Part shown: one piece after another, positions 1-64,000 of the stretch
Layout: the number at the start of each line of letters is the position of its first letter
Position numbering within the stretch: the stretch's first letter is position 1
Source of the DNA: an uncultured Verrucomicrobiae bacterium
Lineage (GTDB): Bacteria; Verrucomicrobiota; Verrucomicrobiia; Palsa-1439
NCBI GenBank assembly: GCA_963812605.1
Contig: CAWEWF010000014.1
Location: 320,001-384,000, forward strand
DNA: 64,000 bases
Reading direction: 5' to 3'
The notes under the pieces: model-generated
Seen by the model: only the letters and a program-made list of their open reading frames with translations
Databases searched by the model: none
What the model was told of the DNA's origin: nothing
Program-made: the position numbers and the translations under genes

Positions 1-807
1 TGGGGCGGCAAACCGCAAGTGTACGAAGCGTTCTACAATTGGATGTGTCCGATCGGAACCGGACTATTGAATCAGCAGGCGATTGTGCAGTCAGCGGACC
101 GCCGGGTCACAATGAACCGTGCCTTCCTGAACTTAATGGGAGCGCGCTATGTCGTTTTTGATTTGGAAAACCCCGGGGCTCCCCAACCGCAATCGATCCT
201 GGACGATCTGGGCCGCAATTATACGGCGGTATTGACGAATGCGGATTTTCTTGTTTTCCGGAACGACACGGCCCGGCCTTATGTCACGGCCTACGCGCGG
301 GCATGTCTTTACGCGGGTGACGTGCACAAATCGGCGCCGCTCGCGCTCGCGCTATCCACGAGAAACTGGCCGCTGGTTCAAGCGAAAGAGCCGAGCGTCA
401 ACGCGGTGACGGACGCGACCGCGCAAAAGTACGAAAAAACCTACGGGGAAGACAGCACCCCGTTTCCACCTCTCCATGAAGGGGTTCCCGTCTCCTTGAG
501 CGATGTTCAACTCACGCGGGAGAATTCGCAGTTGGTACGCATCCAACTGACCACGCCATCAAATTGTCTTGCGGTTGTCGCGGAAAGCTACTACCCGTTC
601 TGGCGCGCGGAAGTGGACGGCCAACCGGCGGAAGTACTGCAAGTCAGTTGCGGCTTGATGGGTGTTGAGTTACCTGCCGGCAGTCATACGATTACGCTGC
701 GCTATCAACCCCCCCGAGTTTACGCAATGGCCGGAGTAATCAGCGTTGCGACGCTGCTCCTGGGCATCGGTTTCACGGTTTTCAGTGTCCGACGTTCGGT
801 TCGTTAG
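1..807 (+). CDS. YfhO-like membrane protein, C-terminal part (truncated at window start)
   Basis: Frame open from base 1; LAVVAESYYPFWRAEVDG...GVELPAGSHTITLRYQPP followed by a C-terminal TM helix is typical of YfhO-family C-termini. Confidence 0.7.
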   Translation, partial: WGGKPQVYEAFYNWMCPIGTGLLNQQAIVQSADRRVTMNRAFLNLMGARYVVFDLENPGAPQPQSILDDLGRNYTAVLTNADFLVFRNDTARPYVTAYARACLYAGDVHKSAPLALALSTRNWPLVQAKEPSVNAVTDATAQKYEKTYGEDSTPFPPLHEGVPVSLSDVQLTRENSQLVRIQLTTPSNCLAVVAESYYPFWRAEVDGQPAEVLQVSCGLMGVELPAGSHTITLRYQPPRVYAMAGVISVATLLLGIGFTVFSVRRSVR

Positions 808-1691
808 CGGCTCTTCCACCATTCGATCGTCTGGCGTAATCCCTCTTCGAGCGGGTACCGCGGTTTCCAGCCGGTGCCTTCGCGAAGTTTCGTGTTGTCG
901 GCGAGCAAGTATATCGGTTCGCTCACCGCATAGGGGAGGGCGCCGAACTTGAGCAGATCGATCCGATTGAGTGCTTCGCCGATCTTCACCGCGATCTCGC
1001 GCACCGTGACGGGGATCCCGCTGGCGATGTTGACAGGGCCCGTGATCCGGCTCCCGGCAACTGTGCAGATCGCGCTGGCCACGTCTTCAATGTGCAGATA
1101 ATCGCGCACGCGCTCGCCCGGGACCAGCTTGGTTTCCTGACCGCGCAACAAGGAATTGATGACAACGGGTACCAGCCGTCGCCGATCCTCATCCGGCCCG
1201 TAAAGATAAAACGGGCGCAACCACGCCAGCTCGATGTCGATGGACTGGAGCGCCTCGAAAAGCTCCAGTTTGGCTTGCCCGTAGGCCGTGGAGGGCTTGG
1301 TCGGGCTTGATTCACGTTGCGGTAAATCACTGGGCGCATACTCAAAAGAGGTTCCGGTCGCGACGAAGCGCCGACAGCCTCCATCACGGAGTGCGCTGGC
1401 CAGGCGGAGGCTCGCTGCAACCCAATCCTTTTTCTGTGGCTGGTGCAGGTAATTGCCCGGCTCGACGTGCCACGCGAGGTGGAGGCCAAGATTGAAAGCC
1501 GAGGGCCGGAGGACAAAAGCTGAATCGAGCAGATCGCCTTTGATCAGGCCCAGCGACGAAGTGAGGTCTTCGATGCGCCCAAGATTTGACTGCTCGCGAA
1601 CCAGCGCGTGGACTTCGTGGCCTTCGCGTACGAGCGCGCGCGCGACGTGAGAGCCAATGAACCCCGTGGCGCCGGTAAGCAGGACTTTCAC
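804..1691 (-). CDS. NAD-dependent epimerase/dehydratase (extended SDR, NDP-sugar reductase/epimerase)
   Basis: VLLTGATGFIG Rossmann motif, YGQAK (YxxxK), RDYLHIEDVA; GTG start overlaps the rfbB stop (GTGA). Confidence 0.85.
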   Translation of the reverse strand: MKVLLTGATGFIGSHVARALVREGHEVHALVREQSNLGRIEDLTSSLGLIKGDLLDSAFVLRPSAFNLGLHLAWHVEPGNYLHQPQKKDWVAASLRLASALRDGGCRRFVATGTSFEYAPSDLPQRESSPTKPSTAYGQAKLELFEALQSIDIELAWLRPFYLYGPDEDRRRLVPVVINSLLRGQETKLVPGERVRDYLHIEDVASAICTVAGSRITGPVNIASGIPVTVREIAVKIGEALNRIDLLKFGALPYAVSEPIYLLADNTKLREGTGWKPRYPLEEGLRQTIEWWKSR

Positions 1692-2695
1692 AGCCGCGTG
1701 CCGTACTGCGCGGCGTAGTATTTCTTGAAGTCGCCGCTCTTGATCTTTCGCCACCATGACTCGTTCTGTACGTACCAGTCAATCGTCGCGTCGAGCGCGC
1801 CCGTGAAATCGCGTTGCGGCTGCCAGCCGAGCGCGGCGAGGGCGCCGGCGTCCAGCGAGTACCGACGGTCATGGCCCGGACGGTCTTTGACCAACTGGAT
1901 GAGCGACTCGGCCTTGCCAAGTTTGTGAACAATGCGGTGGGCGATCTCGATGTTCTCGACTTCGTTGCCGCCGGCGATGTTGTAGGTTTCACCGGACCTG
2001 CCGTGGGCAATAAGAAAATCAATCGCGGCGCAGTGGTCCTCGACGTAAATCCAGTCGCGCACATTCCGCCCGTCCCCATACAACGGGAGCGGCCGGTCTT
2101 CAAGCGCGTTGGTGATGAACAACGGGATGAATTTCTCGGGATATTGGTTGGGGCCAAAGTTGTTCGAGCAGCGCGTGATGGTGACGGGCACATCGTGCGT
2201 CGTGAAATAAGCGAAGGCGAGGCGGTCCGCGCCGGCTTTGCTGGCCGAGTAGGGATTGCGCGGGTTCAGCGGCGAGTTTTCGGTGAAGCTGCCGCTGGCG
2301 ATGCTGCCGTAGACTTCGTCCGTGGATATTTGGATAAACTTCTTCACCCCAAATTCGCGAGCGGCTTCCAGAAGCGTGAAAGCGCCGAGGACATCGGTTT
2401 TGATAAAATCGTCAGCCCAGAGGATCGAGCGGTCGACATGCGTTTCCGCGGCGAAGTTGACGACAATATCGATGCCCTGGCTCCAGAGGCGCGCGACGAC
2501 TTCATGGTCGGCGATATCACCTTTCACGAACTGGTGGCGCGTGGCGTCCGGAAGATTGGTGAGGTTTTCGAGATTGCCCGCGTAGCTGAGCTTGTCGAGA
2601 TTGACGATGTGCCAGTCGGGATGCGCCCGCAGCGCGAATTTGACGAAGTGGGAACCGATAAAACCCGCGCCACCGGTCACGAGCACTCGCGTCAC
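1688..2695 (-). CDS. rfbB: dTDP-glucose 4,6-dehydratase
   Basis: VTGGAGFIGS, DKLSYAGN, FAAETHVDRSI, ISTDEVYG, YSASKA, DRPGHDRRY motifs. Confidence 0.95.
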   Translation of the reverse strand: MTRVLVTGGAGFIGSHFVKFALRAHPDWHIVNLDKLSYAGNLENLTNLPDATRHQFVKGDIADHEVVARLWSQGIDIVVNFAAETHVDRSILWADDFIKTDVLGAFTLLEAAREFGVKKFIQISTDEVYGSIASGSFTENSPLNPRNPYSASKAGADRLAFAYFTTHDVPVTITRCSNNFGPNQYPEKFIPLFITNALEDRPLPLYGDGRNVRDWIYVEDHCAAIDFLIAHGRSGETYNIAGGNEVENIEIAHRIVHKLGKAESLIQLVKDRPGHDRRYSLDAGALAALGWQPQRDFTGALDATIDWYVQNESWWRKIKSGDFKKYYAAQYGTRL

Positions 2696-3423
2696 AACGC
2701 AATCCCCTGTTGGCGCGCGACCTGCACCCCGGTCTCCAACAGCTTCTGGTGCGAGGCGCCGGCATCCGCCCACCAGCCATCGAGAATATCGTAGTGGAGC
2801 TCGCCCCGACGCAAGTAGGCGTTGTTGACGTCCGTGATCTCCAGTTCCCCACGGCCGGACGGTTTCAGCGTGCGGATGATCTCAAACACGTGCGGATCAT
2901 ACATGTAGATGCCGATGACAGCGTACTTGGACTTCGGCTGCTTCGGTTTTTCGACGATGCTGACGATGCGGTCCCCGCGCAAATCAGCCACGCCGTACGC
3001 CCGTGGGTTGGCGACTTCCTTCAGGTAAACGCGCGCTCCGCGCTTCTGTTTGCGGAACGCCGCGACACCCCGGCGAATGTCTTTCTCGATGACATTGTCG
3101 CCCAGCATGACGATCAGTTTTTCACCGGCAGCGAAATGCTCGGCCAGCCGCAAGGCATCGGCGATGCCGCCTTCGCCCTCCTGGTAGGTGTAGTTGACGT
3201 GCGGCAGGTTGAACGCGCTGCCGTTGCCGAGCAGCCGCAGAAAATCGCCCGCGTTGTTGCCGCCGGTGACGATGAGCAGGTCGCGCACGCCCGCGTCCAC
3301 CAGCGTTTGGATCGGGTAGAAAATCATCGGCTTGTTGTAGAGCGGCAGAAGATGCTTGTTGGTGATCTTGGTAAGCGGATGCAGCCGTGTCCCCAAGCCA
3401 CCGGCCAGAATGACGCCTTTCAT
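2692..3423 (-). CDS. rfbA: glucose-1-phosphate thymidylyltransferase (short SpsI-like form)
   Basis: MKGVILAGGLGTRLHPLT, PSGRGELEITDVN; coupled to rfbB. Confidence 0.85.
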   Translation of the reverse strand: MKGVILAGGLGTRLHPLTKITNKHLLPLYNKPMIFYPIQTLVDAGVRDLLIVTGGNNAGDFLRLLGNGSAFNLPHVNYTYQEGEGGIADALRLAEHFAAGEKLIVMLGDNVIEKDIRRGVAAFRKQKRGARVYLKEVANPRAYGVADLRGDRIVSIVEKPKQPKSKYAVIGIYMYDPHVFEIIRTLKPSGRGELEITDVNNAYLRRGELHYDILDGWWADAGASHQKLLETGVQVARQQGIAL

Positions 3424-3567
3424 CGATTCTCCTCAAGCAGACACGCGCGCAGACTGATTATCATGGATGGCAAGACTAGCGAAGCGCCCCGGGGAAGTCA
3501 ACCGCAGGCACCGGAAGGGAGGTTCGTGCTTGACTTTGGATGCGTGTTGCGGCCTTTTGATTTTCTT

Positions 3568-4266
3568 GTGTCGGAAACGAATGCGTTGCGGTACCAACCC
3601 AAGGAGAACGATCCGTATTCGAGCCATGCGCGGATTCTGGAGCGCGTGGGCGAGGGGAATGGGCGGCGACTGTTGGACGTCGGCTCCGCGCAGGGCGCGC
3701 TGGCGCAACGCTTCACGGAGCGGAAGTTTGAGGTGACCTGCATCGAGGGAAACCCCGAGCTGGCGGCTGCCGCCGAAGGAAAGTGTCACCAGATGATCGT
3801 CGCGGACCTGGATCGGGAGTTGCCACAGTTGACGGGACAATTCGATGTCATTGTGTATGGAGATATCCTGGAGCATTTGAGGAATCCGTTGGAAGTGTTC
3901 ATGGGTTTCAATCGCTTACTCAGTCCGTCTGGGAAAGTGATTGTCTCGGTGCCTAACTTTGTCCATCTGTTTGTGCGGCTTAACATTCTTTGCGGCCGCT
4001 TCGAGTACATGGACCGCGGCATCCTCGACCATACCCATCTGCGGTTCTTCACGCTCGCTTCCTTTAAACGATTCCTCGCCCAAGCTGGTCTGACCGTGGA
4101 AGAACTGGTGGTCACGCCCGCGCCGCTGCTGCTCATGGTGCCGTCGCGCTATCACGGCTGGTGGCTGCGGTGCTTGCACGGAATAAACGCGTGGCTGGCG
4201 CGACTTTGGAAGACAATGTTCGGGTATCAGTTTGTCGCGGTCGCCCGTCCCCGGAAGGTGTCATGA
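3568..4266 (+). CDS. class I SAM-dependent methyltransferase
   Basis: LLDVGSAQG, FDVIVYGDILEHL, VSVPN, GILDHTHLRFFT; start uncertain (alternative ATG at 3463); the upstream part of the 518-aa ORF is antisense to rfbA. Confidence 0.85.
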   Translation: MSETNALRYQPKENDPYSSHARILERVGEGNGRRLLDVGSAQGALAQRFTERKFEVTCIEGNPELAAAAEGKCHQMIVADLDRELPQLTGQFDVIVYGDILEHLRNPLEVFMGFNRLLSPSGKVIVSVPNFVHLFVRLNILCGRFEYMDRGILDHTHLRFFTLASFKRFLAQAGLTVEELVVTPAPLLLMVPSRYHGWWLRCLHGINAWLARLWKTMFGYQFVAVARPRKVS

Positions 4267-5045
4267 AGCCGAAAGTCATCGTCGTCATGCCGGCCTACAA
4301 TGCCGGGCGCACCTTGCGGATGACCTATGAGGAGCTTCCGAAGGACACGGTCAGCGCGGTGATTCTGGTCGATGATGGCTCGACGGACGAAACGTTACAG
4401 ATTGCCCGCGATTTGCAACTGGAGGTTTTTGTTCACGACCGCAACTATGGATACGGGGCGAACCAGAAAACCTGTTACGCGGAGGCCCTGAAGGCCGGCG
4501 CGGACATCATCGTGATGGTCCATCCCGATTATCAATACGACCCGCGGCTCGTGCCGCAAATCATCGCGCCGCTGGTCAGTGGCGAGGCGGACGTGGTTCT
4601 CGGCTCGCGATTGAAGGAGGGCACCGCCTTGCAACAGGGGATGCCGTGGTGGAAATATTACGCCAATCGGTTTCTCACCGGGGTGGAGAACTTCGCTTTC
4701 GGGTTGCGGTTGTCCGAATTCCACACCGGTTACCGCGCCTTTCGCCGCGAGGTGTTGGAGACCGTGAACTACTCGATGAATTCGGACGGATTCATTTTTG
4801 ACCAGGACATCATCGCGCAAGTGGTGGCGGCGGGTTACCGCATCTCCGAGATTCCCGTGCCCACGCGCTATTTTCCCGAGGCCTCATCCGCCAGCCTGGG
4901 ACAAAGCATCATCTATGGCTTGAAGATCTTGTGGCTGGTCCTTCGCTATCTCGCGCATCACCTGAAACTGCTCAAACTGCGGCAGTTCGAAAGTCTGCGG
5001 GCGCGTTACACGCGGCTGTCGCCGTCAGCGCCCCCCGATCGTTGA
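4263..5045 (+). CDS. glycosyltransferase family 2 (DPM/DPG synthase-like)
   Basis: VVMPAYNA, VDDGSTD, HPDYQYDP, VLGSR; ATGA overlap with the methyltransferase. Confidence 0.9.
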   Translation: MKPKVIVVMPAYNAGRTLRMTYEELPKDTVSAVILVDDGSTDETLQIARDLQLEVFVHDRNYGYGANQKTCYAEALKAGADIIVMVHPDYQYDPRLVPQIIAPLVSGEADVVLGSRLKEGTALQQGMPWWKYYANRFLTGVENFAFGLRLSEFHTGYRAFRREVLETVNYSMNSDGFIFDQDIIAQVVAAGYRISEIPVPTRYFPEASSASLGQSIIYGLKILWLVLRYLAHHLKLLKLRQFESLRARYTRLSPSAPPDR

Positions 5046-5729
5046 AGCGGGTTTCTCGGTGACCATGATGACGTAGGTGAACGCGTCGCGCGGGCCGAAG
5101 TGAGTTCTCTTCACCTTCAGGTCGGCCGGGGATGCCAATTGCTGGGCCCATGGCTTGGAGGAGAATCGGCTCACCTCGTCCGGATAGAGGATGAGCGGTT
5201 GCTTGCGGAACTTGTTCACCACCCCGAGAAAAGAGGTCAGCACGATCACCGACAGGCCGTACTTGGGCGGCCAGAAGATGAGACATTGGCCGCCCGGTTT
5301 GAGCACGCGCGCCAACGCCTGAAGGATTTTTACGATCTCGGGTTCGTAAAAGTGCTCCATCACCCCGAGATTCCAAAGCCCGTCAATCGCGCCGGTTTTG
5401 AAGGGCGGATGGTAAATATCCCCACACACGAAAAAAGCGTTCTTGAGTTTCGTTTTGTGACGGGCAATCTTCAGCGCCTCCGGCGAAATGTCCATCATCA
5501 GAAACCGGGCTTGGTGAAAGTCGATGCGGTTGTCGGACTCGCTGCTGCCACAGCCGGCGTGCAGGTAGACCCGGCCCGGCTCGTCAGAGAAATACTTGTG
5601 AAAGTAGTGTTTGACGGTCGGGGAGATGATAAACCGCCGATAGAACTTGGCGATGATCTCGAACAAGCCCTTGCTCTTGGCGCTATCGACCCAGTATTGG
5701 TCCCAGTTTTTCCCGCGAACTTCAGGCAT
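5025..5729 (-). CDS. class I SAM-dependent methyltransferase
   Basis: LHAGCGS motif I, MDIS, GVMEHF, RVLKPGG. Confidence 0.85.
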   Translation of the reverse strand: MPEVRGKNWDQYWVDSAKSKGLFEIIAKFYRRFIISPTVKHYFHKYFSDEPGRVYLHAGCGSSESDNRIDFHQARFLMMDISPEALKIARHKTKLKNAFFVCGDIYHPPFKTGAIDGLWNLGVMEHFYEPEIVKILQALARVLKPGGQCLIFWPPKYGLSVIVLTSFLGVVNKFRKQPLILYPDEVSRFSSKPWAQQLASPADLKVKRTHFGPRDAFTYVIMVTEKPASTIGGR

Positions 5730-6471
5730 TGGCCGCCTCCGCTTGCTTGAGTTTGCGCAACTCGTTTTTGTAGTGGAACGATCGAGAATACAACTCGATC
5801 AACCGCCGCAGGCTGGCCAGGATATCACTCAGGCGCATTTTGGATTGGCCATGAGTGCGGATCGGCAGTGAAATGGGGATTTCCTTGACGCGGACCCCAC
5901 TCAGGCAAAGGACATAGAGACTTTCAAAGAAAAACGAGTAGCCCTGGGACTCCACGAGCTTGAAAACACCGGGGTTGATCCGATCCAGCCGGTAAAGACG
6001 GAAGGCGCCGGTCGCGTCGTAGGGGACACGGAGAACGTGACGAGTCAGGAAGTGACCGAGGTGCGTAAGAAATTTCCGGAACACGTTCCATTCGGTCAGG
6101 CTGTCTTCGCGCATGAAACGGGAGCCCAATACCACGTCAAAATCATCGGCGTGTTCCAGGAACTGCGGGAGGTGATCGGGCGGATGCGTCAGGTCGCAGT
6201 CCATGCTGATCAAGACTGGATATTGTTTCTCATAAGCCCAGCGAATGGCGGCCAGGTGCGCGCTGCCGATACCGAGTTTGCCGCCGCGGTGGATGACGGA
6301 AACGCGTCCATCCCGGGCGGCAATGGCATCCAGGATCTGGCCGGTGCCATCCGGGGAATTGTCGTCGAGAAACAACAGATCCAGGTCGAGGTTCAGGGCC
6401 TTGATCATCTCGTAGATACGCTGGACGTTCTCGCGTTCGTTGTAGGTCGGGATGAAGAGCAACGGTTTCAT
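5722..6471 (-). CDS. polyprenol monophosphomannose synthase-like GT2
   Basis: IPTYNEREN, DDNSPDGT, MDCDLTH, DATGAFR, GQSKM: Dpm1/Ppm1 signature. Confidence 0.9.
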   Translation of the reverse strand: MKPLLFIPTYNERENVQRIYEMIKALNLDLDLLFLDDNSPDGTGQILDAIAARDGRVSVIHRGGKLGIGSAHLAAIRWAYEKQYPVLISMDCDLTHPPDHLPQFLEHADDFDVVLGSRFMREDSLTEWNVFRKFLTHLGHFLTRHVLRVPYDATGAFRLYRLDRINPGVFKLVESQGYSFFFESLYVLCLSGVRVKEIPISLPIRTHGQSKMRLSDILASLRRLIELYSRSFHYKNELRKLKQAEAANA

Positions 6472-7394
6472 TTCTCGGGGTGGGTCTCCTGTTCTGCGCT
6501 GACCATCATCCGAACCAGGGTTTGAAAATCCGTCCGAGGTTGCCAGCCCGTCGATTGCCGCAATTTCGCGTTGTTGCCAAACAGGCTCACGCCATTCGTC
6601 CGCCGCAGTAACAGGGGATCGACTGTCACGTGCTCTTGCAAGTCGAGCCCCAGCAGCCCAAACGCTTCTTCCGCAAAATCACGGACCCGGTGTTGCTGCC
6701 CGCTGGAAATCACGAAGTCCCCGGCCGCCGGCAATTGCAAGACCCGGTGCATCGCGTCCACGTAGTCGCCGGCAAAACCCCAATCGATTTGCGCGTCCAG
6801 ATCCCCCAGGACCAATTTGTTTTGCCGATGTTGTCGGATCGCCACCCCGGCCGCGACGATCTTCTTCGAAACAAAATTCGCCGTGCGCAAGGGAGATTCG
6901 TGATTATAGAGAATACCGGCGCAGGCGAAGACTTTGTGTTGGCGACGGTAGTATTGGCAGAGTTGCAGGCCCGCCAGCTTCGTAATGCCGTAGATCCCCT
7001 CCGGTTTCATGGGAGTCATTTCATCCTGGACCGGAGTGGACGGTGAGCCGAAAACATGGCAGGACGCGGCAAAGAACAGCCGGGCCTTCGGGCAGAGCCG
7101 CGTCATCCCCTCGAGCAGATTGGCGGTCGCCAGCGCGTGAACTTCATTGCTGCGGCGAAAGACATCGAGGTCGTCCGTTAGCTTTTCCTGCGACGAATGA
7201 TGGACGGCGGCGAGATGATAGATTTCATCGGGCTGGTTTTCCTGGAGAAACGCAAAGACCCGGTCGGGAACAAAGATATCGACGAGATTGGATCCACGAT
7301 TGATGCCGATGACCCTGTACCCGAGGTGCTCGAGGTGCTTCGACAGATAGACGCCATCCTGTCCGGCACTGCCGGTGATCACGGCGGTCTTCAT
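6468..7394 (-). CDS. GDP-mannose 4,6-dehydratase-like SDR
   Basis: ITGSAGQDG, QPDEIYHLAA, YGITK, ILYNHESPLR, IDWGFAGDYV; the catalytic region is divergent (AASCHVFG). Confidence 0.8.
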   Translation of the reverse strand: MKTAVITGSAGQDGVYLSKHLEHLGYRVIGINRGSNLVDIFVPDRVFAFLQENQPDEIYHLAAVHHSSQEKLTDDLDVFRRSNEVHALATANLLEGMTRLCPKARLFFAASCHVFGSPSTPVQDEMTPMKPEGIYGITKLAGLQLCQYYRRQHKVFACAGILYNHESPLRTANFVSKKIVAAGVAIRQHRQNKLVLGDLDAQIDWGFAGDYVDAMHRVLQLPAAGDFVISSGQQHRVRDFAEEAFGLLGLDLQEHVTVDPLLLRRTNGVSLFGNNAKLRQSTGWQPRTDFQTLVRMMVSAEQETHPEK

Positions 7395-8659
7395 GAGCTG
7401 ACAATTTCGACCTTCGGCAACGGAAACAGCAGCTTTCCGCCGCCTCGCAGGAAAGCACTTTCACGGTTGATGAATTCCGGTCGGAAATGCCAGGGCAGGG
7501 CGAGAAAGTAATTGGGGTGACGGTCGCGGGCCTGTTGTTCGGAAATGATGGGCAGCAGCGTCCCCGGTGTGAAACAGCCATATTTTTCCGGATTGCGTTC
7601 CGCCAGGGCCGGTATATCGCGCTCGGTGAACTCGCAAAACTGCAGGATGACATTGCCTTTTGTCGAAGCGCCGTACCCGAGGATATTTTCTCCGCGCTTT
7701 TGAATGTCGCGAATTGTACGAGTCAATTCATCACGGTGCCGGAAGACCCTTTCCTTGAACATCTGATAGGGGGCCGGCGTGTGCAGCCCATTTTCTTTTT
7801 CCTGCTGAAGAAGCTTCTCCCAACGATTGTGCACCGGCTGGTAGGAAGAGTGTTGATGCGCCACGGTCACCCGAAAACTGCCGCCGTTGACGTTGTTGAC
7901 CTCCACGTCCAGGATCTTGAAACCGACCCGATCGGTGATCCATTTGATCTGCCGCAAGCCATAGTATTCGAGATGTTCATGGCAAACGGTGTCGTAGGCG
8001 TTGCGTTCCAGCATGAGCGGCATGTAGCTTTGTTCGAAGACCCAAACGCCGTCATCCGCCAGAATCGCCTTGATTTCCTCGACGAAGCGCAAGGGCGATT
8101 CCAAATCGTAAAACATCGCGATGGAGGTGACCACACGGGCCTTGCGTTCATTCATGACGCTGCGGTAGGCGGCCGCACTGAAGAAATCGGTCACCAGCGC
8201 CACGTTGTCAGGGTAATATTGGCGGAAATTAACGGCGCTGGGGTCGATGCCGGTCAGGGAAAGTCCGGCGTTTGGATACGCCTTGAGCAGGGTGGCGTCG
8301 TTGCTGCCGATATCGAGCACCACGTCTCCCGCCTTCAAGGAAACCAGGTCGGCAATCATGTTGGCGATGTGTTGGAGGTGCCGCGTCATCATCTGGTTCA
8401 ATCCGGATCGGTAGCCGTAGTGGCCCCGATACATTTCGTCCGGATTGAAGGAATGTTTCAACTGCAACAGCCCGCAACCGGGCGCTGGGCCTTCCTCGGA
8501 ACACTTGACGAGAATCAACGGACCAGCCGTGACCCGTTCCTCGCGAGACTTGGGGAACACACCGGTCAAAGCCTGCGTGCCCAGCGTGAGAACTTCCTCC
8601 AAATGTTGATTGCCGCACAGGCGGCACCGTTGAATCTCCGTGTAGGCTGTCGGGGTCAT
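7391..8659 (-). CDS. NDP-hexose C-methyltransferase (Zn-binding N-terminus, C-methyltransferase C-terminal domain)
   Basis: CRLCG, LDIGSNDATLL, YDTVCHEHLEYY, NGGSFR, GYGASTKGN, LPWHF motifs. Confidence 0.85.
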   Translation of the reverse strand: MTPTAYTEIQRCRLCGNQHLEEVLTLGTQALTGVFPKSREERVTAGPLILVKCSEEGPAPGCGLLQLKHSFNPDEMYRGHYGYRSGLNQMMTRHLQHIANMIADLVSLKAGDVVLDIGSNDATLLKAYPNAGLSLTGIDPSAVNFRQYYPDNVALVTDFFSAAAYRSVMNERKARVVTSIAMFYDLESPLRFVEEIKAILADDGVWVFEQSYMPLMLERNAYDTVCHEHLEYYGLRQIKWITDRVGFKILDVEVNNVNGGSFRVTVAHQHSSYQPVHNRWEKLLQQEKENGLHTPAPYQMFKERVFRHRDELTRTIRDIQKRGENILGYGASTKGNVILQFCEFTERDIPALAERNPEKYGCFTPGTLLPIISEQQARDRHPNYFLALPWHFRPEFINRESAFLRGGGKLLFPLPKVEIVSS

Positions 8660-8980
8660 GTGGTTACGAGCCAAACAGTATATCGGGCCTCGCGAGTTTG
8701 AACAAGAGAGATTGTCGCTGGTGCGCGGTCGCGTTGCCGCATTGTCCGCATATCAAACAAATCCAATTGGCGCAATCGAACCAATACCACCTCACGCACC
8801 GGCTTGCAGGAAACAACTCCTGCCTTATAGACTCGCAGAACTCAGCCCTTCCCACTGGTCTTCAAGAAACCCTCAAGGCGTGCCTGCTCTAGCTGAAATA
8901 CTCAAGGCAGCAGTGGTGCTCTATAACCAGCACATGCGGACCCAGCCCACCACAAAGGCCTGTCGTCCTGCCGCTTGCTT

Positions 8981-9586
8981 CTAGGCGGCGCGGCGACGGG
9001 AGCCAAAACGACAAAGCAGCAAGCCACCAAGCGATACCAACAGCCAAGTGGCCGGCTCCGGGACGACCTCGACAACGCCGAAGTTGGGTATGGGGGAGCT
9101 GCTTCCGTAACCGCTGGCAGGATCGTTTGACGTGTTGTTCCACAACCCAAAAGACGGATTCGCGGCGATACCGATAATCTGGACGTAGTCATCGGTGGTG
9201 GGCGTGTTGGGTTCACCGCCGGCCCAGTTCCGATAGCTCGATGACTCGCCATCGACCCAGGAATAATTGGCGGCAACGCTGCCATCGAGTGAAATGGCAT
9301 TCAGTCCGATCCAGAGATTGCGCTGCACGCCATTGTAGTCAGCGAACTGCTGGGTCACCCAGGTGCCTTCGGCGGCGTCGTTGATGGTCACCAGGTTTCC
9401 TCCCAAGGTCAGCGCCTGGGATTGGGCGTCGGTCCAGTTGCTGTTATCCAACAGGTAATAGCTGTGACCGTTGGCTGGATTAACGATGGGACCAGCTAGG
9501 GGGGTCGCTGTAATCTTCGTTGCCGTTAAAACCGTGAACAGAACCATTGCCGCTGCGGACAGCCATGTGGATTGAATTGCCTTCAT
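8981..9586 (-). CDS. PEP-CTERM protein with C-type lectin-like domain
   Basis: Signal peptide; NGHSYYL, WTDAQ..A...GGNLVTIND, WIGL, NW..GEPN, WNN; VPEP + TM + RRR tail; RBS AGGAGA. Confidence 0.9.
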   Translation of the reverse strand: MKAIQSTWLSAAAMVLFTVLTATKITATPLAGPIVNPANGHSYYLLDNSNWTDAQSQALTLGGNLVTINDAAEGTWVTQQFADYNGVQRNLWIGLNAISLDGSVAANYSWVDGESSSYRNWAGGEPNTPTTDDYVQIIGIAANPSFGLWNNTSNDPASGYGSSSPIPNFGVVEVVPEPATWLLVSLGGLLLCRFGSRRRAA

Positions 9587-9788
9587 GTTATTTCTCCTGG
9601 TTTTTGTTGGGGATTAATCCCCTGGGTTTATGTTTCTACTGCGCAGAAGTCACGGGCGCTGAGTCGGGACAACGGCTGGGCTACTCTGACGCACAGGGAT
9701 CTCATCGCCATCGAAGACGGAAATGAACGCTGTAATGGCACACCCATAACGTTTGGCAACCGGCGGAGTGCTCGCTTCTCCGGCAGCG

Positions 9789-9817
9789 ATTCTGTGGGCC
9801 TCCGTCAGACAAGTCAA
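9789..9817 (-). promoter_or_regulatory. putative sigma70 promoter of the lectin PEP-CTERM gene
   Basis: TTGACT-17nt-CAGAAT on the minus strand, about 200 nt upstream of the ATG. Confidence 0.3.
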
Positions 9818-10134
9818 GTATCTACAGCGTTGGGGGATTGCGTCTGTCGTGTGGACCCCTAAGCAATCGATGGCTGGTCGAGTGCAGTTGGTCCGAATGG
9901 CAGGCGCTGACCGGGAGTGACTACAAACGCGGTGGTGCTGCGTTATTGGGAGGATATGTCTGCGAGTATCATATGGCTCGTCAAGACATTCCCGCGATGC
10001 CTGTCGTGCGTGGTGCTTGCCACGAGCCCGAGGACTGATATACTGATCACTAGGGAAAGGTCCGTCAAAAGCCCGGCATTTGCGACGGGTATGAGCGTCG
10101 ATATAATCGGTCGGAATCAACCAGAGAAAACTAC

Positions 10135-10821
10135 ATGACAACACCAGATGCCGTGAACACAGAGCAGTGGAACGCCAATTCGGTGGTGCTGATCAAGAGT
10201 CGTCCGGCGCACCTGCATCGGGACATGGTTCTGAAGCGTTCCCGCCTGCTCGAGATGGTGACCGACCGGAACAAGAGAATTCTCGACCTTGGCTGCGGTT
10301 CCGGGCCTTTTCTCCAGTATTTCACGGAACGCGGTTATACGAACCTGTATGCGATCGAACCGGACGCGGACTTGATCAAGAACATCCCGGCAACCGTCAA
10401 GGCCGATGTGCGGGTTTGCCGCGCCGAGAAGATCGATTTCGAGTCGGAAATGTTTGATGTCGTGTTTGTCTACGGCGTCTTACATCATTTGCAGGGCATC
10501 CCTGCCTACCAGCAGGCCTGCCGCGAGATTGGCCGTATCTTGAAGCCTAGCGGACTCGTGTTCATCATGGAGCCGGGGCAATATCAGGTATTTCGCGCAG
10601 TTGAAGCCGGGGCAAAGATGTTGGGGTTTGTTTCCAGGACATTCAAGGCTTTCTCAGAATGTCTGGAAGAGGAACGGGAGACACAACACTTTTTCATCCG
10701 CAACCACGGGATTGTGCGTGATACCTTGTTGAAGGAGGGCTTGCGGCCGGTGGTGGACCGGTATTTTCTGTATTCATGGATCTTTACCGCGACGAAAGAG
10801 CCGAAGCGGTCGAACCCATGA
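10135..10821 (+). CDS. class I SAM-dependent methyltransferase
   Basis: ILDLGCGSG, FDVVFVYGVLHHL, ILKPSG. Confidence 0.85.
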   Translation: MTTPDAVNTEQWNANSVVLIKSRPAHLHRDMVLKRSRLLEMVTDRNKRILDLGCGSGPFLQYFTERGYTNLYAIEPDADLIKNIPATVKADVRVCRAEKIDFESEMFDVVFVYGVLHHLQGIPAYQQACREIGRILKPSGLVFIMEPGQYQVFRAVEAGAKMLGFVSRTFKAFSECLEEERETQHFFIRNHGIVRDTLLKEGLRPVVDRYFLYSWIFTATKEPKRSNP

Positions 10822-12269
10822 CCGTCTCCGCGGAATCAGCGTTGCCCCGGCGCGCGGTTACCGATCTGGCCATGAAGTCGTGCATCGGCATCGCGATGAT
10901 TGTGTTCTTCGGCATGGCATGGTTGAAGTATCATTACTTCAACGGTGACACCAACGACCTGACGGTCTTCTCTTACGCTTTTGCCGGCGCCATGCGTGGA
11001 CAGTTTCTTCCTGTGTACTTTGCACCGGGCTGTCTGCTCGGCTGCCATGTCAACTGGGTGGTTTTGGCCGGACTGCCATTGTTCGCCGTTTGGCGGTCTT
11101 TTTATGCGTTGCTGTTCTTCCAATCGTTCATGCTGACTATTGCGGCGTGGCCGTTCTATTTGTTGGCGAAGCACGTGTTACAGAATGACCGGGCCGCGCT
11201 TCTCGCCGGGATTGCATTCCTGGTCTTCCCAACCATCGTGTCACAACACGTGAATCAGATTCACGACGATCAGTTCGGTCTGCCGTTTATGATGTTGGCC
11301 ACGTATTACTTTGTCACGGGACGTTTTCGCGGTTTCGTTATCGGGATGGTTCTGACGTGCTTCGGCAAGGAGAGCCTGACGCTAACCACGGCGGCGTTTG
11401 GGGTGTACGCGCTTCTCGAACGGCGTTCATCGCAGTGGGTGGTAACGCCTGTTCTTTTCAGCGTGTTGTACCTGGGATTTGCTATTTTCCTCCTCCGCCA
11501 CGTCTTCGCTGGCTTGGGCGCGCCGGTCTGGGAGGCAGCGTATCATTTGGGTGCGTACGGAAAGACCTATGGCGAAATCTTTCATACCTTCCTCACTCGG
11601 CCAGGCTTTGTGATGCAAGTGGTCTTCACGGATCAAAAAGTCAGCTACTTGAGCAAACTGTTTCTGCCCGTATTATACATCTTGCCGTTCCTGTCCCCAG
11701 CCATCGTATTGTCATTGCCCAATCTCCTGCTCAATATGTTCGTGCCCAACACCGCGTTCACCGTTATGCCTTGGCACTACAACATCATCCTGGGCTCGAC
11801 GCTGCTGGTGACAAGTTTGTTCGGTATCAAACGTCTCAGCAACTGGTTTCCCCGGTACGCCGACAAGCTGCTACTGGGTTTGCCGGCGGCGATGGTGGCG
11901 TTATCATTGGTGGGCATACAATTCTGGTACCGCGCAGAGGAATATCAACCCAAGCCCTATCAGGCCACGCTGGAGCACGTGGTCGGAGCGGTTCCGTCGA
12001 ATGCCGCGGTATTGTGTCCCACGCCAATGTTGGCCCAGTTCTCCAACCAGCCGAGGGTCGATTCCGCGTACTCCTTGTTGGTTATCGACAAGAAACCAGA
12101 AGCGCTGACGAACTACGACTTCATCATTCTCGACGGGAACTGGCGTGCCTACGAAGCGATCGGTCAGATGCAATTGGTGAAACTGTTCAATGAGAATCCG
12201 TCGTTGCAGCAGCGGTTTCGCACGGTGTTCCATGAGAACAACGTGTTCGTCCTCCAACAGGTGAGGTGA
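10818..12269 (+). CDS. DUF2079-like polytopic membrane protein (GT-C-like)
   Basis: DL..FSY, LLGCH, Q.HDD, KE motif, HY near the C-terminus, many TM helices; ATGA overlap. Confidence 0.7.
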   Translation: MTVSAESALPRRAVTDLAMKSCIGIAMIVFFGMAWLKYHYFNGDTNDLTVFSYAFAGAMRGQFLPVYFAPGCLLGCHVNWVVLAGLPLFAVWRSFYALLFFQSFMLTIAAWPFYLLAKHVLQNDRAALLAGIAFLVFPTIVSQHVNQIHDDQFGLPFMMLATYYFVTGRFRGFVIGMVLTCFGKESLTLTTAAFGVYALLERRSSQWVVTPVLFSVLYLGFAIFLLRHVFAGLGAPVWEAAYHLGAYGKTYGEIFHTFLTRPGFVMQVVFTDQKVSYLSKLFLPVLYILPFLSPAIVLSLPNLLLNMFVPNTAFTVMPWHYNIILGSTLLVTSLFGIKRLSNWFPRYADKLLLGLPAAMVALSLVGIQFWYRAEEYQPKPYQATLEHVVGAVPSNAAVLCPTPMLAQFSNQPRVDSAYSLLVIDKKPEALTNYDFIILDGNWRAYEAIGQMQLVKLFNENPSLQQRFRTVFHENNVFVLQQVR

Positions 12270-12272
12270 GCG

Positions 12273-13916
12273 ATGGCGACGAATCCGATCTCTCGCAAGC
12301 AGCTTTGGGGACTGGCGACCCTGTTTGGCGGGTTGAATATCCTCGTCCATCTCCCGTTTTTGTTCCGGTACGACCTCTACTTCCAGTCGGACCTCGCGGT
12401 GTGTCATCTGATGGCCAAGCAGATCATGCGGGGCGACTTTCCGCTCTACAATTGGGGAGCGGACTATGGCGGCATTGGTCCGGTGGACTTCCTAACGGCG
12501 TTGCTGTTCAAACTATTTGGGGCCTCGATTCCATTGTCGGGATTCGTCAGCTTGTTGTTCTGGGCGGCGGGCGTAAGCTTGTTGACGGCCTATGTCGGGG
12601 TGCACGTTGGACGCCGGGCAATGATTGCGGCTGGCGCGGCGCTAGCCGTCGGAATGCCGCATTTTTTGCTGTATTGCACCGAACCGCTGAGCTCGACGTA
12701 TTCGCAGGCGGCACTGTACATCGGCGGGTTCGTTTGGCTGACGGTAACGATGTTGAAACGTGGTCCCCGCAGCCTGCTGCCGATCTTTGTCGGGCTGTTG
12801 ATGGGCTGGTTCTGGTACGCCCACAAACAAGTCGTGGTCGTATGGGCGGCCATCGGCCTGTCGTTGCTGATGATGGAGCAGGGGCGGGAGTATCTGAAAA
12901 AGGTCATCCCCTCGAAGATCGCGGTTTTTACGGCCCTGGCTTTCCTGGTTGGGTACAGTCCGGAACTGCTCTACAAACTTGGTTACTTCAGCCACGAAGG
13001 GCGGGTGCCGGACACGGCTCGGTTCCTTAAATTCGCCACACCGGAGATGATGGCTCAGAACTGGTACATGATTTTTCGGTGCATCCCCACCTATGTCAAC
13101 GCCGACCCGTTGAGCCGCAGCGATTCGAGTGTGCATTACCTCAACCATCTGGAGAACTGGGAAAGTTTTCCGCAACAACCCGCCGACACGGTGGGCATCA
13201 TCGCGGCCTGCCTGATCATCGGCTTCATCCTTCAGATGGCCGTCAAGACGTACCGGGAGAAGAACCTGCCGCTATTTCTGCTGGCCATGATCCCGTTGGT
13301 GGATGCCGGTATCATCGTCCTGTCGGCGACGGCAGGGGGCTCCTACTACAGCATCCGACGATATCTTTTGCCGGCCGGCATCGTGGGGTTGGTGTGGCTC
13401 GGCATTCGGTTGGCCGACGACTGGGAGGCGAAGCGGCGTGTTCGCGCCATCGTCCTCGGACTCACCGTGCTTATTTCTCTGTTGAGCCAGCAGGCGATGC
13501 TGAAGATACCCGACCAGTTGGTCGACTACAAAGAAACGGCGAAGGAGATCGAGCAGGCCGGCTATAAGTACGGTCTGTCATGGTTTTCGCAATCACACAC
13601 CTTGACGGCGCTGGCCGATGAACGGGTGAGTTTCGGCATCATTGATCGGCGGTTCGAGTGTCCGTATCAACTGCCGGCCACCGCCGCGTCCGAGGTGGCC
13701 ATCGTGTGGCAGGCGACCTCGGCGCCGCCGTTCGAATTCGCGCAGAATCTCCTGCTCGGTGGCGTGCGGATCCCTGGGCGCGGACCGCAGATTCTGCCGG
13801 AGAAGATCAACATTTTTGGTTATGCTTATACCCGCCTGGCTGAACCCAGGATCGTTGGCGAACTCGGCTGGGCGCCTTATCGCAAAGGTTCGGCTGCCGT
13901 GCCGCAAATCCCGTAG
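12273..13916 (+). CDS. polytopic membrane protein, GT-C / ArnT-like glycosyltransferase candidate
   Basis: QSDLA..LMA..I.RG.FP.Y.WG.DY.G first-loop motif, RRYLLP, more than 10 TM helices. Confidence 0.6.
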   Translation: MATNPISRKQLWGLATLFGGLNILVHLPFLFRYDLYFQSDLAVCHLMAKQIMRGDFPLYNWGADYGGIGPVDFLTALLFKLFGASIPLSGFVSLLFWAAGVSLLTAYVGVHVGRRAMIAAGAALAVGMPHFLLYCTEPLSSTYSQAALYIGGFVWLTVTMLKRGPRSLLPIFVGLLMGWFWYAHKQVVVVWAAIGLSLLMMEQGREYLKKVIPSKIAVFTALAFLVGYSPELLYKLGYFSHEGRVPDTARFLKFATPEMMAQNWYMIFRCIPTYVNADPLSRSDSSVHYLNHLENWESFPQQPADTVGIIAACLIIGFILQMAVKTYREKNLPLFLLAMIPLVDAGIIVLSATAGGSYYSIRRYLLPAGIVGLVWLGIRLADDWEAKRRVRAIVLGLTVLISLLSQQAMLKIPDQLVDYKETAKEIEQAGYKYGLSWFSQSHTLTALADERVSFGIIDRRFECPYQLPATAASEVAIVWQATSAPPFEFAQNLLLGGVRIPGRGPQILPEKINIFGYAYTRLAEPRIVGELGWAPYRKGSAAVPQIP

Positions 13917-13918
13917 CT

Positions 13919-14455
13919 TCAGCCACCCGGTTCCAGGCGTAGGAACCGCTTGAGTCCGCCGGCAATCCTGGCATTTCGCCGGCCCTTTTTGGTGAGCGAG
14001 AAGACTTCGCCCTCAGCCACGACAAAACCGTTGTTCTGCAGATCCAGCAGCCGCTGGCCTAACAACTTCTCGTAGGGGAAAGCCTTTTTAAGGTCGTCCA
14101 AGGTCATTCGCCTGGCCGGGGTATCTTCGAGGGCCATCATGTAAAGAACGGACAGCGAGTGATCGGCGCAGAAGTAGCAATAGCACCACGCGAAAAAAAG
14201 CAGTGCGTAGAGCAGCGCACCATTGAGAAATGCCGCCAATCCTTTCGGGTCCTGCCACGGCAGCGGGCAGCCCAGCCACGCGGGCAATGCGGCGCGGACA
14301 CCGAAATATAGGGCCACATACACTGGTAGAAGCAGCGTCCAGATGCCGATCATTACCTGGAGACGATGCCCGACCGGCGGGAAATGAAACCGCCCCACGA
14401 CCGCCAGAATAAACAGCGCCAGGCACAGGAAGGCCGTGAGAATGCCACTCAGCAT
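13919..14455 (-). CDS. membrane protein with C-terminal winged-helix-like segment (paralog 1)
   Basis: 3 TM helices, then SLSV...QRL.DL...G.V...G.VFSLTKKG. Confidence 0.7.
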   Translation of the reverse strand: MLSGILTAFLCLALFILAVVGRFHFPPVGHRLQVMIGIWTLLLPVYVALYFGVRAALPAWLGCPLPWQDPKGLAAFLNGALLYALLFFAWCYCYFCADHSLSVLYMMALEDTPARRMTLDDLKKAFPYEKLLGQRLLDLQNNGFVVAEGEVFSLTKKGRRNARIAGGLKRFLRLEPGG

Positions 14456-14459
14456 CTTG

Positions 14460-14981
14460 TCATTCCTGGCCGATTCGCAGGAGTTTCCATACCAGTTTGT
14501 TGGCGGCCGCGAAGCGCCGGCCCTTATCGGTACTGACGAAGTTTTCGCCATCCTTGCGCCAATAGCCCATCGTGAGGATCTGTCCGAGCCGCTTTTCGAG
14601 GATGTAGTCGTAGGAATAGACCCGCATGATTTCCGCGAGCTTCATTCTGCCCTGCGGTGCCCGGCTGATCTCAATAGTCACCCGCAAGGACAGGCCGCGC
14701 TCCAGCAGGAAGAAGAACGCGGTGTAACCGATGAGCAGCAGCACCTCGATGAGCAGGCCGTTCAGAAGATCGATCACGCCGTTCGTAGTCCGCAGGTCGA
14801 CGGCCAGCCGCGGGTAGTTGCGGGACAGGACGAGAAAGACCACCAGGTAAACCGGTAGAAATGCCAGCCAGAGCAGGTTGAGCAATCGCGATGGACGCGG
14901 CCACGAACGCAGATGACACGCCGCCCAGTGCGCAAGCACGTATACCGCGAAACTGCCGAAGGCTGCCAGCATTCCGGTCAT
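14460..14981 (-). CDS. membrane protein with C-terminal winged-helix-like segment (paralog 2)
   Basis: 3 TM helices, then GLSLRV...KRL.QI...GY....ENFVSTDKG; same layout as the adjacent gene. Confidence 0.7.
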   Translation of the reverse strand: MTGMLAAFGSFAVYVLAHWAACHLRSWPRPSRLLNLLWLAFLPVYLVVFLVLSRNYPRLAVDLRTTNGVIDLLNGLLIEVLLLIGYTAFFFLLERGLSLRVTIEISRAPQGRMKLAEIMRVYSYDYILEKRLGQILTMGYWRKDGENFVSTDKGRRFAAANKLVWKLLRIGQE

Positions 14982-15162
14982 GGTCGTGGCCGCACTCTAT
15001 ACGGTCAGCGGACGCCGTCGGCAAGGCTGCATTTTGCCTTGAACAGAATTGTTTCCGTGTGCACACTGCCGCAGTCGGTGGAGCGCACGGATCGGCGCAT
15101 TCGCAGTTTGGATTGACGGCAGCGGAGCCAGGCGATTTCTCGGCGATTAAAGGGAAGATTTC

Positions 15163-16488
15163 ATGTTGACGGATACGGAAATTCGAAAGTCTGTTCAGGA
15201 ACTGGTGGCCGGCGCTCTGCCGATTTCATCCATGCGCGGGTTGGATAACGAAAACTTTGTGCCCGGCGAGACGCAGATTCAATACTCCGGTCCCACCTGG
15301 ACCAATGAAGAGATTGAAGCCGCGATCTATACGATTTTGCGCGGGAAGTGGTTGAGCTCGGGGGAAAACGTCGCCCGCTTCGAGCACGCCATTTCCAGGG
15401 AGCTGGGAAGGAAACACTCGATCATGTGCAATTCCGGCAGCTCAGCGAACCTGTTGATGCTCGCCGCCCTGAAGTCCACACACACCTACGGATTCAAGGA
15501 CATTGAGGTCATTACGCCGGTGGTTTGCTTCCCGACGACCGTGGCGCCCATGCTGCAATGCGGCTTTACCCCCCGTTTCGTGGACATCGAACCCGGCACT
15601 TTGAACCTGGATCTCGATTTGTTCGAAAAGGCCATCACGGAGAAGACCAAAGCCGTAATGTTTTCACACGTGCTCGGGAACCCGCCCGATATGGATCGTG
15701 TGGTGAAGATTTGCCAGGAACGAAATCTTTTGTTGCTCGAGGACAATTGCGACGCGCTGGGCAGCACCTGGCGCGGCAAACCGCTGGGGTCCTTCGGCCT
15801 GATGTCCAGCCATAGTTTCTATCCCTCGCACCATATCACCACCGGCGAAGGCGGTCTGGTCAGCATGGACGACGAAGTCCTGGCTCGCGTTGTGCGGAGT
15901 ATCGCCTGGTGGGGTCGAGATTGCTATTGCATCGGGTCGGCGAATTTGTTGCTCGCAGGAACCTGCGGGAAGCGATTTGACCGGTGGCTGGCCCCGAATT
16001 ACGAGGGCATTCTAGACCACAAGTACATCTACGAAGAAATTGGCTACAACTTGAAGCCGCTAGACCTGCAAGGCGCCATCGGGTTGGTCCAACTCAAGAA
16101 GCTCGACTTCATCAAATCCGCCCGCAAACGCATTTACGCCGCGTTCCAGGAAATTTGCACGAAGTACCCGTCCTTGATTCGTACCAGTACCGCCGACCCG
16201 CGCGCTGACGTCAGTTGGTTTGGGTTCCCGATCACACTTACGACGAAAAAGTTCGCCCGCGCCGACTTTGTGAACCACCTCGAATCCAAAAAAATTCAGA
16301 CGCGGAATTATTTTTCGGGCAACATTCTCTTTCACCGTCCGTACGCGCACCTGGGCAATCCGCACGATTATCCGCAAGCCTGCAAGGTGATGGAAGACAC
16401 CTTTTTTATTGGGGTACACCCGATGATGACCGATCCAATGATCGATTATGTCCAACAGACGCTGGACGGTTTCCTCAAGAAATGGTGA
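15163..16488 (+). CDS. rfbH: RfbH/DdhC-like PLP/PMP-dependent NDP-4-keto-6-deoxyhexose 3-dehydrase
   Basis: NSGSSANLL, EDNCDALGS, SFYPSHHITTGEGG (His in place of the Schiff-base Lys), WGRDCYC..TCG Fe-S motif, DHKYIY. Confidence 0.9.
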   Translation: MLTDTEIRKSVQELVAGALPISSMRGLDNENFVPGETQIQYSGPTWTNEEIEAAIYTILRGKWLSSGENVARFEHAISRELGRKHSIMCNSGSSANLLMLAALKSTHTYGFKDIEVITPVVCFPTTVAPMLQCGFTPRFVDIEPGTLNLDLDLFEKAITEKTKAVMFSHVLGNPPDMDRVVKICQERNLLLLEDNCDALGSTWRGKPLGSFGLMSSHSFYPSHHITTGEGGLVSMDDEVLARVVRSIAWWGRDCYCIGSANLLLAGTCGKRFDRWLAPNYEGILDHKYIYEEIGYNLKPLDLQGAIGLVQLKKLDFIKSARKRIYAAFQEICTKYPSLIRTSTADPRADVSWFGFPITLTTKKFARADFVNHLESKKIQTRNYFSGNILFHRPYAHLGNPHDYPQACKVMEDTFFIGVHPMMTDPMIDYVQQTLDGFLKKW

Positions 16489-16495
16489 AGACGTC

Positions 16496-17498
16496 TTGAG
16501 CCAAACGAAACCGCGTCCACAGCCGGGCAAGATCAGCGCCGTCGTGATCTGTTATCGAGACGCGCCGGCGGTCCCGATCATGCACCAACGGCTGACCGCC
16601 GTGTTTCAGAAGCTCGACGTCGATTACGAGATTATCTTCGTCAACGACAACAGCCCGGACAACGCGCGGGAGGTGCTCGCGGAACTCGCGGGGCGCGACC
16701 CGCGGGTCGTCGTCATCAACCACAGCCGCAACTTCGGGGCGCAGAGCGCGTTCACGAGCGGGATGCGCATCGCGACGGGGGATGCGGTGGTGCTGCTGGA
16801 CGGCGATCTGCAGGATCCCCCGGAATTGATTGAAGCGCTGGCTGAAAAATGGCGGGCGGGATATCGACGTGGTTTATGGCGTGCGCGTCAAGCGGGTGGC
16901 GACGCGGTTCCTCCAGGTCGCCTACAAGGCCTTTTACCGGCTTTTCCGCGCGGCTTCTTACGTGCCGATGCCCCTGGATGCCGGCGATTTCTCGCTACTC
17001 GACCGCCGCGTGGTCAACGCGATCAATGAGCTTCCCGAAAACAATCGCTTGATTCGCGGGCTGCGCTCGTGGGTTGGGTTCACCCAGACCGGGGTGCCTT
17101 ACGTTCGACCCGAAAGAATGTTTGGGCGAACCACGAACTCGTTGTTGAAGAATTTCGGGTGGGCGCGCAAGGCGATTCTCTCATTCTCCTATGCGCCGCT
17201 GGATATCATTATCTGGCTGGGTCTGGCGACCGTGGGGTTTTCGTTCTTGGCGATTGTGGTGCAGGTGGTCTTGCGGCTCTTTTTCCCGGACATCGCGCCG
17301 CGCGGTTTTACGATGTTGTTCTGTTTCATCTCGTTCCTGGGCGGCGTCCAATTGCTGAGCCTGAGCATCATCGGGTCCTACATGGCGCACATCTATGACG
17401 AGGTCAAACGGCGGCCGGCCTATATCGTGGAGAGCATCCTGAACGACCCGCGCCCGAAAGACGAAGCCAAGGCGGAGAAGCGTGACACGTCCGCTTGA
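16496..17498 (+). CDS. GtrB/ArnC-like GT2 (frameshift near 16860)
   Basis: NDNSPD, HSRNFG, DGDLQDPPE in ORF 16448; DAGDFSL, RGLRSWVG and two C-terminal TMs in ORF 16830; start uncertain. Confidence 0.85.
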
Positions 17499-17539
17499 TC
17501 CACGGGACGGACGCATCTGTGTCTCGTCGCGCCAGGAAA

Positions 17540-18510
17540 ATGAAACGGGTCATCGTCACCGGGGGAACAGGATTCGTCGGGGCCAACCTGGCGGCACGGC
17601 TGCTTCGTGACGGCCATGAAGTGCACCTGTTGGTCCGCGCGGGTTACCAGCCGTGGCGCATCAAGGCGATCCGTGAGTGAAATCCGTCTCCACGAGGTGC
17701 AACTGCACGACATCGAAGCGGTGACATGCGTCATCGACCAGATCCGTCCCGGACTGGGTGTTTCACCTGGCGGTGTACGGGGCGTTCTCTTCGCAAACCG
17801 ACGTGCAGCAGATGGTGCAGACCAACATCCATGGGACGATCAACCTGGTACAGGCGTGTCTGAAAACCGGCTTCGAGGCTTTCGTCAACACCGGTTCGTC
17901 ATCCGAATATGGTTTCAAGGATCACCCTCCCGCCGAGACGGAAGTACTCGAACCAAATAGTCCGTACGCGGCCAGCAAGGCCGCCGGCACACTTTTTTGC
18001 CGCCAGACCGCGCGTCACCAACACATTCACCTGCCCACGCTGCGATTGTATTCCGTGTATGGGCCCTACGAAGACCCCACGCGCCTGGTGTCGACGCTGA
18101 TTGTTCGTGGGTTGCAGGGAAAATTGCCGCCGCTCGTAGGCCCGGAAACCGCGCGCGATTTCGTCCATGTCGACGACGTGGTGGAGGCCTATCTACTGGC
18201 CGCAACGCATCCCGGACAGGAACCCGGCGCCATTTACAACGTGGGCGCGGGCATCCAAACCACCGTACGCGAGGCCGTGGCCGTCGCCCGGCAGGTGCTG
18301 GAGATTTCCGCCGAGCCGTGTTGGGGAACGATGCCCGCTCGCTCGTGGGACACGAGCGTCTGGGTGGCGGACAATCGAAGGATTTGTAAGCAACTCGGGT
18401 GGGCGCCGCGCTACAGTTTCCCCCAAGGTTTCGCGGCAACCGTAGAATGGTTCCGCGCGCATCCGGATCTTCTGCCGGTGTATCGCCGCGAACTTTCGGC
18501 AGTGTCCTAA
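17540..18510 (+). CDS. NAD-dependent epimerase/reductase (frameshifts near 17675 and 17750)
   Basis: VIVTGGTGFVG, VFHLA, GSSSEYG, YAASK, RDFVHVDDV spread across three frames. Confidence 0.85.
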
Positions 18511-18512
18511 TC

Positions 18513-18584
18513 TGGAGGGCCACGCTCCATCGTGGCCGTCCGTGATCGTTGACGACAGCGGACGCGACGGAGCGCGTCCCTCCA
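18513..18584. repeat. REP-like inverted pair (TGGAGGG...CCCTCCA type)
   Basis: tggagggccacgctccatcgtggcc ... ggacgcgacggagcgcgtccctcca; each unit has an internal hairpin. Confidence 0.7.
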
Positions 18585-18627
18585 ATTCTCCGTGGACGGT
18601 ATGCAAGCTTGTGGATATGATTGAAGC

Positions 18628-18915
18628 GTGAACGAGCGCATCAAAATTTACAAGGATGCCGTGGAGACAGCCCACAAGTGCAAGGCTCTATGTGATCAAT
18701 CCATGCCGGTGGGTGAGATGTTCGGGGATAAAGTCGTGTGGGAAGGTATCGTTGAGAAGTTTGCCCTGTTAGAGCATCCCAAAGCCAAATGGTGCTATGC
18801 GTGGAGCTTCAAGGATGGCAACACAACGCGCTACATTACCGTTTCGGAGCTTCCCCCTGTCGAATCACCACAAACCGCTGTGCGGGTCGCCATTGCGAGC
18901 AAGGCACAGAAATAG
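18628..18915 (+). CDS. hypothetical protein (VVWEG.VE.F...HPKA..CYAWS...LPPV.SP family)
   Basis: Clean 95-aa ORF with protein-like composition; pattern recalled from uncharacterised soil-bacterial proteins. Confidence 0.7.
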   Translation: MNERIKIYKDAVETAHKCKALCDQSMPVGEMFGDKVVWEGIVEKFALLEHPKAKWCYAWSFKDGNTTRYITVSELPPVESPQTAVRVAIASKAQK

Positions 18916-18918
18916 CCA

Positions 18919-19134
18919 ATGCATTTGCTTGTAAGTATTCTGTGCTTCCTCGCCTTTCCAGTCATAATGGTTTTGTGGTGGCGGCGCTATGGAGCGATTT
19001 TGATGGGTGAAAAGCGTCTTGATTTACGGGAGTATGCTCGCGGTTGGCTGATTTCTTTCGTAATTATCCTAGTTGTTCTCGCAATCAATGCCATGACACA
19101 TGGCCGTCTTCTCTCCTTGTTAATTTCAAATTAG
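18919..19134 (+). CDS. small two-TM hypothetical membrane protein
   Basis: 71 aa, two hydrophobic helices, 3 nt after the previous stop. Confidence 0.5.
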   Translation: MHLLVSILCFLAFPVIMVLWWRRYGAILMGEKRLDLREYARGWLISFVIILVVLAINAMTHGRLLSLLISN

Positions 19135-19197
19135 GGCACTACCGAACTTTCGGAAAGGTTGAGTCCTTAAGGCCGGGCTGGTATGGTGGGGGCTGAC

Positions 19198-20929
19198 ATG
19201 AGGACGATTAAAGTTTCCGATTACGTCGCTGAATTTCTCCATGCGCAGGGGGTTCGCCAGGTTTTTGAGCTCGTGGGCGGAATGATTACCCAATTCGTGG
19301 ATTCGATTCATGTCCAGGGCAACATCCAGTTGATCAGCGTTCACCACGAGCAGGCGGCGGCTTTTGCCGCGGACGCCGTGGGCCGCGTGACCGGCGTGCC
19401 GGGCGTGGCGATGGCCACCAGCGGACCGGGGGCGACGAACCTGCTAACGGGCATCGGCAGTGCGTACTTCGACTCATCGCCGACGGTATTCATCACCGGA
19501 CAGGTCACCCGTAGCGAACAAAAAGGCCAGCGCGCGGTTCGGCAACTTGGCTTTCAGGAAACGGACATCGTACCCATCGCTACACCTCTCACCAAAGCGG
19601 CCTGGCGCGTTCAGGTCCCCGAGGAAATCCCTGGCCGCCTGATCGAGGCGTTCCTTCTGGCGCAATCGGGACGACCAGGGCCGGTACTGCTCGACATCCC
19701 GATGGACGTGCAGAGCGTGCAGATCTCGACAGAATCCCCGGTTCGTGTGATGCCCACGCCGTCGATCGCGCCCGATGCCGCAGCCATCGAGCAGATGCTC
19801 GGTGAATTGGCTGCGGCGCAGCGCCCGTTGATTCTCGTGGGCGGCGGAATTCGCGCGGCGCGCGCGACGGAGGTGCTCCGTGGATTTGTCGACCGGGTGC
19901 GCGTGCCCGTGGTCAATTCACTTCTGGCCATGGATGCGCTGCCGTACCAGCACCCGCAACGGGTTGGGATGATCGGTAGCTACGGCAACCGCTGGGCGAA
20001 TTTCGCCCTCGCGGAAGCGGATTACCTGCTGGTGTTGGGCAGCCGCCTGGATGTGCGTCAGACCGGCGCATTGACCGAAGCCTTCAAAGGCAACCGCACG
20101 ATCGTGCACGTGGACTGCGATGTGGCGGAGATGAATAACCGCGTCAAAGGCTGCCGCGCCATCGTGAGCGATTTGCAGGCCTTCCTGCCAGCGGCGCTGT
20201 CGTTGGCCGCGCATCGGGAATTTCCCGAGCATGCCGATTGGATGAAGCAGATCAGCAAACTGAAGTCCGCGTGGCCGGACACGCGGGAATTGCAGGACAT
20301 GCCCGGCATCAATCCGAATGTCTTCATGCATCAGCTATCGGCGCGCTCGCGGGCCGCCGCGGCGTACGTGGCCGACGTGGGCCAGCATCAAATGTGGGCC
20401 GCGCAATCCCTGGAACTGGATACGCACCAACTCTTCCTGACCTCGGGCGGGATGGGAGCGATGGGCTTCGGATTGCCGGCGGCCATCGGCACCGCGTTGG
20501 CCTGTCCCGGCCGCGCGGTGGTAATGATTGCGGGTGACGGCGGGTTTCAATTGAATCTTCAAGAATTGCAGACGGTGGTGCGTAACAAGCTGCCGTTGAA
20601 ACTGGTGATCCTGAACAACCGTTGCCACGGGATGGTGCGCCAGTTTCAGCAAAGCTATTTTGGGGAACGCTACCAATCCACGTTCTGGGGCTACTCCGCG
20701 CCGGATTTCACGCAGGTCGCGCGGGCCTACGGGATCGCCGCCGCCACGGTGGAGGAGGCCGGCGAAGGTCGGGGAAGCCGTGGACGCGATGTGGCAGGAC
20801 CCCGGCGCGCCTTTCTTATTGCAGGTCATGATCGACACCATGTCGAACGCGTATCCAAAAGTTGCCTTCGGCAAACCGATCACCGAGATGGAGCCGTTCG
20901 CCAAACCGGTCGAGATGGAAGGCACTTGA
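19198..20929 (+). CDS. thiamine-diphosphate-dependent acetolactate-synthase-like enzyme (YerE-like; frameshift near 20770)
   Basis: HEQAAAFAA, TSGPGATN, GRPGPV, DVGQHQMW, GAMGFGLPAAIG, GDGGFQLN..NN; C-terminus continues in ORF 20660-20929. Confidence 0.9.
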
Positions 20930-20937
20930 GGACTGCC

Positions 20938-22632
20938 TCAAGGAAACTGATACACGAAGAGCGTGTCGGCCACTCGCGCCGTCGGCTGGCGCGTTTCCCG
21001 CAGCCAGGCCCATTCGGGCCGCATCAACTCCGAGGCGGATACCACCAACCAGCCTTGTACGATCTGGCGCGCCTTTTCGGCGTCAATGCGCGTGTTGGGG
21101 ATCTTCAGGTGTTCGATGGAGAACTGCGTGCCGAAATAATCGAGATAGATCTGGCCGATGTGACGTTCGTCGAGGAATGCCTTCAGCCGCTTCGCGTCCT
21201 GTCCCCAATCATAGTTCGAATCGATCAGATAACGGTAACCGTTATTCGCACCACCCACGGCTTCGCTGAAGAACTGCAGGTACAGCGGCGCGCAAGCGAG
21301 GCAGATGACGGCTTGCCAGGCAACCAGTACGCCGACGAGCCATTGTTTCAGGTGCGGGATGGCGCAACCAATGCCGACGGTCAGCAGGGGAAGCATGGGG
21401 AGCAAATGACGGACCCCAATGTTCACTTTGCTCGTCATTGCCGCGAGGAGGTAGAGCGCCGCGCTTGCCCAAGCGGCCCACTCCAGCGGGCGAGATTGCG
21501 CGCGGTTCTTGAGAAATACGACGATGGCCGTGACGAGCAGGGCGCTGAACGCCAGCGGTGACTTCAGGAAAAGCGCGACCGGGTAATAATACCACCAGCC
21601 TTGCTGGGACCATTCCCCGAGCAGATAACCTTCGTGCCCTGTCTTCGAGTGCCCCAGGGTGAGCGCGAGCCCCTTGAAGAAATCGGGCGGAATCAGCAAC
21701 GGACGAAAACCCTGAAACCATCCCGGCACCCCGAGCGCCGTGGCCTGGGCTTCGGGCATCTCCGGCGCGGGCAGCCAGCGCGGAAAATTTACAAGAAGCA
21801 CGACAGCCCAGGTCGCGGCAAAACCGATGGCCGCCATTTTGGCGACGTTGACTTTTGCCGCGCCCAGTTTCTTCCAGGATAGCGCGGTCAACACGACGTA
21901 AATCGGCGCGAGGGTGATGGCGGTGAATTTCATCATCAGCGCCACGCCTGTGACCGCACCGCAGAGCGCCATGTTCCGGTTCGTCGGGGACTCGAGAAAG
22001 CGGGCGAAAAGAAAAATGGCGGCGGACATCGCCAGGGTGACGCCAATATCGGTGGTGACGAGGTGACCGTTAGCGAGAGCGTTCGGGTTGAAGACCCACA
22101 GCGCCAGGGCGGACAGGGCGGCGAAGTCATTAGCGGTCACTTGCCGCACCCAGAAGAAGATCAACACCCCTACAGCGAGGGTGAGAAGGATTTGCACGCA
22201 GCGGCCGGCGAACAACAGGCTATCGCCGTCATTCTTCCCATCGTACACGAACATCTGGCCGAACATCTGGCTCTCCGGCAACGCCCAGTAATACCAGTTG
22301 TCCCGCCCCCCAGGAAAATAATCCTGCCATGCGCGGATCGGGCCGAACCACGGACGTGTCCAAGGGTAGCCGGCCCGTCCGTCCAATAAGGCGCGCGCGT
22401 TATCGGAATACCCGATGTCCATAAACAGCAATGGAACGGCGGGCAGCATCTGCGACAGCGGCGGGTGTTCCGGCTGGATCTTGTAGCGATAGCCCTTCCA
22501 ATAGGTGTAGCCCGCGCTAAGAGTCGTTGTCTCGTCCACCGTTGCGCTGTCTTGTCGGGCGGCCACAATCATCAACGCCGCCATCACGACAAGCAAGCCG
22601 GCGGCGACCCAAATTACTGGGGGTTTCTGCAT
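20938..22632 (-). CDS. glycosyltransferase family 39 / ArnT-like GT-C membrane protein
   Basis: SATVDE, EHPPL, PN.LA.GHL.TTD, KFTA, GWWYYYP, IGVRHLLP, DSNYDWGQD. Confidence 0.85.
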   Translation of the reverse strand: MQKPPVIWVAAGLLVVMAALMIVAARQDSATVDETTTLSAGYTYWKGYRYKIQPEHPPLSQMLPAVPLLFMDIGYSDNARALLDGRAGYPWTRPWFGPIRAWQDYFPGGRDNWYYWALPESQMFGQMFVYDGKNDGDSLLFAGRCVQILLTLAVGVLIFFWVRQVTANDFAALSALALWVFNPNALANGHLVTTDIGVTLAMSAAIFLFARFLESPTNRNMALCGAVTGVALMMKFTAITLAPIYVVLTALSWKKLGAAKVNVAKMAAIGFAATWAVVLLVNFPRWLPAPEMPEAQATALGVPGWFQGFRPLLIPPDFFKGLALTLGHSKTGHEGYLLGEWSQQGWWYYYPVALFLKSPLAFSALLVTAIVVFLKNRAQSRPLEWAAWASAALYLLAAMTSKVNIGVRHLLPMLPLLTVGIGCAIPHLKQWLVGVLVAWQAVICLACAPLYLQFFSEAVGGANNGYRYLIDSNYDWGQDAKRLKAFLDERHIGQIYLDYFGTQFSIEHLKIPNTRIDAEKARQIVQGWLVVSASELMRPEWAWLRETRQPTARVADTLFVYQFP

Positions 22633-22679
22633 GGCGGGAGTTTTTGCGGAACGGCACGGGCAATGCAACGCATTTTTTC

Positions 22680-23652
22680 ATGGAAAAGCGGCCGGGTTTG
22701 CCTACACTGCCTCCACTTGTGGAAGCGCCACGTTATTCCGTCGTGATTCCGGTTTACAACGAACAGGAGAACCTGCCTGAATTGTACCGTCGGCTCACGA
22801 CCGTCCTGAAGCCGCTCAAGGAGCCGTACGAAATCGTTTTTGTCGATGACGGCAGCCGCGACGAGTCCCGGGCGCTCATCCGCAAACTGGCGGCGGAAGA
22901 CCAGAGCGTGCGGGCGCTGTTTCTCTCGCGCAACTTCGGCCATCAGGCCGCGTTGTCGGCGGGCCTGGATCACTCGCGGGGACAGGCGGTGGTTGCGATG
23001 GACAGCGATCTCCAGGACCCGCCGGAGGTCATTCCGCAGTTGATCGAGCGCTGGCGGCAGGGCTTTCAAGTGGTCTATGCCGTCCGCAAGAAGCGCAAAG
23101 AGGCCGCCTTGAAGAGAGCGGCGTATGTTCTGTTTTACCGTTTGCTTCACGGCATGGCGGACCTGGATATCCCCATCGACGCGGGCGATTTTTCGCTGGT
23201 GGACCGGCAGGTGGTGGACATCATGAAGAAGATGCCGGAACGCAACCGTTTCATCCGCGGCCTGCGCTCGTGGATCGGTTTCCAGCAATGCGGCCTGGAG
23301 TACGAACGCGACGCGCGTCACGCGGGCGAGCCCAAGTACACATTCACCCGACTGCTGAAGCTGGCGTTTGACGGATTTCTTTCCTTTTCGTATGTGCCAT
23401 TGCGCATGGCCTTCTGGCTGGGGCTGACCGCTTTTCTGATGTGCCTCCTCTATACGGGTTATGCGCTGTATGCGAAAATCGCGCTGGGCACGAATCCGCC
23501 GGGCTGGAACGTCCCTCATGATCGCCGTGATGCTTCTCGGCGGCGTGCAACTGGTCTTAATCGGCATCGTCGGCGAATACATCGCGCGCATCTACGATGA
23601 AGTAAAACAGCGCCCGTTTTACGTCGTCGGGGAACGCATCAACAGCGACTGA
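22680..23652 (+). CDS. GtrB/ArnC-like GT2 (frameshift near 23510)
   Basis: [44 protein letters not shown]. Confidence 0.9.
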
Positions 23653-23653
23653 C

Positions 23654-24409
23654 TTGCAGGCCGCCTATTACACTGAGTACGCCGCGATCCAACGGGAACA
23701 CTGGTGGTATCGCGCCCGCGCGGAAATCCTGGAAGCAATCCTCGCCCGCCATCTTCAACCCAACCGGCAACGCCTGATCCTGGACATCGGCTGCGGACCC
23801 GGGGGGATGCGGCCAATGCTGTCGCAATTCGGCCGCCTGGCCTCGACCGATTTTACCTTTGAGGCGCTGCAGTTTTGCGCGGCGCAGAAGCTCGACTATC
23901 TCGTCGCGGCGGACGGGATGCGCCTGCCGTTTCGCGACAGCGGGTTCGATGCGGCGGTCGCCTTCGACGTGATCGAACATCTGAGTGATGACGGCCTGGG
24001 AGCGCGCGAGTTGTTTCGCGTGTTGAAACCACAAGGCTGGCTTTTCGTGACGGTTCCTGCTTTTCAGTTCCTCTGGGGACGGCAGGACATCGTCAGTCAT
24101 CATTTTCGCCGGTACAACTCGGCAGGACTGTCAACCGTCCTGCGCGCCGCGGGTTTCGACATTGAGCAGATCAGTTACTTCAACACATTCCTGTTCCCGC
24201 CCGTTGCGGCGATACGATTGGCCTACCGCTGGCTGGGATTGAACCGCGCCCGGGCCGGCCAGGAGATGAAATCCGACTTCTCCATGTCGCATCGCGGCTG
24301 GCGCAACGAACTGCCCCGGAAAATCTTTGCGGCGGAAAAGCCGTTTTTATTGCGCGGCAGGCTTCCCTTCGGCGTCTCGCTCCTGTGTGTTGCGCGCAAG
24401 CCTCAATAG
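23654..24409 (+). CDS. class I SAM-dependent methyltransferase
   Basis: HWWY, ILDIGCGPG, FDVIEHL, TVPA, HFRRY. Confidence 0.85.
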   Translation: MQAAYYTEYAAIQREHWWYRARAEILEAILARHLQPNRQRLILDIGCGPGGMRPMLSQFGRLASTDFTFEALQFCAAQKLDYLVAADGMRLPFRDSGFDAAVAFDVIEHLSDDGLGARELFRVLKPQGWLFVTVPAFQFLWGRQDIVSHHFRRYNSAGLSTVLRAAGFDIEQISYFNTFLFPPVAAIRLAYRWLGLNRARAGQEMKSDFSMSHRGWRNELPRKIFAAEKPFLLRGRLPFGVSLLCVARKPQ

Positions 24410-24453
24410 GCCTTGAGGTTGCGCACGTGCCAACGATCGGGGAGTGCTGCCGC

Positions 24454-26195
24454 TCATTGAGCGGGATGGTTCGGTGATGCGCCCAACGAATACACGAACA
24501 GTGTATAGCCGATCCGTTCCACGGGCGCATGGGTCGCGCGGAACCAGTCGTAGTCGGGCGCCATGAGATGCGTCGCGGAAACGACCAGATAGCTGTCGGC
24601 CAGATTGCGGATTTCCGCCGCCTTGACGCGTTCATTCGGAATATGCAGGTACTCGATCGCCATGCCCGTGCCGAAGTAATCGAGATAAATGCGCGTGGGG
24701 CGGCTCTTTTCCACCCACTTTTTTAGAAGTTTGCCATTCTGGCCCCAGTCGAAATTGGAATCCAGCAGATAGTTTTGTCCGTTGGCGGAGCCGCCGACAA
24801 GTTCGTTGAAATAGGCGATGTAATCGGAATGGGCTTGAAAGGCGGTCACCACCAGCCACGCCGCGAGGATCCAACCGATCAGTTGCTGCCGTGGTTTCAA
24901 GCGGGCGAATTCGGTCCCGGCCACCACGGCGAGCAGCGGGTAGATCGGCAGAACATGGCGGATGCCGATGTCGGCCTTGTTGGGAATGGCGCAGGCCAGG
25001 TAGACGGCGACCGCGATCAATGGAGCAGTTTCGGCGAAGGTCCACTGCCGGATTCGCCGTAGCGCCAGCGCAATAGCCGAAACGAAAAGCAGCAGGAGCG
25101 CAACCGGCGTCTTGACCAGGATGGCGACCGGATAGTAGTACCACCAACCTTTTTCCGACCATTGACCGAGCAGATAGGCTTTATGGCCGCTAAACACATG
25201 GATGAACATGATGGTGAATCCCTTGAAGAAATCTCGCGGTATCAGCGCCAAGCGAAAACTTGTGAACCAAGCCCGGAACTTGAAGGCGATCTGCGTCTTC
25301 CGGCGAGATCAGTGGCGGCGGCGATAAATGTGGGACGTACAATAACAGAACTATTCCCCAAGTGACGGCGAAGAGGAGCAGCACATTGCTGAAAACATTT
25401 CGTGCCGATGGCTGGTGAGCGGAACGTTTTTGCCGCCACCACGCGACCGCCGCGAGCGCGACAAAGATCGGGATCAGAATGACGGCGGTATACTTCGTGA
25501 GCAGTGCGGCAGCGAAGGCAATTCCGGCCAGGAGCGCCGTTCGCGGTCGGGGCGTTTCGAGGAACCGTGAAAACATCCAGACAGTCAAGGGCAGCATCAG
25601 GGCAATGCCCGGGTCGGTGATGATCAAGTGCCCATAGGCAAGGGCCAGGGGATTGAAGCACCACGCTACCATGGCGAGTAGTCCGCCGGTGTTATTGCTG
25701 AGCGACCTGGCCCACAAGAACACGAGCAGTCCCGTCGCCAACATGACCAGCGCTTGCATGAATCGACCCCAGAAAAGCAAGTTTGTTCGCGTCGTTTTGT
25801 GCGGCGTACACCAACTGGCGCCCGAACAACCCCGCCTCGATGGCGGGATAATGGTAGAAGGACTTCAGCGTGGGCGGGAGGTTCTCCTCGGATTCGGGCC
25901 GGTACCTCCATGTGTAGGCCAGATTTGAAAAGGATGCTCCATCAAAATAGGTTGCCGCGTGGGTGGGCGGATTCACGTTGAGGAACTGCAAGGGCAGCGC
26001 GCTCCAGAGTTGCATGAGCGGCGGGTGCTCCACGTTGAGGTAGTAACGGTGGCCCTGCCAGTAGGAATAGCCGGCGCCGAGGAAGACGGTTTCGTCGGTG
26101 GTGGCGGTTTCGTTGCGCATCGGTCCCCACATCAATGCCAGCGTGACGCCGAGAGCCAGCGCGACAGCCAGCCACGAGAGGCAGCGACGAATCAT
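24454..26195 (-). CDS. glycosyltransferase family 39 / ArnT-like GT-C membrane protein (frameshifts near 25255 and 25780)
   Basis: Paralog of 20938-22632: TATTDE, EHPPL, GHLIITD, GWWYYYP, IGIRHVLP, DSNFDWGQN across three ORFs. Confidence 0.85.
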
Positions 26196-26277
26196 GGGGT
26201 CTTGGTAGGCGAAGCCAGCGGGTGAGTCGAGATTTTTCGTGATTTTTGCGGCCAACGGCCTTACAACGTGCAGTCTC

Positions 26278-27496
26278 ATGAAAATTGTCGTCGCATACTC
26301 GGGCGGGTTGGATACCTCGGTCATTTTGCATTGGTTGAAGGAGACCTATCGCTGCGAAGTCGTCGCCTTCTGCGCCGACATCGGGCAGGAGGAAGAACTG
26401 GCCGGCCTCGATAAAAAGGCGAAGGCCACCGGTGCGAGCAAATACTACGCACTCGACCTCGTCGAGGAGTTCGCCCGCGATTTCATTTTCCCGATGATCC
26501 AGGCCAGCGCGATCTACGAGAATCAGTATTATCTCGGCACCAGCATCGCGCGTCCGCTGATTGCCAAGGCGCAGGTTGAGATCGCCCGCAAAGAAAAGGC
26601 GGACACCGTGGCGCATGGCGCGACGGGGAAAGGCAACGACCAGTGTCGCTTCGAGTTGACCTACGCGGCGCTCGCGCCGGATCTGAAAATCATCGCGCCG
26701 TGGCGTTTGCCCGAATACCAGGCCCAATTCAAGGGCCGTACCGAGATGCTCGAGTACTGTGCCAAGAACGGCATCAAGGTCGAGGCCAGCGCCAAGAAAC
26801 CGTACTCGATGGACCGCAACCTCCTGCACATTTCCTTCGAGAGCGGCATCCTCGAAGACCCGTGGGCCGAACCGCCCGCGGACATGTTCAAACTCAGCGT
26901 CTCGCCCGAGGATGCGCCCGACAAGCCGGAGTACGTCGAGTTGGAGTTTGAATCCGGTAATTGCGTGGCGGTCAACGGCAAACGGCTTTCACCCGCCAAC
27001 GTCATGCGCACGCTGAACAAGCTCGGCGGCAAACACGGCATTGGCCGCGTGGACCTCGTGGAGAACCGCTTCGTCGGCATGAAATCCCGTGGCGTGTACG
27101 AAACGCCCGGCGGGACCATTCTGCATTTTGCCCATCGCCAGGTGGAAACGCTGACGATGGACCGCGAAGTCATGCACTTGCGCGACTCGCTCATCCCGCG
27201 CTACGCGGAGCTGGTGTACTACGGATTCTGGTTCAGCCCCGAGCGCGAAGCGCTGCAGGCCCTCGTCACTGAAAGCCAAAAGAACGTCAGCGGCACTGTG
27301 CGTTTGAAGCTCTATAAGGGCAACGTCATTACCGCCGGACGCAAGAGCCCGCTCTCGCTGTACAACCCGTTCATCGCGACGATGGAAGCCGACAAAGGGG
27401 CCTACAACCAGACCGACGCCACCGGGTTTCATCCGATTGAATGCCCTGCGCCTGCGAACGCGCGCGGCGGTGCTGAAAAAGGCGAAGAAGAAATAA
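26278..27496 (+). CDS. argG: argininosuccinate synthase (frameshift near 27427)
   Basis: [36 protein letters not shown]; corrected end [11 protein letters not shown]...KKAKKK-stop. Confidence 0.95.
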
Positions 27497-27505
27497 TTTC
27501 TGGCA

Positions 27506-28061
27506 CTATTTCGCGGCGAGCAGCGGTTTCAATCGCGGTCGTTACTTCGGGCGAATCTGGGGTTGTTGCCGAGTCAAACCGTTTGAGGATGGCGCCGTCG
27601 CGGCCGATGAGGAACTTGGTGAAATTCCATTTGATGTCGCCGGGAAACGGCGAGTCTTTGCCCGCCAACGCCGTGTAGAGCGGATGGCGATTGGGGCCAT
27701 TCACGTCGATCTTGTCGAACAGCGGGAAAGTGACGTTGTATTTGTTGGAACAGAACAGCTTGATCTCTTCGTCCGTGCCCGGCTCCTGCGAGCCAAACTG
27801 GTTGCAGGGGAACCCGAGAATAACGAGGCCCTTGTCCTTGTATTTCTCGTAGACGGACTGGAGGGCGGTGTATTGCGGAGTAAAGCCGCACTTGGAAGCC
27901 ACGTTGACGATAAGGAGCACCTTGCCCCCGTAGGCGGCCAGCGAAGTGTCCTTGTGGTCGATGTCTTTGACGGGGATTTTGTAGATTTTGTAGAGGGACT
28001 GCGCGCGGGTGGTCATGGTTTGTGTCAGTAACGATGCCGCGAGAAGCGCGAAAATTTTCAT
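27506..28061 (-). CDS. glutathione peroxidase family protein with signal peptide
   Basis: [33 protein letters not shown]; likely true end AIETALAAK-stop after a 1-nt indel near 27520. Confidence 0.9.
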
Positions 28062-28155
28062 ACAGGCATGGTAGCATCGGGCTGGGCGGCGCACAAGCGA
28101 TGGCGATTGCGCGGTCGAACACTCCCGGTGACGAATTGATTGTTTGTTCTGGTGG

Positions 28156-28861
28156 TTATTTCCGCTTTAGGAAACAGAGCGAGAGCAGACAGCCGAAGCC
28201 CATCCCGACAAGTCCGAGGGTGCCGGGTTCCGGGACAATCGTGGCGGAAAGACCGGTGGTGTCTTCATTGGGATTGCCATCGCTACTGCCGACCACAAAA
28301 TCAATGGTATCCCCCGCAAGGACGCTCTGAAGCCCCGAAAAGGACGCTGGGGCCGGGCTGCCGATCACGGTCGAATTGAACAGCGAAGTGCCATCGTAGA
28401 GAATATGCACATCCGCGGAATCACCGCGCGCGCTGAGGCCGGAAAAGGTGGCGGCAATCGTAAACGTCCCCGAGGCGGGCGCCGTCCAGCGGACAATACC
28501 GACCTCATTGCTGTCACCGGATTGCAGGGCCAGCTGTCCGGGTTGATAGGTCGTTGCGACATAGGTCACCGGGTTGGAACGTCCCGTTATGCAGTACGTA
28601 GGGGATGAACGAACCGCTTTCGTTGCCCAACCAGCCGCTCAGGGGCGTGGAACTGAAGGCCAATGAATTTGTAACATCCAGATGAAAGGCCCCGCCGACA
28701 CCATACGACCAGCCGTAGCTCCACGCGCCATTGGGGTTGCTGGTGGCGGAAAAATCCCCGGCAGCATTGAAGGCCGATGCGGTTCGTGGCAGGGCGAGCA
28801 CACCGAGGCTGAGCAGGGTTGCGAAGGTTGAGATGAGCGAGGACTTTTTGAATGTTGTCAT
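28156..28861 (-). CDS. PEP-CTERM protein (frameshift near 28580)
   Basis: Signal peptide, AGDFS..SNPNGAWSYGW, VRWTAP, GDTIDF.VG, IVPEP-TM-LKRK. Confidence 0.9.
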
Positions 28862-28926
28862 GGCAGTTTTCTTTTGGAGTTTGGATCTACGGGTGATTGG
28901 TTTGTTATGAAGTTCTTTTTTTGAAG

Positions 28927-29625
28927 TTATTTCCGCTTCAGGAAATGAAACGAGAGCAGGCTGGCCAGACTCATGGCGAGCAGGCTCAAAGTGGTTGGTT
29001 CCGGCACGATCGTGGCGGACAGAGCGGTAGAATCTTCTTCCGGGCCATTGCCTCCATTCCCGACCGCAAAGTCAATGGTGTCTCCGACCGTAACATTCTG
29101 CAGTCCCGTATAATTCGTCGAGCTATGATCCAGGGTTGCAGCAAATATCGTGGAACCATCGAGCAGGATATGGACATCCACGGAATTGCCCAAGGAACTG
29201 AGGCCGGAAAACGCGGCCCCAATCGTGAATGCGCCCGAGGAGGGGGCCGTCCAGCGGACGATACAGTACTGGTTGCTTTCGCCGGGTTGTTCGGCGAGTT
29301 GCCCGGGTTGATAGGTCGTGGATGAGAGGGTGATCGGATTCGCCGTCCCATTGTACAGGATGTACGGAATGCCATCGGGGTGCTGGTCGCCCAACCAACC
29401 ACTGAGGCTGGTGCCGGAGTATGCCGTTGTATTGCTCGTATCCGGAGTAAAGGCCGAGCCGAGACCCAACGACCAGCCATAGCTCCACGCGCCATTGGGG
29501 TTACTGGCGGTGGAAAAGTCGCCGGCGGCGCTGAAGGCCGATGCGGTCTGTGGCAGGGCGAGCACAACGAGACTGAGCAATGTTGCGAAGGTTGAGAGGA
29601 GTGCGGATTTCCTGGATGTTGTCAT
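28927..29625 (-). CDS. PEP-CTERM protein, tandem paralog
   Basis: Same domain motifs as 28156-28861; IVPEP-TM-LKRK; RBS AAGGAAG before MTTSRKS. Confidence 0.9.
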   Translation of the reverse strand: MTTSRKSALLSTFATLLSLVVLALPQTASAFSAAGDFSTASNPNGAWSYGWSLGLGSAFTPDTSNTTAYSGTSLSGWLGDQHPDGIPYILYNGTANPITLSSTTYQPGQLAEQPGESNQYCIVRWTAPSSGAFTIGAAFSGLSSLGNSVDVHILLDGSTIFAATLDHSSTNYTGLQNVTVGDTIDFAVGNGGNGPEEDSTALSATIVPEPTTLSLLAMSLASLLSFHFLKRK

Positions 29626-30049
29626 GACGGAACTTCCTTTTCTGCCCCGAAAGCCTTCGGGGCGTCTGGTTGGTTTGTGTTTCTGCCTGGTGGCTTGCGT
29701 TGCCCTCGCGGGAACACAGGCCACAATTTCGAAAGAGTAGTGACGTATGCATAGACCTCGTGCCGCCGATCTGTAACCACGCCCGGTTGCTGAATGCGGG
29801 TAATTAGTTGGCTGCGGAGTGAGGTAAAGAAAGATTCGGCGGGAGGGAACGTAATCTAACAAGCCATCAGCGGAAACCGGCCCGCAAGGATACAGATGCT
29901 CGCCTCGCCCATTTCATCGAACCCTCACCACCACACAACGGAATCACGACTCGCAATCGCAGTTCCGAAGGGCAGTAGGACACTCGCCGGGAGGCAAAGT
30001 CAATCAAATTGGGCGCGGGATTCGGCGAAGGGTGTCGAGCGAAACAAAA

Positions 30050-31228
30050 TCAGGACGATGGTAGGAAGGTCACGCAAACAGGGACTGGCACTTCAAGGGC
30101 CTGGCCGGTGGGTGTGAGGCGGCCAGTTTTGGGATCGATGCGGAAAACGATGATGTTGTTCGATTCCTGATTGGCAGCCAGCAGGAAGTTGCCGGTCGGG
30201 TCGATCCCAAAAGATCGCGGGGTTTTGCCCAGCGTCGATTGGTGCTCGAGAAGAGTCAGTTTACCGGTGCTTTCATCCACAGCATAAACGACGAGGCTGT
30301 CGTGCCCGCGATTCGAGCCGTAGAGGAATTTGCCGCTGGGGTGGATGGCGATCTCGGCTGCGGTGTTCGGAGCCGCAAAGTTTTCGGGCAGGGTGGAGAC
30401 GGTCTGCGATTCTTTGAGAATGCCATGCGACGCGTCATAATCGAAGGCGCTGATGGTGTTATTTAATTCGTTGATGACGTACAGATGGCGGCCATCGGGG
30501 TGGACCGCGAAATGGCGGGGACCGGCACCGGGAGCGAGCGAAGCAAAGGGCGGATCGTTGGGAGTGAGCGCGGCTGTTGTCGGTTCCAGCTGGTAGATGA
30601 AAATTTTGTCCAGTCCGAGATCGGCACAGAAGGCGCGGCGATTAGCGACATCGAATGCAACCGAGTGCGCATGTGGACCTGCTTGTCGTTTCGGATTGAA
30701 GCCGGAACCGTGGTGCTGGAGCAAGGCGGTCACGGCGCCCAGCGAACCATCCGCCCGAATCGGGAACGCGGCCACGCTGCCGCTGCCATAATGTGCCGCG
30801 AGAACACATTGGCCCGATCCGTCCACTGCGAGGTGACAAGGACCTTGACCGCCGGAGTTTTGTTGGTTCAGCAGCGCCAGTTTTCCCGTCACCGGCTCGA
30901 TCGAAAAAGCGTTGACCGCGCCGTTGGACGTGCCGTTAAATCCACCATTCTCACGGACGGCGTAGAGGAAACGATGGTTGGGATGAATGGCCAGGAACGC
31001 GGGATCGGTTGTTTCCGCAGCGACCTCGAGTGAAGACAACGTGCCCGTGGCGACATTTAAGCGGCACATATAAATGCCTTTGCTCTTCGCGCTGGCACGC
31101 GTCCCGATATAGACGAGGCATTCTCCGTGGTCGGCAGATGATTGACTGGTTTCAAGCCCCAAGGCGACTCCGGCGGTTAGATTCATAAGCAAGAGCAGGG
31201 TGCGAACGAGAGAGAAGTTCCGGGACAT
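30050..31228 (-). CDS. lactonase family protein (6-phosphogluconolactonase-like beta-propeller), secreted
   Basis: RQAGPHAH, ADLGLD, GAGPRH, YVINEL, SNRGHDS, TPRSF, ANQES. Confidence 0.9.
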   Translation of the reverse strand: MSRNFSLVRTLLLLMNLTAGVALGLETSQSSADHGECLVYIGTRASAKSKGIYMCRLNVATGTLSSLEVAAETTDPAFLAIHPNHRFLYAVRENGGFNGTSNGAVNAFSIEPVTGKLALLNQQNSGGQGPCHLAVDGSGQCVLAAHYGSGSVAAFPIRADGSLGAVTALLQHHGSGFNPKRQAGPHAHSVAFDVANRRAFCADLGLDKIFIYQLEPTTAALTPNDPPFASLAPGAGPRHFAVHPDGRHLYVINELNNTISAFDYDASHGILKESQTVSTLPENFAAPNTAAEIAIHPSGKFLYGSNRGHDSLVVYAVDESTGKLTLLEHQSTLGKTPRSFGIDPTGNFLLAANQESNNIIVFRIDPKTGRLTPTGQALEVPVPVCVTFLPSS

Positions 31229-31577
31229 GAGGGCGAAGAGTAAGAACAATCGTCGTAGAAATCGACCAAAAATTACTGAGCTTGGCGATCGGGAAGTTCG
31301 GCAAGCGACTGAGCAACGGTCGCTTCCTGCGCGAACATTATCGTTGAGCGAGGGGAGAATTGTTGCAATGATTCGGTGCGATCCCTGATGCCTGTCTCCA
31401 TGATAAAAAAAACGAACTGACCCCTTTCCGATGGAAATCTGACCGCTACATGCTGGCGTCGTGGCAATTTGTTATCGATCAAGCTCGAGCGCTGTCACCA
31501 CGGTTTGCCAAGAGGTATGACAGTTTGCCGAAGGCATGGCTTGTCGCAAAGTTTTGAGGAACAGCGCGGGCTTCGCT

Positions 31578-32207
31578 TCAAATACGCTTGCGTCTACTAA
31601 ATCCCCACAGCGCTACGACAGCCAAGGTGGCCAGCGTCAGCGAAGAAGGCTCGGGAACGAATTCTAGTGTAAGATTATCCATGGCAAACTGTTCCCCACT
31701 ACCGCTCGTAAACCCCGCGCTTTGACCGCCAAACGAATTGAACCTTAAACGATCAATGTCCAGATAATTGAAAGTGAACAGAGTTGGGCTTGTCGCGCTG
31801 GCGACGACTGTTGTATTGTAGAGCAGCGTCGCTCCGCTGAATCCCTGTACTTGGATATTCAGGTTGCTGTTCCAAGCGCCGGTGAGATATGCGCTCAAGA
31901 AGTCAAAATTCGTGCTAATGGCATCCATTTCAGCAATATGGACACCGTCGTTAAAGGCTACGTTGGAAGCCGAGACCGTTCCATAGTAATAACCCATTGG
32001 ACCAACGTTCTGTTCGGCAGCAATCGCATTTTGAATATAGAAATTGGTCCAGTTAAGTCCTTGGTACCCGTTTATAAGTTTGGGCGATGCAGGGTAGGAG
32101 ACTGGTATATCGTCGAAGGTGATAACGGTTTGCGAATGGGTGGAAACGGCTGAAAACACTAGCAATGTGAGAACAGAGAGCGGCAGTAGAAACGATTTGG
32201 CCTTCAT
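31578..32207 (-). CDS. PEP-CTERM protein
   Basis: Signal peptide, VITFDD, GYQGLNW, AYLTGAW, FAMDNL, FVPEP-TM-RRKR. Confidence 0.9.
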   Translation of the reverse strand: MKAKSFLLPLSVLTLLVFSAVSTHSQTVITFDDIPVSYPASPKLINGYQGLNWTNFYIQNAIAAEQNVGPMGYYYGTVSASNVAFNDGVHIAEMDAISTNFDFLSAYLTGAWNSNLNIQVQGFSGATLLYNTTVVASATSPTLFTFNYLDIDRLRFNSFGGQSAGFTSGSGEQFAMDNLTLEFVPEPSSLTLATLAVVALWGFSRRKRI

Positions 32208-32318
32208 GTGTGGCGCGCTTATCATTGAAGGATTGTAACGAGAAACAGTGTACAAGTCGAGCTATTTCCAGCTCCCCGTCGAACCGTTCATGTAGTGCTC
32301 CCCGTGAATGGAAAAGAA

Positions 32319-32363
32319 AATAGGGGTCAGGTCTCAAAAGAGAGAATAGGGGTCACGTCTCAA
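32319..32363 (+). repeat. tandem AATAGGGGTCA(G/C)GTCTCAA repeat (2 copies)
   Basis: 19-mers at 32319-32337 and 32345-32363 differ by 1 nt; related inverted core CTGACCCCT at 31417-31425. Confidence 0.8.
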
Positions 32364-33896
32364 GGGCCTGTTGCCCAAATGACTTTCTCCTTCCGGTTTT
32401 TAAGGGGATGGGGTAGAAAGAATGTCGAGGAGGATACGTCGGCATGATGGGCAGCCAACAACCGCAGAAGGAGTTGTTCAGTTACCAGATTGACCTGGAT
32501 CAGCGGGTGCGGCCTGAGAATCCGTTGCGGCGTATCCGAGAGGGGATCGACTTCGATTTCGTACGGGCCGAGGTGGCGGAGCGGTACGGCACGAACGGCA
32601 ACGAGTCGGTCGACCCGGCGGTGATTCTGAAGATGATGTTTCTGTTGTTCTGGGACAATGTCGCCAGCGAACGAGAGCTGATGCGCATCATCCCGGAGCG
32701 ACTGGATTACTTGTGGTTCCTAGGGTACGAACTGGATGCGGTGATTCCGCATCACAGTGTGTTGTCGAAAGCCCGGGCACGCTGGGGAACGGAGGCCTTT
32801 GAGAAGTTCTTTGTGCGCACGGTGGGTCAATGCGTGGCCGTCGGACTGGTGGACGGGACGAAGATTCACGTCGACAGCAGCCTCAATGAGGCCAACGCTT
32901 CCTGCGATTCTGTCGTGACCGGCGCTCCCGCATTGATCACGGCCTTGAAGGCAGCGTATCAGGCCACGGCAAGCAAACTCGATGAGGTCACCACCCCGGC
33001 CAGTTACGAAGCGGTCAATGACCGGGTCGTCTCCACGACCGATCCGGATGCGACCGTTGTACGCAAAGGCACCCAACCGCCACGCCCTCGCTACCACCAT
33101 CACCGCGCCGTCGATGATGCCCACGGGGTGATCACGGCGGTGGAAACCACTACCGGCAGCATCGCGGAAAACAAACGCCTCCTGCCACTGGTCGAACAAC
33201 ACGACACCAACACCGGACAACGGGCCCAGACCGCCGTGGCCGACTCCAAGTACGGCACCACCGAAAACTTCGTGGCCTGTCAGCAACGCGCCATCCGTAC
33301 GCACCTGGGGGACGCCCGCGCCAAACAACATCATGCCCGCAGTGACGGCATCTTCCCGGACAGCGCCTTCACCTACGATCCGCGCACCAACACCTACCGC
33401 TGTCCGGCCGGCCAGACGATGAAACCCCGCCGATTGCATCCGCTCAAGCGCACGTGGGAATATCAATTACCCAAAGCCGTCTGCGCAGCCTGTGCGTTGC
33501 GCGCCCAGTGCACCCGCGCGGTGACGTACGGACGCACGATTCACCGGCACCAACAGCAGGCCCTGTTGGACCGCGCTCGCCAACAGGCGCACAGCGCCGC
33601 CTCGCGGCGCGACCGCCGCCGCCGACAACACCTGGCCGAAGTTAGTTTCGCCGATGCCGCCAACCATCACGGTTTCAAACGCGCTCGCTGGCGGCGACTC
33701 TGGCGGGTGCAGATTCAGGACTGGTTGATCGCCGCCATCCAGAACGTGAAGATTCTCCTCAAGCACTGGTGGACCCCACCCACCGCCGTAACGGTCACGC
33801 TGATCGTCACACTTCTGGTGTCCTTTACCATCCGATGACCAGAGCGTTCACCAACCAACCGCTTTCCCAGAAAACAACCCTTTGGGCAACGGGCCC
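32364..33896 (+). mobile_element. complete IS1182-family insertion sequence
   Basis: 16-bp terminal IRs GGGCCTGTTGCCCAAA / TTTGGGCAACGGGCCC (1 mismatch), flanked by TCAA direct repeats at 32360-32363 and 33897-33900. Confidence 0.9.
32444..33838 (+). CDS. IS1182-family DDE transposase
   Basis: NPLRRI, SVDP...KM, SEREL, WFLG..LD..IP.HS.LS..R.R, STTDPDA, ADSKYG, CPAG, E.SF. Confidence 0.9.
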   Translation: MMGSQQPQKELFSYQIDLDQRVRPENPLRRIREGIDFDFVRAEVAERYGTNGNESVDPAVILKMMFLLFWDNVASERELMRIIPERLDYLWFLGYELDAVIPHHSVLSKARARWGTEAFEKFFVRTVGQCVAVGLVDGTKIHVDSSLNEANASCDSVVTGAPALITALKAAYQATASKLDEVTTPASYEAVNDRVVSTTDPDATVVRKGTQPPRPRYHHHRAVDDAHGVITAVETTTGSIAENKRLLPLVEQHDTNTGQRAQTAVADSKYGTTENFVACQQRAIRTHLGDARAKQHHARSDGIFPDSAFTYDPRTNTYRCPAGQTMKPRRLHPLKRTWEYQLPKAVCAACALRAQCTRAVTYGRTIHRHQQQALLDRARQQAHSAASRRDRRRRQHLAEVSFADAANHHGFKRARWRRLWRVQIQDWLIAAIQNVKILLKHWWTPPTAVTVTLIVTLLVSFTIR

Positions 33897-33939
33897 TCAA
33901 CATCGGACAAATTGGTTGATGCGGGATAGGGCGATCGGT

Positions 33940-34062
33940 TTCACCTTCGAGTTTGTGCCGGAGCCTTCCCCGCTGCTGCTTACGGTCGTCGGTGCCCTGC
34001 TGCTGTGGCCGCTCCTCAAACGCAAGCGTGCGTCTGCTTCTCGCGAGGCACCCACCCCTTAA
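33940..34062 (+). pseudogene. orphan PEP-CTERM sorting-signal remnant
   Basis: FTFEFVPEPSPLLLTVVGALLLWPLLKRKR with no upstream domain or signal peptide. Confidence 0.7.
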
Positions 34063-34082
34063 TCCCCTCCGAGGAGGGGAAC
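34050..34082. repeat. REP-like hairpin ACCCACCCC..CCCCTCCnAGGAGGGGAAC (copy 1)
   Basis: Near-identical copy at 41706-41735. Confidence 0.75.
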
Positions 34083-34500
34083 GGACTTCACCCGGTGCCT
34101 TGACGGAGCGAGCCGGCTAGAATTTGCGTGACGCCGACAACGGCAGGCGGGCCGTTGCGACCGCAGCACGACGAGGTTGCGTTTCGTCTGACTCAGCTTG
34201 CCCTACAAGCTTTGGATATCGTAAAGCGATAATCCTGCTCGACAAGGGGCGGTGGGGTTGATATGGTGCGCATAGTTCTTTGAGAAGATGGTCAGGAGAA
34301 GGCGCTGATCTCGTGCGGACCGCGGTCGGCGCCCTTGGTTGCGCCGTCAGCAAACACTCGGCGCGTATCAGTTGCACCAGAAACATCGCTGGTGCGTCTC
34401 GCTTCGCTCGGCTTGCCGCAGACGACAGCGGCGTCTCGCAGGCTCGGCTCCATCCGACTCGGCTACAGCGGGGGAGATGGTTCCCAAACATGTGTTTCTG

Positions 34501-34618
34501 CGAAACGAACCCATTTTGCTGCCGTGCCGTTTTTGGCCCATCCTTCCGAAGGGCAGGGACTTAGGACCCGGAAGTTCAATTGTTTGAATGGCTTCGTTTT
34601 CGGAAAACGAACCCATTT
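34501..34618. repeat. AAACGAACCCATTT repeats with inverted copy
   Basis: cgaaacgaacccatttt at 34501; aatggcttcgttttc-ggaaaacgaacccattt hairpin at 34587-34618. Confidence 0.6.
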
Positions 34619-34711
34619 GCGGCCTTGGCTTGTGAGTTTATTGATCAAGATGTTGGCGATTTGGGACGCTGGTGCTGTGAAATCGCGCCTGGCGACGCTG
34701 AAAAATTCTTG

Positions 34712-34739
34712 TTGCCAATTGGAAGGTTTTGCGTATAGT
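34712..34739 (+). promoter_or_regulatory. putative sigma70 promoter of the RRM gene
   Basis: TTGCCA-16nt-TATAGT. Confidence 0.5.
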
Positions 34740-34886
34740 TTTTTCAGCTAGCATATGGAAGAAGAGCGCAGTGAGATTGGTGGAATGTCAGTCACGCCTT
34801 GTTTGCCTGGTGGCAGTCCGAAACCCGACGAGCGGGAACAGTCACTGAAGCCTCCTACCGCAGCAGAAGGAAATTACTAAACCCTT

Positions 34887-35255
34887 ATGGCAACCAAGCT
34901 GTTCGTGGGCAACCTGTCGTTTAACACGACCGAAGGCGATATTCTCGACCTGTTCAAGCAGGCGGGCAATGTCACGAGTTGCGAGCTCATCATGGACAAA
35001 TTTACGGGCAAGTCCCGCGGATTTGCGTTCGTGCAGATGGGCACGCAAGAAGAAGCCAACAAAGCCGTCACTGATTTTAACGGCAAGGAACTGGACGGCC
35101 GCGCACTCACCGTCAACGAAGCCCGTCCCCGTGAGGAACGTCCCCGCGGCGACTTTGGCGGCGGCGGTGGCGGTGGATTCGGCGGTGGCGGTCGTGGCGG
35201 TGGTGGCGGCGGCGGGAAACGTGACTTTGGTGGCGGCGGTCGCGGTCGTCGCTAG
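34887..35255 (+). CDS. RRM RNA-binding protein with Gly-rich tail
   Basis: RNP2 LFVGNL, RNP1 [19 protein letters not shown]-rich C-terminus. Confidence 0.95.
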
Positions 35256-35287
35256 CACTGGCACAACCGTAAGAGAATAATTACGCG

Positions 35288-35322
35288 AAGGGCGCCTTGC
35301 GCAAGCGAGGCGCCCTTTTTTC
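35288..35322 (+). terminator. rho-independent terminator
   Basis: aagggcgccttgc-gcaa-gcgaggcgccctt followed by a T tract. Confidence 0.85.
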
Positions 35323-35417
35323 TTCCCGTTCCGGCGCGCCGCGGATCTGACGAGCACGAAGTCGGCGGGGCGTGATTGCGCTTCCCGCATTTCTTTTTTC
35401 TGCGTCGCGAATGTGGT

Positions 35418-36086
35418 TTACAGCAGGTCCAAAACTTCTTCGGGTCGCGCCACGATATGCTCGGCGCCGTTCTCGACCAACTCTTGCCGGTCGCGAAATC
35501 CCCAGAGTACACCGACCGCGTGCATGCCGGCGGCGCGGGCGGTGTGCATGTCGGTGTTTGTGTCGCCGAGGTAGAGCCATTGCGCGGGCGGCACGCCGAG
35601 TTCCTGCGCGATTTGCAATGCGGCGGTCGGATCCGGTTTCAACGGCACATCGGGGAGTTGGCCGCGCACGATGGCGAAGGGGGACGGATTGAAGTAGTGC
35701 GCGATCATGCGTTTCGTGAAGACGTTCGGTTTATTGGAAAGCACCGCCAGTTTGAGACGGCGTTCGTTGAGGGCGGAAATCAGTTCGGGAATACCCGGAT
35801 AAAGCTGCGTCATATCAAAACAATGCGCGTCGTAGCGCTCCCGCATGAGGCGCAGGGCTTCATCCACCAGGTTCTGCTTGTCCGCGGGCAGGGCGCGGGC
35901 GCACAGCGCGCGCGCGCCGTCGCCAACGAAGTAGCGATACCTTTCCAGCGGATGCGTGGCGCAACCGAGTTGTGTCAGCGCCCAATTGGTGGCGTTGGCC
36001 AAATCGGCGAGCGAGTCGGCCAGCGTCCCGTCGAGATCGAAGAGAATGGCGCGGATATCGGGTTTCACGGGGACGATGGTACTCAA
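35418..36086 (-). CDS. HAD-family phosphatase (phosphoglycolate phosphatase-like)
   Basis: FDLDGTL, LSNK, KPDP, LGDTNTD, VLWGFR. Confidence 0.9.
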   Translation of the reverse strand: MSTIVPVKPDIRAILFDLDGTLADSLADLANATNWALTQLGCATHPLERYRYFVGDGARALCARALPADKQNLVDEALRLMRERYDAHCFDMTQLYPGIPELISALNERRLKLAVLSNKPNVFTKRMIAHYFNPSPFAIVRGQLPDVPLKPDPTAALQIAQELGVPPAQWLYLGDTNTDMHTARAAGMHAVGVLWGFRDRQELVENGAEHIVARPEEVLDLL

Positions 36087-36170
36087 GGACGCGGTATGGG
36101 GCGATTTTTTTGTTGTTGTGACGGCTGCGCGCTTGTTACGGTCGGCGTCATCAACAAAGGAGAACGAGAC

Positions 36171-36959
36171 ATGAAGTTATTGCGGGTTTGTACATTGATG
36201 GTGGCGGCGGCGTGCCTGGCGACCCCGGTGGTCTTCGGACAACGGATGTTTGGCGGGCGCGATTTCGGCAACGGCCAGATGGCGAAAATTTTCGGGAAGA
36301 ACCAGACGTTCACGGCCACGGCGGAAGTGACGATCGAGGACAAATCGCGCCCCGAGCCGATGCAGATGGAATCGTCCTATGCGGTCCTCCAGGGTAATGT
36401 GCGCACGGAGACGGACATGACTTCCGCGAAAGGCATAATCATGTCGCCCCAGGTCCTCGCCCAGATGAAGCAGATGGGCATGGATCGCACGATCAGCATT
36501 TATCGGGGCGACAAGAAGGTGGCGTACCTGATCTATCCGGGGCTTAAGGCGTACTGCCAAATCACTCCGTCAGACTTGCAGCCGACGGACAAGACCGAGG
36601 CGAAGGAGCCGAAGATTGAGAAGACCCCGATCGGCAAGGAAACCGTGGATGGTCATCCCTGCGTCAAGAACAAGGTCACGATTACCAGCGATGACGGCAA
36701 AGAGCATGAGATTATCGTGTGGAATGCCACCGATATGAATGACTTCCCGCTCAAGAGCGAAATGCAGAACGGGGGCGCGACCATCACGACCCACTTCCGC
36801 GACATCAAGATGTCGGCGCCTGACGCCGCGCTTTTCGATCCGCCAACCGACTACAAGCTGTACGGCAGCATGCAGGAAATGATGATGGCCAACATGCAGC
36901 AACTGATGCCGCCGCGCAGTGGCTCGCCTCCCCAGGGTGGCGGCAACGGCGGCAACTAG
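36171..36959 (+). CDS. DUF4412-like secreted protein
   Basis: Signal peptide; GKETVDGHPC, W.ATD...FP, DAALFDPPTDY; RBS AAGGAG. Confidence 0.75.
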   Translation: MKLLRVCTLMVAAACLATPVVFGQRMFGGRDFGNGQMAKIFGKNQTFTATAEVTIEDKSRPEPMQMESSYAVLQGNVRTETDMTSAKGIIMSPQVLAQMKQMGMDRTISIYRGDKKVAYLIYPGLKAYCQITPSDLQPTDKTEAKEPKIEKTPIGKETVDGHPCVKNKVTITSDDGKEHEIIVWNATDMNDFPLKSEMQNGGATITTHFRDIKMSAPDAALFDPPTDYKLYGSMQEMMMANMQQLMPPRSGSPPQGGGNGGN

Positions 36960-36974
36960 GCCGTCAGCAACGCG

Positions 36975-38564
36975 CTACGGGGCGGATGGCGCTGGCAATG
37001 GAATCGTGAGCGGGCGTTTCCAATAGAAGTTTTCTTGAGCGGCGAGCGCGCGGAGCAGGTCCTTGTACTCCCGCAGCCGCTGGTCGCTTACGCCACGCGC
37101 TTTCAGATCGGCGACATACGCCAGGCTGTCCAGGTCATTGCGGTGGCGGATCAGATCGCTGTTGAACACGCCCATTTGATGTCCCAGGAAATACTGCGCC
37201 ATCTCACGGGTCCAGGCCCCGGAGGTCGGTTCGGTGGCCTGATACATCGTGAAATAGTCCAGTCGATTCACCTGGTACTGCAGATAGGTCGAATAGCCCA
37301 ATCCCATCACGGTCACTGCGATCAACGCCCACTTGATTCGATTAAGCGGCGTGCTGGCGAGCCATTCCATGTATAACAGGAAAGGGAGCGACAGCACGGG
37401 CAGCATGAAAATCACCAGCCGGGGACCGTAGCTCCATTCGCCACGCCATACGGGTGTTTTGGTCAAGACGAAGAACAGCGCAGATGGCAGCAAGAAGAGG
37501 ACGACGGCGTCCAGTTTGTAGCGGCGATAAAACTCCCGGAGTCCCAGCAGGCCGAACATGAGAATGGGGAAATGCAGGAACATGCTTCCTTGCGGGTCGA
37601 AGAATATCCCCCAGATTCCATCCTGCCAGCGCCCGGTCGGCCAGTGGTCAGCGGCGCGCCACTGGTGGTAGCCGGTCAGCCACGGGGATCCGAATTTCAC
37701 CTGATTGACCCAGGCGAGAGCCGCGAGCATCGCGGCGACGGGCATCAGTAAGTAAACTCCCTGGCGCAAGAGGATCCGCGAGCGTTGTTTCGCTTCCAAT
37801 ACGGCGGTCGCGTAGATTACGGCAAGCCAGATCGTCGGAATAAGCAGTCCGAAGAGAACCCGCGTGAAGAGCAGCGCCGCCACAAACAGCCACGCCAGCA
37901 ACAGGGCCAGCCGGGATTTCCCGTCTGGTTGCCCTGGCGAACTTCGCAGCCCGCGCAGGTAGATCATGAGGAAGTAGAAAGTCGCCGTGAAATCCAAAAC
38001 CTCGACGATCTCGGAGGTTTGGGCCCGCTGATAGTACCAAAAGAACGTCGCATAGAATGTTGACAGCACGTACACGATTCGGATCCAGGAGCGTTGCGTG
38101 TACCAGCCGGTAATCCGATACAGCAACGCGCAGATCACCAGGCTCAGAAGAATGTTGTACAGATTGAAAATCAAGAGATCGGGAAATTCGCCCTGGTGGG
38201 GAAGACGGCCGGTCAGCAACTGCTCCGCTTTCATCGGTGGCAGCGCCATCAGCGAGTTCATGAAGCCATACTTGCTGTACCACTGTCCGTTTTGGGGATT
38301 GAATACGAAATACTGGCCGCGCTCCCCTGACTGCTCGGCGGAATGCGCGTCCACGTGCAAGGTACCGCTGCGCAAGAGGCTGAGTGTTTCCTGACGCCAC
38401 GCATAGGGGTCGCCGGGAAACCAAAGCGCGGGCATGGCGGCGAAGTTGATGGCGAAAACCGTCAGGAGCAACGCGAACGGGATCATCCAGCGGCGGGGTA
38501 GGGGCGCCGTTCCTTCCACCAGCGAACTGGTGGTATCGGGGCGATCAAAGGCTGGTTTTTCCAT
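36975..38564 (-). CDS. polytopic membrane protein, GT-C-like
   Basis: GD first loop, YSKYG, N.VKFGSPW.TGY, W.GEWSYGPR motifs, many TMs. Confidence 0.65.
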   Translation of the reverse strand: MEKPAFDRPDTTSSLVEGTAPLPRRWMIPFALLLTVFAINFAAMPALWFPGDPYAWRQETLSLLRSGTLHVDAHSAEQSGERGQYFVFNPQNGQWYSKYGFMNSLMALPPMKAEQLLTGRLPHQGEFPDLLIFNLYNILLSLVICALLYRITGWYTQRSWIRIVYVLSTFYATFFWYYQRAQTSEIVEVLDFTATFYFLMIYLRGLRSSPGQPDGKSRLALLLAWLFVAALLFTRVLFGLLIPTIWLAVIYATAVLEAKQRSRILLRQGVYLLMPVAAMLAALAWVNQVKFGSPWLTGYHQWRAADHWPTGRWQDGIWGIFFDPQGSMFLHFPILMFGLLGLREFYRRYKLDAVVLFLLPSALFFVLTKTPVWRGEWSYGPRLVIFMLPVLSLPFLLYMEWLASTPLNRIKWALIAVTVMGLGYSTYLQYQVNRLDYFTMYQATEPTSGAWTREMAQYFLGHQMGVFNSDLIRHRNDLDSLAYVADLKARGVSDQRLREYKDLLRALAAQENFYWKRPLTIPLPAPSAP

Positions 38565-38690
38565 GGCGTCCGTTGCCGGGCTTTCAGCTTAACGCAGAGG
38601 GGACGCGCGTAACAACCCGGAAACCCCGTTTTCGCGCACGGGCAAATGTCTTGATTCTCATCCGCGTTTCAACACAATCAGTTTCCCGAT

Positions 38691-40055
38691 ATGAGCAAAT
38701 CGAGTCAACGAACCTGGGGCGGCCGCTTTTCGACCGGGCCCGCAGCAGCCGTCAAGGCTTACACGGAGAGCGTCAGCTTCGATTGGCGATTGTACAAGCA
38801 GGACATCGCCGGCTCCATCGCGCACGCGAAAGGGCTGGCAAAAGTCGGCCTGATCACGAAAGCCGAGGCGTGGAAGATCGAGCACGGCTTGCGCGCTATT
38901 GAACGCGAGATCGATTCGGGCAAGTTCCAGTGGGATTGCGACTGCGAAGATGTTCACATGAACATCGAAGCGGCGCTGATTCGCAAGATTGGTGCCGCGG
39001 GCAAGAAGCTGCACACGGGTCGCAGCCGCAATGACCAGATTGCGACGGACATGCGCCTCTGGCTGATGTCGGCGATCCGCAGTGCCGATCACGAAATCCA
39101 ACACTTGCAGGGCGCGCTTGTCGCCTTCGCGGAGAAGGAGTGCGACACGGTCATTCCCGGCTATACGCATTTGCAGCGGGCCCAGCCGGTGTTGCTCGCG
39201 CACCACCTTCTCGCCTACGTGGAGATGTTGGAACGCGACGCCGGACGTTTTGCCGATTGCGCCAAGCGCGCGAATGTCTGCCCGCTCGGGTCCGGCGCGA
39301 TTGCCGGCAGCACGCTCAAACTCGACCGCGATTACGTCGCCAAGCTGCTGGGCTTCGCGGGTGTCACGCAAAATTCGATGGACGCTGTGGGCGACCGCGA
39401 TTTCATCGTGGAATTTCACGCGGCGGCGGCGCTCACGGGCGCGCATTTATCGCGGTTGGCGGAAGACCTGATTCTCTGGTCGAGCGCGGAGTTCGGATTC
39501 ATCACGATTGCCGACGCCTACACGACCGGTTCATCGCTTATGCCGCAGAAGAAGAATCCTGATATCGCCGAGTTGGCGCGCGGCAAGACGGCGCGACTTT
39601 ACGGCAACCTGGTGCAGGCGTTGACGCTCCTGAAATCGCTGCCGTTGACCTATAACCGCGACTTGCAGGAGGACAAGCAGCCGCTGTTCAAGTCGGCTGA
39701 TATTTTACTCTCCACGCTGCATATCGTGGCGGAAATGCTGCAGCACATTCATGTCAATCACGTCAAATGCGAAGCCGCCGCGAGCGACCCGATGATGCTC
39801 GCGACCGACCTTGTCGATTTTCTAGTAGAGGAGGGGATGCCGTTCCGCGAAGCCCATCACGCCGTCGGCACGCTCTGCGCCGAGGCGGAAAAGACGCACA
39901 TCTCGTTGCCCAAACTCGCGGCCAAGAAGTACGGCCTCGCCGCCGGCAAAGTATTCGATGTCCGCCGCGCGCTAGCGGCCCGCACTGCTATCGGCGCGCC
40001 GTCGCCGCACAATGTGGCGGCACAGATCAAGCGGTGGAAGAAATTGCTGAAGTAA
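38691..40055 (+). CDS. argH: argininosuccinate lyase
   Basis: WGGRF, EDVHMNIE, HTGRSRNDQ, PGYTHLQRAQP, GSSLMPQKKNPD. Confidence 0.97.
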   Translation: MSKSSQRTWGGRFSTGPAAAVKAYTESVSFDWRLYKQDIAGSIAHAKGLAKVGLITKAEAWKIEHGLRAIEREIDSGKFQWDCDCEDVHMNIEAALIRKIGAAGKKLHTGRSRNDQIATDMRLWLMSAIRSADHEIQHLQGALVAFAEKECDTVIPGYTHLQRAQPVLLAHHLLAYVEMLERDAGRFADCAKRANVCPLGSGAIAGSTLKLDRDYVAKLLGFAGVTQNSMDAVGDRDFIVEFHAAAALTGAHLSRLAEDLILWSSAEFGFITIADAYTTGSSLMPQKKNPDIAELARGKTARLYGNLVQALTLLKSLPLTYNRDLQEDKQPLFKSADILLSTLHIVAEMLQHIHVNHVKCEAAASDPMMLATDLVDFLVEEGMPFREAHHAVGTLCAEAEKTHISLPKLAAKKYGLAAGKVFDVRRALAARTAIGAPSPHNVAAQIKRWKKLLK

Positions 40056-40080
40056 TCCCCGTCACACGAAGAGGGTGGCC

Positions 40081-40449
40081 ATGGTGGATCTGGGAGCATT
40101 CAACAATCTCCAACTGGTTGGCGGATTCAGGATTGCCGAGATCCGTCTCACTGACGAGCCACTGGTGGACGCACTCGGACGTGAAGCTGCCGCGCAGACG
40201 AGAATCACGGGCACGGAGTTCCGTCTTCAGATCCGCTCCCAGCTTGTCGCTGAAGAATTGTCTGTGACGCTGTACCACGAGATCCTGGAGGCTGCGGCGG
40301 TCGGTAGTTTGCATCCACCGGAGAGCATTGCCAGTTTTACGGAGGCGGATTTTGAGCAGGCAGCCCGTAGGATGCACAATTCGCTCGGAGAAGCGTCTCC
40401 CGAAAACGTAAACCGCATGTTGCAATTCTATGATTTTGGTGGAAAATAG
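40081..40449 (+). CDS. hypothetical protein with SVTLYHEILE motif
   Basis: Clean ORF with RBS GAGGG; HE motif in a helix resembling a zincin-like site. Confidence 0.65.
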   Translation: MVDLGAFNNLQLVGGFRIAEIRLTDEPLVDALGREAAAQTRITGTEFRLQIRSQLVAEELSVTLYHEILEAAAVGSLHPPESIASFTEADFEQAARRMHNSLGEASPENVNRMLQFYDFGGK

Positions 40450-40453
40450 AGCT

Positions 40454-40651
40454 ATGGCAGACGGCGACAAAATTGAAGTGGAACTGATCAAATTGGTCAG
40501 TGGTGAACGTCTTCTTCGACTCTCAGAAGCACGGTCGGGATTGTCGCTAGAAAAGAAACTCGACCCGAGCCAACCAGTAGTTCGTCAGAAGAAACAGCTT
40601 CTCGGTGTGTTTGAGGCAGCGCTCGCACGAGCACAGTTTACCCCTGCCTGA
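40454..40651 (+). CDS. small hypothetical protein (65 aa)
   Basis: Starts 4 nt after the previous stop; GERLLRL....GLSLEKKLDP. Confidence 0.6.
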   Translation: MADGDKIEVELIKLVSGERLLRLSEARSGLSLEKKLDPSQPVVRQKKQLLGVFEAALARAQFTPA

Positions 40652-40984
40652 CCACCTTTCCCCATGTCCAGAGTACTGACTTGATCCCAATGACTGGGTT
40701 GACCCCAATAATGCATACGGTTAAGGTGGGCGTGGCATACGGGATTAAGAAGGCCAGAGGGAAGGAATGAACACGAACGTGGAAACATTTCACTACTACG
40801 CTACTGCCAGTCACAGTAGCGGGATCGGTCATCTTTTTGCGTATTTATTCTTCTGCCTGCTACTACTTTCCCCTGTAATTCTTTGCGTGATTGTGTGGAA
40901 GGTCTGGAAGAAAATTTGAAATTCGGGGACTACCGGCTATTCAGTATGCTTGCCAAACTTGCTTGGGATTGCTAATAGCTGACT

Positions 40985-41479
40985 GTGAAACGCGCGGTCT
41001 TGATTGCACTGACGTTGGTTTGCTCGGCGCAAGTTTCTTACGCTTGGCTCGACGCGACGGAAAAACAGTGCGAAACGCGTTATGGAAAGCCACAGCCTGC
41101 GGATACGGCAACCCCCGGGTCCGATAAGACAATCGGGTACTGGAAGGATGATGTGCACGTAACTGCGGACTTTGTAAAAGGAAAGTGTTTACGCATATCG
41201 TACGTCTGTAGAGATCCGGTAACTCAGGGTCAAATAGATACATTCTTTAAAGCAAACGGCGGTACTACGGCTTGGGCGCATTTCAAGGGAGGCGGAGAAG
41301 GGGAGTATGTACGTCACGATGGCTTGGCAAAGGCCACCGTCATGATCGGATATGGAGGAGGCGTATTGTTTAGCTACTTTTGCTGGGATAAAGCGCACGA
41401 CCAGGCCGTCAAAGATGCAGAAACCGCAAAGCAAGCGGTGGAGAAAGAACGCCTCAAGAAGTTTAACCACGATTTTTGA
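40985..41479 (+). CDS. secreted hypothetical protein
   Basis: Signal peptide (..QVSYA), QCETRYGKP; AT-richer codon usage. Confidence 0.65.
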   Translation: MKRAVLIALTLVCSAQVSYAWLDATEKQCETRYGKPQPADTATPGSDKTIGYWKDDVHVTADFVKGKCLRISYVCRDPVTQGQIDTFFKANGGTTAWAHFKGGGEGEYVRHDGLAKATVMIGYGGGVLFSYFCWDKAHDQAVKDAETAKQAVEKERLKKFNHDF

Positions 41480-41705
41480 CACGAGCGGGACCCGGCGCAC
41501 TCGAGATGATACCACTTTTATCCTCTTCCTCGCAAATTGATCTCCAGATAGATCAATGTTTACAGGCGTCCGGTAGAAGAGCTTCCAAACTCTCAAAAAG
41601 CTTCCAAACTGTGCTCATGCGGTTTTGGGATGTTGGGTAGGATTGGGGTATGAGAAGGGGGAAGGGCGGAGGAGGATCGGAAACTAGAGATTTGAGAGCA
41701 AAAAT

Positions 41706-41931
41706 ACCCACCCCTACCCCTCCAAGGAGGGGAACAATTTGTATAGGCCACGGTACAACATTACGCCGACGCGGGCGGTGATTGTGGTGGGGGATGACGG
41801 GAAGCGCGACGAAAAGGTGAGACCGGAGTGCTTTGGGAACGACCGGAGCACGACAGAGATCCTTCGCTTCGCTCAGGATGACAGGCTTGGGGAATTAGGG
41901 CGGAGACGGAAGGCGGTGCCTTCCCCCTACA
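41706..41931. repeat. cluster of three different REP-like palindromes
   Basis: 41706-41735 (copy of 34050), 41856-41883 gagatccttcgcttcgctcaggatgaca, 41908-41931 ggaaggcggtgccttccccctaca. Confidence 0.65.
41742..41807 (+). pseudogene. SOS-response-associated peptidase (SRAP) fragment
   Basis: YRPRYNITPTRAVIVV resembles the SRAP PRYNIAPTQ motif; no MCGR start or remainder of the gene. Confidence 0.5.
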
Positions 41932-41997
41932 ATTTGGAGACGGCAAGCGACGGCACAGGCGCACATGCCCGGCAACAGGTTTTGGGGCAACTTTTGC

Positions 41998-42294
41998 CTA
42001 CTGGTCGAAGGAGGCGAGGACTGAGTCAAATTCGCTGGTGCGGAAGGCGCGGAGGATCTGGGTTTTGAAGTGGCCCACGGAGGAGGTGCTGGCAGAGAAG
42101 GCGGCGATGGCTTCTTCGCTGGGGGCTTCGGCGAGGATGACGCCGTCGTATTGGCCCATGGTCCAGAGGAACTCGATGATCCGGATACCGAATTGGCCTG
42201 CCGCTTCCTTGGCGGCAGCAGCCCGTTTAATCGTATCCACAACGTTGCGGATTCCTTTGTCGGTGTATTGAAACAGCAAGACGTAGCCAGCCAT
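41998..42294 (-). CDS. GYD domain protein
   Basis: YTDKGIRN...R, WTMGQYD, T.ILRAF. Confidence 0.85.
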   Translation of the reverse strand: MAGYVLLFQYTDKGIRNVVDTIKRAAAAKEAAGQFGIRIIEFLWTMGQYDGVILAEAPSEEAIAAFSASTSSVGHFKTQILRAFRTSEFDSVLASFDQ

Positions 42295-42408
42295 GGGTCA
42301 CGCTCCTTTGAGGTTAAGCTGAAATTTTCCCACAATCGGGGGTTGGTGTGCAACTATTTTTTACGATGGGGTTTATTTACGGGGGCGGGTAGAATCGTGC
42401 GCATCTTT

Positions 42409-43206
42409 ATGCTTCTCAGCGTAGAAATCGGCGGGACCAAGTTGCAAGTTGGCGTGTGCGACCGTAAGGGGAGCATCGTGCAACTGGTACGTGTCGCCGT
42501 GGTGCGACGCGACGGGGCGCGCGGGATTCTCAAGCAACTGGAAATAGTGATTCCTCCATTGCTCGCCGCGCATCGAGTGAAGGCGATCGGGGTTGGCTTT
42601 GGTGGGCCGGTTGATTCCTCGCACGGGCAGATCGTCCGCTCGTTTCATATCAAGGGTTGGGACGGGTTTCCCTTGCGGCGGTGGTTTGTGCAACGCTTCA
42701 AACTTCCGACGATCATCGAGAATGATACGAACGCGGCGGGGCTGGCGGAGGCGCTGATCGGTGCGGGTAAGGGGAGACGGGCTGTGTTATACTCGAATGT
42801 CGGCACCGGGATTGGCGGCGGGTTTGTGGTTGACGGGGTCATCCGCAATGGGCGCTTCGGAGCGACAGAAATCGGCCATATGCGATTCTTCGTCGGCGGT
42901 CGGTGGCGCATCCTGGAAGAATTGTCGTCGGGTTTGTCCATCGAGCGCGGCAAGACCACGCTGGCGCAATCGGCGAAGTATTATGGAGTCGCTCTTGCCA
43001 ATGCGATCACGTTGCTCAATCCGGACATTGTCGTAGTCGGTGGCGGCGTAGCGCGGGCCGGGGAGAAATTCCTGGGACCCGTGCGAGAGATCGCCAGACG
43101 TTTGGTATTTGAACCGTACCGACGGAATTTTCAGGTCGTCCCGGCGAAGCTGGGAGATACGGTGGTGGTTGTGGGTGCGGCGTTATTGGCTGCGCGCGGG
43201 ATTTGA
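42409..43206 (+). CDS. ROK family sugar kinase
   Basis: EIGGTK, GFGGPV, ENDTNAAGLAE, GTGIGGG, EIGH, LLNPD..VVGGG. Confidence 0.9.
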   Translation: MLLSVEIGGTKLQVGVCDRKGSIVQLVRVAVVRRDGARGILKQLEIVIPPLLAAHRVKAIGVGFGGPVDSSHGQIVRSFHIKGWDGFPLRRWFVQRFKLPTIIENDTNAAGLAEALIGAGKGRRAVLYSNVGTGIGGGFVVDGVIRNGRFGATEIGHMRFFVGGRWRILEELSSGLSIERGKTTLAQSAKYYGVALANAITLLNPDIVVVGGGVARAGEKFLGPVREIARRLVFEPYRRNFQVVPAKLGDTVVVVGAALLAARGI

Positions 43207-43209
43207 ACG

Positions 43210-44016
43210 ATGCGATACCTTGTTTTTGGGGATGTTCATGGGAACGTGGTGGCACTGGACGCGGTGCTGGAGGCGGGACGCGCCCGCGGGGTGGAGGCGT
43301 ATCTCTTTGTTGGGGACCTTGTCGGTTATGGCCCAAACCCGCTGGAATGCCTGGAACGGCTTTTGCCGCTGGCACAGCGCGGCAGCATGGCGTGGGTGTT
43401 GGGGAACCATGAATTGGTGGTTCGCGGGGATTTCGAGCCGGCGGGTTACAGCGCGGAAGCCCTCCAGACGCTCGAGTGGACGAGGAAACTATTCGAGTCC
43501 AATCCGGTGGCCAAGAATTTCCTGGCGTCGGGCCATCTGACGTCGGTCGCGAATGATGTGATTTGGTTGACGCACGATTCGCTGGCGGATCCGAGCAGCG
43601 GAGGCTATCACCGCTGGCCGCAGAACTCGAAAAGTGAGTTGGCCTGCCTGCGGTACAATAAGGGTCGCGTCTGTTTCTACGGGCACACCCATAAGATGCG
43701 GGCGGAACTGACCGAGGGAGAGAAGGCGGTCGTGCTGGTGCCGATGACCACTCACCAAACCGAGGGGATCGATGCGCATCCGATTCATTTGCGGCCGGGC
43801 GACCTGGGTTGGATCGGCACGGGCTCGGTAGGTTTTCCGACCAATCCCCAACGCCGTCCCGAGTTTCTGATCCTCGATGAAACGGACGGCAAGGACTGGC
43901 ACGTTGAGAAGTATGACGTGGCCTATGATCGCGAGCAAGCGCGTGAGCGGGTCCGCGTGGGGCTGGGAAGCGATTGCAGCAAGGAAGTCGTGGAGCGAAT
44001 CGTGCGCTGGCTCTAG
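43210..44016 (+). CDS. metallophosphoesterase
   Basis: GDVHGN, GDLVGYG, GNHE, GHTH, GSVG. Confidence 0.9.
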   Translation: MRYLVFGDVHGNVVALDAVLEAGRARGVEAYLFVGDLVGYGPNPLECLERLLPLAQRGSMAWVLGNHELVVRGDFEPAGYSAEALQTLEWTRKLFESNPVAKNFLASGHLTSVANDVIWLTHDSLADPSSGGYHRWPQNSKSELACLRYNKGRVCFYGHTHKMRAELTEGEKAVVLVPMTTHQTEGIDAHPIHLRPGDLGWIGTGSVGFPTNPQRRPEFLILDETDGKDWHVEKYDVAYDREQARERVRVGLGSDCSKEVVERIVRWL

Positions 44017-44055
44017 TTCAGGCGAATTCCGCCGGGCGCGGCCGCGTGAAGCTGC

Positions 44056-44472
44056 TTAGTCGAGCAGTTGCTTGAGGCAGTTGATGAGGTGCTGAATGGG
44101 GAAGGGCTTGACGAGATATTTGGAGTCGGTCTGCGTCAGGAACAAATTGATCTTTGCTTCCGCGGCGAAGCCCGTAATGAAAATGAAACGGTCCGCCAGA
44201 ATGGGGCGCAGTTCGCGGGCTTGGAGGTAGAATTCATCGCCGCGCAACTTCGGCATCATAACGTCACAGACCACAGCGTCATACTCGTTGGCCTTCACTT
44301 TGACGAGGGCTTCCTCGCCGTCGTGGGCGACATCGACCAGGAAGTTCTCGTCCGCCAAGATCCATTGGAGGGCGGTGGCCAACTGTTTGTCGTCATCGAC
44401 GAGCAGGAGCGCTTTGAATTCGATGGTGTCGGAAGGCCGCACCGCCAAATCAGGCTGATTGTGAAGGTCCAT
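44056..44472 (-). CDS. single-domain response regulator
   Basis: LLVDDD, CDVMMP, ITG, KPF. Confidence 0.9.
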   Translation of the reverse strand: MDLHNQPDLAVRPSDTIEFKALLLVDDDKQLATALQWILADENFLVDVAHDGEEALVKVKANEYDAVVCDVMMPKLRGDEFYLQARELRPILADRFIFITGFAAEAKINLFLTQTDSKYLVKPFPIQHLINCLKQLLD

Positions 44473-44753
44473 AAGTTGGACTAGTTGAAAAGCAACTGAA
44501 GTGCCAATCATTGGCGCTCGTATGTGCGAGGGGCATCGCGATCAGGGCATAAAAATGGCGTATTTGCACCAAATTCGTAAAAATGAGTGGGGCCATGAAC
44601 GATTTTGTTGTGGTGATAAAAAGAGGGAATTTTAGAAGCGGGTTTTTATCCGCAAAAATGCGTGGTTTTGCGCCGTAACGTTTGTTGGCCCAGTGGAATA
44701 CGAGCTTGAGTGAATGTGGCTCTGACGTGGTGAGATTGGCTCCAATTCCGGCG

Positions 44754-44781
44754 TTGACAAGGTCGGCGCTTTTTCTATACT
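44754..44781 (+). promoter_or_regulatory. sigma70 promoter of the cold-shock gene
   Basis: TTGACA-16nt-TATACT. Confidence 0.7.
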
Positions 44782-44878
44782 TCGCCTGAAGTCTTCGGAA
44801 ATGCACCGCCGGTCCGAAGGTTTTGGAACGGCGCTCTGCCATACGGGACTGAACGAAGAAAGGCGAATGGAGAAGCAT

Positions 44879-45079
44879 ATGGCATCTGGCAAAGTGAAGT
44901 GGTTCGATACGAAAAAGGGTTTCGGGTTCATTCAACAGGAAGGCGGGGCGGATGTGTTCGTGCATTACACGAGCATTTCCGGTAACGGCTTCAAAAATTT
45001 GGAGGAAGGCCAGGCGGTCGAATTTGAGTTGGTCGATTCGCCGAAGGGTCCCAAGGCATCGAACGTAATCGCAAAGTAG
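44879..45079 (+). CDS. cold-shock protein (CspA family)
   Basis: GKVKWF..KGFGFI, DVFVHY, GPKASNV. Confidence 0.97.
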
Positions 45080-45094
45080 GCAATATTCCCAAAC

Positions 45095-45137
45095 AAGAAC
45101 CCCCGGCAACACGGGTTGCGCGGGGGTTCTTCTTTTT
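45095..45137 (+). terminator. rho-independent terminator
   Basis: aagaaccccc...gggggttctt followed by a T tract. Confidence 0.8.
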
Positions 45138-45160
45138 GCGTGAGGTCACTCTCGCTCCGG

Positions 45161-46108
45161 TCATGCCTTGCCAGGATTTGTGAAATAGGTCGAAAACCGG
45201 CCCTTCTTCAAGCGCCGGAACTCGTCCGATTGTTCGCGTTTGGTTTGCCGATAATCTCGCACGCCGCTGCTGTCGCATCCCAACAAAAGCGCGTGGGCCT
45301 TGTAAACCCGGGGCCGACCGATGACGCGGACTTTGCCAGGTTGCGGCGCGGGTCGTTTATCCAGCACAAGGAAACTCAAGGGCAGGCTGCGAAGATCCAC
45401 GCCAGCGATTTTCGCGAACCGCGCCCAATGGCCATCCATAAACACCTCGGGCGGGGACGGAGCGAAGTGGTGGCACCAATGCCGCTCATTCTCCGGCGTC
45501 AACATGCCGCACGCAGCCTGATGCGTACAGGGCGATACGACCTGGAACATGCTCCGCAGCCGTTCCCTGACCGCAATCAACTTACGGCTCGCGTCGTAAG
45601 TCCCAGGTTCGACCCAAATTACTGACGTCGCGTGAGTGGCCAAGACGAGCAGTTCATCGAGTTGAGCGTCGGCGAATTCGGTGAGCACGTGGCTGATCAG
45701 AAGCGTGCCGGACATGCGTTCGGGTGGTCGTTCCAGCCACACCTTGATATCTGGAAAAACCTCGCGCGCTTTGTGCGCGGCGAATTCCATGGCCAAGGGC
45801 GAGCGGTCCCAAAAGTGATACGTAGTTGAGGAATCCGGCCCGAAATGCTCCAGAAACGAGCGCGTGGCGATTCCGCTGCCACAACCCCAGTCGATGACTT
45901 CACCCGCAGTTGCTGGCGGCGACCAGCCGCGTTGCTTCAATTCATTGAGGACGTAGTCCCACTTCCAACGAATCCGCTGGCCGAACGTCTGGTCGTAACT
46001 TTCCAGGTCGCTCTCGGCGTGCCAGTAATCCTTCGCGCCAGCGGTGCCATCAAGAAACGCCGTGCGCAGTCGCTCCAGCGCCTTCCAGTCAACTTTCTCC
46101 CAGTCCAT
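45161..46108 (-). CDS. Rsm22-like SAM methyltransferase
   Basis: IDWGCGSG, SHVLTE, VEPGT, PCTHQ..C, WCH. Confidence 0.75.
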   Translation of the reverse strand: MDWEKVDWKALERLRTAFLDGTAGAKDYWHAESDLESYDQTFGQRIRWKWDYVLNELKQRGWSPPATAGEVIDWGCGSGIATRSFLEHFGPDSSTTYHFWDRSPLAMEFAAHKAREVFPDIKVWLERPPERMSGTLLISHVLTEFADAQLDELLVLATHATSVIWVEPGTYDASRKLIAVRERLRSMFQVVSPCTHQAACGMLTPENERHWCHHFAPSPPEVFMDGHWARFAKIAGVDLRSLPLSFLVLDKRPAPQPGKVRVIGRPRVYKAHALLLGCDSSGVRDYRQTKREQSDEFRRLKKGRFSTYFTNPGKA

Positions 46109-47285
46109 GTGTTAGCAGCGAATCCAAAGAGTGGTGTTTGATTCCGAAGAATTCCTTGAACCGATCGATCCGGTCGCGAGCGGCTGTTGACGTGAACGGC
46201 TCCGCGCGCCGCACCGCAGCAATCATCAGGTTCTTGGGCGTATGTTCGGTCGACACGAATTCAATCATCTTCGTTTGGTACCCGGCCCATTCCAGGAACA
46301 GCGCGCGCAGGCCGTCGGTGGACCATTCCGCCATGCGTTCAGCCATCAGGCCGTGTTCCAGCACCGGCGCCAGCGGCGCGGGACGGCCCATCTGCGGACG
46401 CACTTCCTGGTGACAGCATGGCGCTACAATAATTAGCTGTGCACCCAACTCGATGCCACGGCGGATCGCATTGTCCGTGGCTGTGTCGCACGCGTGCAGG
46501 GCAATCAGCGCATCGATTTTCGGCAAGGTGACGCTTTCAATCGTGCCTGCCATGAATTCCAAACCTTCCGCGCTGATCTTTCGGGCGAGCGCGTTGGCCG
46601 ACCCGACAAGCTCCGGCCGCGCCTCCACGCCAATTACCCGGACCGGTCGTTTCCAAAAACGCGCGAACAAGTGCCACAAACCAAACGTCAAATAGCCCTT
46701 GCCGCAGCCCATGTCCGCAATAGTTAGCCTGTCACGGCTCTCCGTCCATCCGCAATCCTTCGCGAGGTGCGTAAAAATCTCCAGGTAATGGTTGATCTGC
46801 GCGTATTTGTCCGCCATCGCGGGACGCACCTGCCCTCGGTCATTGACCACCCCCAATCCGTCGAGCCAATCGCGCGCTGAATCGTCCAGGATTGTTTCCC
46901 GCGGACGATCGTGCGCGCGTGAAGGCGCTGCCGTTGAAGACGGTTTGTGAGTCGTCAGTTTCGCGACGCCCGACCCGGTCACGAATAGTTGCCAGTCCCG
47001 CTTCGTGGTGCTGAGGAGTGCGCTGCGAAAATGCGCGCTGACCTGTTCCTTCGCCCAACCGGCCACTTCGCCCACCGGTAAGTTCTTGGTGACGTCGTGG
47101 GTTGCGTGCCGATAGGTGAGCGAGAGATGCGGACCGCCCTTCAACGTGACCAATCTTCCCAGTACCTTCTCCGGCGCGCCTTCTCCTTGGACTGGCCCGG
47201 AAAATACAAGTCGCACAAACGTGCCATCCTGCAGGCTGGTCGCCAGCCGTTGCGCAAATTCATCGTCAGGATTCGCTTTGGCCAT
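46089..47285 (-). CDS. SAM-dependent methyltransferase (Methyltransf_32-like)
   Basis: K..QIN.Y, DMGCGKGYLTF, ALHACDTATD, PCCH, EHTPKN. Confidence 0.85.
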   Translation of the reverse strand: MAKANPDDEFAQRLATSLQDGTFVRLVFSGPVQGEGAPEKVLGRLVTLKGGPHLSLTYRHATHDVTKNLPVGEVAGWAKEQVSAHFRSALLSTTKRDWQLFVTGSGVAKLTTHKPSSTAAPSRAHDRPRETILDDSARDWLDGLGVVNDRGQVRPAMADKYAQINHYLEIFTHLAKDCGWTESRDRLTIADMGCGKGYLTFGLWHLFARFWKRPVRVIGVEARPELVGSANALARKISAEGLEFMAGTIESVTLPKIDALIALHACDTATDNAIRRGIELGAQLIIVAPCCHQEVRPQMGRPAPLAPVLEHGLMAERMAEWSTDGLRALFLEWAGYQTKMIEFVSTEHTPKNLMIAAVRRAEPFTSTAARDRIDRFKEFFGIKHHSLDSLLTHGLGES

Positions 47286-47336
47286 GCTGCCAATTGTAGC
47301 CGCAAAGTGCGATTATGGCGACTTGCTCCGTCTTAG

Positions 47337-47789
47337 CTATTTGACCTGCGACGTGCAGTGCGGGCAGCGTGTGGCTTTGAGCGGAATGTCCAACAGACAG
47401 TACTCACATAATTTGGTGGACGGCGCAGGCGTGGGGTCCGCGGCTTGTTTGTGCTGCAAGGTGTTCATGGCTTTGATGACCAAAAAAATGCACAGCGCCA
47501 CGATAAGAAAGTCGATCACCGTATTGATAAATGAGCCGTACGCGATTACTGCCACGCCGGCCGCTTTGGCGTCGGCCAGCGATTTGTATGGCCCCTTGCT
47601 GCTATCGAGGTTAATGAACAAGTCGCTGAAATTAACGTTGCCCATCGCTTTGCCAATCGGCGGCATGATGATGTCGTTGACCGCCGAGGTGACGATCTTG
47701 CCAAAGGCGCCGCCGATGATCACACCGACCGCCAGGTCGACCACGCTGCCGCGCATCGCAAATTCCTTGAACTCTTTGATCATTCCCAT
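47337..47789 (-). CDS. mscL: large-conductance mechanosensitive channel with C-terminal Zn ribbon
   Basis: [38 protein letters not shown]...CPHC. Confidence 0.95.
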
Positions 47790-47940
47790 GACGGTGTCTC
47801 CTTTTCCGTTGGTATTATCGTTTGTGTCGGTTTGTTTGATTCTGCCCGCAGTAGCCTCACCAGATGAACCACGAGGGTGTTGTACCGAATCTTCGTCCGA
47901 AAGGCAACCGAAGAGGGTTTTGCGAAGAGGCCTTGTAAAG

Positions 47941-48336
47941 TTACTTCGGCCCGGGCATCGGCACCGCGCGCTTCACCAGTTGAACAGCGAAACCCCACGG
48001 GTCGCGAAGCATGGCGAGGTTATCACCGAGGGGATTGGTGTCCACTTCGCCTTCGGCGGTTGCTCCGGCCAATAACAATCGTGCGCGGGTCGCTCGTACG
48101 TCGTCCACGGCGAATGCGAGGTGCATCACCAATGGATCCATTTTAGCGTACGCGGGCACTGGCGCTTTCGCGTTGTAGTAAATCTCAATCATCGACTGGT
48201 TTTCCGCGTCGACAAGAAAATGCGCATGCCACGGCGGGCCGGATACTCGCACCACGCGCATCTGCAAGTGTTCGGTATACCAATGCGCCATGGCAACGGG
48301 CTCGGCGACGTTGAAGCCCACATGCTCAATTCTCAT
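47941..48336 (-). CDS. VOC/glyoxalase family protein
   Basis: [23 protein letters not shown]. Confidence 0.85.
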
Positions 48337-48663
48337 ATCGGTGGACGCAGGCATAACCGATGGCGGGATAAAGGGGAAGCCGCAAGTTGTAGCGGTCAAT
48401 CCCATTGCTCCGGCAGAGCATTAGCGGCGGCGGAAGCCTTCGCGAAGGCGGATGTCAAAGAACCGGCCAAGCATAACCGCCTTGTCGCGCCTCGTCCCCG
48501 TAAAAGTATTGATTATCGATATAGGAGCGAAATCTATTTCTGGCCTGCCGCCTTGCTTTGTCGAGGCGTCCATCGCGTAACGCCAGATCAGGACATTCCC
48601 CAAACCTGCGTTGGGCTTGCCAACGGTATGCGACTTCTGGGAGTATCAGCCACGCTGGAGCCG

Positions 48664-51088
48664 ATGGACTATCACCTGCATCAACAGGGTCAGACTGTAG
48701 GCGCTTTCCCGCTGGAGGAGTTGTGTCGTCGTCGTAAAGCCGGGGAGTTGACAGGTTCAGAGCTGGTCTGGTGCCAGGGCATGGCCGAATGGCAGCCGCT
48801 CGATACCGTATTGCAGCGGGAAATGCCGGGGGCTGGCCCTGCGCCAACTCCGCTTCCAAAATCAGAATCGAACCTGATTCCGACGTTGATGATGATCGGG
48901 GTCGTTCTCGGGGGCGTGGTTATCCTGGCGGTATTTGGATTCCTGATCTTGTATCGCGTCCACGGCCTTTCACCCGCCGTGCGGCAAGCGGTCGCGGCTG
49001 TGGAACGGCCGGGGAGGGCATCATCGGCTTTGGAGGAAGCCAGCAAGCCCGTCCGGTGGACCACCAATACCCTGACGGCGGCGAAGATGGCGGTAAAGAA
49101 GAAGGAGTTTCGCATCCGCCAGTACCTGGAGCCCTACGAGAAGTACGGCGACCGCAATTCGGCGTATGACGCAGAAGCCTTGCAAATGATCAAGACCTGG
49201 ATTGATACTGGTTTTGGAGGCCCGCTCCAAACAAACAATCAATCGGTTGTGGAGATGTGCGACAAACTGGCGGCCAACCCCGCGTGCGACGATCCGCTGG
49301 TATTATCACTGACCGGTGCCAATGAGATCGAGATGCAGGAAGCGGTGCGACGATTTGACCGCGCGCTGAAAGGCTATGAGCATTCCCATTACAAGGCGTA
49401 TCCCCGGTTTTACGCAACCGTGATGCTGGCTACCGATTTGGCCAATTTGCATCGCGACTCACACCGTGTGGCCGAACTGGATTATTCGGCGAAACGATTG
49501 CTCAAGGACGCCTTGCAGGACGGCAGTATCCAGCCGGAGGATCAAGCGGAATTTGCGGATATCCTGATCGGGGGCTGGGGGAATGGATTTATCGAGCGCA
49601 GCGGGGCGGCGCTTCCGTCGATTGTCGAAACTGCCGGAGGAGATCGCTTCCAATGGTTGGCGCTCATGCTCGAAGGCGAATACGAAATCGAGGCCGCATG
49701 GAAGGCGCGTGGACACGGTTTTGCGGACACGGTGACTCAGGAAGGCTGGAAGGATTTTCACGACCACATAGAGAAGGCTCGCGCAAGCATCTCCAAAGCT
49801 TGGGAGCTCCGGCCCGATCTTCCTTACGCCGCCAGCCAAATGATGAGCGTTTGCCAGGGCGACTCCGGAATCAAGGAGATGCGCTTGTGGTTCGATCGCA
49901 CGGTCGCCCTTCAGATTGACTTTTTTGGGGCTTGGAACAGCCTCCGTATGGGACTTCGCCCACGCTGGTACGGGGATCTTGATTCCATGCTGGCCCTAGG
50001 GGTCGCTGCCGCCAATACCCGGCGCTATGATACGGACGTTCCTCGCAAGCTCTTTGACTCGATTTCTGATGTGGAGACCGATCTCGAATTACCGCCCGGT
50101 CAGCACATCTACGGGCGCGAGGATATCTGGCCGCATCTGCAGGAGATGTATGAAGGCTATATTGCGGAGCCTTCACGGGCCAAAGAGCACGATGGGTGGC
50201 GGAGCGCCTACTCCATTGTTGCGTACCTCGCCGGGAAATACGATGTGGCCCGAACGCAATTGCAAGCGATTAACTGGCAGCCGGTGCCGGGAAATTTCCC
50301 GGGCTGGGGCCGTGACATGGTGCTCATGCCTTTGGAAGTGGCCGCTCGCACCAGTCCGGTGGGAAAACAGATTGAGGCTGCCGAATCCGCGAGCCACAAC
50401 GGAAACATCGAGGAAGCGTTGCGGATTTACACGGAATTGAACTCCGCGACAAACACCGACGAACGAACACAATCGTTCGTGCATGAGCGATTGAACACGT
50501 TGACGACGGAACAGCGCTTGCAGTCGGGCAAGTGGGTTGATTTTCTCCCAACAGGAGAGGGTCTGACCGGTTGGACGGTTGGACGCGGGCACTGCACGGC
50601 AATGCCGGACGGCTCGCTGGTGGTTCGATCCGACCAGAATGGGCACATTGTTTACTCGCGCGCGCGGGTTGGTACCGAGTTTGAAGTGCGCGGCACATTC
50701 GAGGTTGTGCAAAGCTCGACGAACGTCCTTTCAGGCTGGCGTGGTCATGGGGCTGCCGCAGTTCGGGTATCTCGGATGGTATGGTTTTCGCATCAAGCGG
50801 AATAGGGATGAAGGCGATGTTGCCAGCTTCGCGGCAGGCTGGAGCACGAGACAAATTTCCAAGCCAGTCACGCTCAACAGTGAGACCAATACGTTCTATC
50901 TTCGCTTTCAAAACGGCTTGGTCAGCGCCACCGTAAACGACGAGCCGATCATCAAGGACATAAAGCTACCCGAAATCCCCGGTGTCCCTACGAACGAAAT
51001 GCTCGTGGGACTGGGCGCGTACAATGATACGAATGATACCGTGATCCGCTATCGCAACGTGCAGATCCGGAGTCTCGCGACACGCTAG
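48664..51088 (+). CDS. GYF_2 (DUF4339) domain membrane-anchored large protein (frameshift near 50730)
   Basis: GQTVGAF...LVWCQGMAEWQPL, TM helix, AWKARGHGFADTVT..GW..F and L.PRWYG (DUF4034-like), beta-rich C-terminus in ORF 50579. Confidence 0.75.
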
Positions 51089-51444
51089 CGCGATTCCTGG
51101 CTCGGCTGTTTGGTGATCTTTCCCCAGACAGCGATGGAGGCGACGACCAGCACCCAGAACGGAAACACGGCGATGCCCGGGATCGCTTCGGCGATCAACC
51201 CGGGGAGGATCAGCCATTGCCGGCCGAGGATGAGGAAGAGGAGAAAGGCCGTGACCACGTCGAGCAGCCATTGCAACGGCGGCGCAAAAGCGACGGCCAC
51301 CGCGCAGATATCCGAAATCGCCGCGACCGCGAACGCGAGCACGAGCCGCTTCTTCCGGTAACCGGACTGTGGCGACTCAATCCGTGGAGGGGTTTCTATC
51401 GGTCGCGGCGCTTCCTCCTTCGGCAATAATTCCCAGTCGGGCAT
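51085..51444 (-). CDS. hypothetical membrane protein
   Basis: LAFAVA..SD, LDVVTA, P.LIAEAIPG..FPFW. Confidence 0.7.
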   Translation of the reverse strand: MPDWELLPKEEAPRPIETPPRIESPQSGYRKKRLVLAFAVAAISDICAVAVAFAPPLQWLLDVVTAFLLFLILGRQWLILPGLIAEAIPGIAVFPFWVLVVASIAVWGKITKQPSQESR

Positions 51445-51460
51445 GCAGACATCTCCGTAT

Positions 51461-51484
51461 TGTAGGGCAGGCGCTCCGCCTGCC
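51461..51484. repeat. GTAG-type REP-like palindrome
   Basis: tgtagggcaggcgctccgcctgcc. Confidence 0.55.
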
Positions 51485-51621
51485 ATTCCGGGTTGTGCGA
51501 GGGTCTTCCGATCCCGCACTGTTTTCGACCGAAGGTCTCCAGTGAACGGCGCGGTCAGGGAGCCGAGTTCGACGAGACCTGCGGAGCAGAAACCGGCGCC
51601 GAACATCCTTTTTCCCCGTGC

Positions 51622-52086
51622 CTAATTCACGCCCAGCAGTTCGACTTCGAATACCAGCGTGGCATTCGGGGGGATCACGCCGCCCGCGCCCCTTGCGCCG
51701 TAACCCAGATCGGACGGAATGGTGAGCTTGCGAATGCCGCCCACCTTCATTCCCGCAACGCCCTGGTCCCAGCCTTTGATGACCTGGCCGCCACCTAGTT
51801 GGAAGGTGAACGGCTGTCCGCGGTCCTTGGACGAATCAAACTTTGTGCCGTCGGTGAGCCAGCCCGTATAATGGACCGTCACGCGCTTCCCGGCAACGGC
51901 TTCGTCACCTGTCCCGATTTTAGAATCTTCCTTTTGCAATTCAGTCACAGTAGCTCCTGGTTGTGCGGGCGCAACGACGGCCCGCGGTGATGCCGCCGGT
52001 GCGTTCGAATCGGGTGCCTCCTGCTTCTCGCACGCCGAAGCGAGGACGATGAGACAAAGGGCCAATGAATAAAGGGCTCGATCCAT
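51622..52086 (-). CDS. FKBP-type peptidyl-prolyl isomerase (lipoprotein)
   Basis: [32 protein letters not shown]; lipobox ASAC. Confidence 0.95.
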
Positions 52087-52088
52087 TC

Positions 52089-52670
52089 CTAATTCACTCC
52101 CAGCAGTTCCACCTCAAACACCAGCGTGGCATTGTGGGGAATCACGCCACCCGCGCCGCTGACGACGCCGTAGCCCAGCTCGGGTGGAATGGTCAGTTTG
52201 CGAATGCCGCCCACCTTCATTCCCACAATACCCTGGTCCCACCCCTCGATGACCTGGCCGCCGCCCAGTTGGAAGGTGAACGGCTGTCCGCGGTCCCTGG
52301 ACGAGTCAAACTTTTTGCCGTTAGTGAGCCAGCCCGTGTACTGGACTGACACAAGCTTGCCCGTCGTGGCCTCGTCACCCGTGCCAACTTTGGTATCTTC
52401 AATTTTCAACCCGGTCACAGCAGCTTCTGGTGGAGTGGGCGTAGCTGCCACCGGTTGAGTGGACGCAACGGTCGTGGGTTGAGCTGATGTAGCAGCGGTA
52501 GCTGGTTGCGCCGCCGAGGTAGTTGTAGCCGCAGGCGGTGACTGCGGCCCCGCCGTTTCGGCCTGTTTGGGCGCATCGCTCTGCGAGCAAGCCGTCGCGA
52601 GCACGACCAGCACAAGAACGAATGCATACGCGACGACAAATCGACGCAACATCAAGGATGCGTTCTTCAT
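52089..52670 (-). CDS. FKBP-type peptidyl-prolyl isomerase (lipoprotein), tandem paralog
   Basis: Same motifs, Ala/Thr/Pro linker, lipobox ATAC; start approximate. Confidence 0.9.
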
Positions 52671-52801
52671 GGTCATGCGTGGAAGTCTAATGACCGCGAA
52701 CGGCGATTGCAAGTGTGGTGGCGCTTGCCACAGCTCCAGCCCGAACTTGCTACAGGAGAATCAATCCCATAGAATTGTACCGATATGCGAGAGGAGGCGT
52801 T

Positions 52802-53227
52802 ATGGTCGTTTATCGACTTGTAAACTCCGGACACGATCCTATTGGAGCTGGTCAACCTCTGACGCGCCCAAGTGATCACAGCAACCAGAAACTCGGTCCC
52901 GGAATGTACTTTGCTATGGATGAAGCTGCCGCGCTTCAATTCTCCAAGACGCGGCATGGTCACACGTATACGCATCTTTTGTCGTGTGATCTGGTTGGGC
53001 TGACCTCTAACGATTTTGTTGATATCGAGATTCCTGAGAATGCGCGTGCAATTCGTGAATCGCCACATGGCAAAAAATCTCACAGCGAGCGGTATTACAA
53101 CTATTGCTTGTCTAATGGCTTTAAGGGCATCATCTGGCACGCGCGAGCTGGGTGGGTTGAATTGGTGCTTTTTGAACCGTTCGTTGCGGGGAAGGTAATC
53201 ATCAAAGAAGCGAAGGCGTTGGATTGA
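52802..53227 (+). CDS. ADP-ribosyltransferase-fold-like protein
   Basis: VYR at the first strand, LGPGMYFA...A..F, G..GII, E.VLF; strong RBS GAGGAGG. Confidence 0.55.
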   Translation: MVVYRLVNSGHDPIGAGQPLTRPSDHSNQKLGPGMYFAMDEAAALQFSKTRHGHTYTHLLSCDLVGLTSNDFVDIEIPENARAIRESPHGKKSHSERYYNYCLSNGFKGIIWHARAGWVELVLFEPFVAGKVIIKEAKALD

Positions 53228-53228
53228 C

Positions 53229-54053
53229 ATGAACCAGAAGGAAGTATTCAAGAAGGTCAAACGAGCGACTGTCGCGCTCGGTTTGGTGGATTTCGACAAC
53301 AAGAAGCGCCCTTATGAGATTATTGGCAGTGGTTTCTGCATCGATGCCTCCGGCATAATTGTGACTTGTGCTCACGTTATAAATGCATTTATGGCCAAAT
53401 CAATTCCAGAGCAGATTGCACAGGCCGAAGCTGATCCACGTAACAAGGGCAAAGCTGACAAGATGGGTGTGGTAGAAGGCGCATACTTCTATGCAGTTTT
53501 TTATGCGCCCGAGGAATCCTCAACACGGCTAATCACTTTCCCGACACCGATGGAATGCTGTGTGGCGAACGCCAATAGAGACATTGGGCTGGTCAAGGTA
53601 TCCAGCAAACACGAGTATTTTCAATCGGGCTTCCCGTTTCTTGAAGTGGAGGATTACGAGAATCTGGACGAAGGATTAGAAATCGGCATTTGTGGATTCC
53701 CACTGGGAACGCATCTGATGGATGAGCTCGGGACGGTTACGAGTTCCTTCACGAAGGGAATGATAAGCTCGATAATTCCGTCGCCAGGAGTGCCGGTTAC
53801 CAATTTGGGTGGTTTTCAATTGGACGTCACGGCTACTCACGGGAACAGCGGCGGACCTGTCTTTTCAGTGGAAAGCGGAAAGGTTTTTGGAATCCTTTCG
53901 CAGGGCGTGGGGAATCTCGCAGGGCAGATTGTTCCGGGATTTGTCAAAGCCGAACCCGTGTATCCAGTTTTGGACGCGGTCGCGCGACTTAAATCAGAGG
54001 ATGAGGCTCAATTCGACCAAATGGCCAAAGACTTTCTCAAACTTGGTGCGTAG
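53229..54053 (+). CDS. trypsin-like serine protease, cytoplasmic
   Basis: IGSGF, VTCAHV (His), DIGLV (Asp), GFP, GNSGGP (Ser); no signal peptide. Confidence 0.9.
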   Translation: MNQKEVFKKVKRATVALGLVDFDNKKRPYEIIGSGFCIDASGIIVTCAHVINAFMAKSIPEQIAQAEADPRNKGKADKMGVVEGAYFYAVFYAPEESSTRLITFPTPMECCVANANRDIGLVKVSSKHEYFQSGFPFLEVEDYENLDEGLEIGICGFPLGTHLMDELGTVTSSFTKGMISSIIPSPGVPVTNLGGFQLDVTATHGNSGGPVFSVESGKVFGILSQGVGNLAGQIVPGFVKAEPVYPVLDAVARLKSEDEAQFDQMAKDFLKLGA

Positions 54054-54087
54054 AGGTCGGTGACCGCCGGCTCACTCTAGACGATCT

Positions 54088-54300
54088 TCATTTCACGAAC
54101 CGACGCTTTACCTCCTCGTGAGCAACCACCCGGCCTTTATTCGCGGCCTGCTTCGCGTTAGCGATCTTCGTCCGAACGTACAACGCTTCTTCTCGGTCAA
54201 GCATCCGGGCAGCTTCGGCAACGATCTCCATTCGGGCTCCTTCGGACAAGTTGCCGCCGCCCAATCTTTCTGCGTTCTTAGTGTTGGCCCTCTTGCTCAC
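54088..54300 (-). CDS. possible antitoxin-like small protein or remnant
   Basis: C-terminus LYVRTKI......KGRVVAHEEVKRRF resembles ParD-like antitoxin tails. Confidence 0.4.
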   Translation of the reverse strand: MSKRANTKNAERLGGGNLSEGARMEIVAEAARMLDREEALYVRTKIANAKQAANKGRVVAHEEVKRRFVK

Positions 54301-54550
54301 TGCGAAAAGACTAAGCGAAACAAGTCAGTTAATCAAGTTGTCAGGCAAGAGGTGATCGCAAATTGCGACCACCTACCGGGCGGCAAGGCGGAAGCAGAAG
54401 AAAGAGAGCAACCGCCGTCGTCGGGACCAGGCTCGCCGAATCGTCAAGCAGGAGACTGCGACACCGGCGTCCCCCTGATGCCTAGTACTAGTAGGCAACA
54501 AACTGTCTCACCGTACGTCGACGCATAAAATCAGCTGTCAGTGAAGCAAT

Positions 54551-54573
54551 GATACATGGTAGTACCATGTATC
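54551..54573. promoter_or_regulatory. perfect 23-bp palindrome, operator-like
   Basis: GATACATGGTA-G-TACCATGTATC. Confidence 0.4.
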
Positions 54574-54661
54574 GCATAGTCAGTCAGGAAGGTCGTCATT
54601 CTGAGATCGTCGAGCAATTCCGAGATGGGGCACGACGCGGCTCTTGCAGCGACACTTGTCC

Positions 54662-57600
54662 TTACTCCTGTAAGTCGCTCACATCACCCACACCAAAATA
54701 CGCGCAATCCGGATGATGAAAAACCAGCGCGCTCACGCTGGCCTCCGGGTCCATCATGAAGCCTTCGGTCAATTGCACGCCAATCTCCTCCGGCTTTAGC
54801 AGTTTCCAGATCCCGGCTTGGTCTTCCAACGCGGGACAGGCGGGGTAGCCGAAGCTGTAGCGCCGGCCTTGGTATTTGGTCGTGAAACGGTTGATCATCG
54901 TCATATCGGTGGGATCGGGGAAACCCCAGTCCTCGCGGATGCGGCGATGCAGCCACTCGGCGCAGCCTTCGGCGGTCTCGATGGCGAGCGCTTGTAGCGC
55001 GTGCGATTTCAGGTATTCGCCCTTCGCCTTGTATTCCTCGGCGCGTTGGCGGATTCCCGTGCCCGCGCCAACGACGAAGAGAGCGACGCTGTCAGCCCGT
55101 TTCTCGCCGGAGGCCCGTTATACGAAGGCATAACATAGTCGGACAGGCACAAGCCATCGGGCTTGCGCTGGCGGTGGAAGCGGAAGGTGTGTATTGGCGC
55201 GGGCGTCTCGCCCGTGATTGTCTTCAATCGACCGGCGGGCGGGACGCCCGCCCTCACTGATGAATACAGCTTGATTGAATTCCCATCCGCTTCCGCCTCG
55301 AAAAACTGCCACACGGCTTTCACCTTCATGAACTTGGCGGCTTCGGCTTGAACGTCCTCGACGAGGTTGTGCAGCTCCAGCGCTTTCGGGTCGCGGGCGG
55401 CGAGCGCTTTCTCGTAGTTGGATTTGAAACCGAGATGGCGGACGTAGAGCATCTGCGGGTTGATGTATTCCCAAATCTCGCGAAGTTGCGGCACATCGCG
55501 CACCTTGCGCTCGGGGTAGGGCGCCGGCAACGGCGGCACGATGCGCACGCGTGAACTGCGCTTGGTCGTCTCGGGATATTCCTCCACCTTTTCCACCACG
55601 GCGGCGACGGCGACGGGCTTGTGTTCCGTCATCACCTTGTCGCGCTCGGCGGGGTCCATCAATCGGTTCATGATCGACAGGCCCGTCATCGCGTCTTTGC
55701 AGTACACCACGACGCGCTCGTAGCTCGGCGAAATCCGGCTGCGCGTGAACTTGTCGCTCAACGCCGCGCCACCCACCAGCAACGGCACGGTGATGCCCGC
55801 GTTTTTGAGGTCACCCGCGGTGATGACCATTTGCTGCGCGCTTTTTACCAACAGGCCCGACAAACCGATGGCGTCAGGCTTGTGCTCGCGATAGGCCTTG
55901 ATCAGTTCTTCGGGCGCTATCTTGATGCCGAGATTGATGACGTTGAAGCCGTTGTTCGAGAGAATAATCTCGACGAGGTTCTTGCCGATGTCATGCACGT
56001 CGCCCTTGACGGTGGCGAGCAGGACCTTGCCCTTCGTCGAGTCGGCTTTCTTCTCCATGAATTGTTCGAGGTGCGCGACGGCGGCCTTCATCGCCTCGGC
56101 GCTTTGCAGCACTTCCGCGACGATCAACTCGTTGGCGTTGAACAGGCGGCCGACCTCCTTCATCCCGTCCATGAGCGGGCCGTTGATGATGTCCAGCGGC
56201 GCGGCTTCCTTGAGTTTCAAATCGAGATCGGGAATGAGCCCTTCCTTCGAGCCTTCGAGAATGTAATTCGCCAGCCGTCCGTCGAGCGGCAGATCGGAGG
56301 TCTTTTTCTTCACGCGGCTCTCGGCGGTGCGGAAATGCTCATTGATCGCCGCGATGTGATGCTGGTTGATCGCCGCGCGCTGTTCCTTGGTCTGCTCGCG
56401 GTAATCACGCGGCGTGTCGAGACCTTCAAATGGGTAATTCCACAACAGATCCTCGACGAACTTCCGTTCCTTTTCGGGGATGGTGGCGTAGCGTTCGAGT
56501 TTTTCGGCGTTGACGATGGCGAGATCGAGCCCCGCCTTGGTCGCGTGATAGAGGAACACGGAATTGATGACCTCGCGCGCCGCGGGCGGCAGACCGAAGC
56601 TGACGTTGCTCACACCGAGAATGGTTTTGCAGCGCGGCAACGCGGCCTTGATCAGCCGCACGCCCTCGATGGTCTCGACGGCGCTGCCGATGTAGTTCTC
56701 GTCGCCGGTGGCGCAGGGAAACACGAGCGGGTCGAAAATGATGTCTTCCTCGGCGATGCCGTGGGCGACGCAATAATCGCGGGCACGCTGGGCGATGGCG
56801 AGTTTGCGTTCGCGCGTGATGGCCTGCGCCTGCTGCTTGTCCTCGTCAATCGAGCCGATGACGATTGCCGCGCCGAATTTCTTCACCAGCGGCAACACCT
56901 TGTGGAATTTTTCCTCGCCGTCCTCGAAGTTGATGGAGTTGATGATGCTCTTGCCGAGGCAATACGTCAGCGCCCGCTCGACCGACTTGTAATTCGTCGA
57001 GTCGATCATGAACGGCACTTTGACCTTGTGAATGACCTTCTCGTAAAAGCGGTCGATGTCCGTCAATTCGTCGCGGTCGGTGTTTTCGAGGTTGATGTCG
57101 ATGATATGCGCGCCGCTCTTGACCTGGGCGCGCGCGATCTCCGTCGCTTCCTCGAATTTTTCGTCGGTAATCAACCTCTTGAACGCGCGCGAGCCGACTT
57201 CGTTGGTGCGTTCGCCAACGATGAGCGGACGGTTGTCGTCGGTCGCTTCGACGAGTTCGATGCCGCTGTACCATGATTTGCGTTGCGCGCGGAACTTGCG
57301 CGGGTCCTTGCCCTCGACCATCTGCGCGATGGCTTTGATGTGCGCCGGCGTCGTGCCGCAACACCCGCCGACGATATTGAGCCAGCCGTTTTTGACAAAG
57401 CGCTCGATGGCCGACGCGAGCGAGGTCGGTGTTTCGAGATACAGGCCGTCGTCATTGGGCAACCCGGCATTTGGGTAACACGAAACGCGCGTGTTGGCCA
57501 TTTGACTGATCGTGCGGAGGTGGTCCGTCATGAATTCCGGACCCGTCGCGCAGTTCAACCCGATGCTGAGCAAATCAACATGCTGAAGCGAGGCGACGAG

Positions 57601-58257
57601 TGCATCCGCCGCTTGTCCGGCAAGCATGGTCCCAGTCGGCTCGATCGTGCCCGAAACCATAATCGGCAGTTGGTAGCCCAATTCATCGAATGCTTTCTGG
57701 ATGCCGATGAGAGCGGCCTTAATGTTTCGCGTATCCTGGCAGGTCTCAACGAGCAGAATGTCCGCGCCGCCCTCGGCGAGCCCACGAACCTGCTGGTAGA
57801 AATTCTCGATCAACCCATCGAATGTCACGCCACCCGTGACGGTGATGGCTTTTGTGGTCGGCCCGATGGATGCGGCAACGAAACGCGGTTTGTTCGGCGT
57901 GGAAAATTCCGCGGCAGCCTGGCGAGCGATTTTGGCGGCGGCGACATTGATCTCGTGACATTTGTCCGCAAGATTGTACTCCGCAAGGACCAGCGGCGTG
58001 CTGCCAAAGGTGTCGGTTTCAACAATGTCCGCGCCGGACGCATAATATTCGCGGTGAATGTTGCGAATAATGTCTGGACGCCTGAGCACGAGTATTTCGT
58101 TACAACCTTGCAAGGCAGGGCCGCCGAAGTCGTCCTCGGTAAGCAGTCCGGTTTTCTCTCGCTCCTGGATCATCGTCCCCATCGCGCCGTCGAGCACGAG
58201 GATGCGTTCATCCAGCAACGACTTCAGCAGTTTGGTTCTATCCGTGCGTTCGCTCAT
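54662..58257 (-). CDS. metH: cobalamin-dependent methionine synthase (frameshift near 55100)
   Basis: LDGAMGT, GLNC, GGCCGT, VGERTN, KGDVHDIGKN, SGLL, RYSFGYPACP, PEASVSA. Confidence 0.97.
55194..55258. repeat. REP-like palindromic doublet inserted in-frame in metH
   Basis: ttggcgcgggcgtctcgcccgtg ... gcgggcgggacgcccgccctca; translates within VRAGVPPAGRLKTITGETPAP. Confidence 0.7.
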
Positions 58258-58334
58258 GTGAAAACCAAGGGCGATACATTAGCAGCCGGGCTGCCGCAAA
58301 ACAAGCGGCGGCCCGGACTGCGTTTGCGGTTCGT

Positions 58335-58526
58335 TCAGATCTGGAAGTCCAACGGGAAATCCAGTGTTTCGGCCAATTCCTCAAGGCGGCCCGCGCCTTG
58401 TTGCTCCATAAAAGTGGCTCTGAGGGACGTGGCCGTTGGCTTTGAAGCGTCGTCTGCGGGTGTCGAAGTGCGGCTGGTTTCGTGTTGGACGACTGCGACT
58501 GTTGGTTGTGTTGCTGTAACGTACAT
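58335..58526 (-). CDS. 63-aa unannotated protein downstream of the SAM riboswitch
   Basis: ATG preceded by GAAAGGAA RBS; located between the riboswitch terminator and metH. Confidence 0.6.
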   Translation of the reverse strand: MYVTATQPTVAVVQHETSRTSTPADDASKPTATSLRATFMEQQGAGRLEELAETLDFPLDFQI

Positions 58527-58560
58527 GATGCGTAATTCCTTTCGGTTCACGCATCAGGAC

Positions 58561-58598
58561 AAACAAAAACCGCGTCTCGCATCAAGCGAAGCGCGGTT
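58561..58598 (-). terminator. intrinsic terminator / expression platform of the riboswitch
   Basis: Minus strand aaccgcgcttcgc-ttgat-gcgagacgcggtt followed by tttgttt. Confidence 0.75.
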
Positions 58599-58602
58599 GC
58601 GC

Positions 58603-58734
58603 GGAGCTTATTGTTCGAACGGCCATTTGCCGCTCGCACATCGTTCAAGGCTGACTGCCCTGAGCAAGCCACCGTAGGCGCTCCCGCCTCGGTTGGCAGG
58701 CCCCAATCCATATCGGGGTCATTCCTGATGCTGC
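58603..58734 (-). ncRNA. SAM-I/IV-type riboswitch
   Basis: Minus strand: P1 gcAUC..GAUgu, J1/2 AGGA, P2 ccccgau/auugggg, P3 GCCAACC/GGUGGC with GGAG loop, P4 ucagggc/gccuuga, P5 cgagcggc/gccguucg, and a 3' GCUCC able to pair the P3 loop; upstream of metH. Confidence 0.8.
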
Positions 58735-58811
58735 CCGAAGTATACGGATTTCCGTCCGATTTGCAAGCAAAACTTGCGGAGGACAATAATTGCGTGGAAA
58801 ATGAAGAAGTC

Positions 58812-59439
58812 ATGAGAGCGACCATCTTCGTAACCGCGATACTTCTGAGCGTGTGCGTCTGGGCGCGCGGAGAAGGGAAGGAGGCAGCCATGCCACAATT
58901 CACATTGACCAGTCCGAGCTTTCGAAACAGCCAACCGATACCCGCCAAGCATTCGTGCGAGGGTGGAGATGTGTCGCCTGAACTCAAATGGGAAGGCGCA
59001 CCGGCGGGAACAAAGAGCTTTGCGCTGATCTGCGACGATCCCGATGCGCCGGGCGGAACGTGGGTGCATTGGTTGATTTACAATACTCCAGGGGACACGA
59101 CAGAACTGCCGCTTGGGATTCGGATGAAAGATGATGTTGTCGTGGCAGCTTGGTCACCATCTCAAGAAACCGGCAGGATGGCAGGTCCTTGCCGTCTCCG
59201 GACTGCTGTCGGAAAGCTGCCGGGTGCCAAGCAGGGTGTCAACGATTTCGGGAAGGTGGGCTACGGCGGTCCGTGTCCGCCGCGGGGGCACGGCGTGCAC
59301 CATTATCATTTTCGGTCTGTATGCATTGGATACGGAACTAAAGCTGGCGCCGCGCGTGACGCGTCAGCAACTTGATGCCGCGATGAAGGGACATATCATC
59401 GCGGAAACGGAGCTGGTTGGAACGTTTCAGCGGGAGTGA
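58812..59439 (+). CDS. YbhB/YbcL (PEBP / Raf kinase inhibitor-like) protein (frameshift near 59315)
   Basis: LTSPSF, DVSPEL.W, DDPDAP, WVHW, GYGGPCPP, H.YHF, LYALD. Confidence 0.9.
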
Positions 59440-60136
59440 AGGGCGTTTGTCTGCTTCTGCAATTCGGTGCGGATGGTCGTGAGGATTTCGTAGTAGCGCC
59501 AGGCGGCGGGAGCGTCGGATTCTTGATGATGATCGGGCTTCAATATCGAGATCGCCTGTCGCCAGCAAAACTTTCTGCACTTCGGGATTCTGTCGAACCT
59601 TTTCGCGGGTCGCTTCCACGATCAATTTGTAGTGCTCGTCTGACGTTGCGGACCTAGGTTCCATACGCTTGCCTTCAAAAGTGATCCACGTAATGCCCAT
59701 CTTTTTCATGTTCGCGTCGGCCGCCGAGCCCGCATGTTTCGCGTCGAATGCCGTGAGTTGCCCGACCTCTTCACGCGTGAATTTCCATTCCAACCCCGGA
59801 AAGGTTGCACGCGGATCGTTGGCGTCCTCGGGATATTTCATCATTTGCCAGAATCCCTCGAGGCTGGCATATCTCTTTCCGTGAAAGGTGAACGGCGTCG
59901 GCGCGAAATTGGAGAGCAGGCCGAGTTCGTTGCGCTTTGAGAGAATCACTTCGCCGGGGCCGGCTTCTTGCGGCAGGATTTCCCACGCTGGCGCGCCATT
60001 CGTCGGCACCGGAGTCCACCAATGCGCCGGGTACTTCGTGATCGCGGGCGATCGTCGGGGAATCCGCAAAGGCGCCCACTGCAAACAACGTTAGAAGCAG
60101 ACAACATCCCGCGCAAATACCCGTCTCGGTTGGCAT
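59427..60136 (-). CDS. NADAR-domain protein with signal peptide (frameshifts near 60050 and 59550)
   Basis: LSNFAPTPF...G..Y.S.EGFWQ..K, K..QNP.V...LL.TG; hydrophobic N-terminus ending AFA in an alternate frame. Confidence 0.7.
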
Positions 60137-60230
60137 GAATTGACTATCGGATACGATGCGCGAAACCACAAGATTGTCTTGTTGTCTTGCAGCGGGAATC
60201 GCGCAGGCTTATCGTGGCGCGCAATCGTAG

Positions 60231-61219
60231 ATGAGTACCACGCAAGCTGAATTGATCGGTCCGTTGCTGCGCAGACGTGTCGCGCTCGTTTTATCTCACG
60301 TTGCGCGTGTTGCCGAAGGAGATTCGACCGCAGATTTCGCTCGCCTACCTGTTGGCGCGGGCGACCGACACGATTGCGGACACGAAAGCGGTGCCGCGCG
60401 CGAAGCGCATCAATGCGCTGCAACAGCTTCAGAATCTCACCCATCTGCCGGAATTGGGTGAGATCGCGGGCCAACAAACTTCTGCCGGCGAAAAACAACT
60501 GCTGAAACGGTTGGAGGATTGCGTTGGGGCGCTGGGACAGTTGGAGGAAGCGGATGGCCACCGAATCCGGGAATTGCTGAGAATTATTGTCGGCGGCCAG
60601 ATCTTCGATCTCCAACGTTTTCCCGGCGAGTCGGAGAAACACATCGTCGCACTTGCCGACGACGATGAGTTGGATCGTTACACCTACATGGTGGCGGGAT
60701 GTGTTGGGGAATTCTGGACAAAGATGTGTGTCGCGCATCTTCCTGCGGTCAGCGATTGGAATATAGAGGAAATGTCTGCCCTGGGGGTGCGTTTTGGCAA
60801 GGGGTTGCAACTCGTGAACGTGTTGCGCGACATCCCGAAAGACCTGCGCATCGGTCGCTGTTATCTTCCGGTGAGTTGGCCGGCCGGATTGCTGGATCCC
60901 CATTACTTTGAGACAATTCGTCCGATCTACATGCGGTGGCTGGATGCGGCGGTAGCGCATCTGGATGCCGGCTGGCAGTACACCATGCGGATCCCGCGTT
61001 CTGAGGTCCGATTGCGGCTGGCGTGCACCTGGCCGATTTGGATCGGTTTGATGACCATTGCACGATTGCGCACTGAGAATCCGCTCGACCCAGTGCGCCG
61101 CGTCAAGATTTCGCGCAGTCAGGTTTACGGCGTGATCCTCCGGTCGTCACTGACGAGTCGCGGCGACACAGCGTTGAACCGAGCGCCAGCGCAGCCTTCG
61201 CGTCGCCGCGGCAGGTTAG
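60231..61219 (+). CDS. squalene/phytoene synthase family protein (indels near 60275 and 61185)
   Basis: VSRSF, AYLLARATDTIAD, LD.YTY.VAGCVG, GKGLQLVN.LRD...D...GRCYLP. Confidence 0.9.
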
Positions 61220-61259
61220 CACTTGAAAAACCCCCAGCTTGGCCTAGGATAACCCCGCT

Positions 61260-62148
61260 ATGTTTACGGGTACTCATACGGCCTTAATCACGCCGTTCAC
61301 CAAAGACGGGAAGATCGACGAGCCGCGGCTGCGACAGCTTGTCGAACAGCAGATCGCCGCCGGCATCGATGGTCTCGTTCCCTTGCGGGACGACGGGCGA
61401 ATCGCCCACGTTAGACCACGAGGAACACAACCACGTCATCGAACTCGTCGTGAAGTTTGCGGCGAAACGCTGTGCGGTCATTGCGGGTACCGGATCGAAC
61501 TCGACCGCCGAGGCGATTTTCATGACGCAATACGCCAAGAAAGTCGGGGCGGACGCGTCGCTGCAGGTCGCGCCGTATTACAACAAACCGACACAGGCGG
61601 GACTCTACGCCCACTTTCGCGCGATTGCGGAGCAGGCGGACATTCCGCTCATCCTGTACAACATTCCCGGACGCTGCGGCGTGGACATCGCGAACGACAC
61701 GATTGCGCGGCTGCGAAGTGATTTGCCGAAGCATATCGTCGGATTGAAAGAGGCGACAGGCATCGTGGATCGCGTCAGCCAATTGCGTACACTTGTTGAC
61801 CGTGATTTTTGCATTCTTTCGGGAGATGATTCCCTAACGCTGCCGTTGATGAGCGTGGGAGCGGTGGGCGTGATCAGCGTGGCTTCGAACATGATCCCGC
61901 GTGAGGTCACGGAGATGACGCATGCCGCGTTGAAGGGGGATTTTGAACGGGCTGGTCGCATCCACACGAAACTGTTTCCGCTCTTCAAAGACCTGTTTTG
62001 CGAAACGAGCCCAATTCCACTCAAGGCCGCCATGGCCATGATGGGCCTGTGCGAAGAAACATATCGGCTGCCGCTGGTGCCCATGGGCGACGCGAATCGC
62101 GCGCAATTGAAGAAGACGCTGTTGGCTCTCGGCTTGGTGAAAGCGTGA
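61260..62148 (+). CDS. dapA: 4-hydroxy-tetrahydrodipicolinate synthase (frameshift near 61380)
   Basis: TALITPF, GTTGES, GSNST, PYYNKP, YNIPGR, GLKEA, LSGDD. Confidence 0.95.
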
Positions 62149-62826
62149 GCCCCGTCAAAGTCATCATCTGCGGCGCCAAAGGCCGCATGGGACGTTCGCT
62201 CATCACTTGCGCGGCGGAAGATCCAGAACTGCAAGTCGTTGCCGAGATTGATCAAGGCGACGATCTCGCGAGGGTCATCGCGCGGCGCAGATGCGATTAT
62301 CGACTTTTCCGTGCGTGAGGCAACCGCTGCGGTCGCCAAACTGGCCGCGGACCATAAGAAGGCGCTCGTGATCGGCACCACGGGTCATGGCGATGATGAG
62401 AAGAAGATGTTGCTTGGTGTGTTGAAAGCGATTCCCGTCGTCTGGTCGGCCAACTTCAGCACAGGCGTGAACACATTGTTTTGGATGACGCAAAAAGTGG
62501 CGGAAATCGTTGGCAACGAATGGGAGGTCGAAGTTGTCGAAACCCATCACACCGCCAAGAAAGACGCCCCGAGCGGCACGGCGAAGCGTTTGCAGGAAAT
62601 CCTGAAACAGGTCCGCGGCAGGGATGTGCCCGCTCATGCGTTGCGCATCGGGGATGCCATCGGCGATCACACGGTCATGTTCGGTACGCCAGGCGAACGC
62701 CTTGAATTGACGCATCGTGCCAGCAGTCGTGAGACGTTTGCGCGCGGGGCGCTCCGCGCCGCGAAATGGGCCGTCAAACAAAAACCCGGCCTCTACGACA
62801 TGCAGGACGTGTTGGGGCTTCGCTAA
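62145..62826 (+). CDS. dapB: 4-hydroxy-tetrahydrodipicolinate reductase (frameshift near 62280)
   Basis: GAKGRMG, IDFS, GTTG, NFSTG, ETHH..KKDAPSGTA, F.RGA. Confidence 0.95.
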
Positions 62827-62828
62827 CC

Positions 62829-63293
62829 GTGAAACGAGAACTGATCCTTGGTTGCCTGGTGATCGGTGTTTTCTCGTCGTGCTCGCAGCTGGGGAGAAGC
62901 GAAATGCCCTCGTCCAGCCCGCGCGCCTCGGAAATACGGACGGCCCTGAATCGGTCCGTCATTCCAGAAGTCGACCTGGAAAATGTGAAGGCCGAGGATG
63001 CCCTGAAATATTGGGACGAAACCAGTACCTCGTATGATCCCCGGCATTTCAAGTTCATGCACGTCATCTCGTACCCGATGACGTACTCAGTGCAACCGAC
63101 AGCAACGGGCGCGACCCGCAGCGTGCCAGCGGTTGTTCCCACGCCAGCGCTGCACAAAGTAACCGTGCACCGCAAGAACATCACCGCGAAGCGATTGTTG
63201 GACGAGATTTGCCAGCAAGCCAATCTGGTGTGGACCATCATGGGACGGGAGATTGTCGTTAAGCCCAAGCCGCCTGCCGGCGCGCAACCATGA
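62829..63293 (+). CDS. hypothetical lipoprotein (STN-like fold possible)
   Basis: Lipobox SSC; IPEVDLENV..EDAL, LLDEICQQANL.W.I. Confidence 0.6.
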   Translation: MKRELILGCLVIGVFSSCSQLGRSEMPSSSPRASEIRTALNRSVIPEVDLENVKAEDALKYWDETSTSYDPRHFKFMHVISYPMTYSVQPTATGATRSVPAVVPTPALHKVTVHRKNITAKRLLDEICQQANLVWTIMGREIVVKPKPPAGAQP

Positions 63294-63790
63294 AGGTCGG
63301 ACTGGCTTTCGGCTCGAACCTTGGCGACCGGCTGAAGTATTTGCAGCAGGCCAAAGCGTATGCATTGAGCCTGTCGCCGGATGGATGGCATGTCGCCTCA
63401 CCGTTGTACGAAACGGAACCGCTCAATTGCCCGCCAAATTCACCAAAGTTTCTCAATGCCGTGATGGAAATCGAATTTGCAGGCACGCCGAAGGCATTGT
63501 TGGAAAAGATCCAGGCGTACGAAGTCGCGCACGGACGCGACCGCGACCTGCCGAAAAACGCCGCGCGCACGATCGATATCGATATTCTCTACTTCGGCGA
63601 GGAGGAAATCCGTGAGCAGGAATTGATGGTGCCGCATCCGCGGATGGCGGAGCGGCGGTTCGTGCTTCTGCCGCTTTCGAAGATCCGTCCCCACCTGATT
63701 GTGAAGGGCACCGGCAAGACGGTGCGGACGCTCTTACGGGAGTTGCCGGGAGGGAAGGGAGAGGTTAAATTCGTGCAACAGGATTGGTGA
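63290..63790 (+). CDS. folK: 2-amino-4-hydroxy-6-hydroxymethyldihydropteridine diphosphokinase
   Basis: [37 protein letters not shown]. Confidence 0.95.
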
Positions 63791-63797
63791 ACGCATC

Positions 63798-64000
63798 ATG
63801 AACGAGCGTAAAATCAACATCCACAGTTTGCGTGCAATGAAGCAACGCGGCGAAAAGATTGCGGCGCTGACCGCTTATGATTTCTTCACGGCGAAAATCA
63901 TGGACGAAGTGGGAGTCCATCTTATCCTGGTTGGCGATTCAGTCGGCATGGCGGTGCTGGGCTATGAGAATACGTTGCCGGTCACGATGGAAGACATGAT
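63798..64000 (+). CDS. panB: 3-methyl-2-oxobutanoate hydroxymethyltransferase (truncated at window end)
   Basis: [29 protein letters not shown]. Confidence 0.93.

Follow-up and report, generated by a model that had tools for sequence, protein, structure and literature searches.

The DNA analyzed here (the window, a stretch of 64,000 nucleotides from an uncultured Verrucomicrobiae bacterium) carries on its minus strand a metH gene whose leader contains a riboswitch and a small open reading frame (ORF). The order of the elements on this strand is aptamer, terminator, start-codon hairpin, 63-codon ORF, GC hairpin, and metH. All the elements that a first-pass annotation had read from the letters were recovered in place on the minus strand, including an ORF with an RBS-like AGGA, a start inside a UGAUGCGU/ACGCAUCA hairpin, and a 77-nt gap to metH, and the layout of the leader bears out its proposal that the ORF, not metH, is the first gene under riboswitch control. 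The features are as follows.

58739..58766, minus: promoter-like candidate site, -35 TTGCAA (58766-58761), 16-nt spacer, -10 TATACT (58744-58739); consensus scan, 9/12 matches
58603..58731, minus: SAM-I/IV aptamer; Rfam RF01725, 36.3 bits over the full model length (below the gathering threshold), and covariation in 23 copies
58560..58597, minus: intrinsic terminator, stem 58597-58569 and U-tract 58569-58560; fold and 26-copy alignment
58526..58559, minus: start-sequestering hairpin; local fold of -17.0 kcal/mol
58335..58526, minus: 63-codon ORF with TGA stop, encoding an orphan microprotein; intact in 17/17 distinct loci
58322..58334, minus: C/A-rich, G-poor spacer 3' of the ORF stop codon; composition over 17 loci
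58282..58321, minus: GC-rich hairpin of 16 pairs with a 7-nt loop and no U-tract; pairing count in 15 sequences
54662..58257, minus: metH (cobalamin-dependent methionine synthase); ORF list and three-frame read

The -10 element of the promoter-like site is identical in 5 of 5 aligned genomes. The ATG of metH lies at 58257. In the window assembly a frame break between 55123 and 55096 divides this gene into open frames of 1089 and 151 aa; the gene is intact in the related genomes G012 (1208 aa) and G005.

Assembled contigs from four metatranscriptomes, each of a different study, cover the leader, and two RNA contigs of 203 nt (58513-58713, 2 differences) span the terminator into the start of the ORF. 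These contigs are suggestive of leader expression but may be DNA carry-over. The body of the ORF was without RNA cover at ≥90% likeness in X1 and X4, which is uninformative on its expression.

The leader contains a SAM-I/IV aptamer

The sole Rfam match at the site was SAM-I/IV (RF01725, 58736-58600), at 36.3 bits against a gathering threshold of 41.1 bits, with an E-value of 3.9e-4 for the 701 nt searched and 5.5e-4 for the whole genome. A scan of the full window gave no match at or above gathering. The score falls below the cut-off because P4 and the long loops of P2 and P5 count as insertions in the model. A homologous copy, L011, scores 41.6 bits, above the cut-off, and the 45 genomes of the family hold 6 matches above it in 5 genomes, the best at 46.5 bits. 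Among the covariance models by which the first-pass annotation had suggested checking the fold, that of SAM-I/IV matched at this sub-threshold score, and those of SAM-I and SAM-IV did not match the site. The parts of the aptamer are placed as follows.

58731-58727/58642-58638, minus: P1
58722-58698, minus: P2
58697-58668, minus: P3
58665-58643, minus: P4
58636-58616, minus: P5
58684-58680 with 58607-58603, minus: PK-2

Across 23 copies from relatives, 94.3% of the aptamer cells were paired, compared with 36-45% when the partners were slid, and both sides had changed in 23 of the 44 pairs. Such changes affected 7 of 8 pairs in P2, 8 of 9 in P4, and 3 of 9 in P3; the outer part of P5 was 93% paired, with 2 of its 4 pairs changed on both sides. 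PK-2 (GGAGC/GCUCC, five pairs) was formed in each of the 23 copies, with one covarying pair that is CG in 16 of them and UA in the other 7. In the core, CCAACC, GGUGG, and GAUGUGCG did not vary among the 23-26 copies compared. P2 was found to be a single continuous covarying hairpin with no internal loop or kink-turn, and no conserved partner for PK-1 was visible in the aligned copies, where the P2 loop varies in length and sequence. A P1-P4 junction with a SAM-I-like core is present, as is PK-2, with P5 before the 3' tail. The covariation in these copies supports the architecture that had been read from the window, namely P1, P3, P4, P5, and PK-2 together with a P2 lacking the kink-turn.

In the crystallized SAM-I/IV RNA, P4 lies inside the junction and P5 outside it, with PK-2 present; according to PMC2864571 and PMC6890682, P2 of this class has no internal loop or kink-turn and PK-1 is missing. 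PMC2864571 is the original description of the SAM-I/IV variant. The window aptamer and the SAM-I/IV reference (RF01725; env87 RNA, PDB 4L81) have in common the P1-P4 four-way junction, the SAM-I-like core, an unsplit P2, P5, and PK-2. They also agree in P3 and in their placement before a methionine gene: the GCCAACC...GGUGGC of P3, which had been taken for a compensatory swap, equals the consensus of the Rfam SAM-I/IV model. The RNA from 58738 to 58600 is almost certainly a riboswitch, and SAM is its presumed ligand, to judge from the fold and the metH context. The aptamer as such is ordinary, extending a known class only by sub-threshold members.

Terminator and start-codon hairpin make up the expression platform

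The fold and an alignment of 26 copies bear out the U-tailed terminator that had been proposed 3' of the aptamer: a conserved stem (58597-58569) is followed by UUUUUGUUUG. The stem is 100% paired in the 26 copies and almost invariant. A simple terminator scanner flagged 0 terminators at the site, missing this one because its stem is interrupted. Further 3', UCCUGAUGCGU (58559-58549), here called the box, forms a hairpin with ACGCAUCA (58533-58526), a stretch that takes in the A of the AUG, and the loop of this start hairpin holds an SD-like AGGA (58540-58537) located 10 nt 5' of the ORF. Unlike the SAM-I/IV reference, the platform of the window has both devices. Terminator and box are conserved in the 26-copy alignment, and L011 and L026, two copies of the paralog type, have a homologous platform.

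In 20 of the 23 copies, the 5' strand of P1 is complementary to the apical terminator sequence (CUUGAUGC), a match that no more than 15 of 300 shuffles equaled; metH-type and paralog-type leaders each have their own register for this pairing. The P1 5' strand, GCAUCAGGA, has a second complement in the box. The computed energies were -17.0 kcal/mol for the local fold of the start hairpin and -16.8 kcal/mol for the duplex of the P1 5' strand with the box. When this duplex was ranked against the rest of the locus, 4 of 1090 other sequence windows were as good, and at 6 of the 9 loci tested no more than 7 of about 1000 others were as good; the box was absent from 2 of the 9 copies tested. The count tool detected no covariation in the terminator helix or in that of the P1 5' strand with the box (57 of 500 shuffles were as good), and none could be counted because the helices are nearly invariant. 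Apparent compensations in G010p2 and G022 fall in copies aligned out of register, and their support comes solely from the duplex energies and the rank controls. From these complementarities, the P1 5' strand appears to serve both the terminator and the start-codon hairpin.

The 63-codon ORF is very probably protein-coding

An open frame in inserted leader DNA could arise by accident and owe its conservation to RNA-level constraint, or to too little time for decay, without any peptide function. The youth of the module and its confinement to one subclade would suit such an origin, as would a +1 frame that is open too in 4 of 5 species and several synonymous sites of the last 9 codons that never vary. 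The codon tests, however, already disfavor it, and we consider it highly improbable. Omega was significantly below 1 in all partitions, at 0.436 overall and 0.163 over the last 25 codons, and the likelihood-ratio tests against omega = 1 gave p = 7e-14 for the whole ORF, 5e-16 for the last 25 codons, and 1.5e-4 for the rest. Third-position changes dominate, the differences by codon position being 490/380/1084, and Arg47 is written with 5 codons and Leu48 with 4 while the amino acid stays unchanged. The ORF is intact in 17 of 17 distinct loci at 59-63 codons, with all length changes and indels in frame in the 17 sequences, although the adjacent spacer varies by 74-77 nt. A dS of about 0.9 would have left ample time for stop codons to appear. 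An SD-like AGGA lies upstream of the ORF in 16 of 16 loci, at about -4.0 kcal/mol. Decay of the ORF in relatives, which would have spoken against the gene, was not seen: wherever present, the ORF is open and under purifying selection. With these data, a protein-coding ORF can be assumed with high confidence.

The ORF is a lineage-specific insertion

In all, 31 homologue clusters of the ORF were found. A HMMER search of 1.84 billion proteins returned 4 representatives of 61-72 aa, which belong only to the peptide family itself. The peptide occurs in 5 of the 45 family genomes, always in the metH leader, and the ORF was never found away from that leader in the family genomes or the metagenome loci. 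In 13 loci without the ORF, metH lies within about 60 nt of the terminator. The phylogenetic tree groups the non-bearers of the same genus as a clade (100/99), and the outgroups have no ORF. Since metH stands directly behind the riboswitch in most relatives, the ORF module is a lineage-specific insertion and not a general feature of the switch. Of the initial interpretation, the SAM-I/IV class and the coding ORF stand, and the P3 swap does not. As far as these sequences tell, the ORF is a young orphan gene acquired by the metH leader a single time, within one subclade of an uncultured Verrucomicrobiae genus.

An origin from the paralog-controlled TPR genes was considered and, for the protein, rejected (hhalign against the TPR N-termini, probability 0.1%). 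The DNA homology to these genes ends after codon 2-3. No second copy of the ORF DNA was found in 41 genomes.

The ORF may also act in cis on metH

The variable part of the ORF is rich in C and poor in G (C 0.39, G 0.22 across 17 sequences); its median skew ranks among the highest 2.5% of genome windows, and no C/G skew is seen in the conserved block. Past the stop, the spacer averages C 0.34 and G 0.15 over 17 loci; its sequence differs among them and its composition mostly holds, the exception being L052 (C 0.31, G 0.46). The GC hairpin lies 25 nt 5' of the metH start; 94.6% of its cells are paired in 15 sequences versus 20-55% when slid, and both sides have changed in 2 of 16 pairs. A pairing between the interior of the ORF and the 3' strand of this hairpin was rejected, as it is not conserved in G012. 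The SD-like site of metH had a median of +0.5 kcal/mol in bearers of the ORF, with 8 of 12 at +0.3 or above, versus -5.4 in non-bearers (n=12). By this measure, the metH of bearers has mostly lost its SD-like site, and the ORF now holds the ribosome-binding signal of the operon.

The first-pass annotation, sound in treating the ORF as coding and controlled by the SAM switch, had overlooked a role in cis, which the composition and SD data make a serious rival. The ORF would then be a cis-acting translated leader: at low SAM, its ribosomes would cover a C-rich, G-poor Rho-loading stretch, and RNA polymerase would reach metH. The last 25 residues would be a nascent chain that slows or arrests the ribosome, and the GC hairpin a pause or processing element. 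The skew of the variable ORF part and, mostly, of the spacer suits such a role, as do the lack of skew in the conserved block, the contrast in SD-like sites between bearer metH on one side and non-bearer metH and the ORF on the other, and the presence of Rho in the genome (695 bits, above cut-off). The conserved block, moreover, coincides exactly with the 25 residues that precede the stop, and the occurrence of the gene only in the metH leader fits a role in cis at least as well as one in trans.

Several observations speak against this explanation, which we regard as possible but doubtful. A run or excess of Met codons, as in a Met-sensing leader peptide, was not found in the ORF: the window peptide has M1 and M40 only, and across the 17 distinct loci position 40 holds A, M, or V. 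At 63 codons, the ORF is long for a metabolite-sensing leader. Its first six codons are under purifying selection too (dN/dS 0.19), yet they would sit outside the ribosome tunnel. No overlap of the ORF with terminator or anti-terminator hairpins, as in an attenuator, was found, and the hairpin 3' of the ORF has no U-tract. The stop codon alternates between TAA and TGA across loci. In L052, an insertion of about 140 nt after the ORF stop has moved the stop to about 155 nt from the spacer and hairpin; despite this distance, the ORF is intact and the GC hairpin is still beside metH. Finally, the C-richness may simply come from a linker rich in Thr, Pro, Gln, and Ala.

Two known systems offer a comparison. 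In Salmonella, mgtL is a short translated ORF in the Mg2+-sensing mgtA leader; ORFs of this type are far shorter and act through the position of the ribosome, not through a conserved product. A related case is that of mgtCBR (PMC8092293). The window ORF resembles this type in lying between a riboswitch and the main gene, where its translation could decide downstream expression, and differs from it in having 25 residues under strong purifying selection and in sitting after the expression platform rather than inside it. In tnaC-tnaA, a peptide arrested at the stop codon masks a Rho-loading site. At the level of sequence, the window likewise has an ORF with a conserved C-terminal end, then a C/A-rich, G-poor spacer, then the regulated gene, in a genome with Rho; this ORF, however, runs to 63 codons, its stop codon varies, and in L052 about 140 nt separate that stop from the spacer.

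The peptide ends in a conserved C-terminal motif

Codons 3-38 are variable, and the C-terminal 25 residues are conserved, ending in an almost invariant LDFPLDFQI; the variable N-terminal half and the conserved acidic/hydrophobic C-terminal half that had been described are thus real in the alignment. Thirteen columns are invariant in 32 peptide sequences, and a divergent member, P0033, retains F.EQQG.GR..E...TLDFPLDFQI. The hydrophobic moment peaks over residues 42-51. AlphaFold2 placed helices at residues 32-43 and 45-54 with low confidence (mean pLDDT 57.6, pTM 0.18), so that no stable fold is predicted for the peptide alone; with correspondingly low confidence, the C-terminal half may be modeled as an amphipathic helix that leads into LDFPLDFQI.

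The succession of a variable part and an invariant C-terminal motif, under SAM control, might also suggest that the peptide is not a binding partner but a precursor or substrate, such as a ribosomal product that a SAM-dependent enzyme modifies. The neighborhood argues against this, as there is no adjoining modifying enzyme, protease, or exporter: the neighbors are metH downstream and a divergent ORF upstream, and the same two-gene context recurs in 12 of the 12 metagenome loci that reach far enough. The peptide matched 0 Pfam families at E≤1, and its C-terminal motif occurs once in the genome. A precursor is accordingly very unlikely.

As to a binding partner, for which the first-pass annotation offered MetH or the methyl cycle as a guess, bearers of the ORF showed 0 bearer-specific changes at otherwise conserved positions of MetH, among 3 bearer-specific sites in all. 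A complex prediction with residues 325-1208 of the G012 MetH, C-terminal to the Hcy domain (1-324; 24-row alignment), and the peptide of the same species (26 rows) scored 0.00 against a mark of 0.32 in a run without controls, a result that weighs on neither side of the binding question. The FtsZ C-terminal peptide of the genome reads EDLDVPTFIRR and follows a Pro/Thr-rich linker; it shares with the peptide tail L-D-hydrophobic-P alone, a likeness expected by chance many times per proteome, and is a lead only. One could imagine that the peptide is a newborn signal protein of SAM starvation, whose invariant tail docks on a conserved hub, either MetH or a reader of the FtsZ C-terminal peptide, but we regard this as a long shot. 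The tail that such a reading turns on consists of acidic residues and then L-D-F-P-L-D-F-Q-I-COOH, after a Pro/Thr/Gln-rich linker. MtrR of Methanosarcina mazei (PMC13370731) is an example of a small protein that modulates a larger enzyme co-expressed with it. MtrR and the window peptide are alike as proteins of fewer than 100 residues proposed to tune a methyl-transfer enzyme, a likeness of size and gene neighborhood only.

A model for the leader

An ordinary OFF switch in front of a free microprotein is our best explanation of the locus, and as a whole we rate its chance of being right as about even. The leader would belong to a two-gene unit, the small ORF and then metH, under an OFF riboswitch; the OFF logic itself is likely. 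At high SAM, the aptamer would close (P1, PK-2), the terminator would form, and most transcripts would stop at the U-tract. Those that escape would have the start codon of their small ORF hidden by pairing of the CCUGAUGCG box with ACGCAUCAUG. At low SAM, we infer that the P1 5' strand (GCAUCAGG), now free, binds the terminator at its apical part first, as an anti-terminator, and the box behind the terminator next, as an anti-sequestor. The transcript would then be completed and the ORF translated. The product would be a free microprotein, folding on a partner and produced solely alongside MetH when SAM is scarce, with MetH or the methyl cycle as the obvious candidate for that partner. For action in trans as such, we see the case as evenly balanced; translation of the ORF would probably also aid metH expression in cis.

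Significance

The aptamer belongs to a well-understood type of SAM switch; what is new, as read from sequence comparison, is an orphan microprotein gene under purifying selection that lies behind this switch and ahead of methionine synthase. If the signal-protein reading were true, the riboswitch would gate a trans-acting regulator and not only an enzyme. With MetH as the hub, the peptide might keep MetH active when SAM for its reactivation is scarce; with a reader of the FtsZ C-terminal peptide as the hub, division would slow as methyl groups run out. The usual view of riboswitches is that of direct valves on enzymes or transporters, and here a SAM switch has gained a new first gene within one genus. 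The locus offers a datable birth or capture of a gene inside a regulatory leader, for which the sister species without the insertion are natural controls, and, being compact, it lends itself to the question whether leader ORFs serve as proteins or as translated regulatory devices.

Organization of the metH leader

As the first-pass annotation had observed, the minus strand carries a riboswitch, then a 63-codon ORF (the small ORF) as the first gene, then metH, and the gap of 77 nt between the small ORF stop and metH agrees with its figure. The leader is laid out as follows.

58766-58761 (-35) and 58744-58739 (-10), minus strand: promoter-like site, from a consensus scan
58738-58600, minus strand: structured RNA (aptamer)
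58597-58560, minus strand: terminator stem, then UUUUUGUUUG
58559-58526, minus strand: start hairpin, whose 3' arm includes the A of the AUG
58526-58335, minus strand: small ORF, 63 codons
Between the small ORF stop and the GC hairpin, minus strand: C/A-rich spacer, 13 nt
58321-58282, minus strand: GC hairpin, 16 pairs
58257, minus strand: ATG of metH, 25 nt past the GC hairpin

An inverted repeat, ACGGAAATCCGT, lies between the -35 and -10 elements (58746-58757), and its core GGAAATCC is the reverse complement of GGATTTCC, which is repeated at the small ORF end; it is kept in four of five aligned genomes, not in G005, and may be a coincidence. Divergent from the riboswitch promoter, a plus-strand ORF (58611-59375) shows, after an internal ATG, a start resembling a signal peptide, and it contains a GGPCPPRGHGVHHYHF motif, which we take to be typical of PEBP/YbhB-type proteins. 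The metH frame is broken at 55096-55123 (minus strand), in the C-terminal activation domain, which leaves one open frame of 1089 aa and another of 151 aa. The gene is intact in the relatives G012 and G005 (~1208 aa); in several other MAGs of the family (G001, G003, G015, and G051) it is broken at different positions. An assembly error is a more probable cause of the break than pseudogenization.

The aptamer belongs to the SAM-I/IV class on sequence comparison

The Rfam scan of the full window returned no family at or above its gathering score. In a permissive scan of 701 nt, SAM-I/IV (RF01725), the class proposed in the first-pass annotation, was the one credible match, at 36.3 bits (E = 3.9e-4; whole-genome E = 5.5e-4) and thus below the cut-off of 41.1; it spanned model positions 1-99 of 99, and the SAM-I and SAM-IV models had no match at 58738-58600. 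The model reads the hairpin between P3 and the P1 3' strand, and the long P2 and P5 loops, as insertions, which explains the low score. A hairpin in this position is already known: the crystallised SAM-I/IV RNA (sequence in PMC5393176) has one, together with an outer hairpin and a 3' tail pairing with the P3 loop. For this class, PMC6890682 describes an unsplit P2, no PK-1, and the presence of P4. The supposed compensatory swap in P3 (GCCAACC/GGUGGC) turned out to be the RF01725 model's own consensus.

Leader DNA homologues were found in all 17 other genomes of the genus and in two further genera (20 of 41 genomes overall). Across 23 copies, 94.3% of cells were paired in the proposed structure versus 36-45% with slid partners, and none of 500 shuffles matched the observed values. 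Double-sided changes occurred in 23 of 44 pairs (P2, 7/8; P4, 8/9; P3, 3/9), and one PK-2 pair was CG in 16 copies and UA in seven. Family-wide, 18 of 45 genomes had a SAM-I/IV match at E<=0.01, and six matches in five genomes exceeded the cut-off. Because of this covariation and these family-wide matches, some over the cut-off, we regard the aptamer as an ordinary, somewhat divergent SAM-I/IV riboswitch. SAM is its presumed ligand.

A classic SAM-I riboswitch (75.9 bits) is present elsewhere in the window's genome (G000:C10:176941-177076, locus L027), and two SAM-clan classes are therefore in use there. It stands upstream of a 415-aa ORF that, by eye, presumably resembles a threonine-synthase-like PLP enzyme with an N-terminal Cys cluster. 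Extra SAM-I/IV copies, none of them in the window's own genome, occur in genomes G002, G009, G010, and G011 (loci L011, L022, L023, L024, L025 with two copies, and L026). Their PK-2 is a variant, GGAGU/ACUCC, and they use a terminator register of their own. The genes behind them are not methionine genes; they encode clusters of TPR proteins of 243-306 aa (start MCExNxQ, with IQIIGG; Pfam TPR_12, TPR_1, and others), a protein of 189 aa that weakly matches Peptidase_M41, and one of 167 aa rich in Cys. For a SAM switch, this regulon is unusual.

A proposed two-tier expression platform

The terminator stem and U-tract were kept in 26 of 26 aligned copies; since the stem hardly varies, its pair count is uninformative. 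When transcripts were folded with the cut just before the terminator 3' strand, the P1 5' strand paired with the apical terminator. Of 23 copies, 20 had this complementarity, which no more than 15 of 300 shuffles equalled, and its register differed by leader type (GCAUCAG with CUGAUGC versus AUCAGGAAC with UUCCUGAC). The box CCUGAUGCG, 3' of the U-tract (58559-58549), is likewise complementary to the P1 5' strand (-12 to -21 kcal/mol for the majority of copies). Among nine loci tested, at most seven of ~1000 other windows were as good in six and 28/997 in a seventh, and the box was absent in two. In the window the box is also complementary to the start region ACGCAUCAUG (-17 kcal/mol). We propose a two-tier OFF switch in which the P1 5' strand, freed without SAM, would act twice, first blocking termination and then exposing the small ORF start codon.

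In seven loci (L006, L007, L041, L043, L048, L049, and L052), the loop that separates the box from the SD-like AGGA, equivalent to 58548-58541 of the window, contains an additional GC-rich hairpin (GGCCGNNCG...CGGCC); the outer box/start pairing is intact in those lineages.

The small ORF is an insertion found in one genus of the family

In 13 of 20 fetched leader loci there was no small ORF, and metH started within ~60 nt of the terminator. The ORF-bearing stretch of ~255-290 nt aligned only in G012, G004, G006, and G005, and its beginning was found at a contig end in G002. By peptide profile search, the small ORF was present in five of 45 family genomes, all of a single genus, in one copy each and always in the metH leader. 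In the MetH tree, the seven non-bearers of the genus formed a clade (100/99), those three bearers whose metH is complete grouped at 79/77 (84% of bootstrap trees), and every outgroup was without the small ORF. A single insertion in the bearers' ancestor is the simplest history. From the U-tract as far as codon 2-3, the module matches the platform found in the paralogous riboswitches before TPR-protein genes in other species (L011, L026); the remainder of the small ORF had no match in those loci. By profile comparison, its product is unrelated to their TPR proteins.

In a collection of 5.8 billion proteins, 31 clusters were found, 24 of 62-64 aa and seven of 71-76 aa (upstream alternative start), none named and none with a Pfam domain. 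HMMER against 1.84 billion representatives of all lengths returned only four proteins, of 61-72 aa, with no distant relatives and no fused forms. A metagenome contig scan added 14 loci; the terminator motif lay upstream in 13 of the 13 that have upstream DNA, and metH lay 74-80 nt downstream in 11 of the 12 reaching far enough and 215 nt downstream in the other. Within the genome, DF.LDF is found in a single intact frame of this kind. In the literature searched there was no mention of the motif and no report combining Verrucomicrobia, a SAM riboswitch, and methionine synthase.

Selection on the small ORF and its product

The small ORF proved to be conserved in the relatives that carry it: all 17 distinct coding sequences were intact, with every indel in frame or compensated, and had 63 codons in 12 cases, 62 in three, and 61 and 59 in one each. 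Differences by codon position were 490/380/1084. A codon model, tested against omega=1, put omega at 0.436 over the whole ORF (p=7e-14), with 0.163 in the last 25 codons (p=5e-16) and 0.596 in the remaining 39 (p=1.5e-4); pairwise dN/dS of the last 25 codons was 0.145 (133 pairs). Arg47 is encoded by five codons and Leu48 by four. Thirteen columns were invariant in 32 sequences (M1, Q7, F39, E41, R47, L48, D56, and P58-I63). The N-terminus, M-[YS]-[VA]-T-A-T-Q, is semi-conserved (dN/dS 0.19 over the first six codons), residues 9-38 are variable and rich in Thr/Pro/Gln/Ala/Arg, and residues 39-63 read F-x-E-Q-x-G-x-G-R-L-E-E-L-A-E-T-L-D-F-P-L-D-F-Q-I. The hydrophobic moment is maximal over residues 42-51. 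AlphaFold2, run on the 32-row alignment, placed helices at 32-43 and 45-54 with low confidence (mean pLDDT 57.6, pTM 0.18), as would be expected of a peptide that becomes ordered only when bound to a partner, or that never folds.

The last nine codons (58362-58338) form a tandem repeat in both protein (LDF-P, LDF-Q) and RNA (GGAYUUCC twice). Synonymous sites of L55, D56, F57, F61, and Q62 are fixed in 17 sequences, with dS ~0.9 elsewhere, and CUGGA and UCCAG near the ORF end could pair as a 5-bp stem. Possibly the tail is also subject to an overlapping RNA-level constraint or to codon preference.

Free protein or translated leader

We give roughly even chances to the small ORF product acting as a free protein. 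This reading is favored by selection at both ends of the 63-residue chain, by coupled helix substitutions (EELAET versus EEWAAA), and by locus L052, in which the stop is set apart from the spacer and hairpin by ~140 nt of repeats while the ORF is intact and the hairpin still adjoins metH. These repeats (L052:884-1030) comprise two tandem hairpin-forming units of ~45 nt and one more hairpin, before the CA spacer and GC hairpin; their 20-nt core occurs once in the window's genome. In MetH of bearers, no otherwise-conserved position was changed and only three positions were bearer-specific, giving no hint of co-adaptation. A partnership of the product with MetH, as suggested in the first-pass annotation, is neither favored nor contradicted by the data.

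That the small ORF works purely in cis, as a translated leader, seems less likely to us, but is a serious alternative, and several observations speak for it. The ORF was never found outside a metH leader. Its variable part is C-rich and G-poor (mean C 0.39, G 0.22; median skew in the top 2.5% of genome windows), as the spacer mostly is (0.34 and 0.15), the conserved block being different; such a composition would suit a Rho-loading site, and the genome has a rho gene. With an assumed anti-SD, SD-like sites precede the small ORF in all 16 of 16 loci (about -4.0 kcal/mol) and metH in non-bearers (median -5.4 kcal/mol, n=12), whereas metH of bearers is mostly without one (median +0.5 kcal/mol; 8/12 at +0.3 or above). 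The small ORF shows no enrichment in Met. The free-protein and cis readings are compatible, not exclusive. Besides the bona fide rho on contig C13, the genome has a second Rho-like open frame (439 aa, 475 bits, below the family cut-off) at G000:C14:582924-584024 (locus L088).

The GC hairpin before metH was paired in 94.6% of cells versus 20-55% when slid (15 sequences), with both-sided changes in two of 16 pairs; it is better conserved than its flanks and has no U-tract. Possible roles are pausing, processing or stabilisation of the metH message, and protein binding.

Expression and significance

In four metatranscriptomes, each from a different study, assembled contigs cover the leader; such contigs show neither transcript ends nor levels. 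Two of them, nearly identical and 203 nt long, extend from within the aptamer, over the terminator, to 12 nt inside the small ORF; they are weakly compatible with read-through transcripts, DNA carry-over being a possible alternative source.

The small ORF is a young orphan gene of 63 codons under clear selection, and its insertion between the switch and metH took place in one Verrucomicrobiae subclade. The point of interest is this first gene under the switch, not the riboswitch itself.
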